This document shows, one piece after another, positions 1 to 64,000 of a stretch of 64,000 bases of DNA. Source of the stretch: an uncultured delta proteobacterium (GTDB taxonomy: Bacteria; Desulfobacterota; Syntrophorhabdia; Syntrophorhabdales; WCHB1-27); contig CAVQYC010000003.1 of assembly GCA_963717985.1 (NCBI GenBank), forward strand, positions 34,314-98,313, in the 5' to 3' direction. Both the position numbers and the translations under genes were made by a program. The notes beneath the pieces were generated by a model. The model saw only the letters and a list, made by a program, of their open reading frames with translations. It was not told the origin of the DNA and did not search any database. How positions within the stretch are numbered: the first letter of the stretch is position 1; every line of letters begins with the position of its first letter.

Positions 1-396
1 CTGCGTTCATACATCTGTCCGGTAAAGAGGTCGGTCATCTGCCATGACTTGCCCGTGAGTTCGTTCCAGGGCAGCCGCACCAGCCCCTGCGCACCCGAGT
101 CCGAGAGATTTCGTGACGATCAGGTCATGCTCCCCGGGGAGCCGGACGCTCTCAGCATTGCCATGCTCCAGACGGTCATAGAGCTTCTTATCGTAGCAGT
201 AGTCGAACCCCTGCTGCTGGAGTTCCCACTCGAGGTCCCAGTATGCCTCCGCGATGAAAAGGAAGTCCGGAAAGCTTTTCCTGACGGCGGGAATGACCTC
301 CTGCCAGTACTCGGTCGCGGGCCTGATGCCGGCGCGATTACCCCAGGTGCGTTCGAAGATAGAGTTCATGAGGAGCATGGCCATGTCACAGCGCAC
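1..396 (-). pseudogene. alpha-amylase-family (GH13-like) gene remnant: 5'-truncated, with an internal deletion and frameshift; runs off the window start
   Basis: ORF 7..396 holds only an internal block (..DGVRCDMAMLL..FIAEAYWDLEWELQQQGFDYCYDKKLYDRL..NAESVRL), with an in-frame TGA just upstream of it. After ESVRL the frame turns to nonsense. Another frame reads ..NLSDSGAQGLVRLPWNELTGKSWQMTDLFTGQMYER to the window edge, which looks like a typical C-terminal domain. The ~150 aa expected between the two blocks and the whole N-terminal half are absent. Confidence 0.6.
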
Positions 397-503
397 GCCA
401 TCAGTATCTCACGTACCCTAGGCACGGTGTCCTCGCAAGAGAAAGGCGTATAAGCCCGGGGCCGACAGCTTGTCATAGTTCTTAACCTCCACCGGGAACC
501 GTT

Positions 504-3230
<2,727 letters not shown>

Positions 3231-3323
3231 GGCTTTTCCTCCTTAGGCAATATGTTCGTTGCTACAAACTTCGGCAATTCATATGGACGGCAACCCGAAC
3301 CGGACTGCCGGTCCTGCTGATGT

Positions 3324-5699
3324 TTACTGCCGGGCCATCGCGATGCGGATGGCTTCCTCGGGCGAGACCAGATGATCTGCGTTCTCGGCGGCATCGGCTA
3401 TGGCGATCTCCACCCCCTTGACGCGACCGTTGAAGGCGTTGCCGCGCGGGCCGTAGTCTTCAGAGACAGGGGCGCCGGAGTCCTCGCCCACGTCGCAGCC
3501 GTCATCGGCGGAGAAGACCATGGCCAGGGTCATGGGGATGGCCCCTTCGCCGACCTTCTTGCCGTCGGTGTACAGGGTCACCTTGCCGCCCTTGCCCAGA
3601 CCGCCGCCGGCGTAGGCAAACTCCATACGCACCTGGTGCCCACCCGCGGGGATCGGGCTTTCGGCCTCGACGTAGAAGTGCTGCACGCCGCCCAGGTTGT
3701 AGCAATACTTGAGCTTGCCGCCCTTGGCGTAGAGGCTCCAACCGCCGATGTTCGCCCCCTGGGCGATGATCACGCCCTCGGCGCCGGAGGCCGGCACCTC
3801 GATCTCGGCGGTGACGGCGTGGGACTTGTTCTTGATGTTGACGACGCAGTTCTCCGACAGGCGCCCCATGCCGCCGAAGAGAAGTTGGGTCTTCCTCTTG
3901 ATCAGCGTCGGCCGGCCGGCGGTGTCCGGGTTCATGCGCTTCGCGAGATCATCATCGAGGGGCAACACATTGTACTTGACCGCCTCGATGAGCCAGAGGC
4001 GCTGCAGCTCGTGGAGCTTCTCCGGCATCTGCCTGGACAGGTCGTTCGCCTGGCTCCAGTCTTTTTCCGTGTCGTAGAGCTCCCAGACGTCGTCGTCGAA
4101 GGCGGGCGTCTTCTCGCCGATGAGCATCCAGGGCGTCTTGTGCCGCGTTACCGCGGTCCAGCCTTTGTGGTAGATGCCGCGGTTGCCGAACATCTCGAAG
4201 TACTGTGTCTCGTGCCGCTCGGGGGCCTTGGCGTCGTTGAAGGAGTAAAGCATGCTCACGCCCTCGATTGGCCGCTGCTGCACGCCGTTCACCATGATTG
4301 GCTCGGGGAGCCCCGCCACCTCGAGGACCGTGGGCGCTACGTCTATAACATGGTGGAACTGCCACCGCATCTCGCCCTTTGCCTTGATCCCCTTAGGCCA
4401 GTGCACGATGGTGCCGTTGCGCGTTCCGCCCCAGTGCGAGGCGACCTGCTTGGTCCACTGGTAGGGCGTGTCCATGGCGTGTGCCCAGCCAACGGCGTAG
4501 TGGTTGTAGGACTCCGGTCCGCCCAGCTTGTCGATCCGGGCATTGAGGAACTCCGGCGTCTCGACGGCGGCCATGCCGTTGAAGTTAAGCATCTCGTTGA
4601 ACGTGCCGTTGAGCGTACCCTCGGCCGAGGCGCCGTTGTCGCCGATGATGTAGTAGACGAGCGTGTCGTCGAGGATGCCGAGCTTCTCCAGGCCATCGAG
4701 CAGACGGCCCACGTGGTGGTCGGTGTACTCCATGAAGCCCGCGTAGACCTCCATCTGCCGGCGCAGCACGGGCTTGAGCGCCTCCGGCATGTCGTCCCAC
4801 GCGGGGATCTCCTTATGTCGCGCGGTGAGCCGGCAGTCCGCCGGGATCACGCCGAGCTTCTTCTGCCGGGCAAAGGTCTCGTCGCGGAGCCTGTCCCAGC
4901 CCTGGTCGAACTTGCCCTTGTACTTGTCGGCCCATTCCTTGGGCACATGGTGGGGCGCATGGGTTGCGCCGGGCGCAAAGTAAGCGAAGAAGGGTTTGTC
5001 GGGCGCCAGGGCCTTCTGCTGCGAGATCCAGGCCATGGCCTTGTCGGTCATGTCCTCCATGAAGTGGTAGCCCTCTTCGGGCGTCTTCTTCGGCTCTACC
5101 GGCGTGGTACCCTCGTAGAGCGTCGGGTACCACTGATTTGCCTCGCCGCCGAGGAAGCCGTAGAAGTACTCGAAGCCGCCGCCTCCCGTGGGCCAGGCAT
5201 CGAACGGTCCGACCGGGCTCGTCTCCCACACCGGCACCTCGTGGCACTTGCCGAACTGCGCCGTGGAGTAGCCGTTCAGTTTCAGCGTCCGCGCGAGCGG
5301 CGATATGGTGTTGGGCAGCACCGAACTGTAGCCCGGCGCGCCGGTGGCGATCTCGGTGATGCCGCCCATGCCGGCGGAATGGTGGTTGCGCCCGGTCAGA
5401 AGCGCCTGCCGCGTCGGCGAGCAAAGGGCGGTGGTGTGGAAGCGGTTGTACTTCAGGCCGCCTGCCGCCAGCTTCTCCGCGTTCGGCGTCCGGCAGGGGC
5501 CGCCGAAGGCACTGGACGAGCCGAACCCGGCGTCGTCGATGAGGATGAGCAGGACGTTGGGCGCGCCCGCGGGCGGCCGCAACTGCTCAATAGGCGGAAA
5601 CTTCGTGTCAGGATCCTTGGCGTCGTAGGTCGTCAGACCCACGCACGGTTGATCCGGGATAGGAAGAACTGCACGTGAAATATTGTCTTGTGTACTCAT
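3324..5699 (-). CDS. arylsulfatase (large AtsA-like, Cys-type)
   Basis: Contains LLILIDDAGFGSSSAFGG and the formylglycine motif C-S-P-T-R in HTTALCSPTRQALLTGRNHH. I moved the start to ATG 5699 (MSTQDN..), which is preceded by AAGGAGAAA. No signal peptide is obvious. Confidence 0.85.
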   Translation of the reverse strand: MSTQDNISRAVLPIPDQPCVGLTTYDAKDPDTKFPPIEQLRPPAGAPNVLLILIDDAGFGSSSAFGGPCRTPNAEKLAAGGLKYNRFHTTALCSPTRQALLTGRNHHSAGMGGITEIATGAPGYSSVLPNTISPLARTLKLNGYSTAQFGKCHEVPVWETSPVGPFDAWPTGGGGFEYFYGFLGGEANQWYPTLYEGTTPVEPKKTPEEGYHFMEDMTDKAMAWISQQKALAPDKPFFAYFAPGATHAPHHVPKEWADKYKGKFDQGWDRLRDETFARQKKLGVIPADCRLTARHKEIPAWDDMPEALKPVLRRQMEVYAGFMEYTDHHVGRLLDGLEKLGILDDTLVYYIIGDNGASAEGTLNGTFNEMLNFNGMAAVETPEFLNARIDKLGGPESYNHYAVGWAHAMDTPYQWTKQVASHWGGTRNGTIVHWPKGIKAKGEMRWQFHHVIDVAPTVLEVAGLPEPIMVNGVQQRPIEGVSMLYSFNDAKAPERHETQYFEMFGNRGIYHKGWTAVTRHKTPWMLIGEKTPAFDDDVWELYDTEKDWSQANDLSRQMPEKLHELQRLWLIEAVKYNVLPLDDDLAKRMNPDTAGRPTLIKRKTQLLFGGMGRLSENCVVNIKNKSHAVTAEIEVPASGAEGVIIAQGANIGGWSLYAKGGKLKYCYNLGGVQHFYVEAESPIPAGGHQVRMEFAYAGGGLGKGGKVTLYTDGKKVGEGAIPMTLAMVFSADDGCDVGEDSGAPVSEDYGPRGNAFNGRVKGVEIAIADAAENADHLVSPEEAIRIAMARQ

Positions 5700-5858
5700 A
5701 ATTGTTTCTCCTTTGTTAAGTGCGGGGGCTGCGCGATTACTATCCATACCCGTGAGATCCAAGCGAGCAAGCCTCGCGTACATGGCCCTTATGGACGGCC
5801 TTGCCCGATTGGGAGCCTCTTAGCTCCGCGAGGTTCGCGTCATAACTACTCTTACGGG

Positions 5859-6740
5859 CTAAAATTTATATGCGAATCCTATTACAGGACCCTGCATGGT
5901 AAGTTTTATATTACCACCTCCGCTGGGACTGTAGTCGATGTACAGATAGCGGTAGCCCGCCAGCAGCGTTGAATGCGGGGATATGTCATACCCTATCCCA
6001 CCCACGCCGTTCCAACTGATATGCGATGAATTGCTCGAAACTCCAAAGCCTGCCGCGTCTCCTCTCAGATTGACAAAGAAGTTTTTGGTGAAATAGGTTT
6101 GCATGCGGAGCCCTATCATCGGATCGATCACGTTGCCGTACAAGGTGTTGCTGAAGCTGTAGCCCCTTTGGGGAAGGCTAAGGTAAGTGTAGTCCTGCAA
6201 ATACCAGTACCTGCCGCCTGCCAGCACATCGAAGGACGCGGTCTTTTGCCCGTTGAGAGTGTAACTGACCTCTCCCAGCCGGTAAAATCCGCCGAATTCG
6301 GTTATCGATATCTGGATATCGGTACGGACGTCCGCTCCACGGACGGCTGGTCCGCCCCCGGTGAGGTCTATGGCGGCGGGTCTGCTTAAGCTTGCCGTTG
6401 GCGTAAGCTTCATGTAGTTTTCTTGAAAAAATATTCCCCAATTGTCTTTCCTGGCCTCGACCTGCACCTGGCCCCCGAAATCGAGGTTCTTCAAGATGTC
6501 GTCAAAGGGCACGGACGTGTGGACCGTACGGTTGTTCACCGTGACATCGCCTGATATGCCTGCGAGCCAGGCATAAGGAATGATGGTGAATTGCCATTTA
6601 TCGTCAGGCTTTTGTGCCGGAGGGCCAGGCGCCGCGGAAGAAGGTGCGATCGTCACCTGTGCGTATGAGGGCGCGGTCAATAAACCGGAAAACAGTACTG
6701 CGGCCATAACCACAACCAACCCCTTCTTCATGTATTTCAT
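5859..6740 (-). CDS. outer-membrane beta-barrel protein
   Basis: Signal peptide MKYMKKGLVVVMAAVLFSGLLTAPSYA/Q. Alternating aromatic/Gly-rich strands and a C-terminal ..GFAYKF with terminal Phe. RBS GAGGAGGAA. Confidence 0.6.
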   Translation of the reverse strand: MKYMKKGLVVVMAAVLFSGLLTAPSYAQVTIAPSSAAPGPPAQKPDDKWQFTIIPYAWLAGISGDVTVNNRTVHTSVPFDDILKNLDFGGQVQVEARKDNWGIFFQENYMKLTPTASLSRPAAIDLTGGGPAVRGADVRTDIQISITEFGGFYRLGEVSYTLNGQKTASFDVLAGGRYWYLQDYTYLSLPQRGYSFSNTLYGNVIDPMIGLRMQTYFTKNFFVNLRGDAAGFGVSSNSSHISWNGVGGIGYDISPHSTLLAGYRYLYIDYSPSGGGNIKLTMQGPVIGFAYKF

Positions 6741-6842
6741 GGCGTTCCTCCTCTCTTCGTACGAACGAATCCATTTTTGCTCTCACCGGACCCCCTGGTC
6801 CGAGCCAAGCCTTCTCCCGATGTCCCCATGTGGCCGGCTCTC

Positions 6843-7060
6843 CTATTTTGGCAAGAGTAGCGTCACTTGCACGCGGAGTACCAGTCGGGGCCAACGGACG
6901 GTCGTACCGCGTTGTAGTAGTACGCCACTGACCCATTGAAGGGCAGCCTGCCGATCTTGAAGATCTTCTCCAGGCATTTGCGTTGGAAGCCTCCCTTATC
7001 TTGATGTGTCCCTTTCTCAGAAGCTGTGAAATCATCGGTTTTCCTAAAATTGAGCCCCAA
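6843..7060 (-). pseudogene. C-terminal remnant of an outer-membrane transporter (MetA-pathway/phenol-degradation-like barrel)
   Basis: ORF 6863..7060 reads ..FKIGRLPFNGSVAYYYNAVRPSVGPDW. A 1-nt frame change then gives VLRVQVTLLLPK-stop (stop 6843-6845), a typical barrel C-terminus. Only ~75 codons exist and an in-frame stop lies directly upstream. Confidence 0.45.
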
Positions 7061-7254
7061 TAATTCCAGTATGTTACGGTACGTAAATATGCTAGTTTCG
7101 GGATTTTTTCACAGCTTCTCACCTCCGGTTGTCCCTTTCTCCGGTTGTTTGATTTGGGGGTCCGCCCCGCCTCAGCGCGTGGCAGCATCCCTTTCGGGTC
7201 GCACCAAGTGGAACGGGTGCGGCCCGGTGGACGGTTTCGGACTCAGGACTCCGA

Positions 7255-8865
7255 CTACTGTTGTTGTGCCTTCATGGCTTCCGCGATCTTCGCTTTCACG
7301 GCATCGAGGTTGAAGCTCGCACCCTTCTGCATCGGCGGATACTCGATGGCCGTAATGGCCAGCTTGCCCACTACCTGCTGGACGAGGACAAAGCGCCAGA
7401 ACTCGTACTTGAACCAATCGAAGTACTCCTGCGACCCACTGAGAGTCCCGTTTTCCGGCCAGCCCGTGCGCTCGAAGGGGTCCAGGCGGAGGTTGATGAG
7501 AATCGGCAGGTCGGGATGATCCTTGGTGCCCAGCCAGCCGCGGGGCTGCAAGATGAACTGATACTTGAAGTCATCGATCCGCACCGCGGCGAGGTTGCTT
7601 TCCGTGAAGTAGAGGACTTCATGGCGGGCAGACAGACCCTTGCCGGTGATCATGTCCAACTGGTTGTAGCTGTCGAGATAGTTCTTGTAAGTCCGGCCAC
7701 CGATCTGTTTACCCCTCGCCAGTTCCTCCTTGATGTTCGGGTTGCCGGCGGCGGCGACCAAGGTCGGGAACCAGTCGAGGCCGGAGATGATTCCGTTCTG
7801 CACCGAGTTCGCCGGCACATGGCCGGGCCAGCGAATCATAGCTGGCGCGCGGAAACCGCCTTCATAGCCCGTGCCCTTCCCTCCGAAGAACGGAGTTTGT
7901 CCGCCATCCGGCCAGGTGAAGTTCTCGGTGCCGTTGTCGGTGGTGAACATGACGATAGTGTTGTCGTCCACACCCATATTCTTGAGCTTCTGCATCACAG
8001 AGCCGACGATGTCGTCAACCTGGGCCATGCCGGCTTCGTGAATGGTCCAGCCGTTCTTCGAGTTGCGCATCGCTTCATATTTGGGGGAGAGGTGCGTGAC
8101 GATGTGCATGCGCGTCGGGTTGAGCCAGACGAAGAAGGGCTTGTTGTCCGCTTTGGCTTTGTCCATGAACTTGAGCGCGTAATCGAGGATTTCGTCGTCC
8201 ACTGTCTCCATCCGCTTGGGATAGAGCGTGCCGGCGTCCTCGATCTTCTGTGTGCCCACTTTGCCCCAGCGCGGCATCACGGTCGGGTCATCCTTATCCG
8301 TGGCCCAGGAATGAACCATGTTGCGTGGACCTACTATGTTCAACAATTCCTGCGGGTAGGCGGGGTGTGCGGGGTCCTCCATCGCGTCGAGGTGATAGAG
8401 GTAGCCGAAGAACTCGTCGAACCCGTGGGCGGTGGGCAGGAACTCATTGAGATCGCCAAGGTGGTTCTTACCGAACTGGCCCGTGGCGTAACCCATGGAC
8501 TTGAGCACGGTGGCAATCGTGCAAGCTTCTGCCGGTATGCCGAGTTTGGCGCCCGCCTGACCGACCGTGGTCATGCCGGTGCGGATCGGCAACTCGCCGG
8601 TGACGAAGGCAGCGCGACCTGCCGTACAACTCGCCTCCGCGTAATAATCGGTGAAGCGCATGCCCTCGGCCGCGAGCTTGTCTAGATTCGGCGTCCTCCC
8701 GGCCATCATGCCCTGGTGGTAAGCGCCGATGTTCCAGATGCCGATGTCATCGCCCATGATGACGACGATGTTCGGCTTCTGCTGGGCGAATGCCTGCCCT
8801 GCGGCCAGGGCCAGCACAGCAACCAATAAAATCAAAATGGCACAGGCGTTCGTGGTATTCCTCAT
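7255..8865 (-). CDS. secreted arylsulfatase (Cys-type, C-T-A-G-R)
   Basis: Signal peptide ..ACAILILLVAVLALAAGQAFA/QQ. Contains NIVVIMGDDIGIWN and the FGly motif in YAEASCTAGRAAFVTGELPIRTG. I chose the start at ATG 8865 (MRNTT), which lies 6 nt after AGGAGG. Confidence 0.85.
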   Translation of the reverse strand: MRNTTNACAILILLVAVLALAAGQAFAQQKPNIVVIMGDDIGIWNIGAYHQGMMAGRTPNLDKLAAEGMRFTDYYAEASCTAGRAAFVTGELPIRTGMTTVGQAGAKLGIPAEACTIATVLKSMGYATGQFGKNHLGDLNEFLPTAHGFDEFFGYLYHLDAMEDPAHPAYPQELLNIVGPRNMVHSWATDKDDPTVMPRWGKVGTQKIEDAGTLYPKRMETVDDEILDYALKFMDKAKADNKPFFVWLNPTRMHIVTHLSPKYEAMRNSKNGWTIHEAGMAQVDDIVGSVMQKLKNMGVDDNTIVMFTTDNGTENFTWPDGGQTPFFGGKGTGYEGGFRAPAMIRWPGHVPANSVQNGIISGLDWFPTLVAAAGNPNIKEELARGKQIGGRTYKNYLDSYNQLDMITGKGLSARHEVLYFTESNLAAVRIDDFKYQFILQPRGWLGTKDHPDLPILINLRLDPFERTGWPENGTLSGSQEYFDWFKYEFWRFVLVQQVVGKLAITAIEYPPMQKGASFNLDAVKAKIAEAMKAQQQ

Positions 8866-9021
8866 TTGTTTCCTCCTCTTCTCCATCTGAATCGTCCTCC
8901 TTTGGTGATCTGTGTCCGTGTTTCATGCCGCTAAGACCTGCTTTCAGATTATTCGTGAGCCCGGACCGATAGGTTGAGGCTGCTTCCACTTGCCACCGGC
9001 CGCTATAACGAGTATCTATCC

Positions 9022-10152
9022 CTATGACCTTGCTGCAAGGGGTAACATCAGGTTGACAACTGCGTAGCTTGTCAGGAACGCGGCGAAGGAAACCATATCA
9101 AAAAATACCCTCAGCCTCTCCTTACCCATCGTGTCCAGGATATACAGGGAGATAGCCGACTGGACCAGGGTAAGGAAAATAGTTACCAGGCCGATGCCAT
9201 TCACCATTCCGGCGAGCGTAACCCACTCTGCCTGAGGAAGGACCGACCCCACAAAAATGTTGTTCCCGACAGCGGCAAAGAACCCACCGACTCCCAACCC
9301 GAAGCGGGGCTCCACGTGGATCGGCCTGATGAAGAAGACAATAAGGGCAATGGCCACCGAAGCGAAGAGGGCCTGGAACATCAGGATAAACAAGCCCGAA
9401 CTGGGTGGGTAGACGAGCATGGCAAAGATGAACCGGGAGTGAACGTCCGCGGCGCCGGCTGACGAACGCGGGTTGCCCCGGCCGGACCTGTAGTTGTGCA
9501 GCTTGATTGCGACCAGCGATTTCGCGATCTTCAGGTTCTGCGGGACTCCCGAATGGCTGATGCCGCTCCCCCGCTCATCCGCGACATAGCGCAATCTCTC
9601 TACCCCCTGGACCCCGTCCTCCACCTGGATGGTCAACACCTCATCGCTGAAAGGAAAGCGGGAGGGGTCGAAGTATTTCGTGAGTCGCGCCTTCACGTGG
9701 TACCGTTCGTACCGCTCCCCGCCGCTCGCGTAAGCCTCTTCTTTCTCCCGAAGGTCGATCTGGCCGTTCACGACTTGGAAGGTTTCTCCCGGTCTGATCC
9801 CACCGCCGGTCCAACGGAGCCAGAGGTCGAAATCAGCCGTCCATTCGGATTCCTTGAGGGAAAAATCTCCGATACGGTTGATGTAGATGCCGACACGCAC
9901 TTCTACCGGCCTCGCTCCTGCCGGCAACGTGAGTTCAGGCACCGGTGCGCCCGGCTCTGTTGTGGCACTCTCAATAGATGCCTGCCGGAACTTTTCGGTC
10001 TCCGCCTTGTAGCCCTGAAGCTGCCGAACCCCTAGACATCCACCTATGGCGTACGTAAGGAGAATCCCTGCTGCCCAGAGCATTACAAATAGGTAGCCTC
10101 TGCGGGTGATCGCCTCCTTCACATCATTCTGATGGACATCTTCTTGCGTCAA
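9022..10152 (-). CDS. pentameric ligand-gated ion channel (Cys-loop/GLIC-ELIC)-like membrane protein
   Basis: N-terminal anchor, then a ~190-aa beta-rich domain: VEVRVGIYINRIGDFSLKESEWTADFDLWLRW..RFPFSDEVLTIQVED (compare pLGIC ..FPFD.Q.L.I..). This is followed by 4 predicted TM segments including ..FFIRPIHVEPRFGLGVGGFFAAVGNNIFVGSVLPQAEWVTLAGM (M1-M2-M3-like). The start is uncertain: TTG 10152 after AAGGAAG, or ATG 10083. Confidence 0.5.
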   Translation of the reverse strand: MTQEDVHQNDVKEAITRRGYLFVMLWAAGILLTYAIGGCLGVRQLQGYKAETEKFRQASIESATTEPGAPVPELTLPAGARPVEVRVGIYINRIGDFSLKESEWTADFDLWLRWTGGGIRPGETFQVVNGQIDLREKEEAYASGGERYERYHVKARLTKYFDPSRFPFSDEVLTIQVEDGVQGVERLRYVADERGSGISHSGVPQNLKIAKSLVAIKLHNYRSGRGNPRSSAGAADVHSRFIFAMLVYPPSSGLFILMFQALFASVAIALIVFFIRPIHVEPRFGLGVGGFFAAVGNNIFVGSVLPQAEWVTLAGMVNGIGLVTIFLTLVQSAISLYILDTMGKERLRVFFDMVSFAAFLTSYAVVNLMLPLAARS

Positions 10153-10192
10153 TATGCTCTTCCTTTCTATTTTGTCCGGCTTCGACAGATTT

Positions 10193-12475
10193 CTATGGCC
10201 TTTTCTCCTCTTTCGATATTTCCTCAAGAAGCATCCCGGCATCCCTGTATCCCGGATACTTCTCTGTGAGTGCCTTTAACGTCTTGACCGCCTCATCCCT
10301 GTCTCCCTTCTGATTGAGGTAGAAGGCAAGCGTATACGCATATTTGGGTTCCTGCGGCCTGAGTTCTGCTGCTTTCCGGCACCAGGTGACCGCCTCGTTG
10401 ATGCGGTCCTTAGAGGTGATGACACAAAGGTCATAGGCCGCCTGGGCCATCCGGGGATCGGCCTTCAGGGCCTTCCTGAGATACTGCTCTGCCCCTTTCG
10501 TATCGTTCTGCTCTGCCTTGAGAAGGCCCATATTGAAGTTTGCCGCCGGGTTGTCCGGGGCGACCTTCAGTGCCTTCTTGAGAGATTCGTCGGCTTTCTT
10601 GTTCTCTCCCATGCGCGCATAGGCCATCGATTCATTGACCATGGCCAGGATCGCTCGCGGTTCAAGCTTTAATGCCGTGTCGTATGAAGAAATGGCCTGC
10701 TTGGGATCGTTGCGGTTGAGGTAGTAATTACCCAGGTTGTAGTGCGATGACCATTGGTCGGGCCGGGCGATGAGCGAAATAAAGTACTCTTTGTTTGCAG
10801 CCTCGACACCTTTCTTATCGGTCTCATTAAGGGGGAGGTTCGGAAACGCAGCAAGAGATGCTGCTGCGCGCACGCGCACGAGACGGTACTCGTCGCCTGT
10901 CGCAGTCACAAGGGCCTGGACCGCTTCACGCGTTGGCACATGTTGCAGGGCGTCGGCTCCGGCTGCGCGCACCAGTGGAGAAGGGTCCTTCATGACCACG
11001 AGGAGTACCGGGGCTATCCGTACATCACCGGAGGTCGGGACCATCCGGATAAGAGAGACGGCAAAGATCTCGTCGCGGTCCTTGCCGGCAATGTAGTCAA
11101 GCATTGCGGGCAAATGTTTCCAATCCCGCTTGCGGGCCTCATCGATGAGAGCAGCGCGCTTGAGCACCGGCGCCTGATAGTCACGGGTGTGCCACTCGCG
11201 GACATATTTGTCTGCCCAGGCAGCGTCTTTATCGGTATGGCAGAGGTTACAGGCATTGGGGGACTTATAGGCAATGGTAGCCGAGGGTGTCGGCGGCAGC
11301 ATGGAGTGGTCGGTGCGGTTCATCCGGGCAAAAGAGGTGACGGGCATGTGGCAGGAGATGCACTTGCTCGCCGGGCTGCCGGCCTTGTGGTGCGTGTGGG
11401 CAATGGGGTCCTTCACCTTGTTCTCGTGGCAGGGCATGCAGGCATCGTTGGCTTTTTCTTCCGCCTTGAACCGGTAGCGGCCGCTCGATGTGTGGCAGGT
11501 GATGCAATTCAGTTTCCCGGCCTTGCCGCAGGGGCTCATGAGCCAGGAGGTATAGGTGTAGTTCTCACCCAGGTCACGGCCGTCAGGGTAGAAGTCCGGG
11601 TCCTCAAGGGTCACGATATCGTAGTGGTCGTAAAAGCGATCCCCAGGTGGGTAGGTGGCGGTGACCGGAGACATCTTGGCGTGGCATCCGGCGCAGGCGG
11701 CATTATGCTGCTCCGGGCTGAACTTCTTGACGCTGATGATCTTTATGTCAGCCGGCTTCTGTCCTTTCGGCGTTTCACGAAAGACCCGGTTGTGCTCTGC
11801 CGATGGCCCATGGCAGGTCTCACAGTTGATGCCCGGCTCTGCCCAGGTTGTTTTGTAGACATCGGTCTTCAGGTCGTAGTTGGTCGAGAGCTGGCTCATG
11901 TGGCAGTTATAGCAACCGGTGTTGAACGTGTACCCGGGGTCTCTCCAGCTCACCTGCTGACCCCTCTCCGTTCCCGGGAAGTGGCGCACGCCGCTTGCGG
12001 CCGTGTCGAACCACTGTCTGCTTTGCACGTCGTAGGCGATGGGAAGTGTTTGCAAACGACCTCCCGGGAAGGGGGTCAAGAAATAATAGACGTTTTTACC
12101 TCCCAGGGCGTGCTCGATCTTATACTGGTTCATCCCCTTCGGGCCGGACTCACTGACCACCCCTTTCGCGAGATCGGCGCGGTACCTGAGCCCTCCGATC
12201 ACCACGTCGTCCTGCTGGGGCGCGAGCCGGGCCTTCGCAAACGCCGCAGTGTAGGGTTGCATGGCCAGTCCGTGCCTCGACGTAGACCAGAGCTGATAGA
12301 ACCGCTCGTGGCACTCCCGGCAGCTTACGGAGCCGGCATAGCCCTGGGACAGGGGGGACGCGGTATTGTGGGCCGGCATTGGTCCTTTGCGTGCGTCTTC
12401 GGCCATTGCCTGATACCAGGTTCCATAAACAAGCATTCCTATAAGGACGGCCAAAATAAATCTTAGCTTCCTCAT
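10193..12475 (-). CDS. octahaem c-type cytochrome fused to HEAT-like and TPR repeats
   Basis: Signal peptide MRKLRFILAVLIGMLVYGTWYQAMA. Eight CXXCH motifs (CRECH, CYNCH, CETCH, CAGCH, CITCH, CMPCH, CISCH, CNLCH). The C-terminal ~330 aa carry HEAT-like (..DPSPLVRAAGADAL..) and multiple TPR units (..YNLGNYYLNRNDPKQAISSYDTALKLEP..). Confidence 0.85.
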   Translation of the reverse strand: MRKLRFILAVLIGMLVYGTWYQAMAEDARKGPMPAHNTASPLSQGYAGSVSCRECHERFYQLWSTSRHGLAMQPYTAAFAKARLAPQQDDVVIGGLRYRADLAKGVVSESGPKGMNQYKIEHALGGKNVYYFLTPFPGGRLQTLPIAYDVQSRQWFDTAASGVRHFPGTERGQQVSWRDPGYTFNTGCYNCHMSQLSTNYDLKTDVYKTTWAEPGINCETCHGPSAEHNRVFRETPKGQKPADIKIISVKKFSPEQHNAACAGCHAKMSPVTATYPPGDRFYDHYDIVTLEDPDFYPDGRDLGENYTYTSWLMSPCGKAGKLNCITCHTSSGRYRFKAEEKANDACMPCHENKVKDPIAHTHHKAGSPASKCISCHMPVTSFARMNRTDHSMLPPTPSATIAYKSPNACNLCHTDKDAAWADKYVREWHTRDYQAPVLKRAALIDEARKRDWKHLPAMLDYIAGKDRDEIFAVSLIRMVPTSGDVRIAPVLLVVMKDPSPLVRAAGADALQHVPTREAVQALVTATGDEYRLVRVRAAASLAAFPNLPLNETDKKGVEAANKEYFISLIARPDQWSSHYNLGNYYLNRNDPKQAISSYDTALKLEPRAILAMVNESMAYARMGENKKADESLKKALKVAPDNPAANFNMGLLKAEQNDTKGAEQYLRKALKADPRMAQAAYDLCVITSKDRINEAVTWCRKAAELRPQEPKYAYTLAFYLNQKGDRDEAVKTLKALTEKYPGYRDAGMLLEEISKEEKRP

Positions 12476-12619
12476 GCAGCGACTCCTATTGCCATACTAA
12501 ACCGATCCCTTGTCATTCCGTGGAAGGCGAAGAAGTCAGGAAACCATTAGTCGCGGCGGCAGTGCAGGCTGGGAAGCCGCACCAGCCTGCACGGGGTCAA
12601 AACGGGTCGGTTCCTTCGC

Positions 12620-13300
12620 CTAGGGGTGCTCAGGATGTGAGGCCTTCCAGGCTTCCATAAAGGCCGGGATTCTCTCTGCCCAAAACTTAAACGCCGCTTT
12701 CGCTGATCCCAATTTTGAGAATCTCTCAAAGTATCCTGCGGTCTGTTCGTCCACCGCTACCGCGATGACTTCGTTGGTTGTCGAATCAAGGGCCATAAAC
12801 TCAGCGCTTGTTGCCCCTGAACCGGTCCAGGAACCACCTGCACCCTTCTTGACAAAGCTGACGACGATCCCTACGGGGACTACGGAGGTGATGGCGCTGA
12901 CCACGGGTTTGCTCTTCTTTATGTGGGTAAGGGCGATCCTGAAGCGGACTACATCAGGCCCCGGTTCCGTTACGATGGCGAACTTGTCCTTTAAGGCGTC
13001 GGTGAGGGCCTGATTGAAATCATTGGTAAGTTCCTCCATCTGCGCCACATCGACCCCCTTGTCTTCCGAGTCATCCGCATAATAGAAGACAGGGGTGTCT
13101 ATCATAATTTTATTGTACTTGCTGAAATCGACACCCGGCTTGAGCCAGCGCTCCTTTACCCCATCTTTCGGACCGGGTCCGAGGTCCTTGTAGTAGTCGT
13201 CCAGAAAACCGGAATACTTCGACTCGGCCGCAAACCCTGCAGATGCCATAAAGGCCAGCCCGATCACTACTGCCATAACTATTCTTGCCGTTCTTTTCAT
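12620..13300 (-). CDS. DUF3313-like secreted/lipoprotein
   Basis: Signal peptide MKRTARIVMAVVIGLAFMASAGFA. Contains ..YSGFLDDYYKDL..WLKPGVDFSKYNKIMIDTPVFY.., which I recall as DUF3313. Confidence 0.55.
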   Translation of the reverse strand: MKRTARIVMAVVIGLAFMASAGFAAESKYSGFLDDYYKDLGPGPKDGVKERWLKPGVDFSKYNKIMIDTPVFYYADDSEDKGVDVAQMEELTNDFNQALTDALKDKFAIVTEPGPDVVRFRIALTHIKKSKPVVSAITSVVPVGIVVSFVKKGAGGSWTGSGATSAEFMALDSTTNEVIAVAVDEQTAGYFERFSKLGSAKAAFKFWAERIPAFMEAWKASHPEHP

Positions 13301-13649
13301 GACTCCCTCCTTTTTTTTCTGTTTCTGTTTAGTGTATAAGCGGTGTCAGGAGCCACCTTGATGGTCGCATCCTGGCTACCCAAACCATCCGATTACTTCA
13401 TCACTGATTACCGATCACCTCCTTCATTCCTTGTCACTCTCCGGTTTGCACCCATCATCGACGTGACCGGCTTCTTCACGTAAAACCGGAACCCTTTCCA
13501 AAGCCTCCCATCATAGCCAAGTGATTCACCGCACGTAAGTGTTGCTCTCAGCGACTTGCTTCGGGCGAAGAATCTATCCAACGAGGACCGCAAGCCGGGT
13601 ATCCGTGCCGCGGGTGGTGGGGCCTCTCTACTTTCTTTGGCATCCGCGC

Positions 13650-14246
13650 TTACCGTATGGGCGTAAGCTCCTTGAGTGCGCCCGCGATGTCGCGGCTGAG
13701 AGCCGCAAGAGCCCGGCTGTGGGCCTGGACCAGGGCATCGTAATCCTGACCCGCCGCAGGCTCACTGTAGCTCGATCTTTTCGTCACACGCGCTTTCTCT
13801 GCACCGTATGAAACGTTCCACCAGGCTTCAAGATCGACCGTCTTGCCGAGCGTCCCATCCATGTGCAGCACTTCCACCTCCACCCGGTAGTCGGGCGCTC
13901 TTGACGGCTTCCACGGGTAGAGCAAGACCTCTCTCGTACAGATGAGTCGCGAGATATTCTCCGCAAGCATGCGAGGGACGCTGTCGGTGAGCGGCTCTGC
14001 CCATAGATCGAAATAGGAAAGGACAAGCTCATTTGGGGCGGTGCGGGTAACGATCTGCGGCCGGTTGACATATTCAGGCAATTTTATGGGTCCCATACCG
14101 ACGTTGACACAAGACTCTTCCGGTGTAACTTTGCCCTCGCCGGTAAGGGGGCTCAAAACATAGTATCGTGACGGCGCGTTGCTCGCGCACCCGACGAGGA
14201 GCAGCAGGCATAAACCTATTTCCACAACAACAAGATAACTTTTCAT
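13650..14246 (-). CDS. ABC-transport auxiliary lipoprotein (PqiC/DUF330-like)
   Basis: Lipobox in MKSYLVVVEIGLCLLLLVGC/ASN, followed by SRYYVLSP. The ATG at 14246 sits 1 nt after the stop of the upstream MCE gene. The ORF-track N-terminal extension was discarded. Confidence 0.65.
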   Translation of the reverse strand: MKSYLVVVEIGLCLLLLVGCASNAPSRYYVLSPLTGEGKVTPEESCVNVGMGPIKLPEYVNRPQIVTRTAPNELVLSYFDLWAEPLTDSVPRMLAENISRLICTREVLLYPWKPSRAPDYRVEVEVLHMDGTLGKTVDLEAWWNVSYGAEKARVTKRSSYSEPAAGQDYDALVQAHSRALAALSRDIAGALKELTPIR

Positions 14247-14247
14247 C

Positions 14248-15267
14248 TCACTTCCCCCCCGTGTTTTTCTTACCGAAGATAAGGGCGTCAGGCTGGTGCT
14301 GTATCGTATCTGACAGTTGCCGCAACGATCGGGCAGCAGACCCGAGTTCGTCAAGTGTTTTCGCGAGTTGGTAGGAGACAATGGAGTCCTCCCCAGCCAG
14401 GTCTTCGATATTGCCCATGGCAGCCTGGGCTTTCTTTAACGTGACCTTGGCCTCGTCAGACGTCTTGGTGACACTCGAAGCCAACGGCTCTATCTGGCTT
14501 TCTAACCGCGTCGCGAGTTGGTCGAGGTGGGTCGCGACATCCGTCATCCTGGCTGCCAGTGGATTGACGTGGTGATCGACATCCTGCACCAGCGACCGTG
14601 TGTCATTCACGGCTTGCCGTGTCGCCTCGATGGTGCTCAATATCTCCGGCGAGTTCACAAGCTTTTCTATCCCTCCCATTGCGGCATTCACCTTCGCAAT
14701 AATCTCCTCTATCGGGAGGTTCTCAAACCGCTTTGCCAGTTCCTGCAGCGGCGTCTGAATCGTGGGGATCTCCACGTACCGAGGGTCGGCCCCCACCAGG
14801 GTCGCCGGCTTGTCCGGGTAAAAGTCGAGGGCGACCATGAGCTGGCCCGTCACGATGCTCTGCATCTCAAGCTGCGCCCTCACGCCCCGTTTGATCAGCT
14901 CCCGTGCGAAATCATTAAAGCCGTGCAAACCCCTGTGAGCTTTCGTGGCGTAAGCCTCCGTACTTTGACTGCCCTTCACCGTCTCTAGGGAACCCTCTTC
15001 GAGCTCCACGTAAACGGGGATCATAACGGAAAGGTCTTTCGGATTGAAGAGCATCTTGATGTCGGTCACCGTACCCACCTTCACCCCACGGAAGACGACA
15101 GGTGAACCGACGGAAAGCCCCTTCACCGATCCCTGGAAGTACATCACAAATGTCGGGTTATGCTTGAAGAATTTCCCTGACCCCAGTATAAGGATCGCCG
15201 CAACCAGCAGGGCAATGGCGACTACGACAAAAAGACCTATAACTGTTTTGTTCACTGGCTTGCTCAT
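14248..15267 (-). CDS. mlaD: MlaD/MCE-family substrate-binding protein
   Basis: N-terminal TM segment plus the MCE domain: ..FVMYFQGSVKGLSVGSPVVFRGVKVGTVTDIKM... Long helical C-terminus. Confidence 0.8.
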   Translation of the reverse strand: MSKPVNKTVIGLFVVVAIALLVAAILILGSGKFFKHNPTFVMYFQGSVKGLSVGSPVVFRGVKVGTVTDIKMLFNPKDLSVMIPVYVELEEGSLETVKGSQSTEAYATKAHRGLHGFNDFARELIKRGVRAQLEMQSIVTGQLMVALDFYPDKPATLVGADPRYVEIPTIQTPLQELAKRFENLPIEEIIAKVNAAMGGIEKLVNSPEILSTIEATRQAVNDTRSLVQDVDHHVNPLAARMTDVATHLDQLATRLESQIEPLASSVTKTSDEAKVTLKKAQAAMGNIEDLAGEDSIVSYQLAKTLDELGSAARSLRQLSDTIQHQPDALIFGKKNTGGK

Positions 15268-15291
15268 GAGCTTTCCACCTCCTACGTGGTA

Positions 15292-16065
15292 TTAGCGCCT
15301 TTCTTGCCGTGCTCCTTCTTCGCCCCGGGTGAGGAAGCTACGAACTCTTGGGTCAGTCGATTCGGCGAGTAACTTCTTCGGATCGCCACTCGCGGTCATG
15401 GTCCTGGAGTCCACGTCGAGGTAGATCGAGTTGTTCCCGATGGCAAAGATGCTTGCCAGCTCATGGGTTACCACCACGAATGTCGTCCCCAGGCTCTCCC
15501 TCAGTTCCAGGATCAGGTCATCGAGCAGCCGGGCACTCACCGGATCGAGCCCCGCAGAAGGTTCGTCGAAAAAGAGGATGTCCGGGTCAAGAGCCATGGC
15601 CCGGGCAAGGCCTGCCCTCTTCCGCATGCCGCCGCTGATCTCTGAAGGATAGAATTCCTCGAACCCTGCCAGGCCGACAAGGGCAAGCTTTAAGGAAACC
15701 ATGTCCCTGATCCGGGCGCGATTCAGGTCGGTGTACTGTTCCAGGGGAAGGGCCACATTCTCTGCCAGGGTCATCGAACTCCAGAGGGCACCGCTCTGGT
15801 AGAGGATGCCGAATCGTTTCATGATACGCTCCCTCTCGTCCGGGTCTGCATCCCAGAAGCTTATGCCGTCATACAGCACCTGCCCGCGGGAGGGCTCCTT
15901 CAGTCCTATGAGAATCTTCAGCAGGGTGCTCTTGCCGCAGCCGGAGCCTCCCATGATAATAAAAATGTCTCCGCGGCCGACCGTAAAATCAAGATTCTTC
16001 ATGAGGATGAAGCTGCCGTACCCCATGTCCAGGCCTTTCACCACGATTTGCGGCTCTTTGTCCAT
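15292..16065 (-). CDS. mlaF: ABC transporter ATP-binding protein (MlaF-like)
   Basis: Walker A GGSGCGKST, signature SGGMRKRAGLARA, Walker B ILFFDEP. Start ATG 16065 after AAGGTGGA, directly behind the permease stop. Confidence 0.85.
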   Translation of the reverse strand: MDKEPQIVVKGLDMGYGSFILMKNLDFTVGRGDIFIIMGGSGCGKSTLLKILIGLKEPSRGQVLYDGISFWDADPDERERIMKRFGILYQSGALWSSMTLAENVALPLEQYTDLNRARIRDMVSLKLALVGLAGFEEFYPSEISGGMRKRAGLARAMALDPDILFFDEPSAGLDPVSARLLDDLILELRESLGTTFVVVTHELASIFAIGNNSIYLDVDSRTMTASGDPKKLLAESTDPRVRSFLTRGEEGARQERR

Positions 16066-16076
16066 TTTTCCACCTT

Positions 16077-17228
16077 TCAGATATGGAGCACGTTGCACAG
16101 GACCGTGATGAGCGCCGTTGCCACGACGATGCTGACGATGCCGGTGACAACCGCCGAAGTCGTCGCATTACCCACTGCGGACGCGCTCCGACCGCACTGT
16201 ATCCCTCTCAGACACCCCGAGAGGGCAATGATGACCCCAAAGACGAGGCTATAGAAAAGGCCAATCCATACGTTGGTCAGATGGAGGGATGCCCTGGTCT
16301 CGTTGAGATAGACAGTGGGATTGAGGTCGAGCATCGTGACGCCGACGATCAATCCTCCCAGGATACCCATAAGGTCCGCGTAAATGCAGAGCAGGGGCAT
16401 CATGACAATCAGTGCCAGCATTCTGGGCAGTACCAGGAACTCCATGGGAGAGACCCCAAGGGTTTGCAATGCATCGATCTCCTCGTTCACCTGCATGGTG
16501 CCCAGTTGAGCCGCGTAACTGGCACCGGTACGGCCGGCCATGATGATCCCCGTCATAACGGCACCCATCACCCTGACCATGGCTATGCCCACAAGGTCGG
16601 CTACATAGATCTGGGCACCAAAGGCCTGGAGCTGGATCGCACCCACGAAGGCGAGGATCAGTCCTACAAGCATGCTGATGAGGGAAACAATGGCAAGAGC
16701 CTGGGCACCTGACTCCTGAAGGAATAAAAGCAGGTCGGACCGGCGGAAGGAAGCACGTCCCCCCAGGAGCCTGATGAAGGCGATCCACGCCCCACCGAGG
16801 AAGGCGAGGGCTTCACTGAAAGAAGTCACCCACCCCAGGGCCTTGCCCCCTACGCCTGAAAAGAAGGGCTCTCCGTGGGATTCCTTCCGGGCGCCCTGTC
16901 GCTCAGCTACCGCCGAAGCCAACTGCAGAAGACGCTGTGCGCCTTCAGGGAGCCCCTCGATCCGGCACTCGACCTGTTTCCCTGCACACCATTGCGTGAC
17001 TTTTAGCATGAAGACCAGGAGGTTGCTGTCCCATCCTGTAAGCCCGGAGGCTTCGAAGCTTACACTCCGCAATCCGGACCCAGGCTCAATTACCTTCTGC
17101 ACCTCATCGGTACCCGGCAGATCGTGCCCGATTCGCCAGTCTCCCGAGAGGTGGATGACCAGCAGATCGTTTTCCGGACGACTCACGCTCAACCCGCTAT
17201 TCGCCATTTTCATTTCCGCGACCCGCAT
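16077..17228 (-). CDS. mlaE: MlaE-family ABC permease with an N-terminal STAS-like domain
   Basis: The C-terminal ~260 aa form the MlaE-type permease (..LGVSPMEFLVLPRMLALIVMMPLL..). The N-terminal ~120 aa look STAS/MlaB-like (..LLVIHLSGDWRIG..). Start taken at ATG 17228. Confidence 0.75.
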   Translation of the reverse strand: MRVAEMKMANSGLSVSRPENDLLVIHLSGDWRIGHDLPGTDEVQKVIEPGSGLRSVSFEASGLTGWDSNLLVFMLKVTQWCAGKQVECRIEGLPEGAQRLLQLASAVAERQGARKESHGEPFFSGVGGKALGWVTSFSEALAFLGGAWIAFIRLLGGRASFRRSDLLLFLQESGAQALAIVSLISMLVGLILAFVGAIQLQAFGAQIYVADLVGIAMVRVMGAVMTGIIMAGRTGASYAAQLGTMQVNEEIDALQTLGVSPMEFLVLPRMLALIVMMPLLCIYADLMGILGGLIVGVTMLDLNPTVYLNETRASLHLTNVWIGLFYSLVFGVIIALSGCLRGIQCGRSASAVGNATTSAVVTGIVSIVVATALITVLCNVLHI

Positions 17229-17500
17229 GGCTGGATCACCTCCTTCTTCAGCAGAACGACGTCTCAACGAGCAATCGGATTATGATCTTGAGGATTTTGT
17301 TCCGAATCGGGATATATTGGTTTGCAGCGTTCCGGGCATTTCTATACCAATGACGCCCGACTTGGCGCCCCATCATCATCCTTTCGACAGGCTACCGCCA
17401 TGAGATGACCAGTCCATATTCCGTGACGCACCTGATTGTTGGGGTTGCCCCATTCTTCCTTTCGCTTCACGTTCTGCTGTTTACTGATGATTGCTTCGGA

Positions 17501-17970
17501 TCAGCGATCACCATCTTTTTGTTCCTGGTCAGTGCTTTTCCCATTCTTCTTCGTCTTCGAGATGGCCCACCAGATGGCATCCAAGAGGGCTTGATCATCG
17601 ACCGGTTTTCGGAAGAAGGACACAGCTCCCAGTTGCCGAGCGTGTTCGCGGATCTGTGCGCCGTCACTGGCGGAGACCACGATGACCGGCAGTTGCACTC
17701 CGCACGCCGCCAGTTTATGCCGAAGATTGAAGCCGGTTGAACCGGGCATTCGCATATCGAGAAGGATGCAGTCGTTTTCCAGGATACTTTCCAGCGGGAG
17801 ATTGAGGAGAGAAAGGGTGGGGCATTAACCCGGACAATCCTGAATTCGCGATCCAAAATCATGACCGGATCCAGAATGGAATCAAAGGTGGTCTGCCATT
17901 CTTCCGCAGCCTTTCCCACTTTTTGCTCCTTCTGTGTGCGGTTGGTAACGTAGAGCGACACGCCCGCCAT
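17501..17970 (-). pseudogene. chimeric remnant: PAS-domain N-terminal fragment abutting a 5'-truncated receiver (REC) domain
   Basis: One frame reads ..EEWQTTFDSILDPVMILDREFRIVRVN (the beginning of a PAS domain) and then degenerates. After an in-frame TAA, the other frame reads LSLLNLPLESILENDCILLDMRMPGSTGF..LPVIVVSAS..GAVSFFRKPVDDQALLDAI, which is REC beta3 to alpha5 only with no beta1/beta2. Confidence 0.6.
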
Positions 17971-18180
17971 CTCGAAAGCCGGTGGGTATGACGCAACTCT
18001 TAGCCTATGGTTATTATAGTTCGGGCCGGCTGGATAGACAAGCTGGCCAGGGTGGCTTTATTGTCGGCAGCAGGAGTCAAAGGCCGGCCGCAGAAAAGAG
18101 GGATCTCGTGCAACATTATGACAAGGACCTGAGTAGGCCTCAATTCCGACGGATGATGTCGGATGTTCATAAGGGGCACA

Positions 18181-18218
18181 ATAAAAAAGGACCTATGGGG
18201 TGCATCTCCCATAGGTCC
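18181..18218 (-). terminator. intrinsic terminator, inferred to be the ancestral tRNA-Asn terminator now displaced by the island
   Basis: Perfect 11-bp stem ggacctatggg/cccataggtcc (18189-18218) with an 8-nt loop. On the minus strand it is followed by TTTTTTAT. Confidence 0.6.
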
Positions 18219-18262
18219 AACTTATTTAGACTCGGCAAATCGGTGTGCCGAGAGTCGCACTC

Positions 18263-18280
18263 AAAAAAGCCCGGGCAGGA
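18263..18280. repeat. distal att repeat (attR) of the tRNA-Asn island
   Basis: aaaaaag + cccgggcagga (18263-18280) matches 25452-25458 + 25462-25472 (the tRNA-Asn 3' end plus its downstream T-run) apart from a 3-nt gap. Confidence 0.6.
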
Positions 18281-18756
18281 GTCACACTAACGGCCTAACA
18301 TACAGGTATAATTGGCTTAGAGGAAATATAAATAACTGACATGCCCCCAAAACGGCCCCTAAAAGTGAAAGTACCCCCCGGTTATGAACATTCCGATCTA
18401 CCCCCGCTCCCGCGCGAAAGGATGAGCACGGGGCGGGGGAGGAGGTACTACTTCACTCAATTATAGGCTCACTCAAGGAGAAAATAAGAAGGACCTTTCG
18501 AGCATGTCGGGAACAGCATCGGGGCTGGTCCTGTGGGCTTGTTACTTAAAACATATCTCAACGCTCTTAAAACCCATCGTCTTTGAGGGGGAGAGGTACC
18601 GAAAGAGAATGGGCCTCAAAAAGAACACACCGGAAAGAAATTGACCATGACCAGCGAGACGTGCTAAAAACTGAGGATAGGGTGCGTACTCTGGGTCGAT
18701 TATAATAATTTGAAAAGGGGTGGGTCCGGTTACTCGAAAAGTCAATCGGAACTAAA

Positions 18757-19308
18757 ATGAACCAAAAAGAATATAAGACCGTAAGAGAAAGGCTGTTTTG
18801 GTCCTATGCAAATCTTGCAATGGCTCATACAGCCGTTGAAAGAGGGCAGGATAAATATGGTACCTTCAACTATATGATAAGGGCAAGATTGTTTAAAGGG
18901 CTGATCGATGGCACTATGAATATAAGAACATTATTTGACGACGAAAGAGTCAAATTATTGTCGGGTCAACGATGTAGCTACTGTGGCTCGACAAACGACT
19001 TAGCTCTTGACCATATTTTTTCTCAGAAATATGGCGGCAAGGATATCGGGGACAATTTGATTTATGCTTGTAGACCTTGTAATAGTTCGAAAGGGAAAAA
19101 GGATTTAATGGAATGGGTGAATTCAAAAGGAATGTTTCCTCCATTAATGATCTTGAGGCGGTATTTGAAACTGATAATTGAATTCTGCATTCAGGAAAAC
19201 CTTATGGACTCTTCTGTGGAGGATTTAAGGAATCACAATTATCCCTTTAACATCGAGCTTGTGCCGATATATTTTCCTAAACCAAACCTTTTGAAAATGA
19301 CAACGTAA
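18757..19308 (+). CDS. HNH endonuclease (183 aa)
   Basis: Motif C-SYCGS..LALDHIFSQKYGGKDIGDNLIYACRPCNSSKGKKDL (CxxC..DH..N..CxxCN). The gene is AT-rich: 33-43% G+C in the two 60-nt lines I counted, against ~57% nearby. It is the only + strand gene in the island. Confidence 0.8.
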   Translation: MNQKEYKTVRERLFWSYANLAMAHTAVERGQDKYGTFNYMIRARLFKGLIDGTMNIRTLFDDERVKLLSGQRCSYCGSTNDLALDHIFSQKYGGKDIGDNLIYACRPCNSSKGKKDLMEWVNSKGMFPPLMILRRYLKLIIEFCIQENLMDSSVEDLRNHNYPFNIELVPIYFPKPNLLKMTT

Positions 19309-19358
19309 TGAACCACATATGAAATCGTAATGTCGCCATCGGCTCGTCTGTAAGGTGT

Positions 19359-19712
19359 CTACGGGGTGCCCAGGCGTTTAGCCTTCTTCAGTGCGAGATA
19401 GCTTTCTTTGATAAAGCCCGGCTCGACGATGGTCATGGTGATGTCCTCAACGGTCATGCTTATGCCCGTGAGGTCGATATCCGCCTCAAGGCCGGCAATA
19501 AGCAAATCGACAAGCTGGCGGGGGTAGTCATCCTTGGTCGCTTGACTTCCGGTTAACCCTGCCGACCTATACCGTTTAAGGTTCGCGTTCGATGCCTCGA
19601 CGTTGACCTTGTCGCCTTCGAACACCAGCAATCCGCGCTTTTTCCACTTGGTGACTGCCTGAGCCGTCACCCCGTGCATTTCCCCAAATCTTCTCATCGA
19701 CACAAGCTTCAT
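19359..19712 (-). CDS. HTH DNA-binding protein with a Nu1/small-terminase-like N-terminus
   Basis: MKLVSMRRFGEMHGVTAQAVTKWKKRGLLVFEG resembles lambda Nu1 (..KKQLADIFGASIRTIQNWQEQGMPV..). The rest of the protein has no recognisable motif. Confidence 0.45.
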   Translation of the reverse strand: MKLVSMRRFGEMHGVTAQAVTKWKKRGLLVFEGDKVNVEASNANLKRYRSAGLTGSQATKDDYPRQLVDLLIAGLEADIDLTGISMTVEDITMTIVEPGFIKESYLALKKAKRLGTP

Positions 19713-19836
19713 TGTAAACCTCCTGACGGGACTATAAACCGAATTTTGAAAAGTTCACAGGTAGTCGCGCGCCGGGGTGGACAAAATCCCGTATGGTTAA
19801 AGGTGCCACGGAGGACCCGCTGTGTAGGGCAGGGTC

Positions 19837-20217
19837 TTACGGCCCGGCCCCTTTTGCTTTCCGCGCCCGTATCTCATCTATGCTTAGGACAACGGCCCTC
19901 TTGTCGCCCTTCATCCTGCCGTATGCCTCGGGGTCGCTTATCCACTTCTTGACCGTGGTGGGCTTTGGAGGGTGACAGACACCGCACACAAGCACCCCGT
20001 GGATGGACAGCCACCATGCATACTCATGGCAGATATGGCAGGGCAGGACCGGTTCTGTCACCTCGATACCGTTTCTGACAGTCTCGCCGCTCTTCGGTGT
20101 AAAGGGATTCCCGGACGTGGCCCGTGGCTTTTCGGAAGGTCCCACGAGGGGCGTGGCCGGGTCCTCGGGAACGTCATTGTCTTGACCGATAGGCATTTGA
20201 TAATCACGCCATCCCAT
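19837..20217 (-). CDS. small zinc-ribbon protein, function unknown
   Basis: 126 aa with CHICHEYAWWLSIHGVLVCGVCH (CxxC..CxxC). RBS AAGGAGG 8 nt upstream of the ATG. Confidence 0.5.
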   Translation of the reverse strand: MGWRDYQMPIGQDNDVPEDPATPLVGPSEKPRATSGNPFTPKSGETVRNGIEVTEPVLPCHICHEYAWWLSIHGVLVCGVCHPPKPTTVKKWISDPEAYGRMKGDKRAVVLSIDEIRARKAKGAGP

Positions 20218-20300
20218 TTTTTAGAAACCTCCTTGCGGGTACAAAAGGTCAGAAAGGTCAGAAAGTCCGGTTTCGTGTGCCCTTTTCAACCTTTTGTACC

Positions 20301-22151
20301 CTATACAGGTTTAAGAATCTCGGGGTTCACGTCGTACACGGTTGACGGTCTTCCCCCCGTGGTCTTTTTCACTGGTTCGCTGATGATATGCCTGGAAGCG
20401 AGAACCTTTAAGGCCGTTTCCAGGCGGCCTATCGTCCTGAACCGGCGATTCTCTTTGATTGCGTCGCTTTGCTTGAACGTCGGTTCCCCTTTTGCCACAA
20501 TCCACTTGAGCACGGCCTTAGCGTCATTACTGGCCGGGTCCTCGTCCATGAGGTCGAACGCGGCCCGCGCATGACAGATAAGAAGCTCGCACAGGTCAAG
20601 GGCGCGCTCCATGGTCGCTCGATTTATGGTAGAGTTCGACGTGCCATGTTCCACAACATAAAACAGCCCGCCGATACGAAGCGCCGCCCCCGGCAATTTG
20701 CTTGTCCAGTCCTGAATGCTGAAATACTCCCCGTCCGCTCCCTGCTTGCTTTCTATGTACTGGCTGAAACGCTGCCATGCCTTCAAGGCATCGGCGGTTA
20801 AAGTCAATATTCTCGGCTGCTCTTGTCCGTGCTCGTCGTAAATGGGGTCTATTGCCAACAGCACCATGATTCCGGCGCGATATCCCGCCCTGACTGATTC
20901 CGGGATAGTACCCCGGCGCATTACGTCCCTGGTCCCTATGGTGCTTGCGGGTAGGCAGTAGAGGAAGCGGGCAAGCGTCCCGTTTCCGCGAAAGTGTTTC
21001 TTGCGGCCTTCCGCGAGGTCAACTATTATGTCCGTCTGCACGGCAAGACCGAAAGATAGCGCCGGTTTATTCAGCGTGACGGTACGCCCCTGTCGATCAA
21101 CCCGGACCGGCGAGCCTGCGTGTCCTTGTAGGAAGACATTGAGGTTTGCCCGGCCATTGGTGTAAAGCCCTGCCATCACCTCGAATATCCCGCCCTCATC
21201 GGATAAGAGCGCCATGCGCTCGCTATTTTCCGCCATGAGAGCTTGCAACCGCTCCGGGGTAACGTCGTCAGTCCATACTCTCGGGGGCCTTATCTCGTCG
21301 GGGGTTTCATCCTCAATCCGTGTGATGCCCCGTATTGCGCTCTCCCTCTCATCGTCCGGCGTGTCTGGCTTCGCGGCCCTTGCCTTCAACTGGTCGATCC
21401 GCTTAAGATTGATGTCTCGCCGGTGGTTGACTTCCTTGATCTTCGGTTTAAGTTCCTCGGCCTGGTCGTTTTCCCACAAGGTCAACGGTTCGGCCATGGC
21501 GTTCTTGACGGCTGTCTTCCTGTTGCCGGGGTCCAAAGCGGTAACAGTCCAAAGGGCCAAGGGTTCCCTGTAATCATCGGCGTAAGGTGAAACCTCGAAG
21601 CGTTTTTGAAGACATGCCGCAACCGTGGACAGAGCAAACATGACGGCCATCCCCGACGGTGTCTGTGTGGCCTGCGTGACGGCCTGGCAATAATCCCCCA
21701 GGTAGCCGGGCAAGAGGGTACTTGGTAGGTCCGGCGTCTCTATGTCGCCGAAAAGGAGAGGTTCGGGCCATTCCTCATCCGTGTTTACCCTGCCCGCGCT
21801 CTGCTTCGGCCCTTCCATGAAGGCTGCAAGGCTATCATCTCCACTTATGATCTTCCGCGCTTCGTTCCATGTGTGCCCCTGACAGCTATCGTGGAAACAT
21901 TTGTAAAGAAGCTGGCCGCCCGCCGTTTGAAGGATTCCCGCGCCTTTGTGCCCCTGGTCAAAAAGGCAACCATCCGAAAGGACGTAGAGCGTGCCTGCCG
22001 TGATCGTCTTGACCGTGTATGCTCTCCCATAGTGATCGAGGTACGCAGCCACGTCGAGACGGGCCTTGCCGTCGTCCGCCTGTTTCGGCGGCTCCTGCTC
22101 GGGGAACATGGCCCGTGCCCGCTCCATCGCCTCTGCGCTCATGGTGCTCAT
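20301..22151 (-). CDS. DUF3987 (YfjI-like) replicative helicase-like protein with an N-terminal Cys/His zinc module
   Basis: 616 aa. The N-terminus has ..CLFDQGHKGAG..YKCFHDSCQGHTW.., and the central/C-terminal region matches the DUF3987 architecture seen next to primases in integrative elements (recall). Its start overlaps the primase stop by 4 nt. Confidence 0.6.
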   Translation of the reverse strand: MSTMSAEAMERARAMFPEQEPPKQADDGKARLDVAAYLDHYGRAYTVKTITAGTLYVLSDGCLFDQGHKGAGILQTAGGQLLYKCFHDSCQGHTWNEARKIISGDDSLAAFMEGPKQSAGRVNTDEEWPEPLLFGDIETPDLPSTLLPGYLGDYCQAVTQATQTPSGMAVMFALSTVAACLQKRFEVSPYADDYREPLALWTVTALDPGNRKTAVKNAMAEPLTLWENDQAEELKPKIKEVNHRRDINLKRIDQLKARAAKPDTPDDERESAIRGITRIEDETPDEIRPPRVWTDDVTPERLQALMAENSERMALLSDEGGIFEVMAGLYTNGRANLNVFLQGHAGSPVRVDRQGRTVTLNKPALSFGLAVQTDIIVDLAEGRKKHFRGNGTLARFLYCLPASTIGTRDVMRRGTIPESVRAGYRAGIMVLLAIDPIYDEHGQEQPRILTLTADALKAWQRFSQYIESKQGADGEYFSIQDWTSKLPGAALRIGGLFYVVEHGTSNSTINRATMERALDLCELLICHARAAFDLMDEDPASNDAKAVLKWIVAKGEPTFKQSDAIKENRRFRTIGRLETALKVLASRHIISEPVKKTTGGRPSTVYDVNPEILKPV

Positions 22152-22885
22152 TGATTGTCCCCCATGTCATCGATGTATGCCATTCTATGCGGCCTGGCCT
22201 CTCTGCCCGGTCCTTCCGACACAGGGTCACCCTTGCGGGCAGTCGTGCCGTAGAGCTTCCATATCCGCGCCGGATTAAAGCAGGTCGTGTCAACGTGTAC
22301 CTTGTCGGTATTGAACCGCGCCGCAAGCATTTCGAGGGTGCCCTTGATGAATTGTCGGGTCTCGTCGTTCGCGGGCATATCGGGAAGCCTGAAAAGAAGG
22401 TGCCCCCCGTTCCCGCTCATGGCCCGGATAGGTGAAGGAAAGGCAAGCTCCTGCGCTACCCATTCAGCTACCGCGTCTCGAAGCACAAGGGCCTCGGCAA
22501 GCTCCGCATTACTCGAAGAGATGCCCGAAGGACGGACCGGGTCGAGGTCAACGGGCAACCATCGGTAGGCAAGGACGTTATTGTCGCTTGTGGTTAGGTC
22601 TGAAGGCCGAAGCCGGTTGAAGGCCCGCCCGATAAGGCGAGGGTCGATCACCTGTAGCGTGAAGTAAATGCCGCCGTGGGTGGCCTTGTCCGTAAGCTGT
22701 ACGATCTTACGGAAGGCGTCGAAAGCGTCGAAGTAGCCGGTCACCACGCCCCTGACGTACTCATTACCCCAGGCGGGAGACTTACCGGACGCGCCCAGGA
22801 TTCGCACCTCGACCACTTCACCCGGCTTGACGAAGGTCTCAAAGACGGGCCGGTCAAAGAGGGTAAGGCGGGTCTCACTCGTCAT
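22148..22885 (-). CDS. archaeo-eukaryotic-type primase (prim-pol) domain protein
   Basis: Three AEP motifs in order: WLPVDLDP (DxD), SGNGGHLLFRL (sGxGxH) and VHVDTTCFNPARIWKLYGT (hD..R..G). Confidence 0.65.
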   Translation of the reverse strand: MTSETRLTLFDRPVFETFVKPGEVVEVRILGASGKSPAWGNEYVRGVVTGYFDAFDAFRKIVQLTDKATHGGIYFTLQVIDPRLIGRAFNRLRPSDLTTSDNNVLAYRWLPVDLDPVRPSGISSSNAELAEALVLRDAVAEWVAQELAFPSPIRAMSGNGGHLLFRLPDMPANDETRQFIKGTLEMLAARFNTDKVHVDTTCFNPARIWKLYGTTARKGDPVSEGPGREARPHRMAYIDDMGDNQ

Positions 22886-23066
22886 GGCTTGCCTCTCCGC
22901 CCCGATTGCAGAGCGCGTCTATGTCGGCCTCACGCCATGCGGTCGTGCGCGGGGAAAGTTTAATACCCCTCGGGAATATGCCTTTTCTGATACCCGCCCA
23001 CCACGTACTTTTTGACACGGGAAACCGCTCCAGAACTTGCGGCAAGCGTAAAAAACGTTTGTGCAT
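22875..23066 (-). CDS. alpA: AlpA-family excisionase/transcriptional regulator
   Basis: 63 aa. FLRLPQVLERFPVSKSTWWAGIRKGIFPRGIKLSPRTTAWREADIDAL is the typical AlpA HTH. Confidence 0.8.
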   Translation of the reverse strand: MHKRFLRLPQVLERFPVSKSTWWAGIRKGIFPRGIKLSPRTTAWREADIDALCNRGGEASHDE

Positions 23067-23194
23067 TAGACACCTCGCTGTCGTGAAATAAAAAATCCCA
23101 TGATGAACTTTCGCGCATTGCGTTGTTCTTCATGGGACTAATCTAATTTATTGAGGGAGATTTGTAGATTGACGATTAAGGAAAACGCTAAACG

Positions 23195-23923
23195 TCAAAC
23201 AGGGATGCTGGAAAGACTTATGGCCGGTTCTTCGGAGCACCAGCTTTCTACTTCAATAGACGCGGCCCTTATCATTTTCTCGGCTTGTTGATAGGCCCGT
23301 CTGACTCGTTTATCTGAAGCATCCAGTTCTTCGTTGTAAGCCGGATTGTTTTCCTTACGAGTGAATGTTTTTCCCGTCTTCCTGCGAGCTATTTCGAGTA
23401 AAGACAATCCTTCTTTTTTGTGAAGATCGTAAATGTCCCAGGGGTCATACTCGCGTTTCTTCCTGGTCGTTCTGCCCTCCGATATCTCGGGGTTCAGCAC
23501 CTTATCCCGGAACATATCTTTTTTTGCTTTGTTGACGATCTCGATGAAACAGTCTTTCAACTCTTCGTCGTTTTTGTTCAAGTCGATTGAGAGCCGCATA
23601 TACATCCGGTTCTTATGCCATGTCCAGAGACTATCAGGTAGGCTAATCGGTATGGGTCCATTTTCCCCCCATTCCCCTTGGCCTTCTTTCATCAAAACAA
23701 CAGCTTCTCGTTCAAAGAGCTTCAAGAGTGCTTCTCGGATAGGTGCGTCCGGACGCATGGTGAGGTAATGAAGCTCCAAGGGGCTCCATGGAAAACGTGG
23801 CTTTTTGGATAGCCTTTTCTCGGAGTCAGACTCTTTGTAATACTCCTCCAGAGCCTTGCGATATTCAAGGTATTTCGGGCATCGGCGTATTGCCTCAAGT
23901 CTGTCTCGTGTGGTCATTCTCAT
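23195..23923 (-). CDS. hypothetical protein (243 aa) with a C-terminal HTH-like segment; island cargo next to the integrase
   Basis: Start set at ATG 23923 (MRMTTRD) after GAGGAGAGG. It has lower G+C than its neighbours. ..DPWDIYDLHKKEGLSLLEIARRKTG..RVRRAYQQAEKMI looks like a sigma-r4/LuxR-type HTH. I recognise no other motif. Confidence 0.5.
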   Translation of the reverse strand: MRMTTRDRLEAIRRCPKYLEYRKALEEYYKESDSEKRLSKKPRFPWSPLELHYLTMRPDAPIREALLKLFEREAVVLMKEGQGEWGENGPIPISLPDSLWTWHKNRMYMRLSIDLNKNDEELKDCFIEIVNKAKKDMFRDKVLNPEISEGRTTRKKREYDPWDIYDLHKKEGLSLLEIARRKTGKTFTRKENNPAYNEELDASDKRVRRAYQQAEKMIRAASIEVESWCSEEPAISLSSIPV

Positions 23924-24048
23924 TTTCGTTTCACCTCTCCTCGTTCCTGAAAGAACAGGCAGACGCCGGAGATTGCGTTTTTCGGCCCGTCGGCCTATCT
24001 CCCTTTTCAACCTTTCTGACCTTTTGTACCCTATACAGGGTTTCGCTT

Positions 24049-25278
24049 TTACCCCTTCCTCTTCAGCGGCAACACCTGCGCTCCCTGCTTCAGCCCGTCG
24101 AGATAGTCGGCCCAGGTTTGCATCATCTCCTTGCGGCCTGCAAGGTGTGAAGTCCGATTGTAGGCTCTCCCGTTCGGGTCTCTCACGGCATGGGCAAGCT
24201 GATGCTCGATATAATCAGGCCGCACTTGTAGCACTTCGTCAAGGATCGTGCGGGCCATTGCGCGGAAGCCGTGCCCCGTCATGGTTTCCTTATCGAAGCC
24301 CATGCTCCTGAGCGCCGCATTCACCGCGTTGTTGCTCATCGGCCTTGCGAAGGAGCGTTCCGAAGGGAAGACGTACTTGCTCGCTCCCGTAAGCGCCTTC
24401 AGTTCCGTCAATATCGCTATGGCCTGAGTGCAGAGAGGCACGATATGAGGTTGCTTCATCTTCATCTTGTGCGCCGGTATGTTCCAGGCCCCTTCATCAA
24501 GGTCGATCTCCGCCCATTCTGCTTGTCTAAGCTCCCCAGGACGCACAAAGAACATGGGGGCAAGGCGTAAGGCGCATTTGACCACAAAGCCGCCCTGATA
24601 GCCGTCTATGGCCCTTAAGAGGGGGGCAACCTCTTTGGGGTCGGTGATTGCCGCGTGGTGCCTTTCTGGCGGTTGAGGCAGGGCACCTCTCAGGTCGCCG
24701 GAGCAATCGCGTTCACATCTGCCCGTGGCGACCGCATACCTGAAAACCTGCCCGGCGACAGTCCTTAGCTTGTGTGCCAACTCAAGAGCGCCCCTGCCCT
24801 CCACCCGACGAAGGGCGGTCAACAACTCAATCGCTTTGATCTCGTTGATCGGCCGCGTTCCCATCCACGGGAACAGGTTTTGCTTGAGCCTTGCCATGAC
24901 AGCATTGGTGTAGCTCGGCGACCATGCGGGAGAGAATTTCGCGTACCATTCACGGGCGATCACCTCGAAGGTCTCGGTTTCGGCGGTCCCTGTCTGCTTC
25001 ATGGCCTTGCGGACGCTGGCCGGATCGATACCGTGGGCGATCTGCTTCCGGGCTTCCTCACGCTTCTCTCGCGCTTCGGCAAGGGAGATTTCAGGATATG
25101 GGCCGAAGCTGATTCTCTTGCGCTTCTCGTGAATCAGGTATTGGAAATGCCAGTATTTGCCGCCCTTCACTGACACAAGAAGGTAGAGACCGCGCCCGTC
25201 GGATAGCTTGTAGTCTTTCTTCCGGGGCCTGGCGTTTTTGGCCTGAACATCGGATAGCTGGATAACCCGCTTAGGCAT
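24049..25278 (-). CDS. int: tyrosine recombinase, P4-type integrase (DUF4102 N-terminal arm-binding domain)
   Basis: N-terminus ..KDYKLSDGRGLYLLVSVKGGKYWHFQY..ISFGPYPEISLAEAREKR... The catalytic region has ..HGFRAMARTIL.. and ..HQLAHAVRDPNGRAYNRTSHL... The 5' end faces the tRNA 3' end. Confidence 0.9.
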   Translation of the reverse strand: MPKRVIQLSDVQAKNARPRKKDYKLSDGRGLYLLVSVKGGKYWHFQYLIHEKRKRISFGPYPEISLAEAREKREEARKQIAHGIDPASVRKAMKQTGTAETETFEVIAREWYAKFSPAWSPSYTNAVMARLKQNLFPWMGTRPINEIKAIELLTALRRVEGRGALELAHKLRTVAGQVFRYAVATGRCERDCSGDLRGALPQPPERHHAAITDPKEVAPLLRAIDGYQGGFVVKCALRLAPMFFVRPGELRQAEWAEIDLDEGAWNIPAHKMKMKQPHIVPLCTQAIAILTELKALTGASKYVFPSERSFARPMSNNAVNAALRSMGFDKETMTGHGFRAMARTILDEVLQVRPDYIEHQLAHAVRDPNGRAYNRTSHLAGRKEMMQTWADYLDGLKQGAQVLPLKRKG

Positions 25279-25451
25279 TGGCTTTTCTCCTTTTTTGAGG
25301 CATATGATGTTTTTTTGAGGCATACGCACCCCAAATATGACTCAAAAACTTCCGGATTCCAATAGATAGTATAACACCTCTTCGGACTATCAACAATAAA
25401 AAACCCGCTATTTCTAACGGGTTTCGGACTACATGGGATTGTGTCGGATTA

Positions 25452-25472
25452 TAAAAAAGCTCCCCGGGCAGG
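25452..25472. repeat. proximal att repeat (attL) overlapping the tRNA-Asn 3' end
   Basis: aaaaaagctccccgggcagga. See the 18263-18280 feature for its partner. Confidence 0.6.
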
Positions 25473-25532
25473 ACTCGAACCTGCAACCTACTGGTTAACA
25501 GCCAGCCGCTACTGCCGATTGAGCTACCGGGG
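25459..25532 (-). tRNA. tRNA-Asn (anticodon GUU), CCA not encoded
   Basis: Folded by hand into a 74-nt cloverleaf. Acceptor TCCCCGG/CCGGGGA; anticodon stem GCTGG/CCAGT with loop CT-GTT-AA; T arm GCAGG-TTCGAGT-CCTGC; discriminator G. The D stem has only 3 bp. Confidence 0.9.
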
Positions 25533-25573
25533 AAACGATTACAGTAAACACGAAAAACGGCAGAATGTCAATA

Positions 25574-26779
25574 CTAGTCTTCAAATACAACGGTTTTAAA
25601 CTTTCTTTTGCCCACCTTGAAGGTGAGTCGCGGGCTCTCGATCAAAAGGGATTCCGCCGCCACCTTCACAAGCTGATCGTCCTCCGCCACGTAGACGCCT
25701 CCTTGCTCGATGACCCGTTTCCCTTCAGAAGTGGATGGGACCATGCCGATCTCCTTAAGGAGTCCGGGCAGCCAGACAGGCTCGCTCACCTTTTTGCGAT
25801 AAACTATTTCCGTCACCCCCGGTATCTCCCCCTGGCTGTGCACCTTCTTCCAGTCGTTCTCCACCTGCGAGCCTGCGCCAGACCCATGGAAGCGCTCGAC
25901 TATTTCCCGGGCAAGCTGCATCTTTGCATGCATGGGATGGACGCTTTCCCTTTTGAGGCCGTCCTTCAATTCGCGCAGCTCTTCAAGGGATATATCACTC
26001 AAAAGCTCATAGTACCTGAGCATGAGTTCGTCGGAGATGGACATAAGCTTTCCGAATATGACGTCGGGCGGTTCGTCTATACCCACGTAGTTGCCGTAGC
26101 TCTTGCTCATCTTATTCACGCCGTCGGTGCCTTCGACAAGGGGTACGGTAATCACCGCCTGCGGCTCCTGGCCATACGCTTTCTGGATCTCCCTTCCCAC
26201 GAGCAGGTTGAAGATCTGGTCGTGGCCGCCAAGCTCCACATCAGCCCGGAGCGCGACCGAGTCGTATCCCTGTACAAGGGGATAGAGAAATTCGTGAACA
26301 CTGATGGGAAGGTTGTTCTGGTAGCGGCTTCTGAAATCCTCACGCTCAAGCATGCGAGCGACGGTGTACTGGGCGCAGAGCCTGATCATGTCCCCCGCGT
26401 TCATCGCTTCCATCCATTCACTGTTGAAGCGTATCTCGGTCCTTTCAGGATCGAGGATCTTGAAAACCTGTCTCTTGTAGGTCTCCGCGTTCTGCACGAG
26501 CTGTTCCCTTGTCAAGACGGGTCTCGTCTCGATCCTGCCCGTCGGATCGCCTATCATGCCGGTAAAATCACCTATAAGAAAGATCGCCGTATGGCCCAGC
26601 TCCTGAAACTGCTTCAGCTTCTGCAGCACTACGGTGTGGCCGAGGTGCAAATCCGGTGCGGTCGGGTCCATGCCCAGCTTTATCCGCAAGGGGCCTCTTT
26701 CAGCCTTCGCCTTCGCCAGCTTCTTCTTCACCTCTTCGACGCTGATCAGGTCGACTGCCCCGCGCTCGATGATCTCCAT
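25574..26779 (-). CDS. tyrS: tyrosine--tRNA ligase
   Basis: HIGH motif ([10 protein letters not shown]), KMSKS motif (NKMSKSYGN) and a C-terminal S4-like domain. 401 aa. Confidence 0.95.
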
Positions 26780-26800
26780 CTGCTTTCTCGAAGTCCATTG

Positions 26801-27575
26801 TCAGGCTATCTTTTCCCTTATCCTTTCTATGTGCAGGCAATGTCTTGTCCTGCGCATCTATGGTGATCATCACGCCCTGCACCTCGAGGTCGCCCTTTGC
26901 CACCTCGTATTTTTGGGGCAACTGGGTGAGAAACCTCTCAAGTACCGCCGCCTTGTCCATGCCTATGACCGAATGGGCAGGCCCGGTCATGCCCAGGTCG
27001 GTGATATAGCCCGTTCCCTGGGGCAGTATCGTTTCGTCGGCGGTCTGAACATGAGTATGCGTCCCCACCACGCAGGCGACCCTCCCGTCGAGAAACCAGC
27101 CCATGGCGATCTTTTCCGATGTCGCCTCGGCATGGAAATCCACGATGACAGGCAGCCTGATCCGCCATTTGTCGTAAGGAACTCTTCCATCGAGCGGAAA
27201 GGACAATCGAGGCGTCGCCATGAAGGTCCGGCCCTCGATGTTTGCGACGCAGATAGCCTTGCCGTTCTTCCGCACAAGTGTGGAGCCGAACCCCGGCGTC
27301 CCCGGCGGGTAGTTCAACGGCCTGATGACGCGTTGCTCCGCCATGAGATAGGGTATGATCTCCTTCTTCTTCCACACGTGGTTGCCCGTCGTGATCGCGT
27401 CCGCGCCCGCCTCAAGCATCTCCATGGCCAGGGACGGGGTAATGCCCAGTCCGCCGGCCATATTTTCGCCGTTGATCACCTTGAAGTCTGCGCGGCTTTC
27501 GCGCAGAATACCTGGCTGCGGCCTGTCTGCCCGGCTTTCCGATAACGTCGCCGAGGAATAGGACGGTAATGAACG
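26801..27575 (-). CDS. ymdB: YmdB-family metallophosphoesterase (TIGR00282-like); carries two apparent 1-nt frameshifts in this sequence
   Basis: Frame a: [23 protein letters not shown]. Frame b: ILRESRADFKVINGENMAGGLGIT...GTHTHVQTADE...VMITIDAQDKTL. Frame c: HIERIREKIA-stop (26801). The shifts lie near 27515 and near 26835-26850. The total length of ~258 aa fits the family. Confidence 0.75.
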
Positions 27576-29127
27576 TCATCGGGCATATTCTACCGCCCTT
27601 GTCTCCCTTATCACCACAATCTTGATCTGGCCGGGGTATGAAAGCTCTGTCTCCACCTTCTTGGCGATATCCTTGGACAGAAGGAAGATGGCATCATCAT
27701 TCATCTTCTCGCTGCTCACCACGATCCTGATCTCCCTGCCCGCCTGGATGGCGTACGACTTCTCGACGCCGCTGAAGCTCGATGCGATGCGCTCCAGCTC
27801 CTCCAGCCTCTTGATATAGGATTCGAGCATCTCCCTGCGTGCGCCCGGCCGCGCCCCTGACAGGGCATCCGCCGCCTGCACGATCACATCGAGCGAGGTT
27901 GAGCACGGGAACTTCTTCGTGGTGCGCCAGTATTGCATGAATGATATCTTCACTCTCCCCGTATTTCTTCGCCAGATCCGCGCCAATCGCGGAATGAGAG
28001 CCTTCCACCTCGTGGTCGACGGCCTTGCCGATATCATGAAGCAGACCCGCTCGCCTCGCCTCCTGCACGTTCAGCTTTAGCTCGGCGGCAAGGATGCCGC
28101 TGATGAAGGCAACTTCCAGCGAATGCTGGTAGACGTTTTGGGAATAACTGCTGCGGAATTTCAGCCTGCCGAGCAGCTTCACCAACTCGGGATGGACATT
28201 ATGCACGCCCGCGTCAAAGACCGCCTGCTCTCCGGTGGTCTTCAGCTTCTCTTCCAGCTCTTCAGCCACCTTCGTGACGACCTCCTCGATCCGGGCCGGG
28301 TGTATCCTTCCGTCGCTGATCAGCCGCTCTATCGCGATGCGCGCAACTTCCCTCCGTATGGGGTTGAAGCAGGAAAGGATCACGGCCTCAGGCGTGTCAT
28401 CTATGATGATGTCGACGCCGGTGGCCGCCTTCGAGAGCCCTTATGTTCCGCCCTTCCCTCCCTATGATGCGTCCCTTCATCTCTTCGTTCGGCAGGGACA
28501 CCACGGAAACCGCGTCCTCCGCCACGTAATCGCCCGCATAACGCTGGATGGCTACAGCGAGTATCTCTTTCGCCTTCTTGTCCGCCTTTTCCCGGGCTTC
28601 TTCCTCTATCTTCCGGGCGATCTTCGTGCCCTCGTACCGCGCCTCGTCTTCCATCGCCTGCATGAGCATTCTCTTCGCATCCTCGGACGTCACCCCGGCT
28701 ATCTCTTCCAGCTTCTCCCGCTGCTGCTTCAGTACCAGCTCAGTCTCGCCTATCCTGCCCTCGAGGTACACTTCGCGGCTGCCGACCTGTTTTTCCTTCT
28801 TGCCCAGCTCGTCTTCCTTTCTGTCGAGGGTCTCCATTTTCTTATCAAGGTTCGCCTCTTTCTGGGACAGTCGTTTTTCCGTGTTCTGGAACTCGGCCTT
28901 TCTGCTCTTTGACTCCTGCTCCAGCTCATTCCTTGCCTGAATGACGATATCCTTGGCCTGAATCGACGCTTCCCGCTTGGCGACATCGGCCTCCTTTCTT
29001 GCGTCTTCAAGGATTTTCCGCCCTATTGCCTCGTATTCGCCGGTCTTCCTTTTTTGGATGAACCGTGCCGCGAGGTATCCCGCAACGATACCTGCAATGC
29101 AGATTGTGAGGAAAGTATTATGTTCAA
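27576..29127 (-). CDS. rny: ribonuclease Y; broken into 3-4 frames in this sequence
   Basis: TM plus coiled coil plus KH (..[20 protein letters not shown]) lie in one frame. The HD domain (..[24 protein letters not shown]..) lies in a second, and the C-terminus (..[52 protein letters not shown]) in a third. The shifts lie near 28425 (an extra g in a gg run) and near 27905. The TTG 29127 start (MNIIL) is also out of frame with the TM segment. Confidence 0.85.
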
Positions 29128-29446
29128 GGTCCCCCCTTCAGTAGAACCTGAAGGGACAGCACGAGGGTCGAATTTTCTAAGTCACGGGTGACAAGTTATG
29201 CCCCAACCTCCGAAAAGTCAGAAAACTATTTATATTGAGCTGCTGCTTCCCCGTTACTGCCCCTAAAGAATAGCCCCGCGATGCCGTGTAAACAGTAAGT
29301 CTTGAACCTCTCAAGATAAGTGGGCGCCTTTTTCTTGCTTCACGCGTCTCGCACTCAGACGAGCATGCAGTCTGCAATAAGAGAAGGCTCCCCGCAAAGA
29401 GGTGTTGGCTCGAAGTTTACCATTTATCACGCACACCGCAGGGAAT

Positions 29447-29704
29447 CTATACGTTTTCAACCTTTCTCAAGAGCCTCAGCGTGTTGTCTTCGACTTTCTC
29501 GAACCGCTCCTTCATATCCATGTAGTTATCGGCAACCCTCATCATTGCCATGATAACCGTATTCAGCGTGTTTACGATCCCAAATTCCTGCGCCACCCCC
29601 GCTATTTCCTGGTCGACGAACCGGGCGACTTTTCTGATCTTCTCCTCATCATCACCAACGAAAGTAAATGACTGATTGAGTATAGTGACTTCCACTCTGT
29701 GCAA
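29447..29704 (-). CDS. zapA: cell division protein ZapA
   Basis: 85 aa. VEVTILNQSFTFVGDDEEKIRKVARFVDQEI.. is a typical ZapA. Confidence 0.8.
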   Translation of the reverse strand: MHRVEVTILNQSFTFVGDDEEKIRKVARFVDQEIAGVAQEFGIVNTLNTVIMAMMRVADNYMDMKERFEKVEDNTLRLLRKVENV

Positions 29705-29706
29705 AG

Positions 29707-29994
29707 TTATGCTTCTATCTTCTGAATCTTCTCCAGAATACCTTTTACCTTTTGCGTAACCAGGTCTTTCTCGCTCTCAACCCGCGCCACCTGCTCTCTA
29801 AGCTCTCTGTTCTCCGCCTCAAGGGACGCAATCCTGCTCTCGTTGCCCTCTTTTTCCTCTCGGATACCCTTATATGCGCTGATAAGGACATCGATCTTTT
29901 CTTCTAATTCTCCAAGCCTGTTATCGCTGAATAGCTGCTTCCATACCTGAATACTTAATCTCTTTTCTGTTCGAAAGTCAAGTACAAAAGGCAC
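29707..29994 (-). CDS. ZapB-like coiled-coil cell-division protein
   Basis: A heptad-rich sequence, [50 protein letters not shown], lies directly upstream of zapA. The start is uncertain because the ORF overlaps the prfB end by 40 nt. Confidence 0.55.
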
Positions 29995-31069
29995 GCCTTG
30001 ATGAACTGGTCAAGGTCTCCGTCGAGCACGCTTTCAGCGTTATGCACCTCCAGTTTTGTGCGGTGGTCCTTGATAAGCTTGTAGGGATGGAGCGTGTACG
30101 AGCGGATCTGGCTACCCCATGAAATGTCCTTCTTCTCCTTGTTCAGCAGGTCCATCTTCTCATCCTGCTTCTTCTTCTCCAGCCGCATAGACCCTTGACT
30201 TCAAAATGGCCATAGCGATGGCCTTGTTCTTGTGCTGCGACCGCTCGTTCTGGCACTGAACCACTATGTTGGTCGGCAAATGGGTGATCCGTATGGCCGA
30301 TTCCGTCCTGTTGACGTGCTGTCCCCCGGGTCCGCTCGCGCGGAAGGTGTCGATCTTCAAGTCCTCATCCCGGATGTCAACCTGAATGCTCTCCGGGATC
30401 TCCGGATAGGCATAGACCGAGGCAAACGACGTGTGTCTCCTGGCATTCGCGTCGAAAGGCGAGATACGCACGAGGCGATGAATCCCGTTCTCGCACTTCA
30501 GGTAGCCATAGGCATACGCGCCTTTTACGAGGAACGTGACGTTCTTGATGCCCGCCTCTTCTCCGGGCAGCAGGTCGACAACCTGCGACTCGAACCCCTT
30601 CCTCTCCGCCCACTTGAGGTACATGCGCAGGAGCATTTCCGCCCAGTCCTGCGCCTCTGTTCCTCCAGCCCCGGCGTTTATATACATGATGGCGCTTTCC
30701 TCGTCATTCTCCTCGGCGAGCATCCGCTCTATCTCGAACCTGTTAAGCTCGGCGTCGAGGGTCTCGACCCGGCGCTCCAGCTCTCCGATGTCTCCGGGGT
30801 CCCCTGCCTCTTTTGCGAAGTCACTCAGAATAAGGATCTCCTCCAGCTCCGTCTCCTTGCTCTCCCAGCGCTGCACCTCGTCCTGCAGCCTGGCCCTTTC
30901 CCGGAGCAGCTTCTGCGCCTTTTCCTGGTCTTCCCAAAAGTCTTTTTGCGCTAGGGTTTGATCGTACTCGCTGATGCGCGCTTTGAGGGCAGGTGCGTCA
31001 AAGATAACCTCTGAGCGCCTGCATGCGGTCGATAAGCGTATCCGTTCTCGCTTTTATGTCATCTATCAT
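29955..31069 (-). CDS. prfB: peptide chain release factor 2, with the programmed +1 frameshift plus one additional unexpected frameshift near 30185
   Basis: [26 protein letters not shown], then the +1 frame reads [14 protein letters not shown]..., with SPF (RISPFD) and GGQ (GPGGQHVN) motifs. ..AILKSRVY is then cut off, and the sequence continues in another frame as [35 protein letters not shown]... Confidence 0.9.
30997..31012 (-). promoter_or_regulatory. prfB programmed +1 frameshift site with an internal SD-like element
   Basis: The minus strand reads AGAGGT TAT CTT TGA C. Compare E. coli AGGGGG TAT CTT TGA C. Confidence 0.85.
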
Positions 31070-31157
31070 GATTGCACCACCATCTTTCGGTTATGGCCGC
31101 TCCCGTCTTTCCAGGGAAGCGCCTTTGTCGCTCCTTTTCCGCTTTACAGCGGCCCCG

Positions 31158-31214
31158 TTATTCCTCGGCTTTGGTGAGATCCTCAAACTTAATATCCAGC
31201 CCCAGGACCGCCAC
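31158..31214. repeat. 57-bp perfect second copy of the last 18 codons plus stop of the 31294..33105 gene
   Basis: 31158-31214 is identical to 31294-31350. Both copies start with the stop-codon complement tta. Confidence 0.95.
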
Positions 31215-31293
31215 ATACAATTACCGGGGTTCAGCACCCCCTCCATCGGCGGAGCCGCCGGAGCCTCCCCGCTCACAAAGCATGAAAAAAGCC
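31215..31293. repeat. GC-rich intergenic repeat element, copy A (79 bp)
   Basis: atacaattaccggggttcagcaccccctccatcggcggagccgccggagcctccccgctcacaaagcatgaaaaaagcc. It aligns with copies at 33119, 48652 and 56157 (reverse complement). Confidence 0.9.
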
Positions 31294-33105
31294 TTATTCC
31301 TCGGCTTTGGTGAGATCCTCAAACTTAATATCCAGCCCCAGGACCGCCACTATCTCTCCGGTCTCGTCATGTATCGGGCCTGAAACGGTAATACAGAGGG
31401 CGCCGGTTATTCTTGACGTGTAGAGACCCGTCACCGATATCCTGCCGGTCGAGAGCGGCTGGATGAACCAATCCCTGTCCGAGAAATCTTCATGCAGGTC
31501 TATCTTGGCGTACTTTGCCCTGTCCACCGCCTGGGTGATGTTCCTGGTGACCTTCACTCCTTCCGCGTTGACCACATAAGCAAACTGTATGTACGGGTAC
31601 TCGGCCACGAGTCCCTTGAGCACCCCTTCCTGCCGCTCGGGCTCCATGCTCTTTATATCATCCTCTTCGATATAGCGCTCGATCAGATGGGCGGCCATAT
31701 CGTGGGCACTCTTCTTCAGCATATCGAATTCGGACGGGAAGACTTCGGGCATGTACCGGCGGACCATATGTTCCATCTCCTCGTCAGACATGGCGGTCAC
31801 CCTGCCCTCCTCATACTGCTTCAGAATCCGCTTGTTTATCCTTGCGACACCCGGATGGGTTTTTTCAATTGCGTCCTCTCCGATCAGGGCAAAATGGGAA
31901 TTGATCCAGTGGGCTATGCCTGCAAGGCCTGATTTGTCGGTGAGATTTATCGTTATCGGCCTGTTGAGTATTCTCTTTGTGTCGAAGGCGGTATATATCT
32001 CCTCGTTTTTTGCGAGCCCGTCGATGTGGACGCCGGCGGAGGTCGCATTGAAATCCGAGCCGACAAACGGTTGATTTCGGGGTATGTGGAGACCCACCTC
32101 CTTCTCGAAATAATTCCTCATCTCCGTAATCACCTTGGTATCGATCCCGTTGTCATCGCCGACGAGCGAGATATACTCCATAATAAGCGCCTCTATGGGG
32201 GTGTTCCCTGTTCGTTCCCCCATGCCCAGAAGGGCGCCGTTTACGAACGTGCACCCGTAGAGCCATGCACTCACCGCGCCGACCACTCCCCTGTAGAAAT
32301 CGTTATGTCCGTGCCATTCGAGGCAATCGGAAGGTACACCGGCATCATCGATCATGGCCCTGATGATCTTTCCCACGGAGCGCGGCAAGGCGGCCCCAGG
32401 ATAAGTAATACCGAGACCGAGGGTGTCGCACAACCGTATCTTTATGGGTATCTTCGCCTCTTCCGACAGGGACATGAGGGCCTGTGCAAAGGGCACACAA
32501 AACCCGTAAATATCGGCCCTCGTCACGTCTTCAAAATGACACCGCGGCATGATGCCGGCATCGAGAGCCGCCTCAACGACTTTCAAATAACCCTTGAATA
32601 CCTCGGCCCTCGTTTTGTGAAACTTGTAGAATATGTGATAATCGGAAATGCTCGTGAGCATACCTGTCTCTTTCAGGCCGAAATCCTTCACAAGCTGCAG
32701 ATCTTCCTTGCTGGCCCGAATCCAACCCGTAATTTCCGGATACCGATATCCTTTTTCGAGGCATTTCGTCACCGCTTCCTTGTCCTTCTCGGTGTAGAGA
32801 AAAAACTCGGATTGACGTATCACCCCGTTCGGCCCGCTCAACCGGTGGAGAAGATTGAAAATGTCCTCGATCTGTTTTACAGAGAAAGGGGGCCTCGCTT
32901 GCTGGCCGTCCCTGAAGGTCGTGTCCGTGATGAAGATCTCGTCAGGGGGGTCTATTGACTCGATCTTGTGGTCGAAACTGACCCTTACCATATCGGTATA
33001 GGGGAACACGTTCCGGAAAAGCTCGGGCTCTTTCACATCGATGAGCGGGAACCTGGTGCTCTTTACCGTATTCTTGAAGATAAAACCTTTCCGCTTTTTC
33101 GCCAA
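31294..33105 (-). CDS. HMGL-family acyl-CoA:2-oxoacid condensing enzyme (homocitrate/isopropylmalate/Re-citrate-synthase-like) fused to a C-terminal Cache/PDC-like domain
   Basis: Contains ITDTTFRDGQQA, ..EWHGHNDF.. and GERTGN (DRE-TIM metallolyase motifs). The last ~120 aa read ..DRDWFIQPLSTGRISVTGLYTSRITGALCITVSGPIHDETGEIVAVLGLDIKF, the Cache_1-type signature. TTG start at 33105. Confidence 0.7.
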   Translation of the reverse strand: MAKKRKGFIFKNTVKSTRFPLIDVKEPELFRNVFPYTDMVRVSFDHKIESIDPPDEIFITDTTFRDGQQARPPFSVKQIEDIFNLLHRLSGPNGVIRQSEFFLYTEKDKEAVTKCLEKGYRYPEITGWIRASKEDLQLVKDFGLKETGMLTSISDYHIFYKFHKTRAEVFKGYLKVVEAALDAGIMPRCHFEDVTRADIYGFCVPFAQALMSLSEEAKIPIKIRLCDTLGLGITYPGAALPRSVGKIIRAMIDDAGVPSDCLEWHGHNDFYRGVVGAVSAWLYGCTFVNGALLGMGERTGNTPIEALIMEYISLVGDDNGIDTKVITEMRNYFEKEVGLHIPRNQPFVGSDFNATSAGVHIDGLAKNEEIYTAFDTKRILNRPITINLTDKSGLAGIAHWINSHFALIGEDAIEKTHPGVARINKRILKQYEEGRVTAMSDEEMEHMVRRYMPEVFPSEFDMLKKSAHDMAAHLIERYIEEDDIKSMEPERQEGVLKGLVAEYPYIQFAYVVNAEGVKVTRNITQAVDRAKYAKIDLHEDFSDRDWFIQPLSTGRISVTGLYTSRITGALCITVSGPIHDETGEIVAVLGLDIKFEDLTKAEE

Positions 33106-33118
33106 CTCCTCCCCCTAG

Positions 33119-33193
33119 CAATTATTGGGGCTCAGCGCCCCCTCCTCGGCGAAGCCTCGGAGCCTCCCCGCTCGGCTCGCTTCGCTCGATTAT
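33119..33193. repeat. GC-rich intergenic repeat element, copy B
   Basis: caattattggggctcagcgccccctcctcggcgaagcctcggagcctccccgctcggctcgcttcgctcgattat. Its tail abuts the aspS stop codon at 33194. Confidence 0.9.
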
Positions 33194-34954
33194 CTATTCC
33201 TTCGTCACCCTCAGCCTCAGGTCGCTGAGCTGCCTCGGCTTAACCGGTGCCGGAGCGCCGGACAGCAGACAGGTGCCCTTCTGCGTCTTTGGGAACGGGA
33301 TCACGTCCCTTATGCTGTCGAGGCCCAGGAGCATCATCAGGATGCGGTCGATCCCGAAAGCAAAGCCCCCGTGGGGAGGTGCGCCCATCTCCAACGCTTC
33401 GAGGAGAAAACCGAACTGCTCGACGGCCTCTTCTTCCTTGAAGCCGAGGAGCTTGAACATCTCCATCTGCTCGTCTTTCCGGTGTATCCTGATGCTGCCC
33501 CCGCCAATCTCCGCCCCGTTCAGCACGAGGTCGTACGCCTTTGCCTGCATCGATTCGTAGTCGCCGCCGAATTCCTGAATGCTGCCTTTCGGCGACGTAA
33601 ACGGGTGATGGCGGGCAACATACCTTTTCTCTTCCGCGCTGTATTCAAAGAGCGGGAAATTGACGACCCACAGGAAAGAGTCGTCGCCTTTCCTCACGAG
33701 GTCGTACTTCTCTCCGAGATAGAGGCGAAACCTCCCCATGATATCGTTTACTTTAGCGCGCGCATCGGCCATAATGAAAAGCACGTCGCCGTCCGCGAGG
33801 CCGCATCGCGCGTCTATGGCCGCGGTCTCCTCTTCCTTCAGGTACTTCACTATGGGCGACACGAGCTTCCCCGCATCCTTGCGCATCCAGATGAGGCCGC
33901 CCGCGCCGAGGGTCTTCGCCGTGTCGACGGCTGTGTCGAGGTCTTTCCGGGAAAGGGACCTGGACTTCAGCGCAATGCCCTTTATGGCCCCTCCATTGCC
34001 CACAACGTTCTTGAACACGCCAAATTCAGTCGACCGGAACAACGGGGTCAGCTCTTCCATGGGCAGATCGAACCTGAGGTCGGGCTTATCCGTCCCATAA
34101 CGCTCCATCGCCTCGGAATAATCCATCCGTCTGAAAGGACCGGCAAGGGGCGTTTTCTTTATCGATTCGTAAAGCACAGCCATGGCGCCCTCAACTAACG
34201 CGATGACGTCTTCCACATCCACAAAGCTCATCTCCAGATCGAGCTGGGTGAACTCCGGCTGCCGGTCCGCCCTCAGGTCTTCATCCCTGAAGCATCGCGC
34301 CAACTGGAAGTATTTTTCAAAACCCGCTACCATCAGTATCTGCTTGAAGAGCTGGGGTGATTGCGGAAGCGCGTAAAACTGGCCCTGATTCAACCTGCTC
34401 GGGACGATGAAATCGCGAGCCCCCTCAGGTGTGCTCTTGGTGAGAAAAGGCGTCTCGATCTCGAAAAAGCCCTGCGACGACAGGTAGCTCCGCACTGCCA
34501 TCCCCGCCGCGCTCCGCAGGATAAACGTCTCCCGCACCTTCGGGCGGCGCATGTCCAGGTACCGATACTTCAATCTGAGGAACTCATTCGGCTCCTCTTC
34601 GGTATCGAGCTCGTCGACCTGGAAAGGCAGAGGCTTGCAGGTGTTGAGTACCGTAAGGGTGGAAACGAGCACCTCGATTCCTCCCGTGGGGATATTGGGG
34701 TTCTCCGTGCCTTCGGGCCTCGGCGCTACCGTGCCTTCGATGCGGATCACATACTCCTGCTTGATCTCATGCGCTTCCTTATGGGCGACAGGGGCTATCT
34801 CGGGAGAGAAGACCACCTGCACAATGCCGCTCACATCCCTCAGATCGAGGAAGATGAGACCGCCGTGATCGCGTCTTCTGAACACCCATCCCGCCAGCTC
34901 TACGCTCATTCCCACATCGACTACCGAGAGCGTTCCACAGTACCGGTTTCTCAA
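33194..34954 (-). CDS. aspS: aspartate--tRNA ligase
   Basis: ..RYCGTLSVVDVGMSVELAGWVFRRRDHGGLIFLDLRD.. and class II motifs (..FRDEDLRADRQPEFTQLD.., ..GGGSIRIH..). I chose the TTG start at 34954, 6 nt after GGAGGAGG, and discarded the 78-aa ORF-track extension. 586 aa. Confidence 0.9.
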   Translation of the reverse strand: MRNRYCGTLSVVDVGMSVELAGWVFRRRDHGGLIFLDLRDVSGIVQVVFSPEIAPVAHKEAHEIKQEYVIRIEGTVAPRPEGTENPNIPTGGIEVLVSTLTVLNTCKPLPFQVDELDTEEEPNEFLRLKYRYLDMRRPKVRETFILRSAAGMAVRSYLSSQGFFEIETPFLTKSTPEGARDFIVPSRLNQGQFYALPQSPQLFKQILMVAGFEKYFQLARCFRDEDLRADRQPEFTQLDLEMSFVDVEDVIALVEGAMAVLYESIKKTPLAGPFRRMDYSEAMERYGTDKPDLRFDLPMEELTPLFRSTEFGVFKNVVGNGGAIKGIALKSRSLSRKDLDTAVDTAKTLGAGGLIWMRKDAGKLVSPIVKYLKEEETAAIDARCGLADGDVLFIMADARAKVNDIMGRFRLYLGEKYDLVRKGDDSFLWVVNFPLFEYSAEEKRYVARHHPFTSPKGSIQEFGGDYESMQAKAYDLVLNGAEIGGGSIRIHRKDEQMEMFKLLGFKEEEAVEQFGFLLEALEMGAPPHGGFAFGIDRILMMLLGLDSIRDVIPFPKTQKGTCLLSGAPAPVKPRQLSDLRLRVTKE

Positions 34955-35085
34955 ATTGGACCTCCTCCAAAAGCCCTTTATTATAGCCGAAGGGCGGGGG
35001 CGGGTCAAGGGGGAGAGCACTGGGTTGACAAGCCCATATATGTGGATCATAATAGCTATTACAGTACACATAACTGAAGGTGACC

Positions 35086-35319
35086 ATGAAAACCGTGCAA
35101 ATGACCTTGGATGAGGACTTGGTAAAAGAAGTCGACCTTCTTGCAAAAGAGCTGAACACGACAAGATCAGCCTTAACGCGGGCGGCACTCCGTGCGGCGA
35201 TAAAGGATATCAAAATAAGACGCCTCGAAGAAAAGCATCGGGCCGGATATGAATGCCGCCCGGTGACAAAGGAAGAGTTCGGCGTGTGGCACGATGAGCA
35301 GGCCTGGGGTGGAGAGTGA
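35086..35319 (+). CDS. ribbon-helix-helix (CopG/MazE-like) antitoxin
   Basis: MKTVQMTLDEDLVKEVDLLAKELNTTRSALTRAALRAAI is a classic RHH. It overlaps the toxin start by 4 nt. Confidence 0.75.
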   Translation: MKTVQMTLDEDLVKEVDLLAKELNTTRSALTRAALRAAIKDIKIRRLEEKHRAGYECRPVTKEEFGVWHDEQAWGGE

Positions 35320-35627
35320 AACGGGGAGACATCCGGTGGTATACGTTCAAGTCTCCCGACAAGAAGCGGCCGGTACTTCTTCTGACCCGCAATTCCGTCA
35401 TCGCCTATCTTAACGAAGTCACCATAGCTCCGATCACGTCTACGGTGAGAGAAATACCAAGCGAAGTCCGTCTGGACGAAGGTGATGGCATGCCCGGGGA
35501 GTGTGCCGTAAACGCCGACCACATTCAGACGGTGCCGAAGGATCGGATAGGGAAGCTCATCACTGCGCTTGCGCCTGAGAAGCTCGCCGAAGTCGGGAGG
35601 GCAGTAAGATTCGCCATCGATCTTTGA
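35316..35627 (+). CDS. mazF: PemK/MazF-family endoribonuclease toxin
   Basis: MKRGDIRWYTFKSPDKKRPVLLLTRN..VTIAPITST..PSEV.. is a MazF-fold signature. 103 aa. Confidence 0.8.
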   Translation: MKRGDIRWYTFKSPDKKRPVLLLTRNSVIAYLNEVTIAPITSTVREIPSEVRLDEGDGMPGECAVNADHIQTVPKDRIGKLITALAPEKLAEVGRAVRFAIDL

Positions 35628-35897
35628 AGTTCCGGCTGCGCCTCCTTCTCGGCCGGGTGAATTTCGTGCCCTATTTCGAAGGACTTTGCGAAAAATCCAT
35701 GAGCAGATCAATTTGGATGTCGCAATATTAAAAATCCTTTTCTTGGCCAAATTTCACATGCCTTGCTGTTTCGATTTGGCAACAGCCCCTTAAATAGCAA
35801 CTTCATTTGGCCGATAATACTTCATGGCCGTGAGAAAGGGCATAGGAAGGTGATCGCATCGAGCGACAGGGCGGTAAACGGCCGGCCGCCAATAACC

Positions 35898-38800
35898 ATG
35901 CTGGCCATTCTGATTGTCGCAGGTCTTCTGGGAAACTATCTCAACGTTCCACTCTTTTTTGGAGCTGACTTCCTCTTCGGCAGCATAGCCGTTCTGCTTG
36001 TCCTCCACTTTTATGGTATTGGCTGGGGGATAGTCGCCGCGCTTATTGCCCACAGCTACACCTACTTCTTGTGGGGACACCCATACGGGATCGTCAACTT
36101 CACGAGCGAAGCGCTCTTTGTCGGCTGTCTTATGAAAAGGTGGCGCAGGAATCTGATTCTGGTGGACGGCCTGTTTTGGCTGTTGGTTGGCATTCCGCTG
36201 GCATTTATTGAACATGGCGTCGTGATGCAAATGGGCTACGTGACCACCGCCTTCATCATGCTCAAACAGTCCGTCAACGGCGTCTTCAACGCCCTATTCG
36301 CGAGCCTCATTCTGTGCTATTTGCCTCTGGAAAGACTGTTTCACCGTTCCCGACCTTCTCCAAAAATCTCGCTCCACGAATCCCTCTTTAATCTCTCGGC
36401 AATGATGATCCTCGTTCCCGCACTTCTGCTCACCGTAGTACAAGTCAGGCATGAGAAGGAGAGGATGGAAGCCGGAGCCATAGGGGAACTCCAATCGCAG
36501 TCTGCCGAGCTGCAATCGAACGTACGCGTCTGGTATCGGCTCCATATGCGGGCCGTGCAGAATCTGGCCCTTCTGGCCGGCCGGTCCCCCATGACCCCTT
36601 CGGCACAACTGCGGCATGACACCGAAATCCTGAAATGGCAGTTTCAGGATTTCGCTACGATGCACGTGGAAAACCGTGAGGGTCGCAGCATTGCCTTTGA
36701 GCCGCCGACCAATGAGAACGGGGACCGTACCCTCGCCCTCTCTTTCTCTGACGCACCCTGGTTCAGAAAGGTCAAGGCTACGCGGCAACCCGTCGTGTCA
36801 GACGTGTTTGTGGGAAATAAGGCTCTCCTCGCCCCCATTGTAACTCTGTGCGCGCCGGTCATTAAGGAGAACCGTTGGCAAGGCTGCGCAACGGGAGCAC
36901 TGGATCTTGCACGGGTGGGAGAAATCCTCCGATCTTACGGGTCGCAGAAGCTATCGGGCCTTACCCTTACCGACGCTCAAAACAGGGTGATCGCAAGCAG
37001 CGTCCCGGCGCGAAGTCCTATGCAGTTGTGGGACCGGAAATCGACCGGGGTGTTCCGACCCGTCAACGGTTCGACATACCTTTGGCACCCCGGCGGAAAC
37101 AGGAAACTACCCTCCATGACGTTCTGGCGGCAATCGTTCTATGTACAGGAAAGCCTGATAGGACCGGGTCTTCCCTGGAAGCTCACCGCCGAGACCCCGG
37201 TGGCGCCCGTCCAGCGTCTCCTCTACGCCATCTACGTCAAGAACCTCGCCATCATGGCTTGCTTGATTGCTTTGTCCATGCTGCTATCCTTTGTCTTCAG
37301 CCGGGCGATCAGCCGGCCTCTGGCTAAATTGGCAAACGTCACAGCCGGCTGGCCCGAGAAGCTCACGGATGCCCAGGACATCGATTGGCCGGCCACGTCG
37401 ACCGACGAAGTGAGTTCGCTTATCACGAATTTCGTGTCCATGACCAAAGCCCTGGAGACAACCTTCAATCATCTTCGCGCCAAGAGCGAGGAACTCGGCC
37501 GAGCCAATCTGGAATTACACCAAGAGATCCGGGACCGGCGTCAAGCCGAAGAAGCGCTCCGTGAGAGTGAGGAGAGATACCGCCTCCTTGCGGAGAATGC
37601 GTCGGACGTTATCTGGGCCACCGATATGGCCCTGAACTTCACCTACGTCAGCCCCAGCATAGAGAGGTTGCAAGGTTGGACGCCTGAGGAGGTCAAGGGG
37701 CTTCGCCTTGAACAACGAATGCCGTCTCGTTCCGTGGAAATATTGAAGAGGGTTCTAAAGGAGGAGGTTGCCCGGGAAGCATATTCCGAGACAGATCCGT
37801 CCCGAGCGCGGACGATGGAGGTGGAAGTTTACCGCAAGGATGGATCGACGATCTGGACCGAGATCGCCGCCCGTTTTTTACGAGACGACCGGGCCGCGCT
37901 GAGGGGAGTCATGGGCGTTTCCAGGGAAATAACGCAGAGAAAACAAGCCGAGGAGGCTCTCAGGGAAAGCGAGGAAAAGTACCGCAAAATCTTCGAGAAT
38001 GCATCGGAGGGCATTTTTCAGGCGACGGTTGAGGGCCGGTATCTAAGCGTCAATCCGGCGTTTGCCAGGATGTTCGGATTTTCCTCCACGCAAGAGATGA
38101 TTGAATCGGTAACGGACATAGACCGGCAGTTGTACGTGAACCCCCAAGACCGGCAGTGCATGATCCGGATGCTGCGCGAGTCCGGCCGGGTTGAAGACTA
38201 TGAGGTTGAAGTATATCGCCGCGATAAGTCCAGGTTCTGGATCTCAATCAACGCTCACATCGTTCGCGACGCTGCCGGTCGTCTCCTCTACTTCGAAGGG
38301 ATGAACATCGACATGAGCGAGCGCAAGAACCTCGAAGCCCAGCTCATGCACGCGCAGAAGATGGAGGCCGTTGGTACATTGGCCGGCGGGGTTGCTCATG
38401 ACTTCAACAATCTCCTCACCGTCATTATGGGCTTTGCCAATTTGCTCCAGATAGGCATCGGAAAAGACGATCGCTTGCGGCCGTACGCGGATCAAATCAT
38501 AGCCTCCTCGGAAAAGGCGGCTAACCTGACCCAGGGTCTATTGGCGTTCAGCCGAAAACAACGCATCATCCTCGAGCCTCATAATTTGAACGATATCGTA
38601 AGAAGCACGGCAAGACTGCTGAAGAGGCTCCTTCCTGAGGACATTGAGCTAAGGGTCAACCTGGTCGATGTAGGCATTATAGTCAATCTGGACGTAACCC
38701 AGATGGACCAGGTCCTCATGAACCTCGCTACCAATGCCCGGGATGCCATGCCACACGGGGGATCACTTTCCATTGAAACACAGGTGGCCACCCTGGACGA

Positions 38801-39473
38801 CGGATTCAGGAAGATACACGGGTTCGGTTGGCCGGGCAGATATGGGTTGCTTTCTGTCCTGGACTCGGGCACCGGCATGGATGAGAAGACCAGGGAGCGT
38901 ATTTTCGACCCCTTTTTCACCACGAAGGAGGTGGGCAAGGGGACGGGACTGGGCCTGGCGAGTGTCTACGGGATTGTGAAACAGCATGAAGGATACATTA
39001 CCGTATCGAGCGAACCGGGTCACGGCACCGTCTTTCGCATCTACCTTCCTCTTTCAGAAGCAACCGAACAACAGCAAGCTGTCCCGACTCAGGAGGCGAG
39101 AGGGGGCACCGAGTCTATCCTCATTGCAGAGGACGACCCGGACGTGAGGAAGATGATGAGCCACATCCTGGTAAGCCACGGCTACACCACAATAGAAGCC
39201 GTAGATGGAGAGGAGGCGATCCGCGTATACTCAGAGAACAGAGACCGGATAGACCTTGTCATCCTTGATGTCGTGATGCCCCGTAAGAATGGAAAAGAAG
39301 TCCATGATGAGCTCACCCGAATCGATGCCCATGTCCGGGTCATCTTTGTGAGTGGGTACACCAGGGATGTCGTGATCGACAAAGGAATTCACCGTGAGGC
39401 TGTGGACTTCGTCCAAAAGCCCCTGTCCTTATCGACCTTCGTTACCAAGGTGAGAGAAGTACTCGACAGGTAG
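35898..39473 (+). CDS. hybrid sensor histidine kinase/response regulator (multi-TM N-terminus, periplasmic sensor region, HAMP, 2 PAS, HisKA, HATPase_c, REC)
   Basis: H-box VAHDFNNLLTVI. N/G boxes ..NLATNARDAM.., DSGTGMD and GTGLGLASVYGIV. PAS blocks (ERYRLLAENASDVIWATD, EKYRKIFENASEGIFQAT). C-terminal REC (ILIAEDDPDV..DLVILDVVMP..KP). The start could be ATG 35898 or further upstream (GTG/TTG). Confidence 0.9.
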   Translation: MLAILIVAGLLGNYLNVPLFFGADFLFGSIAVLLVLHFYGIGWGIVAALIAHSYTYFLWGHPYGIVNFTSEALFVGCLMKRWRRNLILVDGLFWLLVGIPLAFIEHGVVMQMGYVTTAFIMLKQSVNGVFNALFASLILCYLPLERLFHRSRPSPKISLHESLFNLSAMMILVPALLLTVVQVRHEKERMEAGAIGELQSQSAELQSNVRVWYRLHMRAVQNLALLAGRSPMTPSAQLRHDTEILKWQFQDFATMHVENREGRSIAFEPPTNENGDRTLALSFSDAPWFRKVKATRQPVVSDVFVGNKALLAPIVTLCAPVIKENRWQGCATGALDLARVGEILRSYGSQKLSGLTLTDAQNRVIASSVPARSPMQLWDRKSTGVFRPVNGSTYLWHPGGNRKLPSMTFWRQSFYVQESLIGPGLPWKLTAETPVAPVQRLLYAIYVKNLAIMACLIALSMLLSFVFSRAISRPLAKLANVTAGWPEKLTDAQDIDWPATSTDEVSSLITNFVSMTKALETTFNHLRAKSEELGRANLELHQEIRDRRQAEEALRESEERYRLLAENASDVIWATDMALNFTYVSPSIERLQGWTPEEVKGLRLEQRMPSRSVEILKRVLKEEVAREAYSETDPSRARTMEVEVYRKDGSTIWTEIAARFLRDDRAALRGVMGVSREITQRKQAEEALRESEEKYRKIFENASEGIFQATVEGRYLSVNPAFARMFGFSSTQEMIESVTDIDRQLYVNPQDRQCMIRMLRESGRVEDYEVEVYRRDKSRFWISINAHIVRDAAGRLLYFEGMNIDMSERKNLEAQLMHAQKMEAVGTLAGGVAHDFNNLLTVIMGFANLLQIGIGKDDRLRPYADQIIASSEKAANLTQGLLAFSRKQRIILEPHNLNDIVRSTARLLKRLLPEDIELRVNLVDVGIIVNLDVTQMDQVLMNLATNARDAMPHGGSLSIETQVATLDDGFRKIHGFGWPGRYGLLSVLDSGTGMDEKTRERIFDPFFTTKEVGKGTGLGLASVYGIVKQHEGYITVSSEPGHGTVFRIYLPLSEATEQQQAVPTQEARGGTESILIAEDDPDVRKMMSHILVSHGYTTIEAVDGEEAIRVYSENRDRIDLVILDVVMPRKNGKEVHDELTRIDAHVRVIFVSGYTRDVVIDKGIHREAVDFVQKPLSLSTFVTKVREVLDR

Positions 39474-39493
39474 GACACCTAGGGGGAGGACCA

Positions 39494-39955
39494 CTAAAAT
39501 ATTCCCGCATTGACTCCCTCGGCGATTGTACTGCCAAGCTCGAAGCATCTCGCCAGCGTTTCTTCGGTTACCTTGCCTTTACAGACAATCGGTTTCTGAA
39601 CCTTTTTTAGGCGATACCCTTTGCAGATCCTCTCGATATGGCTTAATGCAAATGATCCGTCGTTACCTGCGCTGATAACGATACTGAAAGGCTTCTTGTA
39701 CACGGCCGCATCACCCTTCAGCTCTTCATATGTTCTGTCGAAAAAGTCTTTTACGGCGCCCGCCATGTATCCAAAGTATTCCGGGGAGCAGATTACAACA
39801 GCGCTGCAGTCTTTTAGATCCTGCGCGACGGTATTCGCAGCCCGCTTAAGAACTGCCCTCGCATTCGCGGTGCAGTCCACACCCTGCGCAACGGCCTTGG
39901 CCAGTTTCCCGGTGTTGCCCGTTTGAGAATGGAATATAATGAGTATGTCCGCCAT
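39494..39955 (-). CDS. flavodoxin-fold NAD(P)H-dependent FMN reductase-like protein
   Basis: MADILIIFHSQTGNTGKLAKAV...VVICSPEYFGYM... Confidence 0.7.
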   Translation of the reverse strand: MADILIIFHSQTGNTGKLAKAVAQGVDCTANARAVLKRAANTVAQDLKDCSAVVICSPEYFGYMAGAVKDFFDRTYEELKGDAAVYKKPFSIVISAGNDGSFALSHIERICKGYRLKKVQKPIVCKGKVTEETLARCFELGSTIAEGVNAGIF

Positions 39956-39966
39956 ACCGAATGATT

Positions 39967-40650
39967 TCACTCTACACGTGTGGCGAATACCTCTAAGCCT
40001 TTGATGCTTCCCCCGCCAAACTCGGCCATGGTCTCCGCAGCAACGGTCAATCCTTCCTTCAGATAGATTGCGTCAATACCGGGAACGGCATAGGAGTAGA
40101 AAAGAACATTTGAGGTGTCATCCCTCACCCTTGTTTTTTCATCCGCACCCTGGCACAGCACGCAGATGATGTCCTTTTCGTCGCGGAGCACGATCTCTCC
40201 TTCTCTTGTGGTGAATTGGCGCCCTCCCATTCCCGCAGCCGTCTCTCCCTCCCGGGCGACATCGAGCAGGAGATCACCTTCGACCCGATCATAATCTGTA
40301 ACAGCCACAAGAATCCCGGCACACATCTCGGCCATGAAGTGGGCATCTACCATCAGGTTGTATCTTGGGAATCCGCTGTTGATCGTTCTCTTCAAGTGCT
40401 GAGGCAGGGGGCACTCGTATCCGAAGCTCTGAAAAAACCGGTCGTACGTGTCAATACGCAGAAGGGTCTGAGCGAGCATCTCCCGCTTTCTCATTTTCCG
40501 GAGGAGCTTTCGCTTGTGCTGGTCGAAGGCAACGCTATCGGTTAACGGCCTGCACCCTTTAATGAGCGTCAACGCGAACGCCACACCCGGGTACCTCGCT
40601 TCATACGCCGGCGAGATCGAAAAGTTTACCCATGTGGATAAATTGGACAA
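39967..40650 (-). CDS. B3/B4 (PheT-related tRNA-binding) domain protein
   Basis: ..PRYNLMVDAHFMAEMCAGILVAVTDYDRVEGDLLLDVAREGE..EGEIVLRDEKDIICVL..TSNVLFYSY.. matches the COG3382-type pattern (recall). Confidence 0.6.
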   Translation of the reverse strand: MSNLSTWVNFSISPAYEARYPGVAFALTLIKGCRPLTDSVAFDQHKRKLLRKMRKREMLAQTLLRIDTYDRFFQSFGYECPLPQHLKRTINSGFPRYNLMVDAHFMAEMCAGILVAVTDYDRVEGDLLLDVAREGETAAGMGGRQFTTREGEIVLRDEKDIICVLCQGADEKTRVRDDTSNVLFYSYAVPGIDAIYLKEGLTVAAETMAEFGGGSIKGLEVFATRVE

Positions 40651-40823
40651 CCTAGGGTACTCCCGGGAGACGACGGGTACAGACGTTGTTTCCTTCTGTA
40701 CGTTCTCATTTACCGGACCAGCCTGTTCAGCCTTTCCGCTGCCATCCGCTTATCCTCCATTATCAGAGAAATGTCCCAAAATTACAACAACTATTTCATG
40801 CTTCCCGTGAGAGGGCCCCGGCG

Positions 40824-41933
40824 CTAAAGTTCGCCAAAGTCTTCTTCCAACGTCTTCTCAATATACTCTCCCATGGCTTCGGAAAGCGCACCGGGTCCCG
40901 ATTTCGCTATGTCGCCCATCCTTTCATGGAGCAGCCGCAACCCCTTCAGGGCCGTGATGACCGGCCGTACCTTTTTCAGATAGCGTTCTTCGGCCGTGCC
41001 TCCGCCCCGAATGGTCTCTATCACGGACTCTGCCGCCAAAACCCCGCTTTTCAAGGCAGATCCTATGCCTTCTTGAGTGAAGGGCAAAAGCATGCCCGCG
41101 GCATCCCCTACCAACACGACATTCTCCCTGGCAGGGAGGAAAGAGCCCTTCAGGAGATCATCATACAGGTCGGCTATCACGCAGCCGTCCCGCCACACCG
41201 GTCTTGCGTCGGGGGGAAAGCCATAGTCTCTTAAAATCTCCTTTATCTTGTCCTTTAACCTTCGTATATCGCCCCCCTCGACGAGAAAGAAACCTTCCTT
41301 GTAATTGACGTCAAATCTGGGGGATGGGGAAGCAAAGGGATAAAACCAGTGGAACCGGTCTTTCGGGATCGACAGGTCTTCTCGATAGCACTCCCGGTAT
41401 GCCGGTCTGTAACGAACCCTCGCATCGGGCCTGATGAATTTCCTGACCATGGACAGCGCGCCGTCCGCCCCGATGACATACCTTGCGGAGAGCTTTTCCC
41501 TCTCCCTGTTCGCTCTTGCGAGCTCGATCTCGCAGCCCCCTTTACGATGCACGATAGCGGTCGCCCTCGCCCCATCGACACACAGCGCACCCGCCTGCAC
41601 GGCATTCCGGGCCATCCAGTAGTCCAGGTTTTTCCTCCAGGCAACGGAGATAGGGCATGATACCTCCGCGACGTTCTCTGCCCCCACGTGGAGGGTCATG
41701 CCGGTGTAGTGACCTGGATCGCCCAGGACTTCAGCCGGTATATCGCCGAAGTGCTCCTTTATCAGGTTTTTTGCCCATGGCCCCAGGACGATGCCCGAGC
41801 ATACCTTATCCCGTGGAAGTCTCTTTTTTTCCAGGAGCAGGGTGTCCAGCCCGGCGCCGGCGCATACCTTTGCCGCAACAGAGCCTCCCGGACCGCTGCC
41901 GATGACGATAACGTCCCACGCCTTTTGTTCCAT
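40824..41933 (-). CDS. FAD-dependent oxidoreductase, geranylgeranyl-reductase family
   Basis: Dinucleotide-binding motif DVIVIGSGPGGSVAAKVCAGAGLDTLLLEKK and ..VVLVGDAAG... Confidence 0.75.
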   Translation of the reverse strand: MEQKAWDVIVIGSGPGGSVAAKVCAGAGLDTLLLEKKRLPRDKVCSGIVLGPWAKNLIKEHFGDIPAEVLGDPGHYTGMTLHVGAENVAEVSCPISVAWRKNLDYWMARNAVQAGALCVDGARATAIVHRKGGCEIELARANREREKLSARYVIGADGALSMVRKFIRPDARVRYRPAYRECYREDLSIPKDRFHWFYPFASPSPRFDVNYKEGFFLVEGGDIRRLKDKIKEILRDYGFPPDARPVWRDGCVIADLYDDLLKGSFLPARENVVLVGDAAGMLLPFTQEGIGSALKSGVLAAESVIETIRGGGTAEERYLKKVRPVITALKGLRLLHERMGDIAKSGPGALSEAMGEYIEKTLEEDFGEL

Positions 41934-41967
41934 GGCGTCTCCCGATCGTAAAACCATTGATTACTGC

Positions 41968-42840
41968 CTAGAGCCAGCGCACCTCTCTCTGCCTGCGCGG
42001 AACCGTCTTTCGGTACACATGCGTGGGATAGCCGAGCATGATGGCGCTGTAGACATTGCGATCGTCAGGGACCCCGAGGCGGCGCGCTATCTTCTTCGAA
42101 ATACCGGCTGCGACCAGGAGAAAGCCTGCCCAGCACGTCCCCAGGCCCAGGCTCTTGGCGAGCATCTCCATGTTCCTCGCGGCAATAGCGCAGTTCTCGT
42201 GGACGCTGCGGTTGGTTCTCTGTCCGTGAACAACGATCACAGCCGGGGCATTCCGGAAAACCGCGCCCCCGAGGTCACCGCTATCCCGCCCGGCCTTGAA
42301 CCTCTCATAATACAGAATGGACTGCCGCGCCGTTTCCTCTCCAAATCTGATGCGTGCCAGTCTCCGTCCGATGCCGCTGCCCAAAAGCTTCATCTTGTCC
42401 CATAGGATCTCGATCACCATGTCTTCAAGTTCTGACAGCAGTTGTCGATCCTGGATGACGATGAAGTTCTCTGTCTGTGCATTTGATGCCGTTCCTGCGT
42501 GGGTGCCGACCTCGATGAGCTGTTCTATGATCTCTCTTGGTACAGGCTTTTCTCTGAACGCCCTGGTGGATCTCCTTGACAGGAGGAAGGCCCTCATGGC
42601 CTCGGGGGCGATGTCAACGTGTGGCCGCTCCTCGAACTTGTCCGCGGGCAGTTCTCCATGGACAACGGCACCGGCGGGACAAAGAGCGACGCAGTGGCCG
42701 CAGCCGGTACAATGGTCCGGATATCTCACCTGCGCCGTACGACTGCCATCAGGGACCGGGACCACCATAAAGATGCCGGCCGGGCACTCGTCGGAACAGA
42801 ACCCGCATCCAGTACATTTTGTCGCGTCTACTTCTATCAT
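41968..42840 (-). CDS. nitroreductase-family protein with an N-terminal 2x[4Fe-4S] ferredoxin domain
   Basis: CTGCGFCSDECP and CTGCGHCVALCP, followed by a nitroreductase fold (..RRSTRAFREKPVPRE..). Confidence 0.8.
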   Translation of the reverse strand: MIEVDATKCTGCGFCSDECPAGIFMVVPVPDGSRTAQVRYPDHCTGCGHCVALCPAGAVVHGELPADKFEERPHVDIAPEAMRAFLLSRRSTRAFREKPVPREIIEQLIEVGTHAGTASNAQTENFIVIQDRQLLSELEDMVIEILWDKMKLLGSGIGRRLARIRFGEETARQSILYYERFKAGRDSGDLGGAVFRNAPAVIVVHGQRTNRSVHENCAIAARNMEMLAKSLGLGTCWAGFLLVAAGISKKIARRLGVPDDRNVYSAIMLGYPTHVYRKTVPRRQREVRWL

Positions 42841-43029
42841 CTGTCACCCTTCTCTTTTTGGTTGCCTCTCCCGGCCCTGTCCCGGGCGGGGGTCCGGAAC
42901 TATCCCCTTACCTTGTTTTCGGCGCTTCGACGGTTACTATTTGTACTATTGCATAATTTTCCTTTACTTTGAACAAAAAACATCCTAATCATATTGGCTC
43001 GGTCCAGAAATAATCAAGAAGAGGTTCCC

Positions 43030-44193
43030 ATGCCAAAACCCGCATCAAGAGTAGAAAAGATTCCGCCTTACCTTTTTGCCCGTATAGACAAGAAGAAAAG
43101 CGAGGCACGGAGCAGAGGGCTCGATCTCGTCGACTTCGGTATAGGCGACCCCGATATTCCCACGCCGGCCCATATAGTAAAGGCCATGCAGAAGGCAGTC
43201 GCCAACCCCGTGAACCACAGGTACCCGTCCTACGAGGGCATGCCTGCATTCCGGCAGGCGGCAGCCGATTGGTTCTTCGGCCGGTTCGGCGTAAGACTGG
43301 ACCCTGACACGGAAGTGGTGGTGCTGATCGGCTCAAAGGAAGGAATTGCGCACCTGCCGTGGGCATACCTTGATGAAGGGGACGTGGCCCTCATCCCGTC
43401 TCCCGGATACCCGGTCTACAAAATCACCACGCTTATGGCCGGCGGGACCCCTTACATCATGCCCCTCAAGGAAGAGAACGAGTTCGAGCCGGTCTTTGAG
43501 AGCATTCCTGAAGAAGTGAAGAAAAAAGCGAAAATCTGCTTCCTCAACTACCCGAACAACCCGACCGGCGCGCATGGCAGTGACGGGCTTTACGAAAAAG
43601 CGATCGACCTCGCCCGGACACACGACATTCTCATCTGTCATGACGCGGCATATAGCGAGATAACCTATGACGGTTACAAGGCAAAAAGCATCCTCCAGTT
43701 CGACAGAGAGAAGCGGTATTCCGTTGAATTCCTCTCCCTCTCCAAAACCTACTGCATGACCGGGTGGAGGATCGGCTTTGCGGTAGGCAACAAAGAGGCT
43801 ATACAGAACCTCGGGACGCTCAAGACAAACATCGATTCGGGCGTATTCCAGGCCATCCAGGAGGCAGGGATAACGGCGCTGACCGGCAGCCAAGCGTGTG
43901 TGGCTGCCCTGAATGAGAGATTCGCCGCCAGGCGGGACCTGGTGGTGGACGGCCTCAACAATAGCGGAATAAGGGTCCGTAAGCCGCTCGGCGCATTATA
44001 CATATGGGCGCAGGTGCCGGGCGGTTACACATCCGCCGAATTCGCGGAGACGCTGATCGAGCGGATAGGGGTGGTTGTCACGCCCGGAAGCGGGTTCGGC
44101 GACGAAGGAGAAGGCTATTTCAGGATGTCTATCACCCTCGGCGAGGAGCGCATCCGCGAAGGGATTAGCCGCCTTAAGGGTCTAAAGCTTTAG
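43030..44193 (+). CDS. dapL: LL-diaminopimelate aminotransferase (DapL-type PLP aminotransferase)
   Basis: ..RVEKIPPYLFARIDKKKSEARSRGLDLVDFGIGDPDIPTP..HRYPSYEGMPAFRQAAADWF..LSLSKTYCMTGWRIG.. (PLP Lys). Confidence 0.75.
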   Translation: MPKPASRVEKIPPYLFARIDKKKSEARSRGLDLVDFGIGDPDIPTPAHIVKAMQKAVANPVNHRYPSYEGMPAFRQAAADWFFGRFGVRLDPDTEVVVLIGSKEGIAHLPWAYLDEGDVALIPSPGYPVYKITTLMAGGTPYIMPLKEENEFEPVFESIPEEVKKKAKICFLNYPNNPTGAHGSDGLYEKAIDLARTHDILICHDAAYSEITYDGYKAKSILQFDREKRYSVEFLSLSKTYCMTGWRIGFAVGNKEAIQNLGTLKTNIDSGVFQAIQEAGITALTGSQACVAALNERFAARRDLVVDGLNNSGIRVRKPLGALYIWAQVPGGYTSAEFAETLIERIGVVVTPGSGFGDEGEGYFRMSITLGEERIREGISRLKGLKL

Positions 44194-44235
44194 ACCGGGT
44201 CAAAGTATCGAAGAAGCCCCGAAGGAGAAATAGGA

Positions 44236-44424
44236 TCAGTCTTTCTTCGCATTCTCTTTGAAAAACGTCGTCAGAAATTCGCCGTCCTTCGGTGAAAGGT
44301 CGAACTTGAAGACGGCTTCCTCGACCAGGCGGTACATTGGCCGTGCCGGTTGTTCCTGCAAACCTGCCGAGATCCACTTGACCGCCCTTCTCAGGTCTTC
44401 CCCTTCGGGCAATGGATACGTCAT
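44236..44424 (-). CDS. small hypothetical protein (62 aa)
   Basis: ATG 44424 follows a GAAGGGGGG RBS. It has no recognisable motif and is convergent with dapL. Confidence 0.35.
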   Translation of the reverse strand: MTYPLPEGEDLRRAVKWISAGLQEQPARPMYRLVEEAVFKFDLSPKDGEFLTTFFKENAKKD

Positions 44425-44538
44425 CTTTGTGTCCCCCCTTCTCGCGTTCATGAGACTGCTTTATAGATAATAGATCGAAACACCTTTTTTCGCAAGCCGC
44501 CATTTCGCCGCCGCCCTGGGGCCGCCGCGATAGTGTGA

Positions 44539-44567
44539 TTGATTAGTTTCTTTGTCAAGTATATAAT
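44539..44567 (+). promoter_or_regulatory. sigma70-type promoter for the rhodanese-MoeB gene
   Basis: TTGATT-17 nt-TATAAT, about 40 nt upstream of the GTG start. Confidence 0.4.
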
Positions 44568-44605
44568 ATGGCATATTCAGGCAGGTTTATGTCAGGAGGG
44601 CTCAC

Positions 44606-45784
44606 GTGCCAGGCTATAAAGAACTGCTGGAACAGGCACGCGCTGAAATTGACGAGATAAGCGTCGAGCACGCGCATGAGATGCTCCGGGAAGGCGACGA
44701 AAAGGTGCGGCTCGTCGATATCAGGAGCCGCGGACATATGGCCCTCGGCTACATCAAGGGCGCCGCGCTCATCCCCGCTGATGAGCTTGAAATGACCGTT
44801 CACCATCTGCTTCCCGACAAGAGCAAGCCCATGCTTATTTATTGCGAGTCCGGTCACCGTTCCGTCTTCACCGCCCTTACCCTCAAAGAGATGGGCTATA
44901 CGCACGTGTCGGCCATGGCCGGCGGCATTACGGCATGGAGGGAGGCGGGCTACGAGATCGAAAACGAGACACTCCTCACGCAGGACCAGCTCACCCGTTA
45001 TAGCAGGCAGATGCTCCTTCCCGAGGTGGGTGTGGAAGGTCAATTCAAGCTCCTGAACGCGAGTGTGCTGCTCGTCGGAGCAGGAGGTCTCGGCTCGTCG
45101 GCTGCGCTCTACCTCGCAGCCGCCGGAGTGGGTACCATCGGCATAGCCGATTTCGACCATGTGGAAAAGAGCAACCTCAACCGGCAGGTTATCCACGCAA
45201 GCGGCAATGCAGGGAAACCGAAGACGGAATCTGCGAAGGAAGGGTTAAGCCGCATCAACCCGGACATCAGGGTCGTTACCTTTTACGAGCGGATGACGCC
45301 GGAAAATATAGCCGATATTCTCAAGGACTTCGATATTCTCCTCGACGGCTCCGACAATTTTCAGACCAAGTACCTCCTCAACGACGCCGCATTCTTTGCG
45401 GGAAAGCCCTATATCTTTGGCGGGGCCGTGAGGACGGAGGGCCAGGCCGCGGTCTTTTCCCCCAAGGAGGGTGGGCCATGCCTGCGCTGCCTGCTGCCTC
45501 AGCCGCCCCCGCAGGAACTGGCGCCGACCTGAAGCGAGGTCGGGGTCCTGGGCGTCGTCCCCGGACAGATCGGCCTCGTGCAGGCCGCAGAAGCCCTTAA
45601 GCTCATACTGAAAAAAGGAGAACCCCTCATAGGCAGGTTCCTCATTTACAACGCCCTTGAAGCCGACTTCAGGACAATTACCGTTGGGAAAAACCCAAAT
45701 TGTCCGTTGTGCGGGCCTGAGCCGACCATCACCACCTTGAGCGACTGTTACGAGGGCACCGCCACGGTCTGCCATACGCCCTGA
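44606..45784 (+). CDS. rhodanese-MoeB/ThiF (E1-like adenylyltransferase) fusion with an in-frame UGA at 45530-45532 (candidate selenocysteine)
   Basis: GTG start 5 nt after AGGAGGG. Rhodanese active-site loop CESGHRS. Nucleotide-binding loop LLVGAGGLGS. Zinc motifs CLRC and CPLC. Both ORF-track pieces are in the same frame, separated only by the TGA. Confidence 0.7.
45539..45566 (+). promoter_or_regulatory. SECIS-like hairpin downstream of the in-frame UGA
   Basis: GU(C)GGGG...CCCC(G)GAC. Pairs are g39-c66, t40-a65, c41-g63 and g42-45 with c59-62, with g64 bulged and a 13-nt G-rich apical loop. The stem starts 7 nt after the UGA. Confidence 0.4.
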
Positions 45785-45834
45785 GTAACTTTTGCCACTT
45801 CGGGCTTCGTGCTGATATGCAGATCACGAGTTCT

Positions 45835-45863
45835 TTGACAGTTAACACACCCAAGACTATAAT
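45835..45863 (+). promoter_or_regulatory. orphan consensus sigma70 promoter
   Basis: TTGACA-17 nt-TATAAT, a perfect match at both hexamers, in the convergent intergenic region. Confidence 0.4.
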
Positions 45864-46004
45864 TTCCGACTAGAGAATGGTCGGGAGGTGACTTTGATGG
45901 CCGATAAACAGATTTAACCCCACCATCCCCCCCTGCCACTCTCTCCCGAACGTGCCCGATTTAAGGCCAGGGCAGCCGTAGCCAAGACGCATCAGGCATG
46001 ATAG

Positions 46005-47249
46005 TCACTCTCCGGCGCGCAATTTCCGTCGCTTCTCATTGGCCCGGGCAAGCAGTTGTTCAAGGGCGAGCCGCTCCTCCGGGGCGCATTGCGCAACTTG
46101 GACGGTTATAGAGATTGGACAATTTCTTGCGTTGTCATTCTTGAAGCCGGCGACGCCAAGTTGGAGTTGAGCTGTTTCCGCTTCCGCCGCACCACCGGCA
46201 AGAACCGCGAATTCGACTCCTCCTATGCGCCCGATGACGCCCTTCTCCTGAAAAATCTCCTGAAGCATGCGTCCGACTTTGCGTATGGCCGTATCGCCCT
46301 GCTTTTGGCCCAGTGTGTCGTTGAGCAGCTTTATGTCATCCAGCTTGACGAGAAAGAGCGTGCAGGGCTCCTTCCTCTTGGATGCCACCTTCAACCGCTC
46401 CCAGGAAAGCTCGAAGAACCCTTTCCTGTTGTACAGACCTGTAAGCTCATCCGTGATCAAGGCGGTCCGTAGTCTTTCCTCAAAGAACTTTCGTTCGGTG
46501 ATGTCTTCCACCTGGCCGACCAAGTATAATGGGTAGCCCCGCGAATCACGCACTACCGAAACAGAGAGCAAACCCCATGTGATGTACCCATCCCTGTGGC
46601 AGTAACGTTTTTCAATTTGATAATAGGGAATCTCATCCTCGATGAGTTTCTTCAAATGTTCGAGGTCGTTCTCAAGGTCGTCAGGATAAGTTATGTCCTG
46701 GAATGTTTTCGCGAGGAGCTCCTCCTCGGAATAGCCGAGAATATTGCAGAGCGACTGGTTTACCTTCAGCCAACGACCGTCCAGACCGACCAGGCACATG
46801 CCAATCGCGGAGGCTTCGAAGGCGCCCCTGAAGCGGCTCTCGCTCTCCTTCAACGCTTCCTCCATGCGCCGCAGCTCGGTGATGTCCATCGCAGAAATCA
46901 TGCTCCTCTTAGTGTGAGGGATCATGCCCACTCTAACAAGCACTTGCATGAGGGTGCCGTCCCTGCGTACTACGCTGCATTCAAATTCTTCGGGTGCGCT
47001 CGGAGAATGGGCTGTCCGATTGCGCTGGTAGCTCTCCAGCCTCTCAATGTCTTCGGGTGGGGTCCAATTTCTCCAACTCATCTTTCCTTCTATTTCTTCC
47101 AGAGACCACCCGACAGCCCGGCTGAATCGCGCATTGGCCAGACTGATGGTGCCGTCTTCTTCTACGATTGCCAGACCGGAACCGGAGTAATCAAAAATTG
47201 CGTGGAAGGTGTCCGCCGACAGTATTGGGGGGTTTTCTCTATCAGTCAT
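46005..47249 (-). CDS. PAS-PAS-GGDEF protein with a degenerate active site (GGVEF)
   Basis: Two PAS blocks (..FHAIFDYSGSGLAIVEEDG.., ..SRFRGAFEASAIGMCLVGLDG..). GGDEF domain ..DELTGLYNRKGF..GRIGGVEFAVL... Start at ATG 47249. Confidence 0.85.
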   Translation of the reverse strand: MTDRENPPILSADTFHAIFDYSGSGLAIVEEDGTISLANARFSRAVGWSLEEIEGKMSWRNWTPPEDIERLESYQRNRTAHSPSAPEEFECSVVRRDGTLMQVLVRVGMIPHTKRSMISAMDITELRRMEEALKESESRFRGAFEASAIGMCLVGLDGRWLKVNQSLCNILGYSEEELLAKTFQDITYPDDLENDLEHLKKLIEDEIPYYQIEKRYCHRDGYITWGLLSVSVVRDSRGYPLYLVGQVEDITERKFFEERLRTALITDELTGLYNRKGFFELSWERLKVASKRKEPCTLFLVKLDDIKLLNDTLGQKQGDTAIRKVGRMLQEIFQEKGVIGRIGGVEFAVLAGGAAEAETAQLQLGVAGFKNDNARNCPISITVQVAQCAPEERLALEQLLARANEKRRKLRAGE

Positions 47250-47621
47250 TGGTAGTTCCCTTGAGACTAGAATTTGTAGCATTTTGTAAGCACCGATATT
47301 ATCGGCTAAAATGCTCTAAAGCTAAGTTCTCCGTATACGAGCCGCCTGCCCTCGCGGAACCCGGCTATGAGGTGACATCCCGGTAGTAGCGGGGTCCTTC
47401 CTGTAGTAGAGCAACGATCTTAAGACAAAACGATACAACATTGCAGGGGCCATTCAAGCAGCGGCGGTGCTGGCCCAACCGGGCGCAAGACAGTCGGCCC
47501 GCATCTTCGCTTTCCAGCCTTCATGCGGAAGACAGGCGCATACATATGTGGTTGCTATTTGGACAGAATTGGGGATAATAACAATGAGATATCTGTGACC
47601 AAATCCACAGGGAGGTATTCG

Positions 47622-48101
47622 ATGGAGGGAAAGAAGGTTAGTGAAAGCGCGGTGCTCACGGCTCAACTCATGTCGCCGCAGGATGCGAACATCGCCGGCA
47701 ACGTACACGGCGGCATAATCATGAAGCTCATCGACGATGCAGGCGGTGCGGTCGCGTACCGGCATGCGCGGAGCAATGTAGTCACAGTATCTATAGACCG
47801 GTTAAGTTTCCACCACCCAGTCTTCGTCGGAGACCTCGTTACTTTCAAAGCAAGCATCAATATGGCCGGCACCTCGTCCATGGACGTAGGCGTACGGGTC
47901 GAGGCTGAAAACCTCATTACCGGGGAGGTGCGCCATACGGCTTCGGCTTACCTGACCTACGTGGCCCTGGATGCTGATTTAAGGCCTAAAGCGGTTGCGC
48001 CCCTGATTTTTGAGACCGAAGAGCAGGAGCGCCGTTCCCGCCAGGCACTGGCGCGAAGAAAGATCCGCAAACAGGAAAGAGAGGGGGCCTTGGGGATGTA
48101 G
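47622..48101 (+). CDS. acyl-CoA thioesterase (hotdog fold, YciA-like)
   Basis: ..MSPQDANIAGNVHGGIIMKLIDDAGG..VTVSIDRLSFHHPVFVGDLV... ATG 47622 follows GGGAGG. Confidence 0.8.
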   Translation: MEGKKVSESAVLTAQLMSPQDANIAGNVHGGIIMKLIDDAGGAVAYRHARSNVVTVSIDRLSFHHPVFVGDLVTFKASINMAGTSSMDVGVRVEAENLITGEVRHTASAYLTYVALDADLRPKAVAPLIFETEEQERRSRQALARRKIRKQEREGALGM

Positions 48102-48345
48102 TCCGACTGCATCGACTGCCGTTGATAACAAAAGAATGCCACGTTCCTAACGCTTAAAGTGGCAGAAATTGCAAAGATTCGGGACCGTACGTTCACACGA
48201 AGGGCGACGAGGCGAAGCATTTTACGAATAGGGCGGAAGGGGTCAGCCCTTGACAAGGGACAATAGGAAAGAGACAGCACACAAGATGGCCGATATTATA
48301 GCTCTTTTTTAAGATTCCTTTTCTCAGTCAAGACCCTGCCCCCCA

Positions 48346-48374
48346 TTGATTTTATCTCCGAGACATATTATTAT
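48346..48374 (+). promoter_or_regulatory. sigma70-type promoter upstream of the small Cys-rich ORF
   Basis: TTGATT-17 nt-TATTAT, 30 nt upstream of ATG 48405. Confidence 0.3.
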
Positions 48375-48404
48375 TATCTAACGTCACCTACGAGGAAGAA
48401 GAAG

Positions 48405-48590
48405 ATGCCCGGAACTGTTACGAAGTGTCCCTTTTCCAAGATTGAATGCAGGGAGTGCCCCCTCTACAGGGGACGCCATAGCTATGTCGTCCAGAAAGAA
48501 GGCGACGAGGCCCCTGCCGGCAGAGTGCTCAAACAGGATAACGACGACTGGCAGGAGAAGTTTAAGGAAGCCCTCGGCCGCAAGGTCTGA
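48405..48590 (+). CDS. small Cys-rich hypothetical protein (61 aa)
   Basis: MPGTVTKCPFSKIECRECPLYRG.. (C-x7-C-x2-C). RBS GAGGAAGAAG. Confidence 0.4.
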   Translation: MPGTVTKCPFSKIECRECPLYRGRHSYVVQKEGDEAPAGRVLKQDNDDWQEKFKEALGRKV

Positions 48591-48596
48591 TAGAAG

Positions 48597-48651
48597 CTAC
48601 GCGCCCTTTCCCCCTACGATAATCTCAGGCATTCTCAGCGTCGGCTGGGCG
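48597..48651. repeat. 55-bp perfect second copy of the tldD 3' end (last 17 codons plus stop)
   Basis: 48597-48651 is identical to 48729-48783. Both copies start with the stop-codon complement cta. Confidence 0.95.
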
Positions 48652-48728
48652 CAATTACTGGGGCTAGCGTCGCCCCCTCCACCGGCGGAGCCGTCGGAGC
48701 CTCCCCCTCAAAGAAAAGCTATACCAGT
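48652..48728. repeat. GC-rich intergenic repeat element, copy C (77 bp)
   Basis: caattactggggctagcgtcgccccctccaccggcggagccgtcggagcctccccctcaaagaaaagctataccagt. Confidence 0.9.
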
Positions 48729-50108
48729 CTACGCGCCCTTTCCCCCTACGATAATCTCAGGCATTCTCAGCGTCGGCTGGGCGTCCGCCACTGGCACGCC
48801 CTGCCCGTCTTTGCCGCAGGTGCCGATGCCGAAGCCTAAGTCATTGCCCACCATATCGATATCCTTCAATGCCTTCGGGCCGTTTCCCATCATAGTGGCA
48901 TTCCTCACCATGGGCCCGACCTGCCCCTTCTCGATCAGGTACCCCTCCTGTATCTCGAAGACGAAATCGCCGCGGACCGTATCTACCTGGCCTCCTCCCA
49001 TCTTCCTGACCAGAAGGCCGCTGTCGACGGAAGCGATGATGGCGTCCGGGTCATCGAAGCCGGGGAGGATCAGGGTATTGCTCATGCGCGGGATGGGTTT
49101 GTAGCGAAAGGATTCGCGCCTCCCGTTCCCTGTCGACGAATAACCGTATTTCATCGCATGAAAGCGGTCGAAAAGATAGTTTTTCAAGACGCCCTGCTCG
49201 ACGAGCAGGGTCCTCTCGGAGACCGTTCCTTCATCATCGTAGGCATAGGTGCCTCTTCGATGCGGGAGCGTCTTGTCGTCAACGATGCTGACGAGGGGGT
49301 TCGCTATCGATTGGCCGAGCATCCCTTTGTAGCAGGAAAGCCCTTCCATGGCAAGGTCCGCCTCCAGGCCATGGCCGATGGCCTCGTGTATCATGGTGCC
49401 CCCGGCCTCTGATGCGAGCACTACCGTCTTCGTACCCATGGGTGCCTCGCATGCGCCCAGCAGCCCGGACAACCTCGCCACGGTCGCCCTGACAAACGTC
49501 TCTATCCGTTCCTCGGTGAGAAACTCGAAGCCGCAAAACCCGCCTATCGCCTCGTAAGCGGTTTGCAGGACCCCTGCCTCTTCGCCCACCACAAGCAGGG
49601 TCACGACGAGCTGCGTCCTCTTGTCTTCCACCCTGGTCCCGTCGCTCGCGGCAACCCTGACGTGCTGGCTCGTATCCCGGTAGAATACCTTCACCTGTGT
49701 GATCCTCTTCTCCATCTTCCGGGCCATGTCTCCAATGGAGCGGACGACGTCGAGCTTCTCATGTGTGTCCACGTCGCCCGGCGGGACCGCGATGAGAAAC
49801 GGGTAACGCGCCGTGTGGAGACTCCCTGCCTGCACCCCGCCCGGCCCACTTGCGCCCTGCGCGGTGCGGACCAGCTCTTTCGAGAGATCGACCAAATGAC
49901 TCTCCTCCCGGGAATTGGTGGAGGCGAAGAAGGTTTGCCAGGGCCTTATCACCCTTAACCCCACACCGCTGTCCACACCCTTTTCCAGCTTCTCTATCTT
50001 CTCCGATTCGAGTTGGATCTGTGTGGATGCCGTCTCTTCCTCAAACGTCTCCGCATAAAGCACGTCCCCGGCCGAAAGGGCCGCCAGCACCTTCGTCTCA
50101 TCAAACAT
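48729..50108 (-). CDS. tldD: TldD-family metalloprotease
   Basis: 459 aa. HEAIGHGLEAD (HExxxH) and the C-terminal ..GTCGKDGQGVPV... Confidence 0.85.
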   Translation of the reverse strand: MFDETKVLAALSAGDVLYAETFEEETASTQIQLESEKIEKLEKGVDSGVGLRVIRPWQTFFASTNSREESHLVDLSKELVRTAQGASGPGGVQAGSLHTARYPFLIAVPPGDVDTHEKLDVVRSIGDMARKMEKRITQVKVFYRDTSQHVRVAASDGTRVEDKRTQLVVTLLVVGEEAGVLQTAYEAIGGFCGFEFLTEERIETFVRATVARLSGLLGACEAPMGTKTVVLASEAGGTMIHEAIGHGLEADLAMEGLSCYKGMLGQSIANPLVSIVDDKTLPHRRGTYAYDDEGTVSERTLLVEQGVLKNYLFDRFHAMKYGYSSTGNGRRESFRYKPIPRMSNTLILPGFDDPDAIIASVDSGLLVRKMGGGQVDTVRGDFVFEIQEGYLIEKGQVGPMVRNATMMGNGPKALKDIDMVGNDLGFGIGTCGKDGQGVPVADAQPTLRMPEIIVGGKGA

Positions 50109-50319
50109 TTTCTGCCTCCCTGAATACGATGCCGAACCTCTGCATATCTGCCATTATGGATGCTACCACCTCGTGCGCTTCCGTTGGATAGGTGATCTCT
50201 ACCTCGCCCGTCCTTCCGTCACGCACCGTCAGCAGTGCCACATCCTCGTAAGATTCGAGAATCGCCTTGAAAAAGCCAATACCTTCTCTGTTCATCATAA
50301 ACTTTCTCACCGTCTCCAT
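50101..50319 (-). CDS. DUF4911-like small protein
   Basis: 72 aa. ..REGIGFFKAILESYEDVALLTVRD.. matches my recall of DUF4911. It overlaps both neighbours translationally. Confidence 0.5.
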   Translation of the reverse strand: METVRKFMMNREGIGFFKAILESYEDVALLTVRDGRTGEVEITYPTEAHEVVASIMADMQRFGIVFREAENV

Positions 50320-51302
50320 CTGCTTTGCCCCTCAAGCATCTCGACAAACGCCTCCAACCGCAATTTCGTTCTCGTGTCGAGCGGTTTCGGCAGGTCGCCC
50401 TCTATGGTGATGACCGGCACGCCAAGGGTCTCTTTGAGTATGATATCTTCTATCACCCGATAGCAGAAGGCCTGCACATAGTGGATCACACCGCGGATGC
50501 CCCTCCGGTCTATTTCCTGTCTTATGTCCTCAATACGGGCGAATATACCGTAAGGATATGTATAGAGAAGATAGCGCTCTATCACGTCGGCGGAGAGATA
50601 CGGCAGCGCGAACTGGCGCTGGACCTCGTTGTAGATCACGTGACATCCTAACCCCTCGACAAATGCATAGAGGTCCGGGTTTATAGGCGGCACGCCCACG
50701 TACCCCAGGGGTATCCCCCTGATCGGCTCTCTCTGCCCGGCTTCCTCGATAAACGCCTTCGCCGCCTTTCCATACTGCTCGTAATCCCCCTCCATGTCGG
50801 AGGCGCAGAGCTGCCAGAGGTGGTTCTCCTGACCCGTGACCACCCTATCCTCCCACGTCATGCGATCGATCAGCGCGAGACTTTCCCGCACTCTCCGCAA
50901 GCCCCCGTCGACCGCCTCCAGCATCGTGAGGTCTACGCCGAAAGTGCGCATGAGCTTGTCGATCTCCCTTGCCAAGCCTTCTCTCTCCCTGTCGAAGGGA
51001 AAAGAGAAGGGGATGATCCGCACCCCTCGGTAGCTCAATATCTCCGCCAGGGCCCTGGTGTTGCTGCAGTCACCCTCCATGACGGTAATCACCGTGTCTA
51101 TGGCCGACTCTCGCACCACACCGTAAAGGCCCTTTATCCAGTTGCACATGTTTTTCGGAAACCCGTCCTTCTCCGCAGCCGCCACATAGTGGATCGGGTC
51201 CGGATGAGTGACGAAAACGTTATTGAGATCGCAAGGTCTTAACCCCGCGGCGAAGAGGACCTCGACGGGGATGGTGGTGGTGAAGCCTGCGATACGGCTC
51301 AT
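50307..51302 (-). CDS. 2-hydroxyacyl-CoA dehydratase family protein
   Basis: MSRIAGFTTTIPVEVLFAAGLRPCDLNN..CNWIKG..IHYVQAFCY.. is the typical HgdB/BcrC-family pattern. Confidence 0.7.
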   Translation of the reverse strand: MSRIAGFTTTIPVEVLFAAGLRPCDLNNVFVTHPDPIHYVAAAEKDGFPKNMCNWIKGLYGVVRESAIDTVITVMEGDCSNTRALAEILSYRGVRIIPFSFPFDREREGLAREIDKLMRTFGVDLTMLEAVDGGLRRVRESLALIDRMTWEDRVVTGQENHLWQLCASDMEGDYEQYGKAAKAFIEEAGQREPIRGIPLGYVGVPPINPDLYAFVEGLGCHVIYNEVQRQFALPYLSADVIERYLLYTYPYGIFARIEDIRQEIDRRGIRGVIHYVQAFCYRVIEDIILKETLGVPVITIEGDLPKPLDTRTKLRLEAFVEMLEGQSRWRR

Positions 51303-51436
51303 ATCTCCCGCTCCCCGCTCAATTCCCGGGGCTCGCGTCGCCCCCTCCATGAGCAAGCTCATGGAGCCACCCCCTCATAAAAAGGAAGATACATTTGGCG
51401 CTTCATGCTGACCACTCCCGTGTTTCATGAACCTTT

Positions 51437-52222
51437 TCACGATAGCTGCAAATAACGGTACATCTCCACGAACCCTTCCGGCTCTATCTCCTCCGCTCTT
51501 ATAGAAGCCGGAAACCCGAGATGCCGGTAAAGGGCGTCTATCTCGTCTTGTCCATAATGGCCGACAAGAGAATGGCGGAGATACTTCCTCTTATAATGGA
51601 AACATTGCTTGACGAAGGCGATCAACCCCTGATCCGGCCCCATACCGTCATTGAAGACGATGGAGATAAATGCGCTGTCGACCTTCGGAGGAGGGATAAA
51701 GAGCGAGGGCTTGAGCAAAAGGAGCATCTTTACCGCGGCATACAGTTGGAAGATCACGGAAAGGGCGCCGTAGCTCCGGCAATGGGAGGGACTTACTATC
51801 CTCTCTGCAACCTCCTTCTGCATGGTCAGGTAGGCACCTCTTATCCCGGTCTTTTCAAAAAGGAGCTTGAACAATATCTCGCCCGTGAGATAGTACGGTA
51901 TATTGCCCATTACGGTGACTCTGTGGCGTGCGCGGAAATCGGCAAACCTTATACGCAGCACATCGGAAAAAACGACCGATATGTTCGGAAACTCCTGCTC
52001 CAACGGCTCCAGGACATCTCTGAACCGCTTATCGATCTCGATAGCGTGGAGAAAACCGGCTTTCGCCGCAATGCACCTGGTGAGGTCGCCCTGACCCGGT
52101 CCTATCTCTACGACCACGTCCTCCCTACCGACGCCCGCCAGTCTTACCATCTTTTCCAAAAGGTTTCTGTCTTTGAGCAAATGCTGGCCCAGGCTCTTTT
52201 TCAGCACTGGTCGCGGCTCCAT
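51437..52222 (-). CDS. rsmA: 16S rRNA (adenine1518/1519-N6)-dimethyltransferase
   Basis: ..LKKSLGQHLLKDRNLLEKMV..VVEIGPGQGDLT..GNIPYY... Start at ATG 52222; the upstream extension was discarded. Confidence 0.9.
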   Translation of the reverse strand: MEPRPVLKKSLGQHLLKDRNLLEKMVRLAGVGREDVVVEIGPGQGDLTRCIAAKAGFLHAIEIDKRFRDVLEPLEQEFPNISVVFSDVLRIRFADFRARHRVTVMGNIPYYLTGEILFKLLFEKTGIRGAYLTMQKEVAERIVSPSHCRSYGALSVIFQLYAAVKMLLLLKPSLFIPPPKVDSAFISIVFNDGMGPDQGLIAFVKQCFHYKRKYLRHSLVGHYGQDEIDALYRHLGFPASIRAEEIEPEGFVEMYRYLQLS

Positions 52223-53205
52223 CTCATACGGGAGAAGGCCTTCATGTCCAGGGCCGAAAAAAGGCCCCTGTCGGCGTAAAAATACGCGGTAACTGCAACC
52301 ATGGCGCCGTTGTCGGTACAGAGTCCCGGAGACGGGAAGGAGACGGAAATGTCTTCGGCCGCGCAAGCCTTTGCAAGCATGCCTCTCAACCTGTTATTGC
52401 TCGCAACCCCTCCGCCCACAACCACCCGCTTTACCCCCTGGCCCCGGGCCGCCCTCACCGTCTTCGCCGTAAGCACATCGCACGCTGCTTCCTGGAACGA
52501 TGCAAGTATATCAGAGCAATTACTGTTACTTATGCCATACTTCTTCACGTAATTTATGAAGGCTGTCTTCAACCCGCTGAACGAGAAATCATGGTTACTT
52601 TCGTCCATCATCGGTCGCGGGAAGGGGACGGAATCCGCCCTCCCCGCCTGGGCAAGCTCCTCTACAACCCGGCCCCCGGGATACCCCAGGTCGAGGTACT
52701 TGGCCACCTTGTCAAAAGCCTCGCCCGCCGCATCGTCCCTCGTACTGCCGAGCATACGGAACCGACAGGGCTCGGAAAAGAGGAGGAGCACGCTGTGCCC
52801 CCCCGACACCACCAGGGACACAAAGGGAAACTCTACCTGCTGCTCCAAAAAGATGCTCATTGCATGGGCCTCCACGTGGTTGACGCCGACCAGCGGTTTT
52901 CCCGTGGACAGGGCGAGCCCTTTTGCAAAACAAAGCCCCGCGAGCAGCGACCCGATGAGGCCGGGTCCCTGCGTCACCGCGAGCACGTCCACATCCGCGA
53001 GGGATACATCCGCTTCCGTGAGGGCCTGTCTGTATATCCCGTCGATCAGCTCCGTATGCTTCCTGGACGCAATTTCCGGCACCACCCCGCCGAAAAGGGC
53101 GTGAAGGGGCACCTGGCTCGACACGATATTCGACAGCACCCGCGTGCCATCCAGCACCGCCACCGACGTATCGTCGCAGGAGGTATCGATACCAAGAATT
53201 ATCAT
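52201..53205 (-). CDS. tsaD: tRNA N6-adenosine threonylcarbamoyltransferase
   Basis: MIILGIDTSCDDTSVAVL..HVEAHAMS..SGGHS..GGVASN... Confidence 0.95.
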   Translation of the reverse strand: MIILGIDTSCDDTSVAVLDGTRVLSNIVSSQVPLHALFGGVVPEIASRKHTELIDGIYRQALTEADVSLADVDVLAVTQGPGLIGSLLAGLCFAKGLALSTGKPLVGVNHVEAHAMSIFLEQQVEFPFVSLVVSGGHSVLLLFSEPCRFRMLGSTRDDAAGEAFDKVAKYLDLGYPGGRVVEELAQAGRADSVPFPRPMMDESNHDFSFSGLKTAFINYVKKYGISNSNCSDILASFQEAACDVLTAKTVRAARGQGVKRVVVGGGVASNNRLRGMLAKACAAEDISVSFPSPGLCTDNGAMVAVTAYFYADRGLFSALDMKAFSRMRWSRDQC

Positions 53206-53533
53206 AGAAGACCTTGCGACTTCCTCATCAAGGAAGCACGATGACTTTCTTTCAGTACGTTACAAAGGGGCCTGGACCCCGGCGTCCGCCGGGGTGACGA
53301 CAAAAAGACATTTCTCTCACACGTTCTGCCATGCCGGTATAGCGGCCGGATGCCCTGGCTCGGGCGGCAAGTATGAGGATGCAGATTTGGTGGCGCGCAA
53401 GGTTCGAGGCGCGGAGGCGTACATAGGCCGGGTACCCAGCTCCATATTACTTTGCTGGGTGGCCAAACGTCGCAGCGTCGCGAACCGTCGCGCAACGCCA
53501 AAGATGCGCCTCAGACGCCGTCGCCCCCCACAA

Positions 53534-54916
53534 TTAGATTTCGTTCCAGTATACCTTAACCTTTACCGACCTCTTCATGTCCTCTTTAAAGGACACCAGG
53601 TAGGCGTCCCGCGCCATCGCCTGAAAGGCGCGCATGTAGGTCTCCTTCTCCTTCTCCCACTGGTCCTTATCAGGCTGCTTCTCGCCAAGACAGGTAAAAA
53701 TATAGTACTTGCCGCCGACCTCCACCGGTCTGTCATAGGTCTTTCCCTTGGGCAAGGCAAATATACCCGCGCCGTCTCTCGGTATCTGACCTATCCCCGG
53801 AATGACCGTGCTGGTTTTTGGAAGAAAATTCGTCTCTTTGACGAATTTCGCGCCTCCCTTTATCGCATCCTCTGCCGTGAGCCGGGCCATTACCCTTGCC
53901 TTCTCACCGGTCACCCGGGCTTTGATGGCTTTGAGCGCCTCGCTCTTGTCAAGCGGCTTCCCGTCCTCCCGATCGACCATCTGAAAAATGTAGGACTTGC
54001 CTCCGTCCCTCGCGGGAAGGGAAATCTCTCCCCTGCCCAGGCTCCTCAGCCATTCCTGCGGCCGCAGCCTGGCGAACCGGGCCATGAGCTCGCTCTCTTT
54101 TGTCATGCCCAGGTCTACCACCTCAACGCCTTTTGACTTACCATAGGCCGACATATCCCTCGACTTCAAAAGCTCCATATACGCCTGGTCATCCCTCACG
54201 CCACTCTTTTCGTCAATAAGCATATACTTCAGACGGTACATGTTCTCCGACCGCTGGCCGCTTTTCTCCTTTTCGTAGAGACTCTCCAGATCTTTCTCGT
54301 CTATGCTCACCTTGTCCCTGTAATCGGCGGGGTCAAAAACCGCCACAGACAGCTTGACCTGACCTCTCTCCTTGAGATAGGCCTCGTAGGCGGCCTTCTC
54401 GTCAACCTGGATGCCGTTATCCAGGATGATTCTTATCGTCTTTTCGATGAGCATGGCCTGCTTTTGTTCGTCTTCAAATGTCTTCGGTTCCATATTGTTC
54501 CTCTTCAGGAACTCCTCGTATGCCTGCCGGTCGAATGCGCCGTTCCTCTTGAAAGCCCCGATCCCTTCCAGGAATTCGTCAAATTCCTTACCTGAGACCT
54601 TCAATCCCATATCTTCCGCCTTTTTCAGGAACAGGTACTTGTCCAGAAGCTGGTTCATCACCATCTCTTTCAGCTTCTGCTCGTTTCCCATCTCCTCGTC
54701 GAACTTGTCCCCATACAGGTTCCTGTAAAACTTCTCCATCTTGCTATGGGTCTGATAATACTCGGCGGCCGATATCCTGTAGGGGCCTACCTGGGCAACG
54801 GTCTTTTCGGCCCCGCCTTGTTTGAACCCAAAGGTAAACACAAAAACGACAATGATAACAGCGCAGATAACCCCCAGCAACCACCGGCTCGCGTGCTTCC
54901 GCATGAATCTTAACAT
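53534..54916 (-). CDS. PpiD/SurA-N-like periplasmic chaperone (no obvious parvulin domain)
   Basis: N-terminal anchor MLRFMRKHASRWLLGVICAVIIVVFVFTFGF, then a SurA_N-like segment (..AQVGPYRISAAEYYQ..). Confidence 0.6.
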   Translation of the reverse strand: MLRFMRKHASRWLLGVICAVIIVVFVFTFGFKQGGAEKTVAQVGPYRISAAEYYQTHSKMEKFYRNLYGDKFDEEMGNEQKLKEMVMNQLLDKYLFLKKAEDMGLKVSGKEFDEFLEGIGAFKRNGAFDRQAYEEFLKRNNMEPKTFEDEQKQAMLIEKTIRIILDNGIQVDEKAAYEAYLKERGQVKLSVAVFDPADYRDKVSIDEKDLESLYEKEKSGQRSENMYRLKYMLIDEKSGVRDDQAYMELLKSRDMSAYGKSKGVEVVDLGMTKESELMARFARLRPQEWLRSLGRGEISLPARDGGKSYIFQMVDREDGKPLDKSEALKAIKARVTGEKARVMARLTAEDAIKGGAKFVKETNFLPKTSTVIPGIGQIPRDGAGIFALPKGKTYDRPVEVGGKYYIFTCLGEKQPDKDQWEKEKETYMRAFQAMARDAYLVSFKEDMKRSVKVKVYWNEI

Positions 54917-54967
54917 CGTTTCTCCATTCTGATCCCGATTTTAGGCTTTTCGATCCTTTTCCGCTGC

Positions 54968-54996
54968 TTGATTTTGATACTTTAAAATAGTATATT
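54968..54996 (+). promoter_or_regulatory. sigma70-type promoter upstream of mreB
   Basis: TTGATT-17 nt-TATATT, about 50 nt upstream of ATG 55046. Confidence 0.3.
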
Positions 54997-55021
54997 AACA
55001 CTTGCTTTTCAATAGGCTTAA

Positions 55022-56086
<1,065 letters not shown>

Positions 56087-56156
56087 GCGCCAACGTGTGC
56101 CTGCTTTTTTTGTGGGCACCCCGCCTGTCGCCCGTGGCCTGTACGAAGCGGGTCGT

Positions 56157-56192
56157 GGCTTCGCCGAGGAGGGGGCGCTGAGCCCCAATAAT
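56157..56192. repeat. GC-rich intergenic repeat element, copy D core (reverse orientation)
   Basis: ggcttcgccgaggagggggcgctgagccccaataat is the exact reverse complement of 33122-33157. The divergent tail extends left to about 56088, right behind the mreB stop. Confidence 0.9.
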
Positions 56193-56200
56193 AAACAGCG

Positions 56201-57001
56201 GTGAAAAGTACTTTCGTCATCATAGCGGCTATCCTGCTACTCGTGCTCTCTTTCCTGCTCTTCACCAATATAGCTGTCTTTCAAAGAGGATACGGCAAGG
56301 CAAAATACTATCTGGCCGATGGCGTCGGACCCGTGCTGCAGGTCTTGAAAACCCCCGCACATTCCGTCAGCTACGTGCTCGGAAACTACGTCGACCTGAT
56401 CGACGTGAAGAGACGGAATGAAGAGCTGAAGAAGAAGGTCGAGACGCTGGAACTGGAAACCCAGAAGATCCCGGAGCTGGAAAAGGAGAATGAAAGGCTT
56501 AAAGGTCTGCTGCAGCTGGTCGAGCAGCAGCCTGGTGAGCTGATTGCGGCCCGTATCGTGGGCGAAGATGTGATAAATTGGTTTAAGTGCGTGATCATAG
56601 ATAAGGGGCGCTACGCCGGTGTAAGGGAGAAAATGCCCGTAATTACGCCCTCGGGCATCGTGGGACAGGCAGTGGAGGTACATAACTGGCACACCAAGGT
56701 GATGGTCGTCAACGATACGAATTCGGCGGTTGATGTCTACGTGGCGGGCAAGAATGCCAGGGGGATCGCGGAGGGCACGGGCCAGACGACGCTCAAGCTC
56801 AAGTATGTGACGAAAAACGATGAGGTAGAGGTGGGAGATAAACTGATCACTTCGGGCAAGGACGCGATATTCCCGAAAGGTCTCGCTGTCGGCATTGTCA
56901 TCAATGTAAACAAGAACAAGGCCGGACTTTTCTCGGACATTGACGTCATGCCTTTCAACAACTTCAAGAAGCTGGACGAAGTCCTGGTTGTCAAAAAATG
57001 A
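56201..57001 (+). CDS. mreC: rod shape-determining protein MreC
   Basis: GTG start, N-terminal TM segment, coiled coil (..NEELKKKVETLELETQKIPELEKENERLKGLL..) and a beta-barrel domain. Lies between mreB and mreD. Confidence 0.85.
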   Translation: MKSTFVIIAAILLLVLSFLLFTNIAVFQRGYGKAKYYLADGVGPVLQVLKTPAHSVSYVLGNYVDLIDVKRRNEELKKKVETLELETQKIPELEKENERLKGLLQLVEQQPGELIAARIVGEDVINWFKCVIIDKGRYAGVREKMPVITPSGIVGQAVEVHNWHTKVMVVNDTNSAVDVYVAGKNARGIAEGTGQTTLKLKYVTKNDEVEVGDKLITSGKDAIFPKGLAVGIVINVNKNKAGLFSDIDVMPFNNFKKLDEVLVVKK

Positions 57002-57492
57002 TACGAAAAGCTGCATGCCTCGCCTTCGGCGTCTTCCTGATGATCTTCGAATCCTCCCTTTCCTCCTTTTTGCCTCTGGAGCTTGCGAAGCCCGACCTCG
57101 GGGTGCCTTTCATCATCTATGGCACCTTTTTCCTTTCGCCTGCCGAGGGTCTCCTCGCGGCGGTCCTCTTCGGCTTCACACAGGAAGTCCTTTCCAACAG
57201 CCCGGCCGGCGCCCTGGTTTTTATCAACGTCGCCCTCCTCCTCTCCTGCATTTTTCTCAAAAACAGGCTATACATCGAATCGAGATATACCTTTTCCCTT
57301 GTCTGCGCCGCTTCAGTTCTCGGGGAGTCTCTCATTTTTCTGGCCCTTTCCCTCCTCTCCAAGGGAGAGACAAAGAACATTTATAACGTCCTGGTTTTTT
57401 CAATCCCCGACGCAATTATGACGGCCTTTGTATCGCTTTTCATGTTCCGCTTCTTCGAACAAGTTAAAATCCGCTATATGAGCAGGGTATAG
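56998..57492 (+). CDS. mreD: rod shape-determining protein MreD
   Basis: 164-aa polytopic membrane protein that overlaps the mreC stop (ATGA). Confidence 0.75.
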   Translation: MIRKAACLAFGVFLMIFESSLSSFLPLELAKPDLGVPFIIYGTFFLSPAEGLLAAVLFGFTQEVLSNSPAGALVFINVALLLSCIFLKNRLYIESRYTFSLVCAASVLGESLIFLALSLLSKGETKNIYNVLVFSIPDAIMTAFVSLFMFRFFEQVKIRYMSRV

Positions 57493-59301
57493 TGAAGGCG
57501 CGTGAGCCGGAGTCCGCAACCCGCGAGAAGAAGTACAAATGGTGCGAACGGATACTTGTTCTCACCTTGATCGTCCTTTTCATGCGTCTTTTTGACCTCC
57601 AGATATTGAGAGGTGAAGAGATGCTAAGACTCTCCGAGCAAAACCGGGTGCGCATCAAGAAAATCCTGGCGCCCCGAGGGACTATCTTCGACAGAAGCCG
57701 GAAAGATACTGGCGAACACGCGTCCCTCCTTCAACCTTTATCTCATCCCGGAGGACATCAAAGACTTCAGCCAGACCGTCGACGGCCTCGTGCAGCTGCT
57801 CGACATCGACCGGGAAGAGATTATGGAAAAGCTGAAGGACGCGAGAGATTTCCCCTCGTCCTTCGCCGTGAAGATAGCGTCGGATATGTCCATGGACCAG
57901 GTCGCCAAAGTGGAAGCCAACAAGTTTTATCTGCCGGGGGTCGCCATACAGATCGAGCCTAAGCGCAACTACCCCTACAACACGATGCTTTCCCATGCGC
58001 TCGGCTACGTCTCGGAGGTCAGCAGCGAGGAGATGAAGACACCCGACTACAAGAACTATTCCATGGGCGATACCATGGGCAAGTTCGGCTTGGAACGGAT
58101 GTACGAAAAGTATCTCAGGGGCGTTGACGGGGAAAAAAGGGTAGAGGTGGACGCCTCCGGCAAAGAGGTGAGGGTCCTCGACACGATAGAACCCGTGTCG
58201 GGCAATAGCCTCTATCTCAACATTGACATGGAGGTGCAGACAACGGTCGAGCAAGCGCTGGAAGGAAAGAAGGGGGGCGCCGTCATAGCAGACCCCCGCA
58301 CCGGCGGTGTCCTCGCCCTTGTCAGCCACCCTGCCTTCGATCCCAACCAGCTCACCTCGGGGTCCCGGGAATACTGGAAGACTATCGCCACCGATCCGTC
58401 CCACCCGCTTCAGAACAGGGTCACCCAGGGGCGGTTCCCACCCGGATCGACCTTCAAGCCTCTCGTGGCGCTCGCGGCGCTGGAAAAGGGCGCCATCAAT
58501 GAGAATACGACCTTTGGCTGCGGCGGGCACTTCGCCTTCGGCGGACATGTGTTCAAGTGCTGGCAGAAGAGAGGACACGGCTCGGTTTCGCTTCACAAGG
58601 GTATCGTCCAGTCGTGCGACGTCTTTTTCTATAATACGGGCTTGAAGGTGGGAGTGGACAGCATCCATGAAATGGCCGAGCTCATCGGTATCACCAAGCC
58701 CACCGGCGTGGATCTGCCCGGCGAGAAGAGCGGGCTTGTCCCGTCGACTGAATGGAAAAAGCGGACGTACGGTGAGAAATGGTATGAGGGCGAGACAGTC
58801 TCGGTGGCGATAGGCCAGGGCGCCGTCTGGCTCACTCCGATAGGGCTCATGCAGCTCGCCTCCTTCGTGGGCAACGAAGGCGTCACTTTCAAGCCCCAGA
58901 TAGTCAACAGAATAGTCTCTCCCGAGGGGAAAGTCATCAAAAAGTTCGAGCCGGTGATGAGCGCCAATGTGAAACTCGACAAGCACAACATCACTCTGGT
59001 CAAGGAGGCGATGAAAGGCGTGGTGAACGAGCCCGGAGGCACCGCGTACAGCAATGCCCGCCTCGATAACGTGAGCATAAGCGGAAAGACGGGCTCTGCG
59101 CAGTCAGGCTCGGGAGGGGCCGACCACGCGTGGTTTATCGCCTTTGCGCCCAGTGACGCGCCGTCGGTCGCGATGGGTATACTCGTGGAGCACGGTTTGC
59201 ACGGGGCATCCGCAGCAGCTCCTATCGCGAAGGCGGTAGCTCAGACCCTGTTCAAAGAACCTGCTAAAGAAATAAAATCGGCGGCCCTGAATGCACATTG
59301 A
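57492..59301 (+). CDS. mrdA: penicillin-binding protein 2 (elongasome transpeptidase); 1-nt frameshift near 57698 in this sequence
   Basis: Frame 0 reads ..LRGEEMLRLSEQNRVRIKKILAPRGTIFDRS and then nonsense. Frame +1 reads GKILANTRPSFNLYLIPEDIKDF... with STFK (PGSTFKP), SCD (..VQSCDVFF..) and KTG (SGKTGSA). There is an extra c in the cc run at 57698-57699. Confidence 0.9.
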
Positions 59302-60397
59302 CAAAAGACGGCTCTATCACCTCGACTGGTACCTGATCCTCAACGGCCTGGCGCTCCTGGCCATCGGTATGATGAATCTGGTAAGCGCGACGAGGTCGAT
59401 AGACAGCGGCCCCTACAACCTCCTTTTGAAACAGATGGTGGCGCTTTGTGTCGGGGTTGCGGTCCTCTTTGTCATACTTTCCTATGATTACCGCCTCATT
59501 GCCAGCTACGCCAGGCACTTTTACGGGGCAACCCTTTTCTTCGTCGTCTTTGTCCTGATCATCGGCACAATAGCGGGTGGCGCGAAGAGATGGCTCACTA
59601 TCGCCGGAATTGCCTTCCAGCCTTCAGAGCTAATGAAGCCCGTCATGGTTCTCATGCTCGCAAATATGCTCCGCCAGAGAAAAAAAGAGAATGAACCGTT
59701 GAACATGAAAGACATTCTCGTGCCTCTTTTCTACATTTTCGTCCCTTGCATCTTTATCCTGAAGCAGCCCGACCTTGGAACGGCGGTGGTGATTCTCCTC
59801 TCCTGCTTTTCTATCCTCTGGTTCGTGGGCCTCACCAAGCCGACATACTTCTTCCTCGGGTTTGTCGGGCTTTCCTCGGTCCCCGTGCTCTGGACATTTC
59901 TGATGAAGCCTTACCAGAAGATGCGCATCCTCAGCCTTGTCAACCCGGAGCTCGACCCTTCGGGATACGGTTACCATTCGATACAGGCAAAAATCGCTGT
60001 CGGCTCAGGAGGGCTTTTCGGCAAAGGCTATCTGAACGGCACGCAGCACAAGCTTCATTTTATTCCCGAGCACCACACGGACTTCATATTCACGGTTTTC
60101 GGGGAGGAGTGGGGCTTTATCGGATCGATCATCCTGTTTCTGCTCTTCGTGTCTTTTATTTACCGGTGCCTGAAGATATCGCAAAACACCTCGGAGCCCC
60201 TCGGCTCCACTATTTCCTTCGGCATCGCGTCGATTATTTTCATTCAGTTTACGGTCAATATCCTCATGGCCATCAACCTTGCCCCCGTCGTCGGGATCCC
60301 ATTACCCTTCATCAGCTATGGCGGTTCTTCTCTGATATCGACCCTCATAGGGATCGGGCTGTTGCTCAACGTGAATATGAGACGCTATATGTTCTAG
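59291..60397 (+). CDS. rodA: SEDS glycosyltransferase RodA
   Basis: 368 aa, 10-TM FtsW/RodA family (..QPSELMKP.., ..HTDFIF.., ..PLPFISYGGSS..). Confidence 0.92.
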   Translation: MHIDKRRLYHLDWYLILNGLALLAIGMMNLVSATRSIDSGPYNLLLKQMVALCVGVAVLFVILSYDYRLIASYARHFYGATLFFVVFVLIIGTIAGGAKRWLTIAGIAFQPSELMKPVMVLMLANMLRQRKKENEPLNMKDILVPLFYIFVPCIFILKQPDLGTAVVILLSCFSILWFVGLTKPTYFFLGFVGLSSVPVLWTFLMKPYQKMRILSLVNPELDPSGYGYHSIQAKIAVGSGGLFGKGYLNGTQHKLHFIPEHHTDFIFTVFGEEWGFIGSIILFLLFVSFIYRCLKISQNTSEPLGSTISFGIASIIFIQFTVNILMAINLAPVVGIPLPFISYGGSSLISTLIGIGLLLNVNMRRYMF

Positions 60398-60398
60398 C

Positions 60399-60851
60399 TC
60401 ACTTCCCTGCCTCCAGCCATATAGCATACTCGAAGCCGTCCAGTAGGGCCAGAAAAGACGCCATATTGATGTTCTCGGATATGGCCGCGACGCTCCAGAT
60501 CGCGCACCCGTCGGTAAAGATGATCGATACCTCCACGGTGGCGGCGGTCCCGGCCTTGGTGTCGTGGATCCTCGAAGAGAAGTCGAGGAGCTTTATCGCC
60601 CGGATACAGGGAAAAATGGAGGCCAACGACTTCTTCAGCACGTTGGCAAGGGCGTCCACAGGGCCGACCCCTGTTGCGGCCTCGTGCATCTCGCCGTGGT
60701 CGGCCTTGATGCTCACCGTCGCCTCCGGACGATGGCCGTCGTCGATAAGCCGGTACGCCCCGAGAAGCTGAAAGGGCTTCTTGTAGCTGTCCAGGGACCG
60801 GAGGATGTTCAATTCCTTTGTGGCGTCAACGATATTGAGGAGACGTTTCAT
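60399..60851 (-). CDS. stand-alone LeuA/CimA allosteric (LeuA_dimer-type) regulatory-domain protein
   Basis: 150 aa. ..HEAATGVGPVDALANVLKKSL..AIKLLDFSSRIHDTKAGTAATVEVSIIFTDG..WSVAAISENINMASFLALLDGFEYAI is paralogous to the cimA C-terminus (..[73 protein letters not shown]). It overlaps the cimA stop by 4 nt. Confidence 0.7.
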   Translation of the reverse strand: MKRLLNIVDATKELNILRSLDSYKKPFQLLGAYRLIDDGHRPEATVSIKADHGEMHEAATGVGPVDALANVLKKSLASIFPCIRAIKLLDFSSRIHDTKAGTAATVEVSIIFTDGCAIWSVAAISENINMASFLALLDGFEYAIWLEAGK

Positions 60852-62422
60852 GCTTTTTCCTCTTCCAGGAGCAGCTTGTAATCGATGCTGTCCACGAGCG
60901 CCTGCCAGCTTGCCTCGATGATATTCTCGGAGACACCCACCGTCTCCCAGGTCCTGACCCCGTCACTCGACTCGATAAGCACCCTTATTACAGTCCCTGT
61001 GCCTTCCTTCGTCGACAAGGCCCTTACCTTGTAGTCGACAAGGGTCACGGAGCGGAGCACGGGATAGAACGTGTGGAGCGCCTTGCGGAGCGCCCCGTCA
61101 AGGGCGTTGACCGGGCCGTTGCCAAAAGCCGCCGTGTGCTCGATCCTGTCGCCCACCTTTAGCATGATGGTGGCCTCCGAAGGGGCGAGGCTCTTCTCCT
61201 GTCTCTCCGCGACCACACGGAAGCCGATCAGCTCGAAATACTTCTTGTGCATACCCAGGGCCCGCTTCATGAGAAGCTCCAGGGACGCCTCGGCGCCCTC
61301 AAATTTATAGCCTCCGTGTTCCATCTCCTTGACCCGGCGCAGGACCTCGCGTGCCGCCTTTTTGTCGTTTTCCATGTTGATGCCGAATTCCCCGGCTTTG
61401 AGCAGTATGGTGCTCTCCCCGGAAAGGTCGGACACGAGGAACCTTTGGCTATTGCCCACGAGAAGCGGGTCGATATGCTCGTACGTGGCCGGGTTTTTCC
61501 TGACCGCGCTCGCGTGTATGCCCCCTTTGTGCGCAAAGGCCGCGCTTCCCACGTAGGGACGGTTCTTGTTGGGTATCAGGTTGGCTACTTCATCGACAAA
61601 GATGGACAGGTCCCGCAAGGCCCGAAGCTTTGTGCGGTCTATGCCCTCGCAGCCCATCTTCAGGATGAGGTCCGGAATGACGGAGCACAGGTTGGCGTTG
61701 CCGCAGCGCTCGCCGTAGCCGTTCGTCGTGCCCTGCACATGGACGCATCCTGCCCTCACCGCCATAAGGCTATTGGCGACAGCGTTCTCCGTGTCATTAT
61801 GACAATGGATGCCGAGTTTGACCGTAACCGCCCGGCGCAGCTCACCCACCAGGTCGCCTATCTCGAAAGGCATGCCGCCCCCGTTGGTATCGCAAAGCAC
61901 GACTACGTCGGCCCCCGCGCCGACTGCGACCTTAACGACTTTTTCCGCATAGTCCTTGTTGCCCCTGTACCCATCGAAAAAATGCTCGGCGTCAAAGAAT
62001 ACGGTCCTGCCACGCTCCTTCAGGAAACGTATTGTCCGCTCGATCATCGACAGGTTCGTATCGAGGCTGACCCTCAGGGCATCCCTTACGTGCAGGTCCC
62101 AGCTCTTTCCTACGATGGCGACATACTCCGTATCCGCCCGCAGCAGGGGCTGCATGATCTCGTCCCTTTCGGGATCGGAGAGGGAGCCGGCTTTTATGGT
62201 GCTTGAGAAGGCCACGATCCTGGCATGGGCGAGGCGGCACTTTTTCACTTCCTCGAAATACTTCAGGTCCCTCGGGTTCGATCCCGGCCAGCCGCCCTCT
62301 ATGAAATCCATACCGAAGTCATCGAGCTTTTCGGTCACCCTGATCTTGTCGTTCACGGAGAAGGCGATGCCTTCAGACTGCGCGCCGTCCCTCAGGGTGG
62401 TGTCGTAGAAATCGATCCTCAC
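60848..62422 (-). CDS. cimA: (R)-citramalate synthase (CimA-type 2-isopropylmalate synthase homologue)
   Basis: [65 protein letters not shown].. is the TIGR00977-like pattern. 524 aa. Confidence 0.8.
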
Positions 62423-63651
62423 CGCTCTTCGACGACCTCTTCCGCGTCGAGGCCGAAGGCCGTGTGCAGGGCCCTGACCGCCAGCTCCCCATATTTCTCC
62501 TTGATGACGCAGGATATCTTGATCTCGGAAGTGCTTATCATCTGGAGGTTGATGCCTTCATTCGCAAGGATGGTGAACATCTTTGTGGCAATGCCCGAAT
62601 GGGACCTCATGCCGGAGCCCACGATGGACACCTTTGCGATATCTTCGTCGACCGCCACCAGCTTCGCGCCCAATTCACCCGCTACTTTTTCCATGATCTT
62701 GTATGCCTTTTTGGCGTCTGCCTTTGCCGTGGTGAAGGTCATATCGGTATACCCCTTGTGGCTCACATTCTGGACGATCATGTCGACCACGATGTTCGCC
62801 TCCGCAAGGGGCGTGAATATCGTGGAAGCCGTGCCGGGCCTGTCAGGCACCTCGCTCACCGTTATTTTCGCCTCGTTCTTGTTATAGGTCACACCCGAAA
62901 CCACTACCTGCTCCATCGTCGGTACCTCCTCACAGACAAGTGTCCCCTTGCCTTCGATGAAAGACGACTTCACCAGAAGGGGAACCTTATATTTCCTGGC
63001 TAGCTCAACCGAGCGTATCTGCAGCACTTTGGCCCCGAGACTCGCCATCTCCAGCATCTCCTCATAGGATACGCGGTCGAGCCGCCTCGCCCGCGCCGTG
63101 ATGTTCGGGTCCGTGGTGTAAACGCCGTCTACGTCGGTATAAATCTCACACAGGTCCGCATGCAGCGCCGCCGCCACCGCTACGGCCGTCGTATCCGAGC
63201 CGCCGCGGCCCAGCGTCGTGATGTTGCCCCTGTCGTCAATGCCCTGGAAACCGGGGATCACCACGACCTTTCCTTCCCGCAGGTACGAGGTCATCCTCTC
63301 CCCCTCTATGTCCTCGATCCTGGCCTTCCCATGGGCCGAATCGGTGACGATCCTGATCTGGGACCCGAGCAGCGAGACGGCGTCCGTGCCCCTCTCCTTC
63401 AGGGTGAGGGCAAGGAGGGCCGCAGTCACCTGTTCGCCCGTGGAAAGGAGCACATCAAGCTCCCGCTCGTCAGGCAGCGCTGAGAGCGACGCGGCGAGAC
63501 CCAGAAGCCGGTCGGTCTCTCCCGACATGGCGGAAACCACCACTATCAGGTCCGCCCCCGTGTGCTTGTAGGCGATAACCTTTTCGGCAACGTTCCGTAT
63601 GCGCTCAGGACTCCCCACGGAAGTGCCGCCATATTTGTGCACGACCAACAT
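62419..63651 (-). CDS. lysC: aspartate kinase (two C-terminal ACT domains)
   Basis: [40 protein letters not shown]... Confidence 0.95.
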
Positions 63652-64000
63652 CCTCTACCTCCATCACGATCATTCTTTCCTCTTCCCCCGCAACCTCCAG
63701 GTTAACCTTTATCCCAGCCCCCCATGGAGGGAAACGCTCCGCCCATTCGACGGCCACGACCCCCTTGTCGAGGAAGTCCTCTATATCAAGTGTCGTCGAC
63801 GGCATCGGCCCCTATCCTGTAGAGGTCCACGTGGCATAGGTCTATCCTGCCCTCGTACACATTCATGAGCGTGAAGGAGGGAGAAAGGACGTACTGCCAG
63901 TCGGGAACCCCCATGCCCCGGGCCAAGCCCTTCACCCACTGCGTCTTCCCCGCGCCCAGTTCCCCGTAGAGCAGAAACAGATCGCCTGTGAGTGCGGACC
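63605..64000 (-). CDS. tsaE: tRNA t6A ATPase TsaE (partial at window end; frameshift near 63810 in this sequence)
   Basis: One frame reads ..[51 protein letters not shown]. It then continues in another frame as ..[21 protein letters not shown]... Confidence 0.8.

Follow-up and report, generated by a model that had tools for sequence, protein, structure and literature searches.

The 64,000-nt stretch of DNA analysed here (the window) contains a 79-nt repeat placed directly behind the stop codon of a protein gene and bracketed by two perfect copies of the last 57 nt of that gene. The 79-nt repeat belongs to a family of non-autonomous mobile repeats, and the bracketing copies are very probably a target duplication generated by the insertion of this mobile element. 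The best explanation, to which we assign a probability of roughly 0.6, is a target duplication left by copy-in insertion of a transcript-oriented non-autonomous element, anchored at the 3' end of the element.

Gene ends duplicated around a dispersed repeat

The gene at the first site (site A) is a minus-strand open reading frame of 603 aa (31294..33105) that ends in ..VAVLGLDIKFEDLTKAEE before its stop codon, and its product carries the Pfam domains HMGL-like and dCache_1. Comparison of the window sequence with itself showed that 31158-31214 and 31294-31350 are 57-mers with 100% identity whose starts are 136 nt apart; no chance match of 57 nt is expected in 64 kb. A second, independent structure with the same X-element-X layout (X being the duplicated gene end) was found behind the TldD gene (site B), where the copies 48597-48651 and 48729-48783 (55 nt, 100% identity) enclose a 77-nt element. 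The features of the two sites and the other element copies in the window are as follows, H1 and H2 being the hairpins of the element.

31070..31157, minus strand: original spacer from the HMGL stop to the prfB start (ATG at 31069-31067)
31158..31214, minus strand: orphan copy of X at site A, 57 nt, followed by the original downstream spacer
31215..31293, minus strand: inserted element at site A, 79 nt, member of the dispersed repeat family
31293-31266, minus strand: 28-nt 5' module of the site A element in gene sense, GGCTTTTTTCATGCTTTGTGAGCGGGGA
31265-31219, minus strand: core of the site A element in gene sense, GGCTCC-H1-GGAGGGGG-H2-CCCCGGTAATT
31218-31215, minus strand: tail of the site A element in gene sense, GTAT
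31294..31350, minus strand: gene copy of X at site A, the final 18 codons plus TAA of the HMGL-like/dCache gene, identical to 31158-31214
33118..33193, minus strand: element copy between the aspS stop codon (33194-33196) and the ribosome-binding site of the HMGL gene
48597..48651, minus strand: orphan copy of X at site B; together with the 6 nt that follow and a convergent 61-aa gene, it aligns collinearly with the L133 empty site
48652..48728, minus strand: inserted element at site B, 77 nt, consisting of the 5' module ACTGGTATAGCTTTTCTTTGAGGGGGA and the core
48729..48783, minus strand: gene copy of X at site B, the terminal 55 nt of the TldD gene (48729..50108) with its TAG
51318..51395, minus strand: element copy between rsmA/ksgA and an HGD-D family gene, without a long flanking duplication
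56110..56193, plus strand: long element variant between mreB and mreC, with an extra hairpin in place of the 5' arm of H1

The upstream copy at site A is functional and keeps the HMGL/dCache gene intact, whereas the downstream copy has no function and is a remnant attached, as before, to the original spacer and to prfB, which has the +1 frameshift site CTTTGAC. In gene sense the junctions read ..GAATAA/element/GTGGCGG..GAATAA/CGGGGCC, and the boundary of the duplication lies exactly at the stop codon. The layout given in the preliminary description, with a perfect 57-bp repeat, the true 3' end of the HMGL-Cache gene on the right, an orphan copy on the left and a 79-bp member of a dispersed family between them, was therefore accurate in all parts. 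The family has exactly five copies in the window (31217-31275, 33118-33173, 48651-48712, 51319-51379, and 56156-56192), compared with 0.03 copies of its motif expected by chance. The copy at 33118..33193 is bracketed by TAG...TAG, possibly a 3-nt duplication of the aspS stop codon.

Filled and empty sites were found among relatives. At the TldD site, the window, L135, and L138 carry an insert, whereas L133, L134, and L137 have none. In L133, which carries an 87% TldD ortholog, the TAG is followed by 8 nt and the stop of the convergent gene, an arrangement collinear with the orphan copy and flank in the window. The spacer between aspS and the HMGL gene is 9–10 nt long in relatives (element-free in L126-L129) versus 88 nt, including the element, in the window. 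At site A, the spacers between the HMGL gene and prfB of 83–94% orthologs lack the duplication, and in the closest HMGL ortholog (94%) the stop is followed by no more than the 5' remnant of an element. A clean empty allele of site A would read ..GAGGAATAA joined to CGGGGCCGCTG directly after the gene; none was found among the orthologs compared, and a search of JGI metagenomes for this X-to-D junction gave 0 matches. Comparison with related genomes, suggested in the preliminary description, thus supplied a clean empty site in the TldD case (L133) and, for site A, only spacers free of the duplication. Since the orthologous spacers lack the duplication and the TldD empty site is clean, the comparison indicates that the duplication is the derived state. 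The window and L135 have an identical left boundary in TldD with different elements, which could reflect a site preference, or common descent with homogenisation.

Recurrence of the layout in other genomes

About 20 further X-element-X cases were identified in at least nine other Syntrophorhabdales MAGs, built by Flye, MEGAHIT (k141), and other assemblers. The flanking duplications found were 61, 57, 56, 55, ~50–54, 48, 47, 43, 38, 33, 33, 30, 25, 25, 24, 21, 16, 12, 11, and 3 nt long, so that a range from 3 to 61 nt or more occurs within one element family. The earlier statement that the duplication (57 nt at site A, up to 61 nt or more elsewhere) far exceeds the target duplications of classical transposases is supported. 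A match of at least 10 nt directly after AATTG was present in 29 of 133 element copies and at a shifted control position in 9 of 133. A 16-nt "duplication" in L026 proved to be the remnant of a second tRNA-Pro-like gene rather than a target duplication and was left out.

The lengths of 55 and 57 nt are near a common maximal k of short-read assemblers, and the preliminary description had warned that the structure could be a de Bruijn graph loop at k = 55. This concern did not hold. The site A structure is present in four contigs from at least three assemblies, including independent NCBI assemblies and the 811-kb "contig_8217" of the ERZ250395xx series, the Nanopore/metaFlye assemblies of Microflora Danica; three further assemblies have an identical site B. 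The two copies in L002 are distinguishable, since the gene copy and the orphan differ at three synonymous positions. Elsewhere the shortest duplication measures 3 nt and the longest at least 61 nt, with lengths of 48 and 30 nt in MEGAHIT contigs built at k141, and the four junction types allow the X-element-X layout only. The artefact reading is refuted for practical purposes, and the duplication is real biology because the layout recurs ~20 times with varying copy length. Annotators of Syntrophorhabdales genomes should treat as genuine the orphan gene ends and (X-element)n-X arrays that follow stop codons, and should neither "polish away" these structures nor call them pseudogenes.

The far junction lies at offsets of -14, -4, -1, -1, 0 (seven times), +3, +4, +4, +6, +6, +15, +19, and +27 from the end of the stop codon; nine of the 19 scored junctions are at -1 or 0. 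A start precisely at the stop codon, as noted in the preliminary description, is therefore exact at site A and a strong tendency, not a rule, in the family. Selection could force this position in tight operon junctions, but selection alone seems insufficient because space is not limiting at sites A and B or in L021. An 80-nt element can enter operon junctions of 6–10 nt harmlessly because it duplicates the stop codon of the flanking genes and, in some cases, their ribosome-binding site and start too. Cruciform or hairpin targets, as for Yersinia YPAL, were not detected, the duplicated segments folding like shuffled sequences (mean z of -0.1).

Two patterns point towards homology-driven integration, either Campbell-style from a small circle, as considered in the preliminary description, or a fragment, each carrying the element and gene-end homology, or through DNA from another strain that joins by homology at one end and illegitimately at its other end. 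L002 matches the window perfectly in element, orphan copy, and flank, yet its gene copy and upstream gene are ~5% diverged; at the stop codon, it is the orphan copies of L138, L135, L122, and L082 that look ancestral, not the gene copies. This explanation is nevertheless highly improbable. Some duplications are just 3–16 nt long, far under the need of RecA-type recombination, which makes Campbell integration of a tiny circle unlikely; a double-stranded circle of 130 nt is also sterically unfavourable. Events with duplications below 20 nt already seem to be recent, which speaks against homology-driven integration. Moreover, an illegitimate joint would not hit the exact 3' end of the element in ~20 independent events.

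In L138, a different small repeat has an X-repeat-X layout too. The duplication may therefore belong to a host process rather than to this element.

Element anatomy and a possible mode of insertion

The conserved unit of the family is ~56–58 nt long and reads (T)GAG(C/G)GGGGA-GGCTCC-(hairpin H1, 10 bp)-GGAGGGGG-(hairpin H2)-CCCC-NNN-AATTG(C), with variable 5' modules upstream. The inserts are modular, non-coding, and 56–130 nt long. Their 3' end is sharp (AATTG in 97%, C in 64%), with 0–3 extra nt at the junctions that follow it, and their 5' end is ragged. Perfectly duplicated copies of one subfamily, few in number, form a 5' truncation series from ATGCTTT(T)GTGAGCGGGGA.. through TTATGAGCGGGGA.. 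(L086) to GCGGGGA.. (L021, a 56-nt insert), and every insert opens with 9–13 nt found in no other insert. An apparent match of the 5' filler of the L006 insert to the window was rejected as a k-mer merging artefact together with a chance 13-mer match in aspS. The cores combine with differing 5' modules. Because the cores are mosaic, later decay or recombination among copies could contribute partly to the 5' raggedness. Microhomology-driven joints were also rejected, since only 0–1 nt of microhomology was found at the 3' junction and none was obvious at the 5' junction. The sharp 3' end, the 5' truncation series, the 5' nucleotides unique to each insert, the joining of cores to differing 5' modules, and the 0–1 nt microhomology are signs of 3'-anchored copying.

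Between co-directional genes, as delimited by a codon-bias gene caller, 51 copies are in sense and nine in antisense orientation. Pairing in H1 is retained across 90 distinct inner sequences, with 375 Watson-Crick, 51 G·T, and 5 A·C pairs on the sense strand, and its mean MFE is -15.2 versus -7.3 for shuffled sequences; H2 shows covariation from C-G to T-A. The G·U pairs of the two covarying hairpins occur on the gene-sense strand only. The element thus appears to be adapted to the transcript and read in the mRNA sense, and the orientation together with the G·U pairs suggests its co-transcription with the upstream gene. Through this family a conserved two-hairpin RNA module is placed in hundreds of 3' UTRs and intercistronic spacers. 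At the gathering threshold, Rfam returned only 6S RNA and one tRNA for the window, a permissive Rfam scan of the element locus gave no credible family, and no canonical intrinsic terminator or promoter was found at the element.

These properties are consistent with the following course of 3'-anchored copy-in insertion. The template strand would acquire a 3'-OH between 3 and >60 nt upstream of the stop codon, the distance varying from case to case, and this 3'-OH would serve as the primer for copying the element, beginning at its fixed 3' terminus (..AATTG/C, plus 0–3 extra nt). Copying would halt or switch at a variable 5' point, the far junction would be made at, or a few bases from, the stop codon, and repair synthesis would leave the target duplicated. 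At site A, the element entered directly behind the HMGL/dCache stop codon, and its insertion very probably duplicated the 57 nt of target up to and including this codon. Later, unequal exchange between the direct repeats could turn the structure into (X-element)n-X arrays or precisely remove it. Such arrays, with direct units, are formed by the family, and the duplications are ready substrates for precise excision and copy-number variation.

The template would most likely be the element RNA, in a reaction resembling target-primed reverse transcription on a 3'-UTR fragment. The fixed 3' end, 5' truncation, and variable duplication of TPRT-type retroposons were all found here. That the reaction is RNA-mediated and target-primed is a tentative proposal, held at somewhat below even odds; its prior is low because, to our knowledge, group II introns are the only target-primed retroposons in bacteria. 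If it is RNA-mediated, the family would be a new class of bacterial retroelement. In a more specific and quite unlikely version, the elements would be bacterial SINE-like retroposons, i.e., structured 3'-UTR RNA fragments reverse-transcribed from a chromosomal 3'-OH in the last codons and coupled to translation termination. The 3' end of the RNA would be defined, ..AAUUG/C, ~8 nt past H2; the 5' joint would be made at the stop codon, perhaps when synthesis jumps to an mRNA that has been cleaved or shortened at the terminating ribosome, and the gene end would be duplicated through this joint. If true, a bacterial RNA other than an intron would be undergoing target-primed retroposition, tied to translation termination.

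Replication or repair template switching (fork stalling, MMBIR-like) would require no dedicated enzyme: a nascent strand would depart from the gene end, copy an ectopic element, and re-enter the original template upstream of its exit, which yields X-element-X. The stable element hairpins could stall forks, ectopic templates are many (five copies per 64 kb), cores and modules are mosaic, tandem arrays exist, and the layout around a different repeat in L138 would also fit. We regard it as distinctly improbable. Its junctions typically have 2–6 nt of microhomology versus 0–1 nt here, exit is always at the exact 3' end of the element, entry clusters at the stop codon, which DNA polymerase does not sense, and there is a strong orientation bias to transcription.

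Relation to known repeats and mobile elements

By analogy, the closest precedent is Yersinia YPAL, which reportedly inserts closely downstream of stop codons. In the summary of De Gregorio et al. 2006 by Delihas 2008, YPAL/RU-2 elements are described as making variable target duplications of 3–26 bp, as being co-transcribed with the upstream gene, and as having targets at or near gene ends and dyad symmetries (PMC2229807). The preliminary view that no described mechanism gives such a structure was therefore overstated, since the variable duplications beside gene ends in this summary (PMC2229807) are comparable. The elements share several traits: both are small non-coding intergenic repeats that are not AT-rich, lack TA ends, and have internal hairpins, and the variable-length duplication and insertion next to gene ends also apply to the element described here. 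YPAL is ~168 bp long, while the present elements are modular and 56–130 nt long. As summarised there, YPAL also differs in that duplications here reach 55–61 nt and more and extend into coding sequence, versus 3–26 bp, that the targets here have no dyad-symmetry signal, and that the ragged 5' end, sharp 3' end, and (X-element)n-X arrays are features of the present family.

YPAL/RU-2 also supports DNA-level transposition by a trans-acting transposase or integrase whose strand transfers occur at no fixed distance, gap repair with a very flexible stagger giving the duplication. Strand transfer without a fixed distance is presumed for YPAL/RU-2. These elements lack TA ends, contain internal inverted repeats, give duplications of 3–26 bp, and lie beside gene ends and dyad symmetries (PMC2229807). 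The comparison of empty and filled sites suits simple insertion with duplication, and the conserved 56–58-nt unit has recognisable ends. This explanation is a serious one, but unlikely. Known transpososomes fix the distance, whereas duplications of 3 to >60 nt occur in one family; recent, perfectly duplicated copies vary in 5' extent and have unique 5' nucleotides; inspection of the element consensus revealed no terminal inverted repeats; and the strong sense-strand RNA signatures are unneeded, though selection could add them. Copy-in insertion anchored at the 3' end, our preferred reading, may also explain the variable duplications of YPAL.

REP sequences are high-copy extragenic hairpins that often abut coding regions, and their GTAG ends often provide a TAG stop (PMC3733652). 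REP/BIMEs, mobilised by RAYT Y1/HUH enzymes, resemble the present family as high-copy extragenic hairpins with a proposed role at the mRNA level. A 20–40-nt palindrome with a GTAG/CGTC head was rejected as the identity of the element, since the consensus has two distinct hairpins and no such head. Its arrays are direct and its copies strongly co-oriented with genes (51:9) rather than alternating inverted pairs, and, unlike this family, REPs leave no target duplication.

Non-LTR retroposons and SINEs have a fixed 3' end, a variable or truncated 5' end, extra junction nucleotides, and variable duplications, as found here, and a structured mobile RNA, as proposed here; they are eukaryotic, and the resemblance is anatomical only. 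Mycobacterial interspersed repetitive units (MIRU) are likewise 40–100-nt intergenic operon units, oriented with genes, touching stop and start codons, and forming direct tandem arrays; we know of no description of them as hairpin elements or with duplicated gene ends. Insertion sequences of the IS1202 group (ISNCY) make target duplications of up to ~24–29 bp, unusually long for bacteria, but, unlike the present element, they are autonomous, with a transposase, inverted repeats, and a fixed duplication length per subgroup.

Other candidates were rejected. Filled and empty sites among relatives, as for a classical MITE, were seen for TldD and the aspS-HMGL spacer, but the 5' end (T)GAGCGGGGAGGCTCC does not recur in inverted form as the 3' end GCCCCAATAATTGC, the hairpins are internal, and the duplications are not short and fixed but range from 3 to 61 nt or more in one family. 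A diversity-generating retroelement does not fit identical copies and housekeeping target genes, the neighbours being aspS, prfB, zapB, and zapA, with no reverse transcriptase (RT). Duplication of an integrase att site does not fit non-coding inserts of 56–130 nt and repeats down to 3–16 nt, and both the anatomy and the neighbours are wrong for a CRISPR-like array. No characterised bacterial transposition pathway explains the combination of a sharp 3' and ragged 5' end, microhomology-free joints, duplications of 3 to >60 nt, a joint at the stop codon, and sense-strand RNA constraints.

A literature search for repeats in Syntrophorhabdus found nothing. As far as sampled, the element family is limited to Syntrophorhabdales-type MAGs. 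Viral contigs yielded one match, L136, apparently host DNA that carries two ordinary element copies.

Duplicated gene ends at two sites of the window

The 57-mers at 31158–31214 and 31294–31350 (site A) are identical and spaced 136 nt apart, which confirms the perfect duplication reported in the preliminary description. The right copy is the true gene end, as proposed there, and comprises the last 18 codons and TAA of the following gene:
31294..33105, minus strand, HMGL-like/dCache_1 gene, a 603-aa ORF with HMGL-like and dCache_1 domains

In the gene sense, the site reads ..GAGATA / GTGGCGG..GAGGAATAA / 79-nt element / GTGGCGG..GAGGAATAA / CGGGGCCGCTG.., that is, gene end (X), element, orphan copy of X (X-element-X), and prfB starts 88 nt past the orphan copy. 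The insert does belong to the dispersed hairpin family, which has five copies in the window at a chance expectation of 0.03 for the motif. Other features of the window are:
30160–31069, minus strand, prfB (release factor 2), with a programmed +1 frameshift site CTTTGAC; ORF callers make two pieces of it
29269–29447, minus strand, 6S RNA (Rfam RF00013, 85.6 bits), downstream of zapA/zapB
25460–25533, minus strand, one tRNA gene
about 35315–35627 (also L001:479–1020, a homologous locus), PemK/MazF-type toxin and RHH antitoxin pair, divergent from aspS and adjoining the site A locus

A second case, missing from the preliminary description, was found at the end of the TldD gene (site B), where 48597–48651 and 48729–48783 are identical (55 nt) and enclose a 77-nt family member. 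Here too the gene end, including TAG, is the right copy, and the site is identical in ERZ25039509 and GCA_052916025.1.

The suspicion that the duplication reflects an assembler k of 55 did not hold, and an assembly artefact is ruled out for practical purposes. Four contigs, from three or more assemblies, encode the exact HMGL protein and all have X-element-X, including the 811-kb 'contig_8217' of ENA assembly ERZ25039528. Contig_23100 of the sister accession ERZ25039486 is identical to contig CAWEPK010000008.1 of MFD02138.bin.2.11, and the MFD MAGs are metaFlye/Medaka assemblies of Nanopore reads (PMC12313526); judging by accession series and contig naming, ERZ25039528 presumably belongs to the same set. 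In L002 (the homologous locus in GCA_052915825.1), the gene and orphan copies have three synonymous differences and are thus distinguishable, yet they are laid out as X-element-X. Finally, no k accounts for the duplication lengths in other genomes; across the family, perfect duplications run from 3 to 61 nt. The element, orphan copy and flank of L002 match the window: within the gene part (L002:4445–4551), 6 of 107 columns differ, each silently, and no difference occurs in the 244 columns that follow (element, orphan copy, spacer, prfB start). This locus represents either a recombination breakpoint at the gene/element border or a strain chimaera in the metagenome contig.

Comparison of orthologous loci revealed an empty site B in L133 (87% TldD ortholog), reading TAG-CCTTTCTC-TTA; the final TTA is the stop codon, in reverse complement, of a 61-aa gene that runs convergently. 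The window orphan copy and flank, TAG-CTTCTA-TCA followed by the same small gene, are collinear with it. The TldD end is empty in three lineages (L133, L134, L137) and filled in the window, L135 and L138. The L135 insertion has the same left boundary as in the window and an element of another subfamily; the two may be independent or of common descent. In L138 (2178–2270; JGI 3300035696 Ga0374055_0027548), a different small repeat (..CCCGAAGGGACGGTCGTCCGTCGTCCATGAGCC) lies behind the TldD stop, and after it comes an orphan gene end, about 21 nt long, matching the gene end of relative L137. A motif similar to this repeat, GGTCGTCCGTCGTCCAT, occurs downstream of the L021 insertion site.

The HMGL–prfB spacers of orthologs with 94, 88, 85 and 83% protein identity are 31, 158, 41 and 139 nt long, respectively, and none of the four contains the duplication. 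A clean empty allele of site A was not found among them, since the closest ortholog (L123/L124) retains only a 5′ remnant of an element, AGCTTTTGTGAGCGGGGAGGCCGGG.., behind its stop. The aspS-HMGL copy of the window is absent from relatives, where the spacers are 9–10 nt; it reads TAG / element / TAG-GGGGAGGAG-TTG, sitting exactly behind the stop with a duplication of at most 3 nt. As judged by these sequence comparisons, the sites represent a derived, insertion-type state.

Duplications in other genomes

A pattern scan with one genome per species yielded at least 119 loci. Among the matches listed, nearly all were from Syntrophorhabdales or MAGs labelled 'delta proteobacterium', Syntrophaceae or Syntrophus, and a few were labelled Nitrospirota or other. 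Direct repeats of ≥10 nt starting 0–4 nt after AATTG flanked 29 of 133 copies; at a control offset the count was 9 of 133.

Table. Hand-curated insertion events among the matches listed, from at least nine MAGs (assemblers Flye, MEGAHIT (k141) and others). L numbers, loci in other genomes or metagenomes; b, duplication end relative to the stop-codon end, gene sense.
Locus; X (nt); b; remark
L021; 61; 0; insert only 56 nt
Window site A; 57; 0
L023; 56; +27; four units
Window site B; 55; 0
L135; 50–54; -4; two units
L056; 48; +19
L122; 47; -1; TAG in gene copy, TAA in orphan
L015; 43 (52 with one mismatch); +4
L014; 38; not given; nested event
L046; 33; +3
L047; 33; not given; insert is core only
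L097; 33 perfect (~70 imperfect); +6
L052; 30; +15; X includes stop, ribosome-binding site and start of next gene
L086; 25; +4
L082; 25; -1/0; three units
L020; 24; +6; three tandem elements
L064; 21 perfect (~48 imperfect); 0
L033; 16; 0; two units
L022; 12; 0
L006; 11; -14; new C-terminus supplied by insert
Window aspS copy; 3; 0
L005; ~100, imperfect; unscored

Once an element is inserted, the flanking direct repeats would allow expansion to (X-element)n-X arrays, as in L023, L033, L082 and L135, or easy precise loss. The four units of L023 (6560–7090) differ by only 1–2 nt at the joint of 5′ module and core (gagCTcgag / gag-gcgag / gagGTcgag / gag-Tcgag), a difference that could stem from untemplated nucleotides added in separate events, or from errors in the Nanopore consensus.

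Junctions and structure of the element

The 3′ end of the element is sharp: AATT is followed by G (97% of copies) and C (64%), after which the sequence is unrelated. In duplicated copies the orphan X begins 0–4 nt after AATTG, with a possible overlap of 0–1 nt. The 5′ end is ragged, because copies of one subfamily that are recent, as their perfect duplications imply, start at different points of the same module (..ATGCTTT(T)GTGAGCGGGGA in site A, L043 and L089; TTATGAGCGGGGA in L086; GCGGGGA in L021). The first 9–13 nt of each insert are unique to it.

The joint was originally placed precisely at the stop codon. This is true of site A, and 9 of 19 scored events lie at -1 or 0, while the others range from -14 to +27. 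At tight operon junctions, selection would force such a joint. Sites A, B and L021 have 6–88 nt of spacer, and a long duplication tolerates many positions; it is therefore likely from the sequences that the 5′ joint is mechanistically tied to the stop codon, or else to RNA or the ribosome at that position. Duplicated segments fold no better than shuffles, which rules out cruciform targets.

The conserved unit is (T)GAG(C/G)GGGGA-GGCTCC-H1-GGAGGGGG-H2-CCCC-NNN-AATTG(C), where H1 and H2 are hairpins, preceded by alternative 5′ modules such as cttcctttttaTGAggggg, cgagcgaagcgag..TGAgcgggga and gcccgcacagcgggcgagaagggga. Near-identical cores carry different modules, so element copies are mosaic. 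A long variant has GGCTCCA replaced by ~24 nt with an extra hairpin (CGACCCGCAAGCGGGTGCCCCGA or CGGGGCACCCGCGCAGCGGGTCGT) in place of the H1 5′ arm, and is often in tandem with a short copy having the same H1 3′ arm:
56110–56193, long element variant, also in L015, L020, L043, L121 and L123

H1 has 90 distinct inner sequences, which preserve its 10-bp stem, with a mean MFE of -15.2 kcal/mol versus -7.3 for shuffled inner sequences; H2 alternates between GGGGC..GCCCC and GGGGT..ACCCC. Sense-strand pairs of H1 are 375 Watson-Crick, 51 G·T and 5 A·C. G·T thus outnumbers A·C ten to one, which shows that the fold is under selection on the gene-sense strand, that is, as transcript or sense single-stranded DNA. 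Between co-directional genes, 51 copies are sense and 9 antisense (simple codon-bias gene caller). Neither a matching Rfam family nor a canonical terminator was found at the element. At many loci its 3′ end, ..CCCCAATAATTG, reads TAA-TTG in one frame and is an annotation trap: mechanical ORF lists often begin the downstream gene at this TTG, and 18 downstream 'gene starts' were placed at -2.

Route of insertion and relation to known repeats

The combination of sharp 3′ end, ragged 5′ end and variable duplication is of the kind that target-primed, polymerase-driven copy-in generates, as in non-LTR retroposons; it does not arise from a transpososome that recognises two ends and keeps a fixed stagger. 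Since the junctions fit such copy-in, we favour a copy-in reaction anchored at the 3′ end, with the element's RNA as the probable template, at a probability of about 0.35. A DNA transposase or integrase, whose stagger would have to be flexible, is a somewhat weaker candidate and rather unlikely. Replication template switching is considered improbable, and homology-driven integration very improbable.

MIRUs are intercistronic, co-oriented and tandem, a habit common to this family. A classical MITE, a DGR and an integrase att site were ruled out, as the element lacks defining features of each. Closest in behaviour are the Yersinia YPAL/RU-2 repeats, described as having no TA ends, internal inverted repeats, target duplications of 3–26 bp, targets at gene ends and dyad symmetries, and co-expression with upstream genes (PMC2229807). 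REP elements likewise abut or supply stop codons (PMC3733652), but differ in structure and arrangement and have no duplications. We file the family as a variant of the MITE/REP-like 'small structured intergenic repeat'. It is set apart by very long, very variable target duplications running into coding sequence, by the sharp 3′ and ragged 5′ ends and by the stop-codon joint.

In L026 (reverse strand, 4285–4560), an element copy comes after tRNA-Pro(CGG) and before a fragment of a second tRNA-Pro-like gene, which begins at the anticodon stem; the element seems to have taken the place of the 5′ portion of a tandem tRNA. Another dispersed hairpin repeat, CACCCCTCACCCCGCCCTCTCCCCCA(A)GGGGCGAGGG, occurs in Syntrophorhabdales spacers (L129:3316–3360; L022:5510–5560, as part of a composite insert; also L016, L071 and L007). 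A third, CCTTTTGTACCCTATACAGG(T/G)TT, is present in the window as two direct copies separated by 3.7 kb (20237–20312 and 24002–24044) and an inverted partial copy, GGGTACAAAAGGTCAGAAAGGTCAGAAAG, and may be an operator or promoter motif.

Follow-up and report, generated by a model that had tools for sequence, protein, structure and literature searches.

The question raised by this locus is whether the TGA codon at positions 45530-45532 of the window (the whole stretch of DNA that was analysed, 64,000 nucleotides) ends a gene or is decoded as selenocysteine (Sec). The codon is the sole interruption of a single frame on the + strand, which starts with GTG at 44606 and ends with TGA at 45782-45784; the ORFs 44606-45532 and 45533-45784 make up this one frame, and its read-through product has 392 residues, with Sec at position 309. 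The sequence-only reading had described two ORF pieces in one frame with TGA as the only stop between them, and re-reading of the DNA gave the same frame. The features of the gene are as follows.

44539..44567, + strand: promoter-like TTGATT-17-TATAAT upstream of the gene (consensus scan, 10/12 matches; a pattern match only)
44594..44599, + strand: Shine-Dalgarno sequence AGGAGG, 6 nt 5' of the GTG start (read off the sequence)
44606..45784, + strand: whole coding sequence of the predicted rhodanese-ThiF/MoeB selenoprotein (frame, domain and family matches)
44669..44944, + strand: rhodanese domain, residues 22-113 (Pfam PF00581, E 2.8e-15)
44843-44845, + strand: TGC codon of Cys80 in the rhodanese active-site loop C80-ESGHRS (sequence)
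44999..45706, + strand: ThiF/MoeB adenylation domain, residues 132-367 (Pfam PF00899, E 1.5e-80)
45479-45490 and 45701-45712, + strand: Zn-site CxxC pairs C292/C295 and C366/C369 (motif columns)
45530..45532, + strand: in-frame UGA, predicted Sec codon, residue 309, in the crossover loop (alignment and conservation)
45782..45784, + strand: true stop, also TGA (frame reading)

As the true stop of the gene is itself TGA, UGA is an ordinary stop codon in this genome; further genes in the window likewise terminate at TGA, and no other in-frame TGA candidate in the window was convincing, all being ordinary stops or lying in non-coding frames. In databases the gene appears as a 308-aa fragment and a small orphan ORF, and its orthologues are called as pieces of 305-312 aa and 46-81 aa.

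Judged from sequence, the stretch 44606-45784 is very probably one gene coding for an E1-like sulfur-carrier-protein adenylyltransferase/sulfurtransferase of the NF006444 / PRK08762 type, with a predicted Sec at the crossover-loop Cys position. Its match to NCBIfam NF006444 / PRK08762 ("molybdopterin-synthase adenylyltransferase MoeB") is full-length, residues 5-381 lying on model positions 4-379 of 387, and scores 476.8 bits versus a cut-off of 449. The scores of three related models fall under their cut-offs, far under in the case of MoeZ (NF005902, 358.8 versus 647), and also for the E. coli-type MoeB (TIGR02355, 220.6 versus 376.55) and ThiF (TIGR02356, 245.6 versus 275.25). MoeZ, MOCS3 and Uba4 have a C-terminal rhodanese domain, whereas here the domain is N-terminal (residues 22-113); this difference in order, pointed out in the sequence-only reading, is borne out by Pfam, but the order is not unusual, since it is that of the curated family NF006444 / PRK08762. 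The adenylation-plus-rhodanese logic is otherwise shared with Uba4, MOCS3 and MoeZ, the window protein differing in its reversed domain order and in Sec for Cys, while E. coli MoeB and ThiF share the adenylation fold, the two Zn-site CxxC pairs and the Cys187/Cys184 column but have no rhodanese domain. The motifs of the ThiF/MoeB domain (GAGGLG and the conserved Arg, Asp and Lys) occupy columns that are invariant or nearly so, and the active-site column of the rhodanese domain holds Cys in 114 of 121 aligned sequences (120 homologues and the window).

When the read-through protein is compared with PDB by phmmer, it matches MoeB, ThiF and Uba4 with E values of 1e-50 to 1e-58, and the TGA column coincides with Cys187 of E. 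coli MoeB (1jw9_B), Cys184 of E. coli ThiF (1zud/1zfn) and Cys202 of Chaetomium Uba4; the Lys read at the Uba4 position in 6yuc and 6z6s is the engineered C202K. The sequence-only reading had aligned the UGA with the conserved Cys of MoeB/ThiF, and its placement by phmmer on MoeB Cys187 and ThiF Cys184 shows that alignment to be correct. Among the best 120 homologues the column contains Cys in 85, a stop in 28, Ala in four, Gly in one and Ser in one, and one frameshifted call could not be scored. Cys is thus the residue of most NF006444 members among these matches, and the name of the model carries no selenoprotein flag. The alternation of Cys and Sec at this column, proposed earlier as a check, is found even inside one 90%-identity cluster, which includes an orthologue with TGC (P0124 / L087). 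Neighbour-joining places the Sec forms in one clade of 35, within which the few non-Sec forms are nested. One subclade has Ala at both the rhodanese Cys column and the crossover Cys/Sec column, and this paired replacement suggests that the two residues act as a pair.

The same column holds TGA in 62 distinct sequences including that of the window, the set comprising 12 fetched loci, 73 metagenome contigs picked out by a codon-degenerate pattern, and the window, with only distinct sequences counted. The TGA is followed by an in-frame continuation in 12/12 of the fetched loci and 73/73 of the contigs. The 61 other sequences are 61-98% identical at the protein level and come from independent assemblies and metagenomes of different samples (ENA, JGI, NCBI, Logan). 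Moreover, about 27 protein clusters of 305-312 aa terminate precisely at the TGA column. A search of genome contigs with the 308-aa protein gave only two loci, and one of these, from a "Deltaproteobacteria bacterium" MAG, has the Sec form.

Lists of predicted selenoproteins in bacteria have included "MoeB" since 2005 (Zhang, Fomenko & Gladyshev 2005, Sargasso Sea; GOS 2008), and reviews of 2022 and 2026 list the MoeB selenoprotein family, with MBT7809913.1 as its representative, as a bioinformatic prediction only. The Sargasso proteins have Sec at the identical column: BLASTP against AACY01009056 pairs residue 309 of the window protein with the published U, and the two types have in common the pattern ..GGPC(Y/L)RCL..PPP..(A/V)P(S/T)-U-(A/S)(V/E)(A/V)GVLGV(L/V)PG.., adenylation domains 47% identical over 177 residues, and many Cys homologues. 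They differ in the position of the rhodanese domain, C-terminal in the marine MoeB (the MoeZ/MOCS3 order, with the loop CYKGQRS) and N-terminal here (CESGHRS), and in habitat, the window clade belonging to anaerobes of peat, wetland, sediment and sludge (relatives of Syntrophorhabdia), and the Sargasso forms to surface-ocean bacteria. The ThiF/MoeB domain, the TGA column, the Cys homologues and the conserved coding sequence downstream, by which members of the MoeB-type selenoprotein family are recognised, are all found in the window gene, which by these likenesses is almost certainly an additional member of the known family; since MoeB has been listed as a selenoprotein from 2005 on, the window selenoprotein itself does not make up a new one.

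The earlier proposal of a candidate selenoprotein is thus supported by the TGA of the 62 sequences, the coding character of the DNA downstream of it, the alternation of Cys and Sec, the published Sec column and the hairpin described below. The in-frame UGA being genuine and shared by dozens of related bacteria, Sec at the catalytic Cys position would be almost certain; the probability that UGA 45530-45532 encodes it in this rhodanese-MoeB/ThiF protein is put at roughly 0.85. Sec insertion would be directed by a stem-loop just past the UGA, in which, as the comparative data suggest, 45545-45566 would serve as the bacterial SECIS for SelB and Sec-tRNA(Sec). The elements of this region are as follows.

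45534..45579, + strand: SECIS-like stem-loop (minimum free energy fold and comparison of 62 sequences)
45534-45543 / 45570-45579, + strand: lower stem, specific to this clade (minimum free energy fold)
45545-45552 / 45560-45566, + strand: conserved upper stem GUCC(U)GGG / CCC(C)GGAC (fold and comparison)
45553-45559, + strand: apical loop CGUCGUC, holding the conserved G (fold)
45572..45586, + strand: second small hairpin GGCCUG-GUN-CAGGCC, shared by most orthologues (95% of cells paired)

A bacterial SECIS is recognised as a stem-loop just 3' of the UGA whose small apical loop contains G (PMC1088965), and such a stem-loop is found here: the upper stem begins 12 nt past the UGA, and the loop of 6-7 nt includes a G that is nearly invariant. 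A hairpin had been predicted at 45539-45566; its existence and its SECIS-like distance hold, but its register (GUCGGGG / CCCCGGAC, from 45539) does not, the conserved pairing being that of 45545-45566. The TGA-bearing homologues keep the hairpin, which had been set as a check, with pairing of the upper stem retained in 93% of cells across the 62 sequences, and in 62/62 of them it is more stable than their own synonymous recodings (mean z -1.74). In these sequences the third codon positions of the stem are strongly biased and those of the loop are free, the stem codons departing from the genes' own usage (GTC 82% versus 34%, CTG 89% versus 29%, CCC 82% versus 34%, GGR 92% versus 39%). The hairpin of the Sargasso MoeB genes, CCUGGG-N6/7-CCCGGG, is equally far from the UGA and is likewise accompanied by a second hairpin, GGCCUG..CAGGCC. 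In the window this second hairpin is weakened (CUC for CUG) and its bases join the lower stem; its Gly codon ends in C or U in 62/62 sequences.

The covariation that had been suggested as a further check was not significant: 93.9% of cells are paired in the 62 sequences and the signal is indistinguishable from that of shuffles, since the pairing falls mostly on the first or second positions of codons. The consensus that RNAalifold derived from the same alignment was weak (-3.3 kcal/mol) and contained zero compensatory pairs. GUG at A1 columns 19-21 was seen together with GGC at columns 37-39 in 4/4 of the GGC sequences, a co-occurrence that probably goes back to just one or two events. Taken singly, the hairpin of the window does not stand out from dinucleotide shuffles (z -1.6, -1.1 and 0.0 for 81, 63 and 27 nt), and its weight thus comes only from the comparative data. 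A search of Rfam with 45480-45680 at E<=10 returned chance matches only and no SECIS family.

It is improbable that the UGA is read through with a standard residue (Cys, Trp or Arg, by a near-cognate tRNA) or yields truncated along with full-length protein, a possibility that draws on what was found of the Sec-decoding genes. None of selA, selB, selC and selD lies within the 64-kb window. Related loci totalling about 550 kb contained neither selA, selB nor tRNA-Sec; when the E. coli proteins SelA, SelB and SelD served as tblastn queries there, the only match was selD, in locus L059. The surroundings of this selD (L093) contain no selA, selB or tRNA-Sec, and no tRNA-Sec was found in the window and 34 loci. 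The same hairpin is, moreover, kept in close Cys, Gly and Ser relatives and in a Cys paralogue, so that the hairpin, partly dictated by the peptide GVLGVVPGQ, does not discriminate alone, and its presence in the Cys forms means that it is no proof of SelB recruitment. Against this, a leaky stop kept at the catalytic Cys column in 62 sequences, with TGC and TGT one mutation away, would be hard to account for if the UGA did not supply something that Cys does not; the column is identical to that of a recognised selenoprotein family, the synonymous sites of the stem are constrained, and the lineage has selD, in one case (L059/L093) adjoining a Sec-form orthologue. selD is present in MAGs of Syntrophorhabdaceae and Syntrophorhabdales, the AspRS of the window falls within this lineage, and by sequence the host is related to the Syntrophorhabdaceae (Desulfobacterota), which carry selD.

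A genuine stop at the UGA, with the 308-residue fragment either assembling with a separately translated piece of about 68-83 residues or acting alone, is very improbable, even though gene callers annotate two ORFs (308 aa and 46-81 aa) and a GTG is found at 45578. No restart codon is conserved past the TGA, the first start-like codon ranging from codon 3 to codon 26, and the 15 residues (SEVGVLGVVPGQIGL) that separate the TGA from the GTG of the window are under strong purifying selection. The in-frame run after the TGA is 69-124 codons long in each of the 61 other sequences, the 61 codons past the TGA are free of stops in 61/61, and the mean pairwise differences there are 0.24/0.15/0.56 at codon positions 1/2/3, the same pattern as upstream; the DNA past the TGA is thus of the coding type in the orthologues, in which two separate polypeptides had been named as the outcome that would speak against Sec. 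The fragment would also be devoid of the second Zn-site CxxC pair, invariant in full-length homologues, and the homologues with Cys at the column are single polypeptides. An error of sequencing or assembly, or a recent nonsense mutation making a pseudogene, is hardly credible despite at least one apparent frameshift in the window (the PBP2 split at 57492-59301), given the same TGA in 61 other distinct sequences from varied samples and assemblies with the downstream frame intact and conserved. The sequence-only reading had set the TGA, as a substitution, apart from the frameshift errors elsewhere in the window.

If the UGA encodes Sec, a reaction scheme can be proposed by analogy with Uba4, in which the crossover-loop Cys forms a thioester with the carrier and a rhodanese persulfide then converts it to the thiocarboxylate (PMC7527816, PMC7911844). 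As in Uba4/MOCS3 and ThiF, the ThiF domain would adenylate a ThiS/MoaD-type carrier, encoded elsewhere, at its C-terminal glycine. Sec309 would then attack the acyl-adenylate to form a selenoester, corresponding to the thioester on Cys202 of Uba4 or the acyl-disulfide on Cys184 of ThiF, and the Cys80 persulfide of the rhodanese domain would attack the selenoester, releasing the carrier thiocarboxylate. Being a stronger nucleophile and a better leaving group, Sec would accelerate both the formation of the selenoester and its release. In E. coli, a thioester of MoeB with MoaD has never been seen (PMC7911844), and some homologues have Ala, Gly or Ser at the column, so the crossover residue may be dispensable for adenylation. 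It is possible, though unlikely, that the Sec E1s with an N-terminal rhodanese domain in anaerobic relatives of Desulfobacterota do more than speed up the Cys reaction and form a distinct relay, with an obligatory Sec309-Se-S-Cys80 selenosulfide or selenoester, perhaps feeding a carrier-dependent cysteine/homocysteine route or a selenium-trafficking route.

Read in this way, at least 28 database clusters of 305-312-residue "adenylyltransferase/sulfurtransferase" fragments would merge with their orphan ORFs into single selenoproteins. The range of the MoeB selenoprotein family would extend from marine forms with a C-terminal rhodanese domain to anaerobes of soil, peat and sludge with the PRK08762 architecture, and the "MoeB" of earlier surveys may include N-terminal forms. 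We know of no biochemical study of any member of the family. The covalent crossover-loop intermediate is settled for Uba4; for MoeB, the natural series of Sec, Cys, Ala, Gly and Ser at the E1 crossover residue offers a handle on whether such an intermediate forms in bacterial sulfur-carrier activation.

As regards the carrier, no credible ThiS/MoaD-like ORF ending in GG was found within the window, and genes for ThiS and a Prok-JAB protein adjoin close homologues. The neighbours across different orthologous loci comprise HcyBio, a PALP enzyme, Rrf2, a ThiI-like protein, Prok-JAB and, once, selD.

The gene preceded by AGGAGG, 6 nt upstream of its GTG codon, forms one reading frame with a sole internal stop and matches to both expected domains, as the sequence-only reading had proposed.

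Features of the gene and of its read-through product
44606 (GTG) to 45782-45784 (TGA), + strand: rhodanese-ThiF/MoeB gene, single internal stop TGA 45530-45532
Residues 22-113 of the 392-residue product: Rhodanese domain (Pfam)
Residues 132-367 of the product: ThiF domain (Pfam)

The product matches NCBIfam NF006444 (PRK08762, "MoeB" with an N-terminal rhodanese domain) from end to end, scoring 476.8 bits against a curated cut-off of 449, and its ATP-binding and Zn-site residues are conserved, the rhodanese active-site cysteine being Cys80. In phmmer comparisons with PDB sequences, the TGA column coincides with Cys187 of E. coli MoeB (..ENALT-C-VEAGV..), Cys184 of E. coli ThiF (..EPERN-C-RTAGV..), and Cys202 of Chaetomium Uba4, the residue engineered to C202K in entries 6yuc and 6z6s. 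These alignments show the predicted Sec309 to be equivalent to the E1 crossover-loop cysteine, in agreement with the alignment first proposed. Between this gene and a class I/II aminotransferase gene lies a 62-aa ORF (44236-44424, - strand) with no Pfam match; the same small ORF adjoins the aminotransferase in the homologous loci L004, L005, and L007.

Of the 120 top-scoring homologues of the read-through product, 28 terminate no more than one residue from the TGA column (305-312 residues, 61-98% identity), and the DNA of 12 such loci has TGA in every case, after which the frame continues as SEVGVLGVVPGQIGL...C(P/A)LCG. A codon-degenerate DNA pattern for T-stop-S-E-V-G-V-L-G retrieved 73 contigs from metagenomes of peat, wetland, sediment, and sludge, all 73 of them homologues with the in-frame TGA and with 69-124 further in-frame codons, as far as the contig reaches; removal of duplicates left 62 different 72-nt segments. 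In all 61 sequences compared, the 61 codons past the TGA are free of stops, and their mean pairwise differences at codon positions 1, 2, and 3 (0.24, 0.15, and 0.56) equal those of the 61 codons upstream. The conserved TGA, followed by coding-like codons with no fixed restart codon, indicates that translation runs through this UGA across the whole clade. UGA is an ordinary stop elsewhere, terminating this gene itself and other genes of the window, and its decoding here with a standard amino acid is unlikely. It is also improbable that the gene is split and the UGA a true stop, as the gene callers have it, annotating an "adenylyltransferase/sulfurtransferase" of 305-312 aa and a separate orphan ORF of 46-81 aa (public protein databases; loci L003-L013) and thereby shortening 28 or more clusters at 90% identity; the downstream codons show the same coding pattern as those upstream, and the position of the first potential start codon (ATG, GTG, or TTG) ranges from codon 3 to codon 26. 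A sequencing error is hardly credible with the same TGA in 12/12 loci and 73/73 contigs. The sequence-only remark on assembly indel errors elsewhere in the window agrees with the gene for penicillin-binding protein 2 (57492-59301, + strand), in which two overlapping ORFs (57492-57962 and 57790-59301) occupy different frames, an arrangement that looks like a frameshift.

We put at roughly 0.85 our confidence that the UGA is genuine, conserved, and of Sec type, and that the enzyme it lies in has been identified correctly. Cys and Sec alternate at the column in the 120 homologues, with Cys in 85, a stop in 28, Ala in 4, Gly in 1, Ser in 1, and one frameshifted call; P0124, a protein of 394 residues encoded with TGC there, shares a 90%-identity cluster with the nearest Sec form (a homologue with TGA at the column). 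In a neighbour-joining tree of the 120 homologues, built from the region preceding the column, the 28 Sec forms all belong to one clade of 35, in which two Cys members, one Gly member, and a four-member Ala subclade are nested, while the remaining 85 homologues carry Cys (83), Ser (1), or Gly (1). This topology fits a history in which Sec was gained once and later replaced several times. In the four Ala proteins (P0016, P0018, P0020, P0023) Ala also replaces the rhodanese active-site cysteine (CESGHRS to AAS..), and since both residues change in the same homologues, functional coupling of the rhodanese Cys with the crossover Cys/Sec is hinted at. The double-Ala state is probably a single evolutionary event, which keeps the event count low, and the link is not strict, because the sister subclade with Gly in the rhodanese loop (P0009, P0012, P0093) has U, C, or G at the column.

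Past the UGA, the sequence of the window is predicted to fold at minimum free energy into one long stem-loop.

Stems of the minimum free energy fold
45534-43 / 45570-79, + strand: lower stem
45545-48 / 45563-66 plus 45550-52 / 45559-61, + strand: upper stem, loop CGUCGU

Across the 62 sequences it is the upper stem that is conserved, as GUCC(U)GGG / CCC(N)GGRC, with 93% of cells paired; most of them also have a second small hairpin, GGCCUG-GUN-CAGGCC. A hairpin is present at a SECIS-like distance, but the register first proposed, GUCGGGG / CCCCGGAC from 45539, is not the conserved one. The upper stem starts 12 nt past the UGA and has an apical loop of 6-7 nt with a nearly invariant G, matching the feature stressed for bacterial SECIS elements (PMC1088965). 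Compared with synonymous recodings that follow the codon usage of these genes, each of the 62 sequences gives a more stable fold (27-nt core; mean z -1.74, range -0.6 to -3.9), and third codon positions in the stem are strongly skewed relative to background (GTC 82% vs 34%, CTG 89% vs 29%, CCC 82% vs 34%, GGR 92% vs 39%), while those of the loop and flanks vary freely. Both results are evidence of selection on the putative structure itself, a claim limited by three null results: the hairpin shows no significant covariation across the 62 sequences, that of the window alone folds no better than dinucleotide shuffles, and the region has no Rfam match. The claim is further limited by the presence of the hairpin in close non-Sec relatives (TGC, TGC, GGA, and AGT at the column; L087, L088, L089, L090) and in a TGT paralogue (L011 5607-6866), where it may be a fossil SECIS left by recent Sec loss or a structure imposed in large part by the peptide GVLGVVPGQ.

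MoeB is an established predicted selenoprotein family, represented by 11 sequences from the Sargasso Sea (PMC1088965) and, in GOS, by 19 sequences with Sec against 2,262 with Cys (PMC2398784), and it is still included in reviews of 2022 and 2026. The Sargasso sequences (2005 supplement) have Sec at the same column, and the CCUGGG-N6-CCCGGG hairpin recurs in their genes, as does the second hairpin, both at equal distances; by this comparison the Sec site and the putative SECIS are common to the window gene and the known family. The proteins share 47% identity over the adenylation domain (BLASTP), and the C-terminal rhodanese domain of the marine proteins aligns with the N-terminal one here. The domain order thus differs, as noted from the sequence; the N-terminal arrangement is itself a curated family, NF006444. 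The gene is ordinary in kind, since both its selenoprotein family and its domain architecture are already known, and its value lies in the annotation correction and in the experimental handle it offers.

ThiF forms an acyl-disulfide at Cys184. In Uba4, Cys202 forms a thioester, which is then attacked by the rhodanese persulfide (PMC7527816). By analogy with both, the enzyme would adenylate a ThiS/MoaD-type carrier, Sec309 would form a selenoester or acyl-selenosulfide intermediate, and the Cys80 persulfide would turn it into a thiocarboxylate. The chemical role of residue 309 is the least certain step, since a MoeB-MoaD thioester has never been detected (PMC7911844) and Ala, Gly, or Ser is tolerated at the column in some homologues. 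The window has no sulfur-carrier gene; the genes adjoining homologues, ThiS and Prok-JAB in L088-L090, ThiI-like, ThiE-like, and JAB in L009, HcyBio in L007, NifS/NifU in L011, and PALP and Rrf2 in L093, suggest a role in carrier-dependent incorporation of sulfur and not specifically in molybdopterin synthesis.

The 64-kb window contains no sel genes, its RNA genes being one tRNA (Asn) and 6S RNA, and its AspRS, 81% identical to that of Syntrophorhabdaceae bacterium PtaU1.Bin034, places it in the Syntrophorhabdaceae/Syntrophorhabdales lineage. A tblastn search of about 550 kb (the window and related loci) with E. coli SelA, SelB, and SelD gave one selD match and none for selA or selB. This selD, coding for a Cys form (GGGCASK), lies in L059 (226-1260), convergent with a Sec-form orthologue about 260 nt away, the sole such adjacency among about 90 loci; in the longer context (L093 7947-14171) the neighbours are genes for a 255-aa rhodanese protein, an Rrf2 regulator, and a PALP (cysteine-synthase-like) protein. 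Its homologues include proteins from Syntrophorhabdus, Syntrophorhabdaceae, and Syntrophorhabdales MAGs, and Syntrophorhabdus aromaticivorans is among the species with a selenocysteine-dependent (SAO) gene cassette (preprint), all of which supports selenium use at the level of the lineage. With 311-317 aa, many SelD homologues (P0265, P0312, P0317, and others) span just 90-92% of the query, perhaps because gene callers truncated SelD selenoproteins at an N-terminal Sec codon.

Just 3' of the rhodanese-ThiF/MoeB gene there is a perfect sigma-70 consensus, TTGACA-17-TATAAT (45835-45863, + strand), and after it come GGGAGG (45883-45888) and a mini-ORF of 6 codons (ATG 45897 to TAA 45917); a transcript starting there would extend in antisense orientation into the 3' end of a PAS-GGDEF gene (46005-47282, - strand). 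The region 45835-45917 has no Rfam match and is not conserved in the homologous loci compared. On the - strand, the tRNA-Asn gene (25459-25533), a phage-type integrase gene (24049-25329), and a DUF3987 protein gene (20301-22151) probably belong to an integrated mobile element (20301-25533). The 6S RNA (RF00013, 85.6 bits) lies at 29269-29447 (- strand), and a 603-aa ORF (31294-33105, - strand) combining an HMGL-like domain with Cache/PDC sensor domains may be two genes joined by an assembly error.

Follow-up and report, generated by a model that had tools for sequence, protein, structure and literature searches.

In the window, i.e., the whole 64-kb stretch of DNA that we analysed, the 3' end of the tldD gene is present twice, and a 77-nt member of a structured repeat family (E) lies between the two copies (A). 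The comparison with related sequences, which are referred to by L numbers, confirmed that this A-E-A arrangement is real and neither a rearrangement nor an assembly artefact. It stands to the uninterrupted locus of a relative as a filled site to an empty one, and the DNA that was duplicated belongs to the target. Next to E, duplications of 22-57 nt are found again at other genes and in other organisms, and E itself forms a multi-copy structured family located at gene junctions and co-oriented with the genes. How the arrangement came about is a matter of graded probability. We give about equal weight to the truth and the failure of the reading that E is a REP/MITE-like non-autonomous element, which inserts in a stop-codon-anchored manner and leaves a long staggered target duplication.

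The duplicated tldD end and its empty site

The features of the locus and the further copies of E are listed in Table 1. The two 55-mers (48597-48651 and 48729-48783), predicted to be perfect duplicates, are 100% identical and have a start-to-start spacing of 132 nt. Exact direct repeats of at least 20 nt in the window comprise this pair, a pair at the 31-kb locus and one unrelated 21-mer. Since such repeats are so few window-wide, a chance origin of the 55-nt and 57-nt pairs is excluded. On the plus strand, the gene-contiguous copy starts with CTA, i.e., the reverse complement of the tldD TAG. The gap between the stop of the Cys-rich ORF and the orphan copy measures 6 nt (48591-48596), which is the distance that, as had been pointed out, would separate this ORF from tldD without E and the orphan copy. 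Both tldD and the convergent small ORF are intact despite the A-E-A arrangement.

Table 1. Features of the tldD locus, further copies of E in the window and duplications flanking E in relatives
Feature	Position	Strand	Evidence or remark
tldD, intact, 459 aa, PmbA/TldD family	48729..50108	-	ORF list; PF01523/PF19290/PF19289 recorded for identical protein
A-left, 55-nt repeat copy 1, functional tldD 3' end (last 52 coding nt and TAG)	48729..48783	-	contiguous with tldD frame
A-right, 55-nt repeat copy 2, orphan tldD 3' end including TAG, without upstream reading frame	48597..48651	-	missing from L015 empty site
Element E, 77 nt, T-type subfamily	48652..48728	-	core match; covariance model R1 match
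E hairpin 1, CTCC-GA-CGGC-TCC-GCCG-GT-GGAG	48677..48699	-	structure counted on 13 family members
E hairpin 2, GGGGC-GACGCTA-GCCCC	48660..48676	-	structure counted on 13 family members
Convergent Cys-rich ORF, 61 aa	48405..48590	+	ORF list; position kept in relatives L015, L012, L018
Sister locus A-E-A, 57-nt perfect duplication of a gene 3' end (603 aa, HMGL-like + dCache)	31158..31350	-	repeat search; R1 match
E with G-type left arm, between aspS stop (TAG 33194-33196) and start of the 603-aa gene	33119..33176	-	R1; no flanking duplication
E between ksgA and HGD-D gene	51320..51380	-	R1; no significant flanking duplication
Partial or diverged E, downstream of mreB stop (56084-56086)	56142..56194	+	R1, 28 bits
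L005/L009, PaaK-like gene			42-nt duplication flanking E
L014			42-nt duplication, antisense E, spans stop/start junction
L012 tldD			55-nt duplication flanking E
L022 mreB			duplication perfect over 22 nt; 32 nt if one mismatch is allowed

The empty site is provided by L015, whose TldD is 87% identical: here, the tldD stop is followed by 8 nt and the stop of the convergent ORF, with no E and no second copy. This shows directly that the duplicated blocks are target-derived and are not part of E, in line with the original prediction. The tldD orthologues of L016, L018, L019/L020 and L022 are likewise without E. In L017, tldD carries an A-E-A-E-A' array with a 55-nt unit, whose distal third copy has two substitutions, both confined to its outer edge, while L021 holds a decayed relic with an orphan tldD end.

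That is, the tldD end is occupied in three lineages (window, L012, L017) by different subtypes of E, each time with a 55-nt duplication. At the tldD site, the window's element has a T-type left arm, and those of L012 and L017 have a G-type one. The core of the window's element is 68% (L012) and 61% (L017) identical to the elements at the orthologous site, compared to 93% identity with elements at unrelated loci in other organisms. Lineages with E are patchily distributed on the TldD tree, on which the empty L015 branches with the window and L012.

Structure and distribution of E

The segments between the copies, 77 nt at tldD (48652-48728) and 79 nt at the sister locus, have a 31-nt core in common, which is an exact match to a degenerate pattern, and both fall within the covariance-model family; the claim that the same element sits at both loci in the same orientation relative to the gene thus holds. 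At tldD, the match to the covariance model R1 spans 48652-48713 (81 bits, E-value 1e-15). Read in gene orientation, this element consists of a variable left arm ACTGGTATAGC, TTTTCTTTGAGGGGGAGG, hairpin 1, hairpin 2 and a tail AGTAATTG.

Among the 13 family members counted, 94.5% of the cells of hairpin 1 are paired, with both-side changes in 4/10 pairs, and hairpin 2 is paired in 100% of its cells with one compensatory pair (C-G to U-A). For both hairpins together, 96.4% of the cells are paired vs. 37-56% when the partners are slid, and double changes occur in 5 pairs. The covariation score exceeds those of all 500 shuffles. The fold energy of the single sequence is no better than that of shuffles, and the structure is visible only in the family comparison.

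In about 350 kb of related sequence, the covariance model has 22 matches, and the window contains five copies of E. E is non-coding and about 60-98 nt long, i.e., a core of about 60 nt plus variable arms. The outer arms differ in sequence and length (3-39 nt for the left arm), and a comparison of the arms with nearby sequence and with other loci, where a donor flank might be found, gave no match of at least 15 nt except for the G-type arm itself. E has no terminal inverted repeats, and its ends are not inverted copies of each other. Given the variable arms, this would be unusual for an element excised by a transposase and counts against the insertion reading. At 15 of 16 sites, E is co-oriented with the flanking genes, and its location is at gene junctions. 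The clusters of E (L012 ksgA junction, L026 aspS junction, L017 tldD) are all arranged head-to-tail. Before hairpin 2, some copies have GTGG and others GAGG, ATGG, GTCG, TTGG or CTGG, and this segment is part of the hairpin 1 stem.

E is a repeat family specific to Syntrophorhabdales that resembles REP or MITE elements. A search with Rfam 15 yielded no family for E at gathering score and, at an E-value of 10, nothing but a 12-bit chance match; 6S RNA and one tRNA are the only Rfam matches in the window. A consensus scan found neither an intrinsic terminator nor a sigma-70 promoter within E. An Arg-rich frame (LRGRLRRLRRWRGRR) present in some copies was rejected as coding, since a 1-nt indel breaks it, like every other frame, in the sister copy, and no reading frame is conserved. 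Read-through of tldD or a C-terminal extension by E was rejected as well, given this indel and spacings (132, 136 and 140 nt) that are not all multiples of three. Scans of viral contigs returned one E-like copy that is read in frame within a coding region (L023), along with two unrelated hairpins.

Regarding the other copies in the window, the sister locus is composed of the functional copy (31294-31350), E (31215-31293) and the orphan copy (31158-31214) with a spacing of 136 nt. The site is empty in L030-L032, and only a remnant of E is left in L026-L028. At least three substitutions that arose on the window's branch are present in both copies of the sister locus, although a relative has a remnant of what is apparently the same E. 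Perfect identity of the copies is therefore no proof of a recent event. In genomes without E, ksgA and the HGD-D gene overlap (ATGA), and the right half of the partial copy downstream of mreB is a 36-nt inverted match to 33121-33156.

Flanking duplications and the tie to stop codons

Significant long flanking duplications were found at seven independent sites (22/32, 42, 42, 55, 55, 55 and 57 nt). This recurrence argues for a mechanism rather than a random rearrangement, as suggested originally. The further claim that the duplicated block begins exactly at the stop codon needs to be narrowed. In the sense-oriented cases, the duplication ends 0, +1, 0, 0, +2 and 0 nt past the stop, i.e., within 0-2 nt. 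The rule fails for the antisense case L014, whose duplication spans a stop/start junction. The last of these values refers to the perfect 22 nt of L022; if the extension with one mismatch is counted, the value for this site is +10.

For about half of the copies of E, no flanking duplication could be detected, which counts against the insertion reading. We searched these for decayed duplications and obtained only weak 9-13-nt start-codon similarities, at 51.3 kb of the window and at 6.3 kb of L005, that are not significant (p about 0.1-0.2). A motif common to both duplication boundaries, as a single nicking site on both strands would produce, was not found.

Origin of the duplication

According to the insertion reading, E would have inserted directly 3' of the tldD stop such that the 55 bp of target ending there were duplicated to give A-E-A. 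A putative trans-acting enzyme would nick the two strands 22-57 bp apart, with one nick just past a TAA or TAG, and the duplication would result from joining E in and filling the gaps. The perfect direct repeats could then drive slipped-strand or unequal exchange, with expansion of the unit (as in the L017 array), homogenisation of the copies or precise deletion of E as possible outcomes. From precise deletion it would follow that old, widely shared copies of E lack a duplication and that, where a duplication is present, it is perfect. The orphan copy most likely arose as a by-product and serves no function itself.

Several observations count against this reading. The length of the duplication is inconstant, and in L012 E lies inside the 3' end of ksgA and itself provides the stop codon. 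No transposase, integrase or reverse transcriptase linked to E was found in any available sequence, tblastn detected no Y1 transposase in the window or at E-bearing loci, and no parent insertion sequence with E-like ends was seen in the available fragments of host genomes. Among the relatives, Y1 transposase genes were seen only in L018, which is without E. Finally, we know of no DNA-level mark of a stop codon, so the anchoring is left unexplained. A bolder form of the insertion reading, which we consider a long shot, is that E is moved by an undescribed enzyme or RNA-guided system that recognises the end of a translated or transcribed gene. Such a system would nick just past the stop, and a second nick two to five helical turns upstream would generate site-specific, repeatable duplications of 22-57 nt; the same 55-nt tldD interval would thus have been hit independently in three lineages by different subtypes of E. 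If true, this would amount to a way of choosing targets and transferring strands that is new for prokaryotic mobile elements.

As an alternative to insertion, a polymerase might quit the gene end at the stop codon, copy an E located elsewhere and re-enter 22-57 nt upstream of its point of departure, the hairpins of E serving as a hot spot for stalling and switching; A-E-A would then arise in one step and without a dedicated transposase. The non-conserved arms on both sides of the core do resemble imprecise copy end-points or filler, duplication lengths differ, tandem E-E and A-E-A-E-A' arrays show that slippage-type events take place at E, and there are possible microhomologies of 1-3 nt at the junction of the E tail and the start of A (e.g., AATTGAGCG vs. 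GCGCAG in L012). On the other hand, two precise switches are needed, neither the departure at the stop codon nor the reuse of the same 55-nt tldD interval in three lineages is accounted for, and about 350 kb hold no donor copy with matching arms, such that we regard template switching as possible but rather unlikely. History could also mimic repeated events. If a single ancient insertion at tldD took place in a common ancestor, expansion and contraction or gene conversion may have kept the copies identical while E drifted or was overwritten, and other lineages would have lost E by repeat-mediated deletion. This concerns the history rather than the original mechanism, and we think it improbable. 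The start nucleotide (within 1 nt) and the 55-nt length agree between the window, L012 and L017; the third copy of L017 differs at its outer edge only, as homogenisation of the interior by exchange predicts; L021 retains its decayed orphan end; and the copies of the sister locus are identical although they share derived substitutions. Such a history is at odds with the different subfamilies of E at the three tldD sites, whose cores are 61-68% identical, compared to 93% between the window's element and elements at unrelated loci, and with the empty L015, which groups with the window and L012. Furthermore, perfect 55-nt direct repeats 77 nt apart are expected to vanish fast unless selected.

A variant of insertion would proceed via RNA: a transcript of E in antisense, ending in an A-rich 3' tail, would be reverse-transcribed from a nick just past the stop, and a second nick at variable distance would yield a variable duplication, like for eukaryotic LINE/SINE elements. 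This would fit that one junction, next to the A/T-rich end of E, is fixed at the stop codon and the other variable, that duplication length and the extra bases at the A/T-rich end vary, and that E is strongly biased in its orientation to transcription (15/16 sites co-oriented). We nevertheless rate it as very unlikely, given that no reverse transcriptase gene was seen near any copy of E and that the A-run is short (3-6 A) and interrupted. To our knowledge, target-primed RNA insertion in bacteria is restricted to group II introns, which make no duplication. The original prediction had also allowed for a systematic assembly artefact, which could take the form of a k=55 de Bruijn graph loop that threads the 55-mer twice. 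The three tldD cases are exactly 55 nt long, and 55 is a common k-mer size of assemblers. The remaining cases (22/32, 42, 42, 57 nt) correspond to no fixed k-mer length. Four further assemblies of this population, with an identity of 99.95-100% to the window, show the same structure, and it recurs across centres and contig naming styles, including contigs of 0.46-0.81 Mb that are, by their names and sizes, probably long-read. Since, in addition, one structured family supplies the middle segment in every case, each time as a diverged member, the L017 third copy carries substitutions and the L021 relic is decayed, we attach next to no probability to an artefact. The same applies to a remnant of a site-specific integrative element with a replacement 3' end, akin to the att duplications known from tRNA and protein genes. 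After integration of such elements, the gene 3' end is typically present as a direct repeat (discussed in PMC2853133). Here, the duplicated sequences are gene-specific per locus and, in each lineage, match the allele of the host itself exactly, the insert measures merely 68-98 nt and there is no integrase nearby.

Relation to known systems

REP elements and BIMEs are short GC-rich imperfect palindromes with many extragenic copies, in which compensatory changes keep the stems (Nunvar et al. 2010, PMC2817692). In four cases described there, a BIME had captured a rayt gene 3' end, together with the spacer to the REP, between its REPs (PMC2817692). Among published precedents for the duplication of a gene end beside such a repeat, this is the closest. 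E shares with REP/BIME the GC-rich imperfect palindromes with compensatory stem changes as well as the extragenic, multi-copy occurrence at gene 3' ends and between operon genes, including tandem clusters. It differs in that no RAYT gene was found next to E and that its clusters are direct tandem repeats, whereas REP/BIME orientations alternate. A conserved GT(A/G)G head seems to be absent, with GTGG present in some copies of E. A RAYT rolling-circle model does not yield a single E between two target copies. IS200/IS605-type transposition produces no target duplication.

Target duplications that extend well beyond one helical turn and vary between copies are found for the IS1634 family as well, where IS1634/IS1549 show variable long direct repeats of 8-514 bp (PMC2266710). 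These elements have a size of 1.5-2 kb, a DDE transposase and inverted ends, in contrast to the tldD element with 77 nt, no ORF and no inverted ends, and no IS1634-type gene was seen in the available sequence. 'Insertion with long target duplication' of restriction-modification genes, which is recognised by setting filled against empty sites, involves site-unique repeats of >30 bp, some of which overlap gene 3' ends, and no mobility gene (Nobusato 2000; Furuta et al. 2010, PMC2853133). Filled and empty sites with a repeat of >30 bp that aligns once to the empty site are also found here, with an insert free of mobility genes (window vs. L015, sister locus vs. L030). Restriction-modification inserts are kilobases long, while here the insert always comes from one small repeat family, and one of its boundaries is linked to the stop codon.

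In bacterial MITEs such as Correia, RUP and MITEAba12, the ends are inverted repeats and the target duplications are short (2-10 bp) and of fixed length. Like these, E is small, non-coding, multi-copy and intergenic or at gene ends, with target duplications; unlike these, it lacks terminal inverted repeats, and its duplications are long, not fixed and often absent. In Cas1-Cas2 spacer integration and in casposons, two nucleophilic attacks, separated by the length of a repeat (24-48 bp), leave a copy of the 'repeat' on both sides of the insert. The A-E-A-E-A' array of L017 with its degenerate distal copy is formally like a mini-array, but no cas1 was seen, the insert is conserved instead of being a variable spacer and the duplicated sequence is locus-specific. 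Tn7, an element of 14 kb that codes for a targeting protein of its own, inserts at attTn7 downstream of glmS and duplicates 5 bp. For both Tn7 and E, a conserved coding end positions the insertion just past the stop, the gene is spared and the same site is used across species, while E is small and its duplications comprise 22-57 nt. A diversity-generating retroelement was rejected, since the copies are 100% identical and no RT domain is among the listed neighbouring genes.

Implications for repeat biology and gene calling

Few parts of bacterial genomes are as poorly understood as small intergenic repeats such as REP, BIME and MITE elements, and the way in which REP-like elements spread is still under debate. 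Our literature searches on REP/MITE elements with long duplications and on Syntrophorhabdus repeats found nothing specific. The family of E may offer an unusually clean view of insertion, given its perfect pairs of filled and empty sites and long duplications that would mark where strands opened. A strong tie to stop codons is combined with a site that different subfamilies have used repeatedly. If a dedicated enzyme makes the duplication, it would represent a new kind of strand transfer; if hairpin-mediated template switching does, E would be a natural system for studying local duplications seeded by structured repeats. Orphan gene ends, along with stop codons and N-terminal extensions contributed by E, affect the calling of genes in these uncultured syntrophs, as for ksgA in L012 and the HGD-D gene in L021.

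The duplicated tldD end

According to the original prediction, two identical 55-mers, starting at the TAG of tldD, flank a 77-nt element that is the same as at 31.2 kb. Repeat search and ORF coordinates confirm this architecture. The whole window holds only three exact direct repeats of at least 20 nt, i.e., the tldD pair (132 nt apart), the pair at the sister locus (end of a 603-aa HMGL-like + dCache gene) and one unrelated 21-mer. Given the tldD ORF coordinates, the right-hand copy is the true gene end. The left-hand orphan most likely arose as a by-product. The 77-nt tldD segment and the 79-nt segment between the sister repeats share a 31-nt core, lie in identical orientation relative to their own genes and both match R1, our covariance model of the repeat family E.

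Coordinates of features in the window
Feature	Position	Strand	Remarks
Cys-rich convergent ORF	48405..48590		61 aa
Left-hand 55-nt copy	48597-48651		orphan; 6 nt from convergent ORF stop
Middle segment between copies	48652-48728		77 nt
Right-hand 55-nt copy	48729-48783		true tldD end: 52 coding nt + TAG
tldD	48729..50108	-	ORF, 459 aa, PmbA/TldD Pfam domains
Sister direct repeat	31158-31214 / 31294-31350		57 nt
E	48652-48713	-	R1, 81 bits
E	31218-31277	-	R1, 73 bits
E	51320-51380	-	R1, 73 bits
E	33119-33176	-	R1, 60 bits
E	56142-56194	+	R1, 28 bits, partial
6S RNA	29269-29447	-	Rfam RF00013, 85.6 bits
tRNA gene	25460-25533	-

The tldD finding is real and reproducible. Contigs of four other assemblies (two from ENA samples, one of these with a contig of 811 kb, and two from NCBI) encode the identical TldD protein. 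All share the A-E-A sequence, i.e., E between two copies of the target DNA A, and over 2.6-7.4 kb they match the window with 99.95-100% identity. The related locus L015 (NCBI PLSJ01000075.1, TldD 87% identical) shows the exact empty site, namely the tldD stop, 8 nt and the stop of the same convergent ORF, which supports the earlier view that the duplicated block is target-derived and not part of the element. At other sites, the repeat lengths are 22/32, 42, 42, 55, 55 and 57 nt; an assembler k-mer does not account for this range. Furthermore, the third tldD-end copy of the related locus L017 differs by two bases, and locus L021 retains a decayed orphan tldD end and nothing more. Together, these observations make the systematic assembly artefact that had been offered as the alternative very unlikely.

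Sequence, structure and placement of E

To define the family, public genomes and metagenomes were scanned for patterns, after which regular expressions and the covariance model were applied. In gene orientation, the core reads (T-run)TGAGGGGGAGG, hairpin 1, GGGGC-loop-GCCCC, AATAATTG, preceded by a left arm of T-type (TTTTTTGAGGGGG) or G-type (CGAGCGAAGCGAGCCGAGCGGGG). Hairpin 1 has a hypervariable inner stem, with CGGC/GCCG, GAGC/GCTC, ATGAG/CTCAT and GACGGGC/GCCCGTC in different copies. Among 13 distinct copies, 96.4% of the cells are paired in the two-hairpin structure, compared to 37-56% with partners slid; five pairs are changed on both sides, and the covariation score exceeds all 500 shuffles. 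E copies show no conserved reading frame, no promoter or terminator consensus in our scan and no match in Rfam. The sole Rfam matches at gathering score in the window are the 6S RNA and the tRNA gene listed in the table.

R1 matches five times in the window and 17 more times in related loci. Judging from the names of homologues, the host belongs to Syntrophorhabdales. Some lineages are rich in E; in the 12-21-kb syntenic stretches of others (L015, L016, L018, L019 and L030), it is missing. It is co-oriented with the flanking genes at 15/16 sites and found after stop codons, between operon genes or just upstream of ribosome-binding sites. Several copies lack a duplication, e.g., the copy that immediately follows the stop codon of aspS (window 33.1 kb), and some of these are common to the window's organism and the L012/L026 lineage, at matching junctions. 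At L012:5829-5954 (-), two tandem copies without duplication replace the last ksgA codons such that the stop is a TGA inside E; where E is missing, ksgA overlaps the following gene (HGD-D) by ATGA (compare window 51230-51520). In L021 (8759 region), a duplication-free relic is translated in frame and extends the HGD-D gene at its N-terminus. An E-like sequence without duplication (L023:1107-1168 (-), 73 bits) lies in frame within an ORF starting MKDQNQPQRGVEGEALRALPVEGATRAP on a contig classified as viral (IMG/VR UViG 2721755143). A motif GCCGCGAAG(G/C)GG, possibly a small hairpin, is found next to E copies (L005:4682-4714, L005:6385-6410, L008:1350-1375) and perhaps represents another small repeat linked to E.

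Long duplications flanking E

For 18 E sites, the left and right flanks of 110 nt each were compared. The outcome is bimodal, i.e., seven sites show highly significant duplications and none of the others a significant one. Long duplications accompany E repeatedly.

Duplications flanking E; end in nt past the stop codon
Site	Duplication	End
Window tldD	55 nt	0
Window 603-aa gene	57 nt	0
L005 PaaK-like gene	42 nt	+2
L012 tldD	55 nt	+1
L017 tldD	55 nt, array A-E-A-E-A', 145-nt period	0
L022 mreB	22 nt perfect, or 32 nt with one mismatch	0 (perfect part)
L014	42 nt	exception

That the block starts exactly at the stop codon holds to within 0-2 nt for the six cases with E in the sense of the upstream gene, counting L022 on its perfect 22 nt (its one-mismatch extension reaches 10 nt past the stop), and fails for L014. 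There, E is antisense and the 42 nt cover the end of one gene (its final five codons plus the stop), a single base in between and 23 nt from the start of the following gene; the duplication spans the stop/start junction and therefore both genes are intact.

E with a 55-nt duplication is present at the tldD end of three lineages (window, L012, L017). The start position of the duplication coincides in window and L017 and is shifted onward by 1 nt in L012. In the TldD tree, window and L012 are sisters (90% identical) adjoined by the empty L015, and L017 falls into a separate clade that also holds the empty L016 and L022 and the relic-bearing L021. The window's tldD E core shares 93% identity with E copies that other organisms carry at unrelated genes, compared to 68% and 61% with those at the orthologous sites of L012 and L017, and its left arm is T-type versus G-type in both. 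That is, by sequence the three sites carry different E subfamilies. Given these and the patchy tree, we favour independent insertions into the same tldD interval over one ancient event. In the L017 array (L017:11314-11657), the first two units are identical and the distal copy shows GAATAG to GAGTAA, i.e., a synonymous change and a different stop codon; unequal or slipped exchange thus occurs.

The sister locus calls for caution. In a 94% identical relative (L026), the stop is followed by a remnant of roughly 20-26 nt, apparently from the same E, and an orphan copy is missing. Nevertheless, both 57-mers of the window have in common at least three substitutions, which are derived when compared with L026, L029 and L030. 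So either the duplication is younger than E there, or the copies were homogenised. Downstream, prfB (about 30160-31070, -) encodes release factor 2 in two frames around CTTTGAC (30997-31003), the classical programmed +1 frameshift site; it is conserved in L026, L029 and L030.

Possible origin of A-E-A

E-family DNA was added beside stop codons with 22-57 bp of target on both sides and survival of both neighbour genes, and the same family and architecture recur. The simplest one-step route from the empty site would be insertion between opposite-strand nicks 55 bp apart, followed by gap filling. Staggered nicks with gap filling are the classical origin of target duplications, compared to which the stagger would be exceptionally long and variable. 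Long variable duplications (8-514 bp) are described for IS1634/IS1549 (PMC2266710), and restriction-modification genes inserted 'with long target duplication' in some cases overlap gene 3' ends (PMC2853133), both without a mechanism. E agrees with the operational definition of the latter except for the nature of the insert. Among small repeats, what comes nearest are BIMEs whose REPs enclose captured 3' ends of rayt genes (PMC2817692).

In its behaviour, E resembles non-autonomous repeats of the REP/MITE type, but it has neither inverted ends nor a short fixed duplication and, unlike REP/BIME, no alternating clusters; no RAYT gene was found in the window and the E-bearing loci. A classical transposase fits poorly with the missing inverted ends and the ragged arms, and no enzyme gene is linked to E in these regions. 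Template switching would account for ragged arms, as would an RNA-templated origin, which we consider the less likely of the two, but both explain the stop-codon anchoring and the repeated 55-nt interval no better than insertion between nicks. These two features are the most surprising ones. As a conjecture, anchoring could result from a preference for inserting 3' of TAA/TAG together with purifying selection in a compact genome. Subsequently, perfect repeats might delete the element precisely or become homogenised, with repeat-free copies being stable; the bimodal pattern of perfect duplication or none fits such a life cycle.

Other repeats and mobile elements

A second short intergenic repeat, CCCTTTTCAACCTTT..GACCTTTTGTACCCTATACAGG, unrelated to E, forms two direct copies about 3.7 kb apart (window 20237-20309 and 24002-24039) with a partial inverted copy at 20237-20258. 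On L018, a 1.95-Mb contig without E copies in the 21 kb examined, two genes for Y1 transposases of the IS200/IS605 type follow tldD at a distance of a few kb (L018:16724-17047 and 18572-18997), accompanied by rve and DDE transposase genes. Finally, L029:9724-12260 carries genes for a phage-type integrase and an AlpA-like protein behind a tRNA-synthetase gene; this is probably an integrated element, and it has no relation to E.
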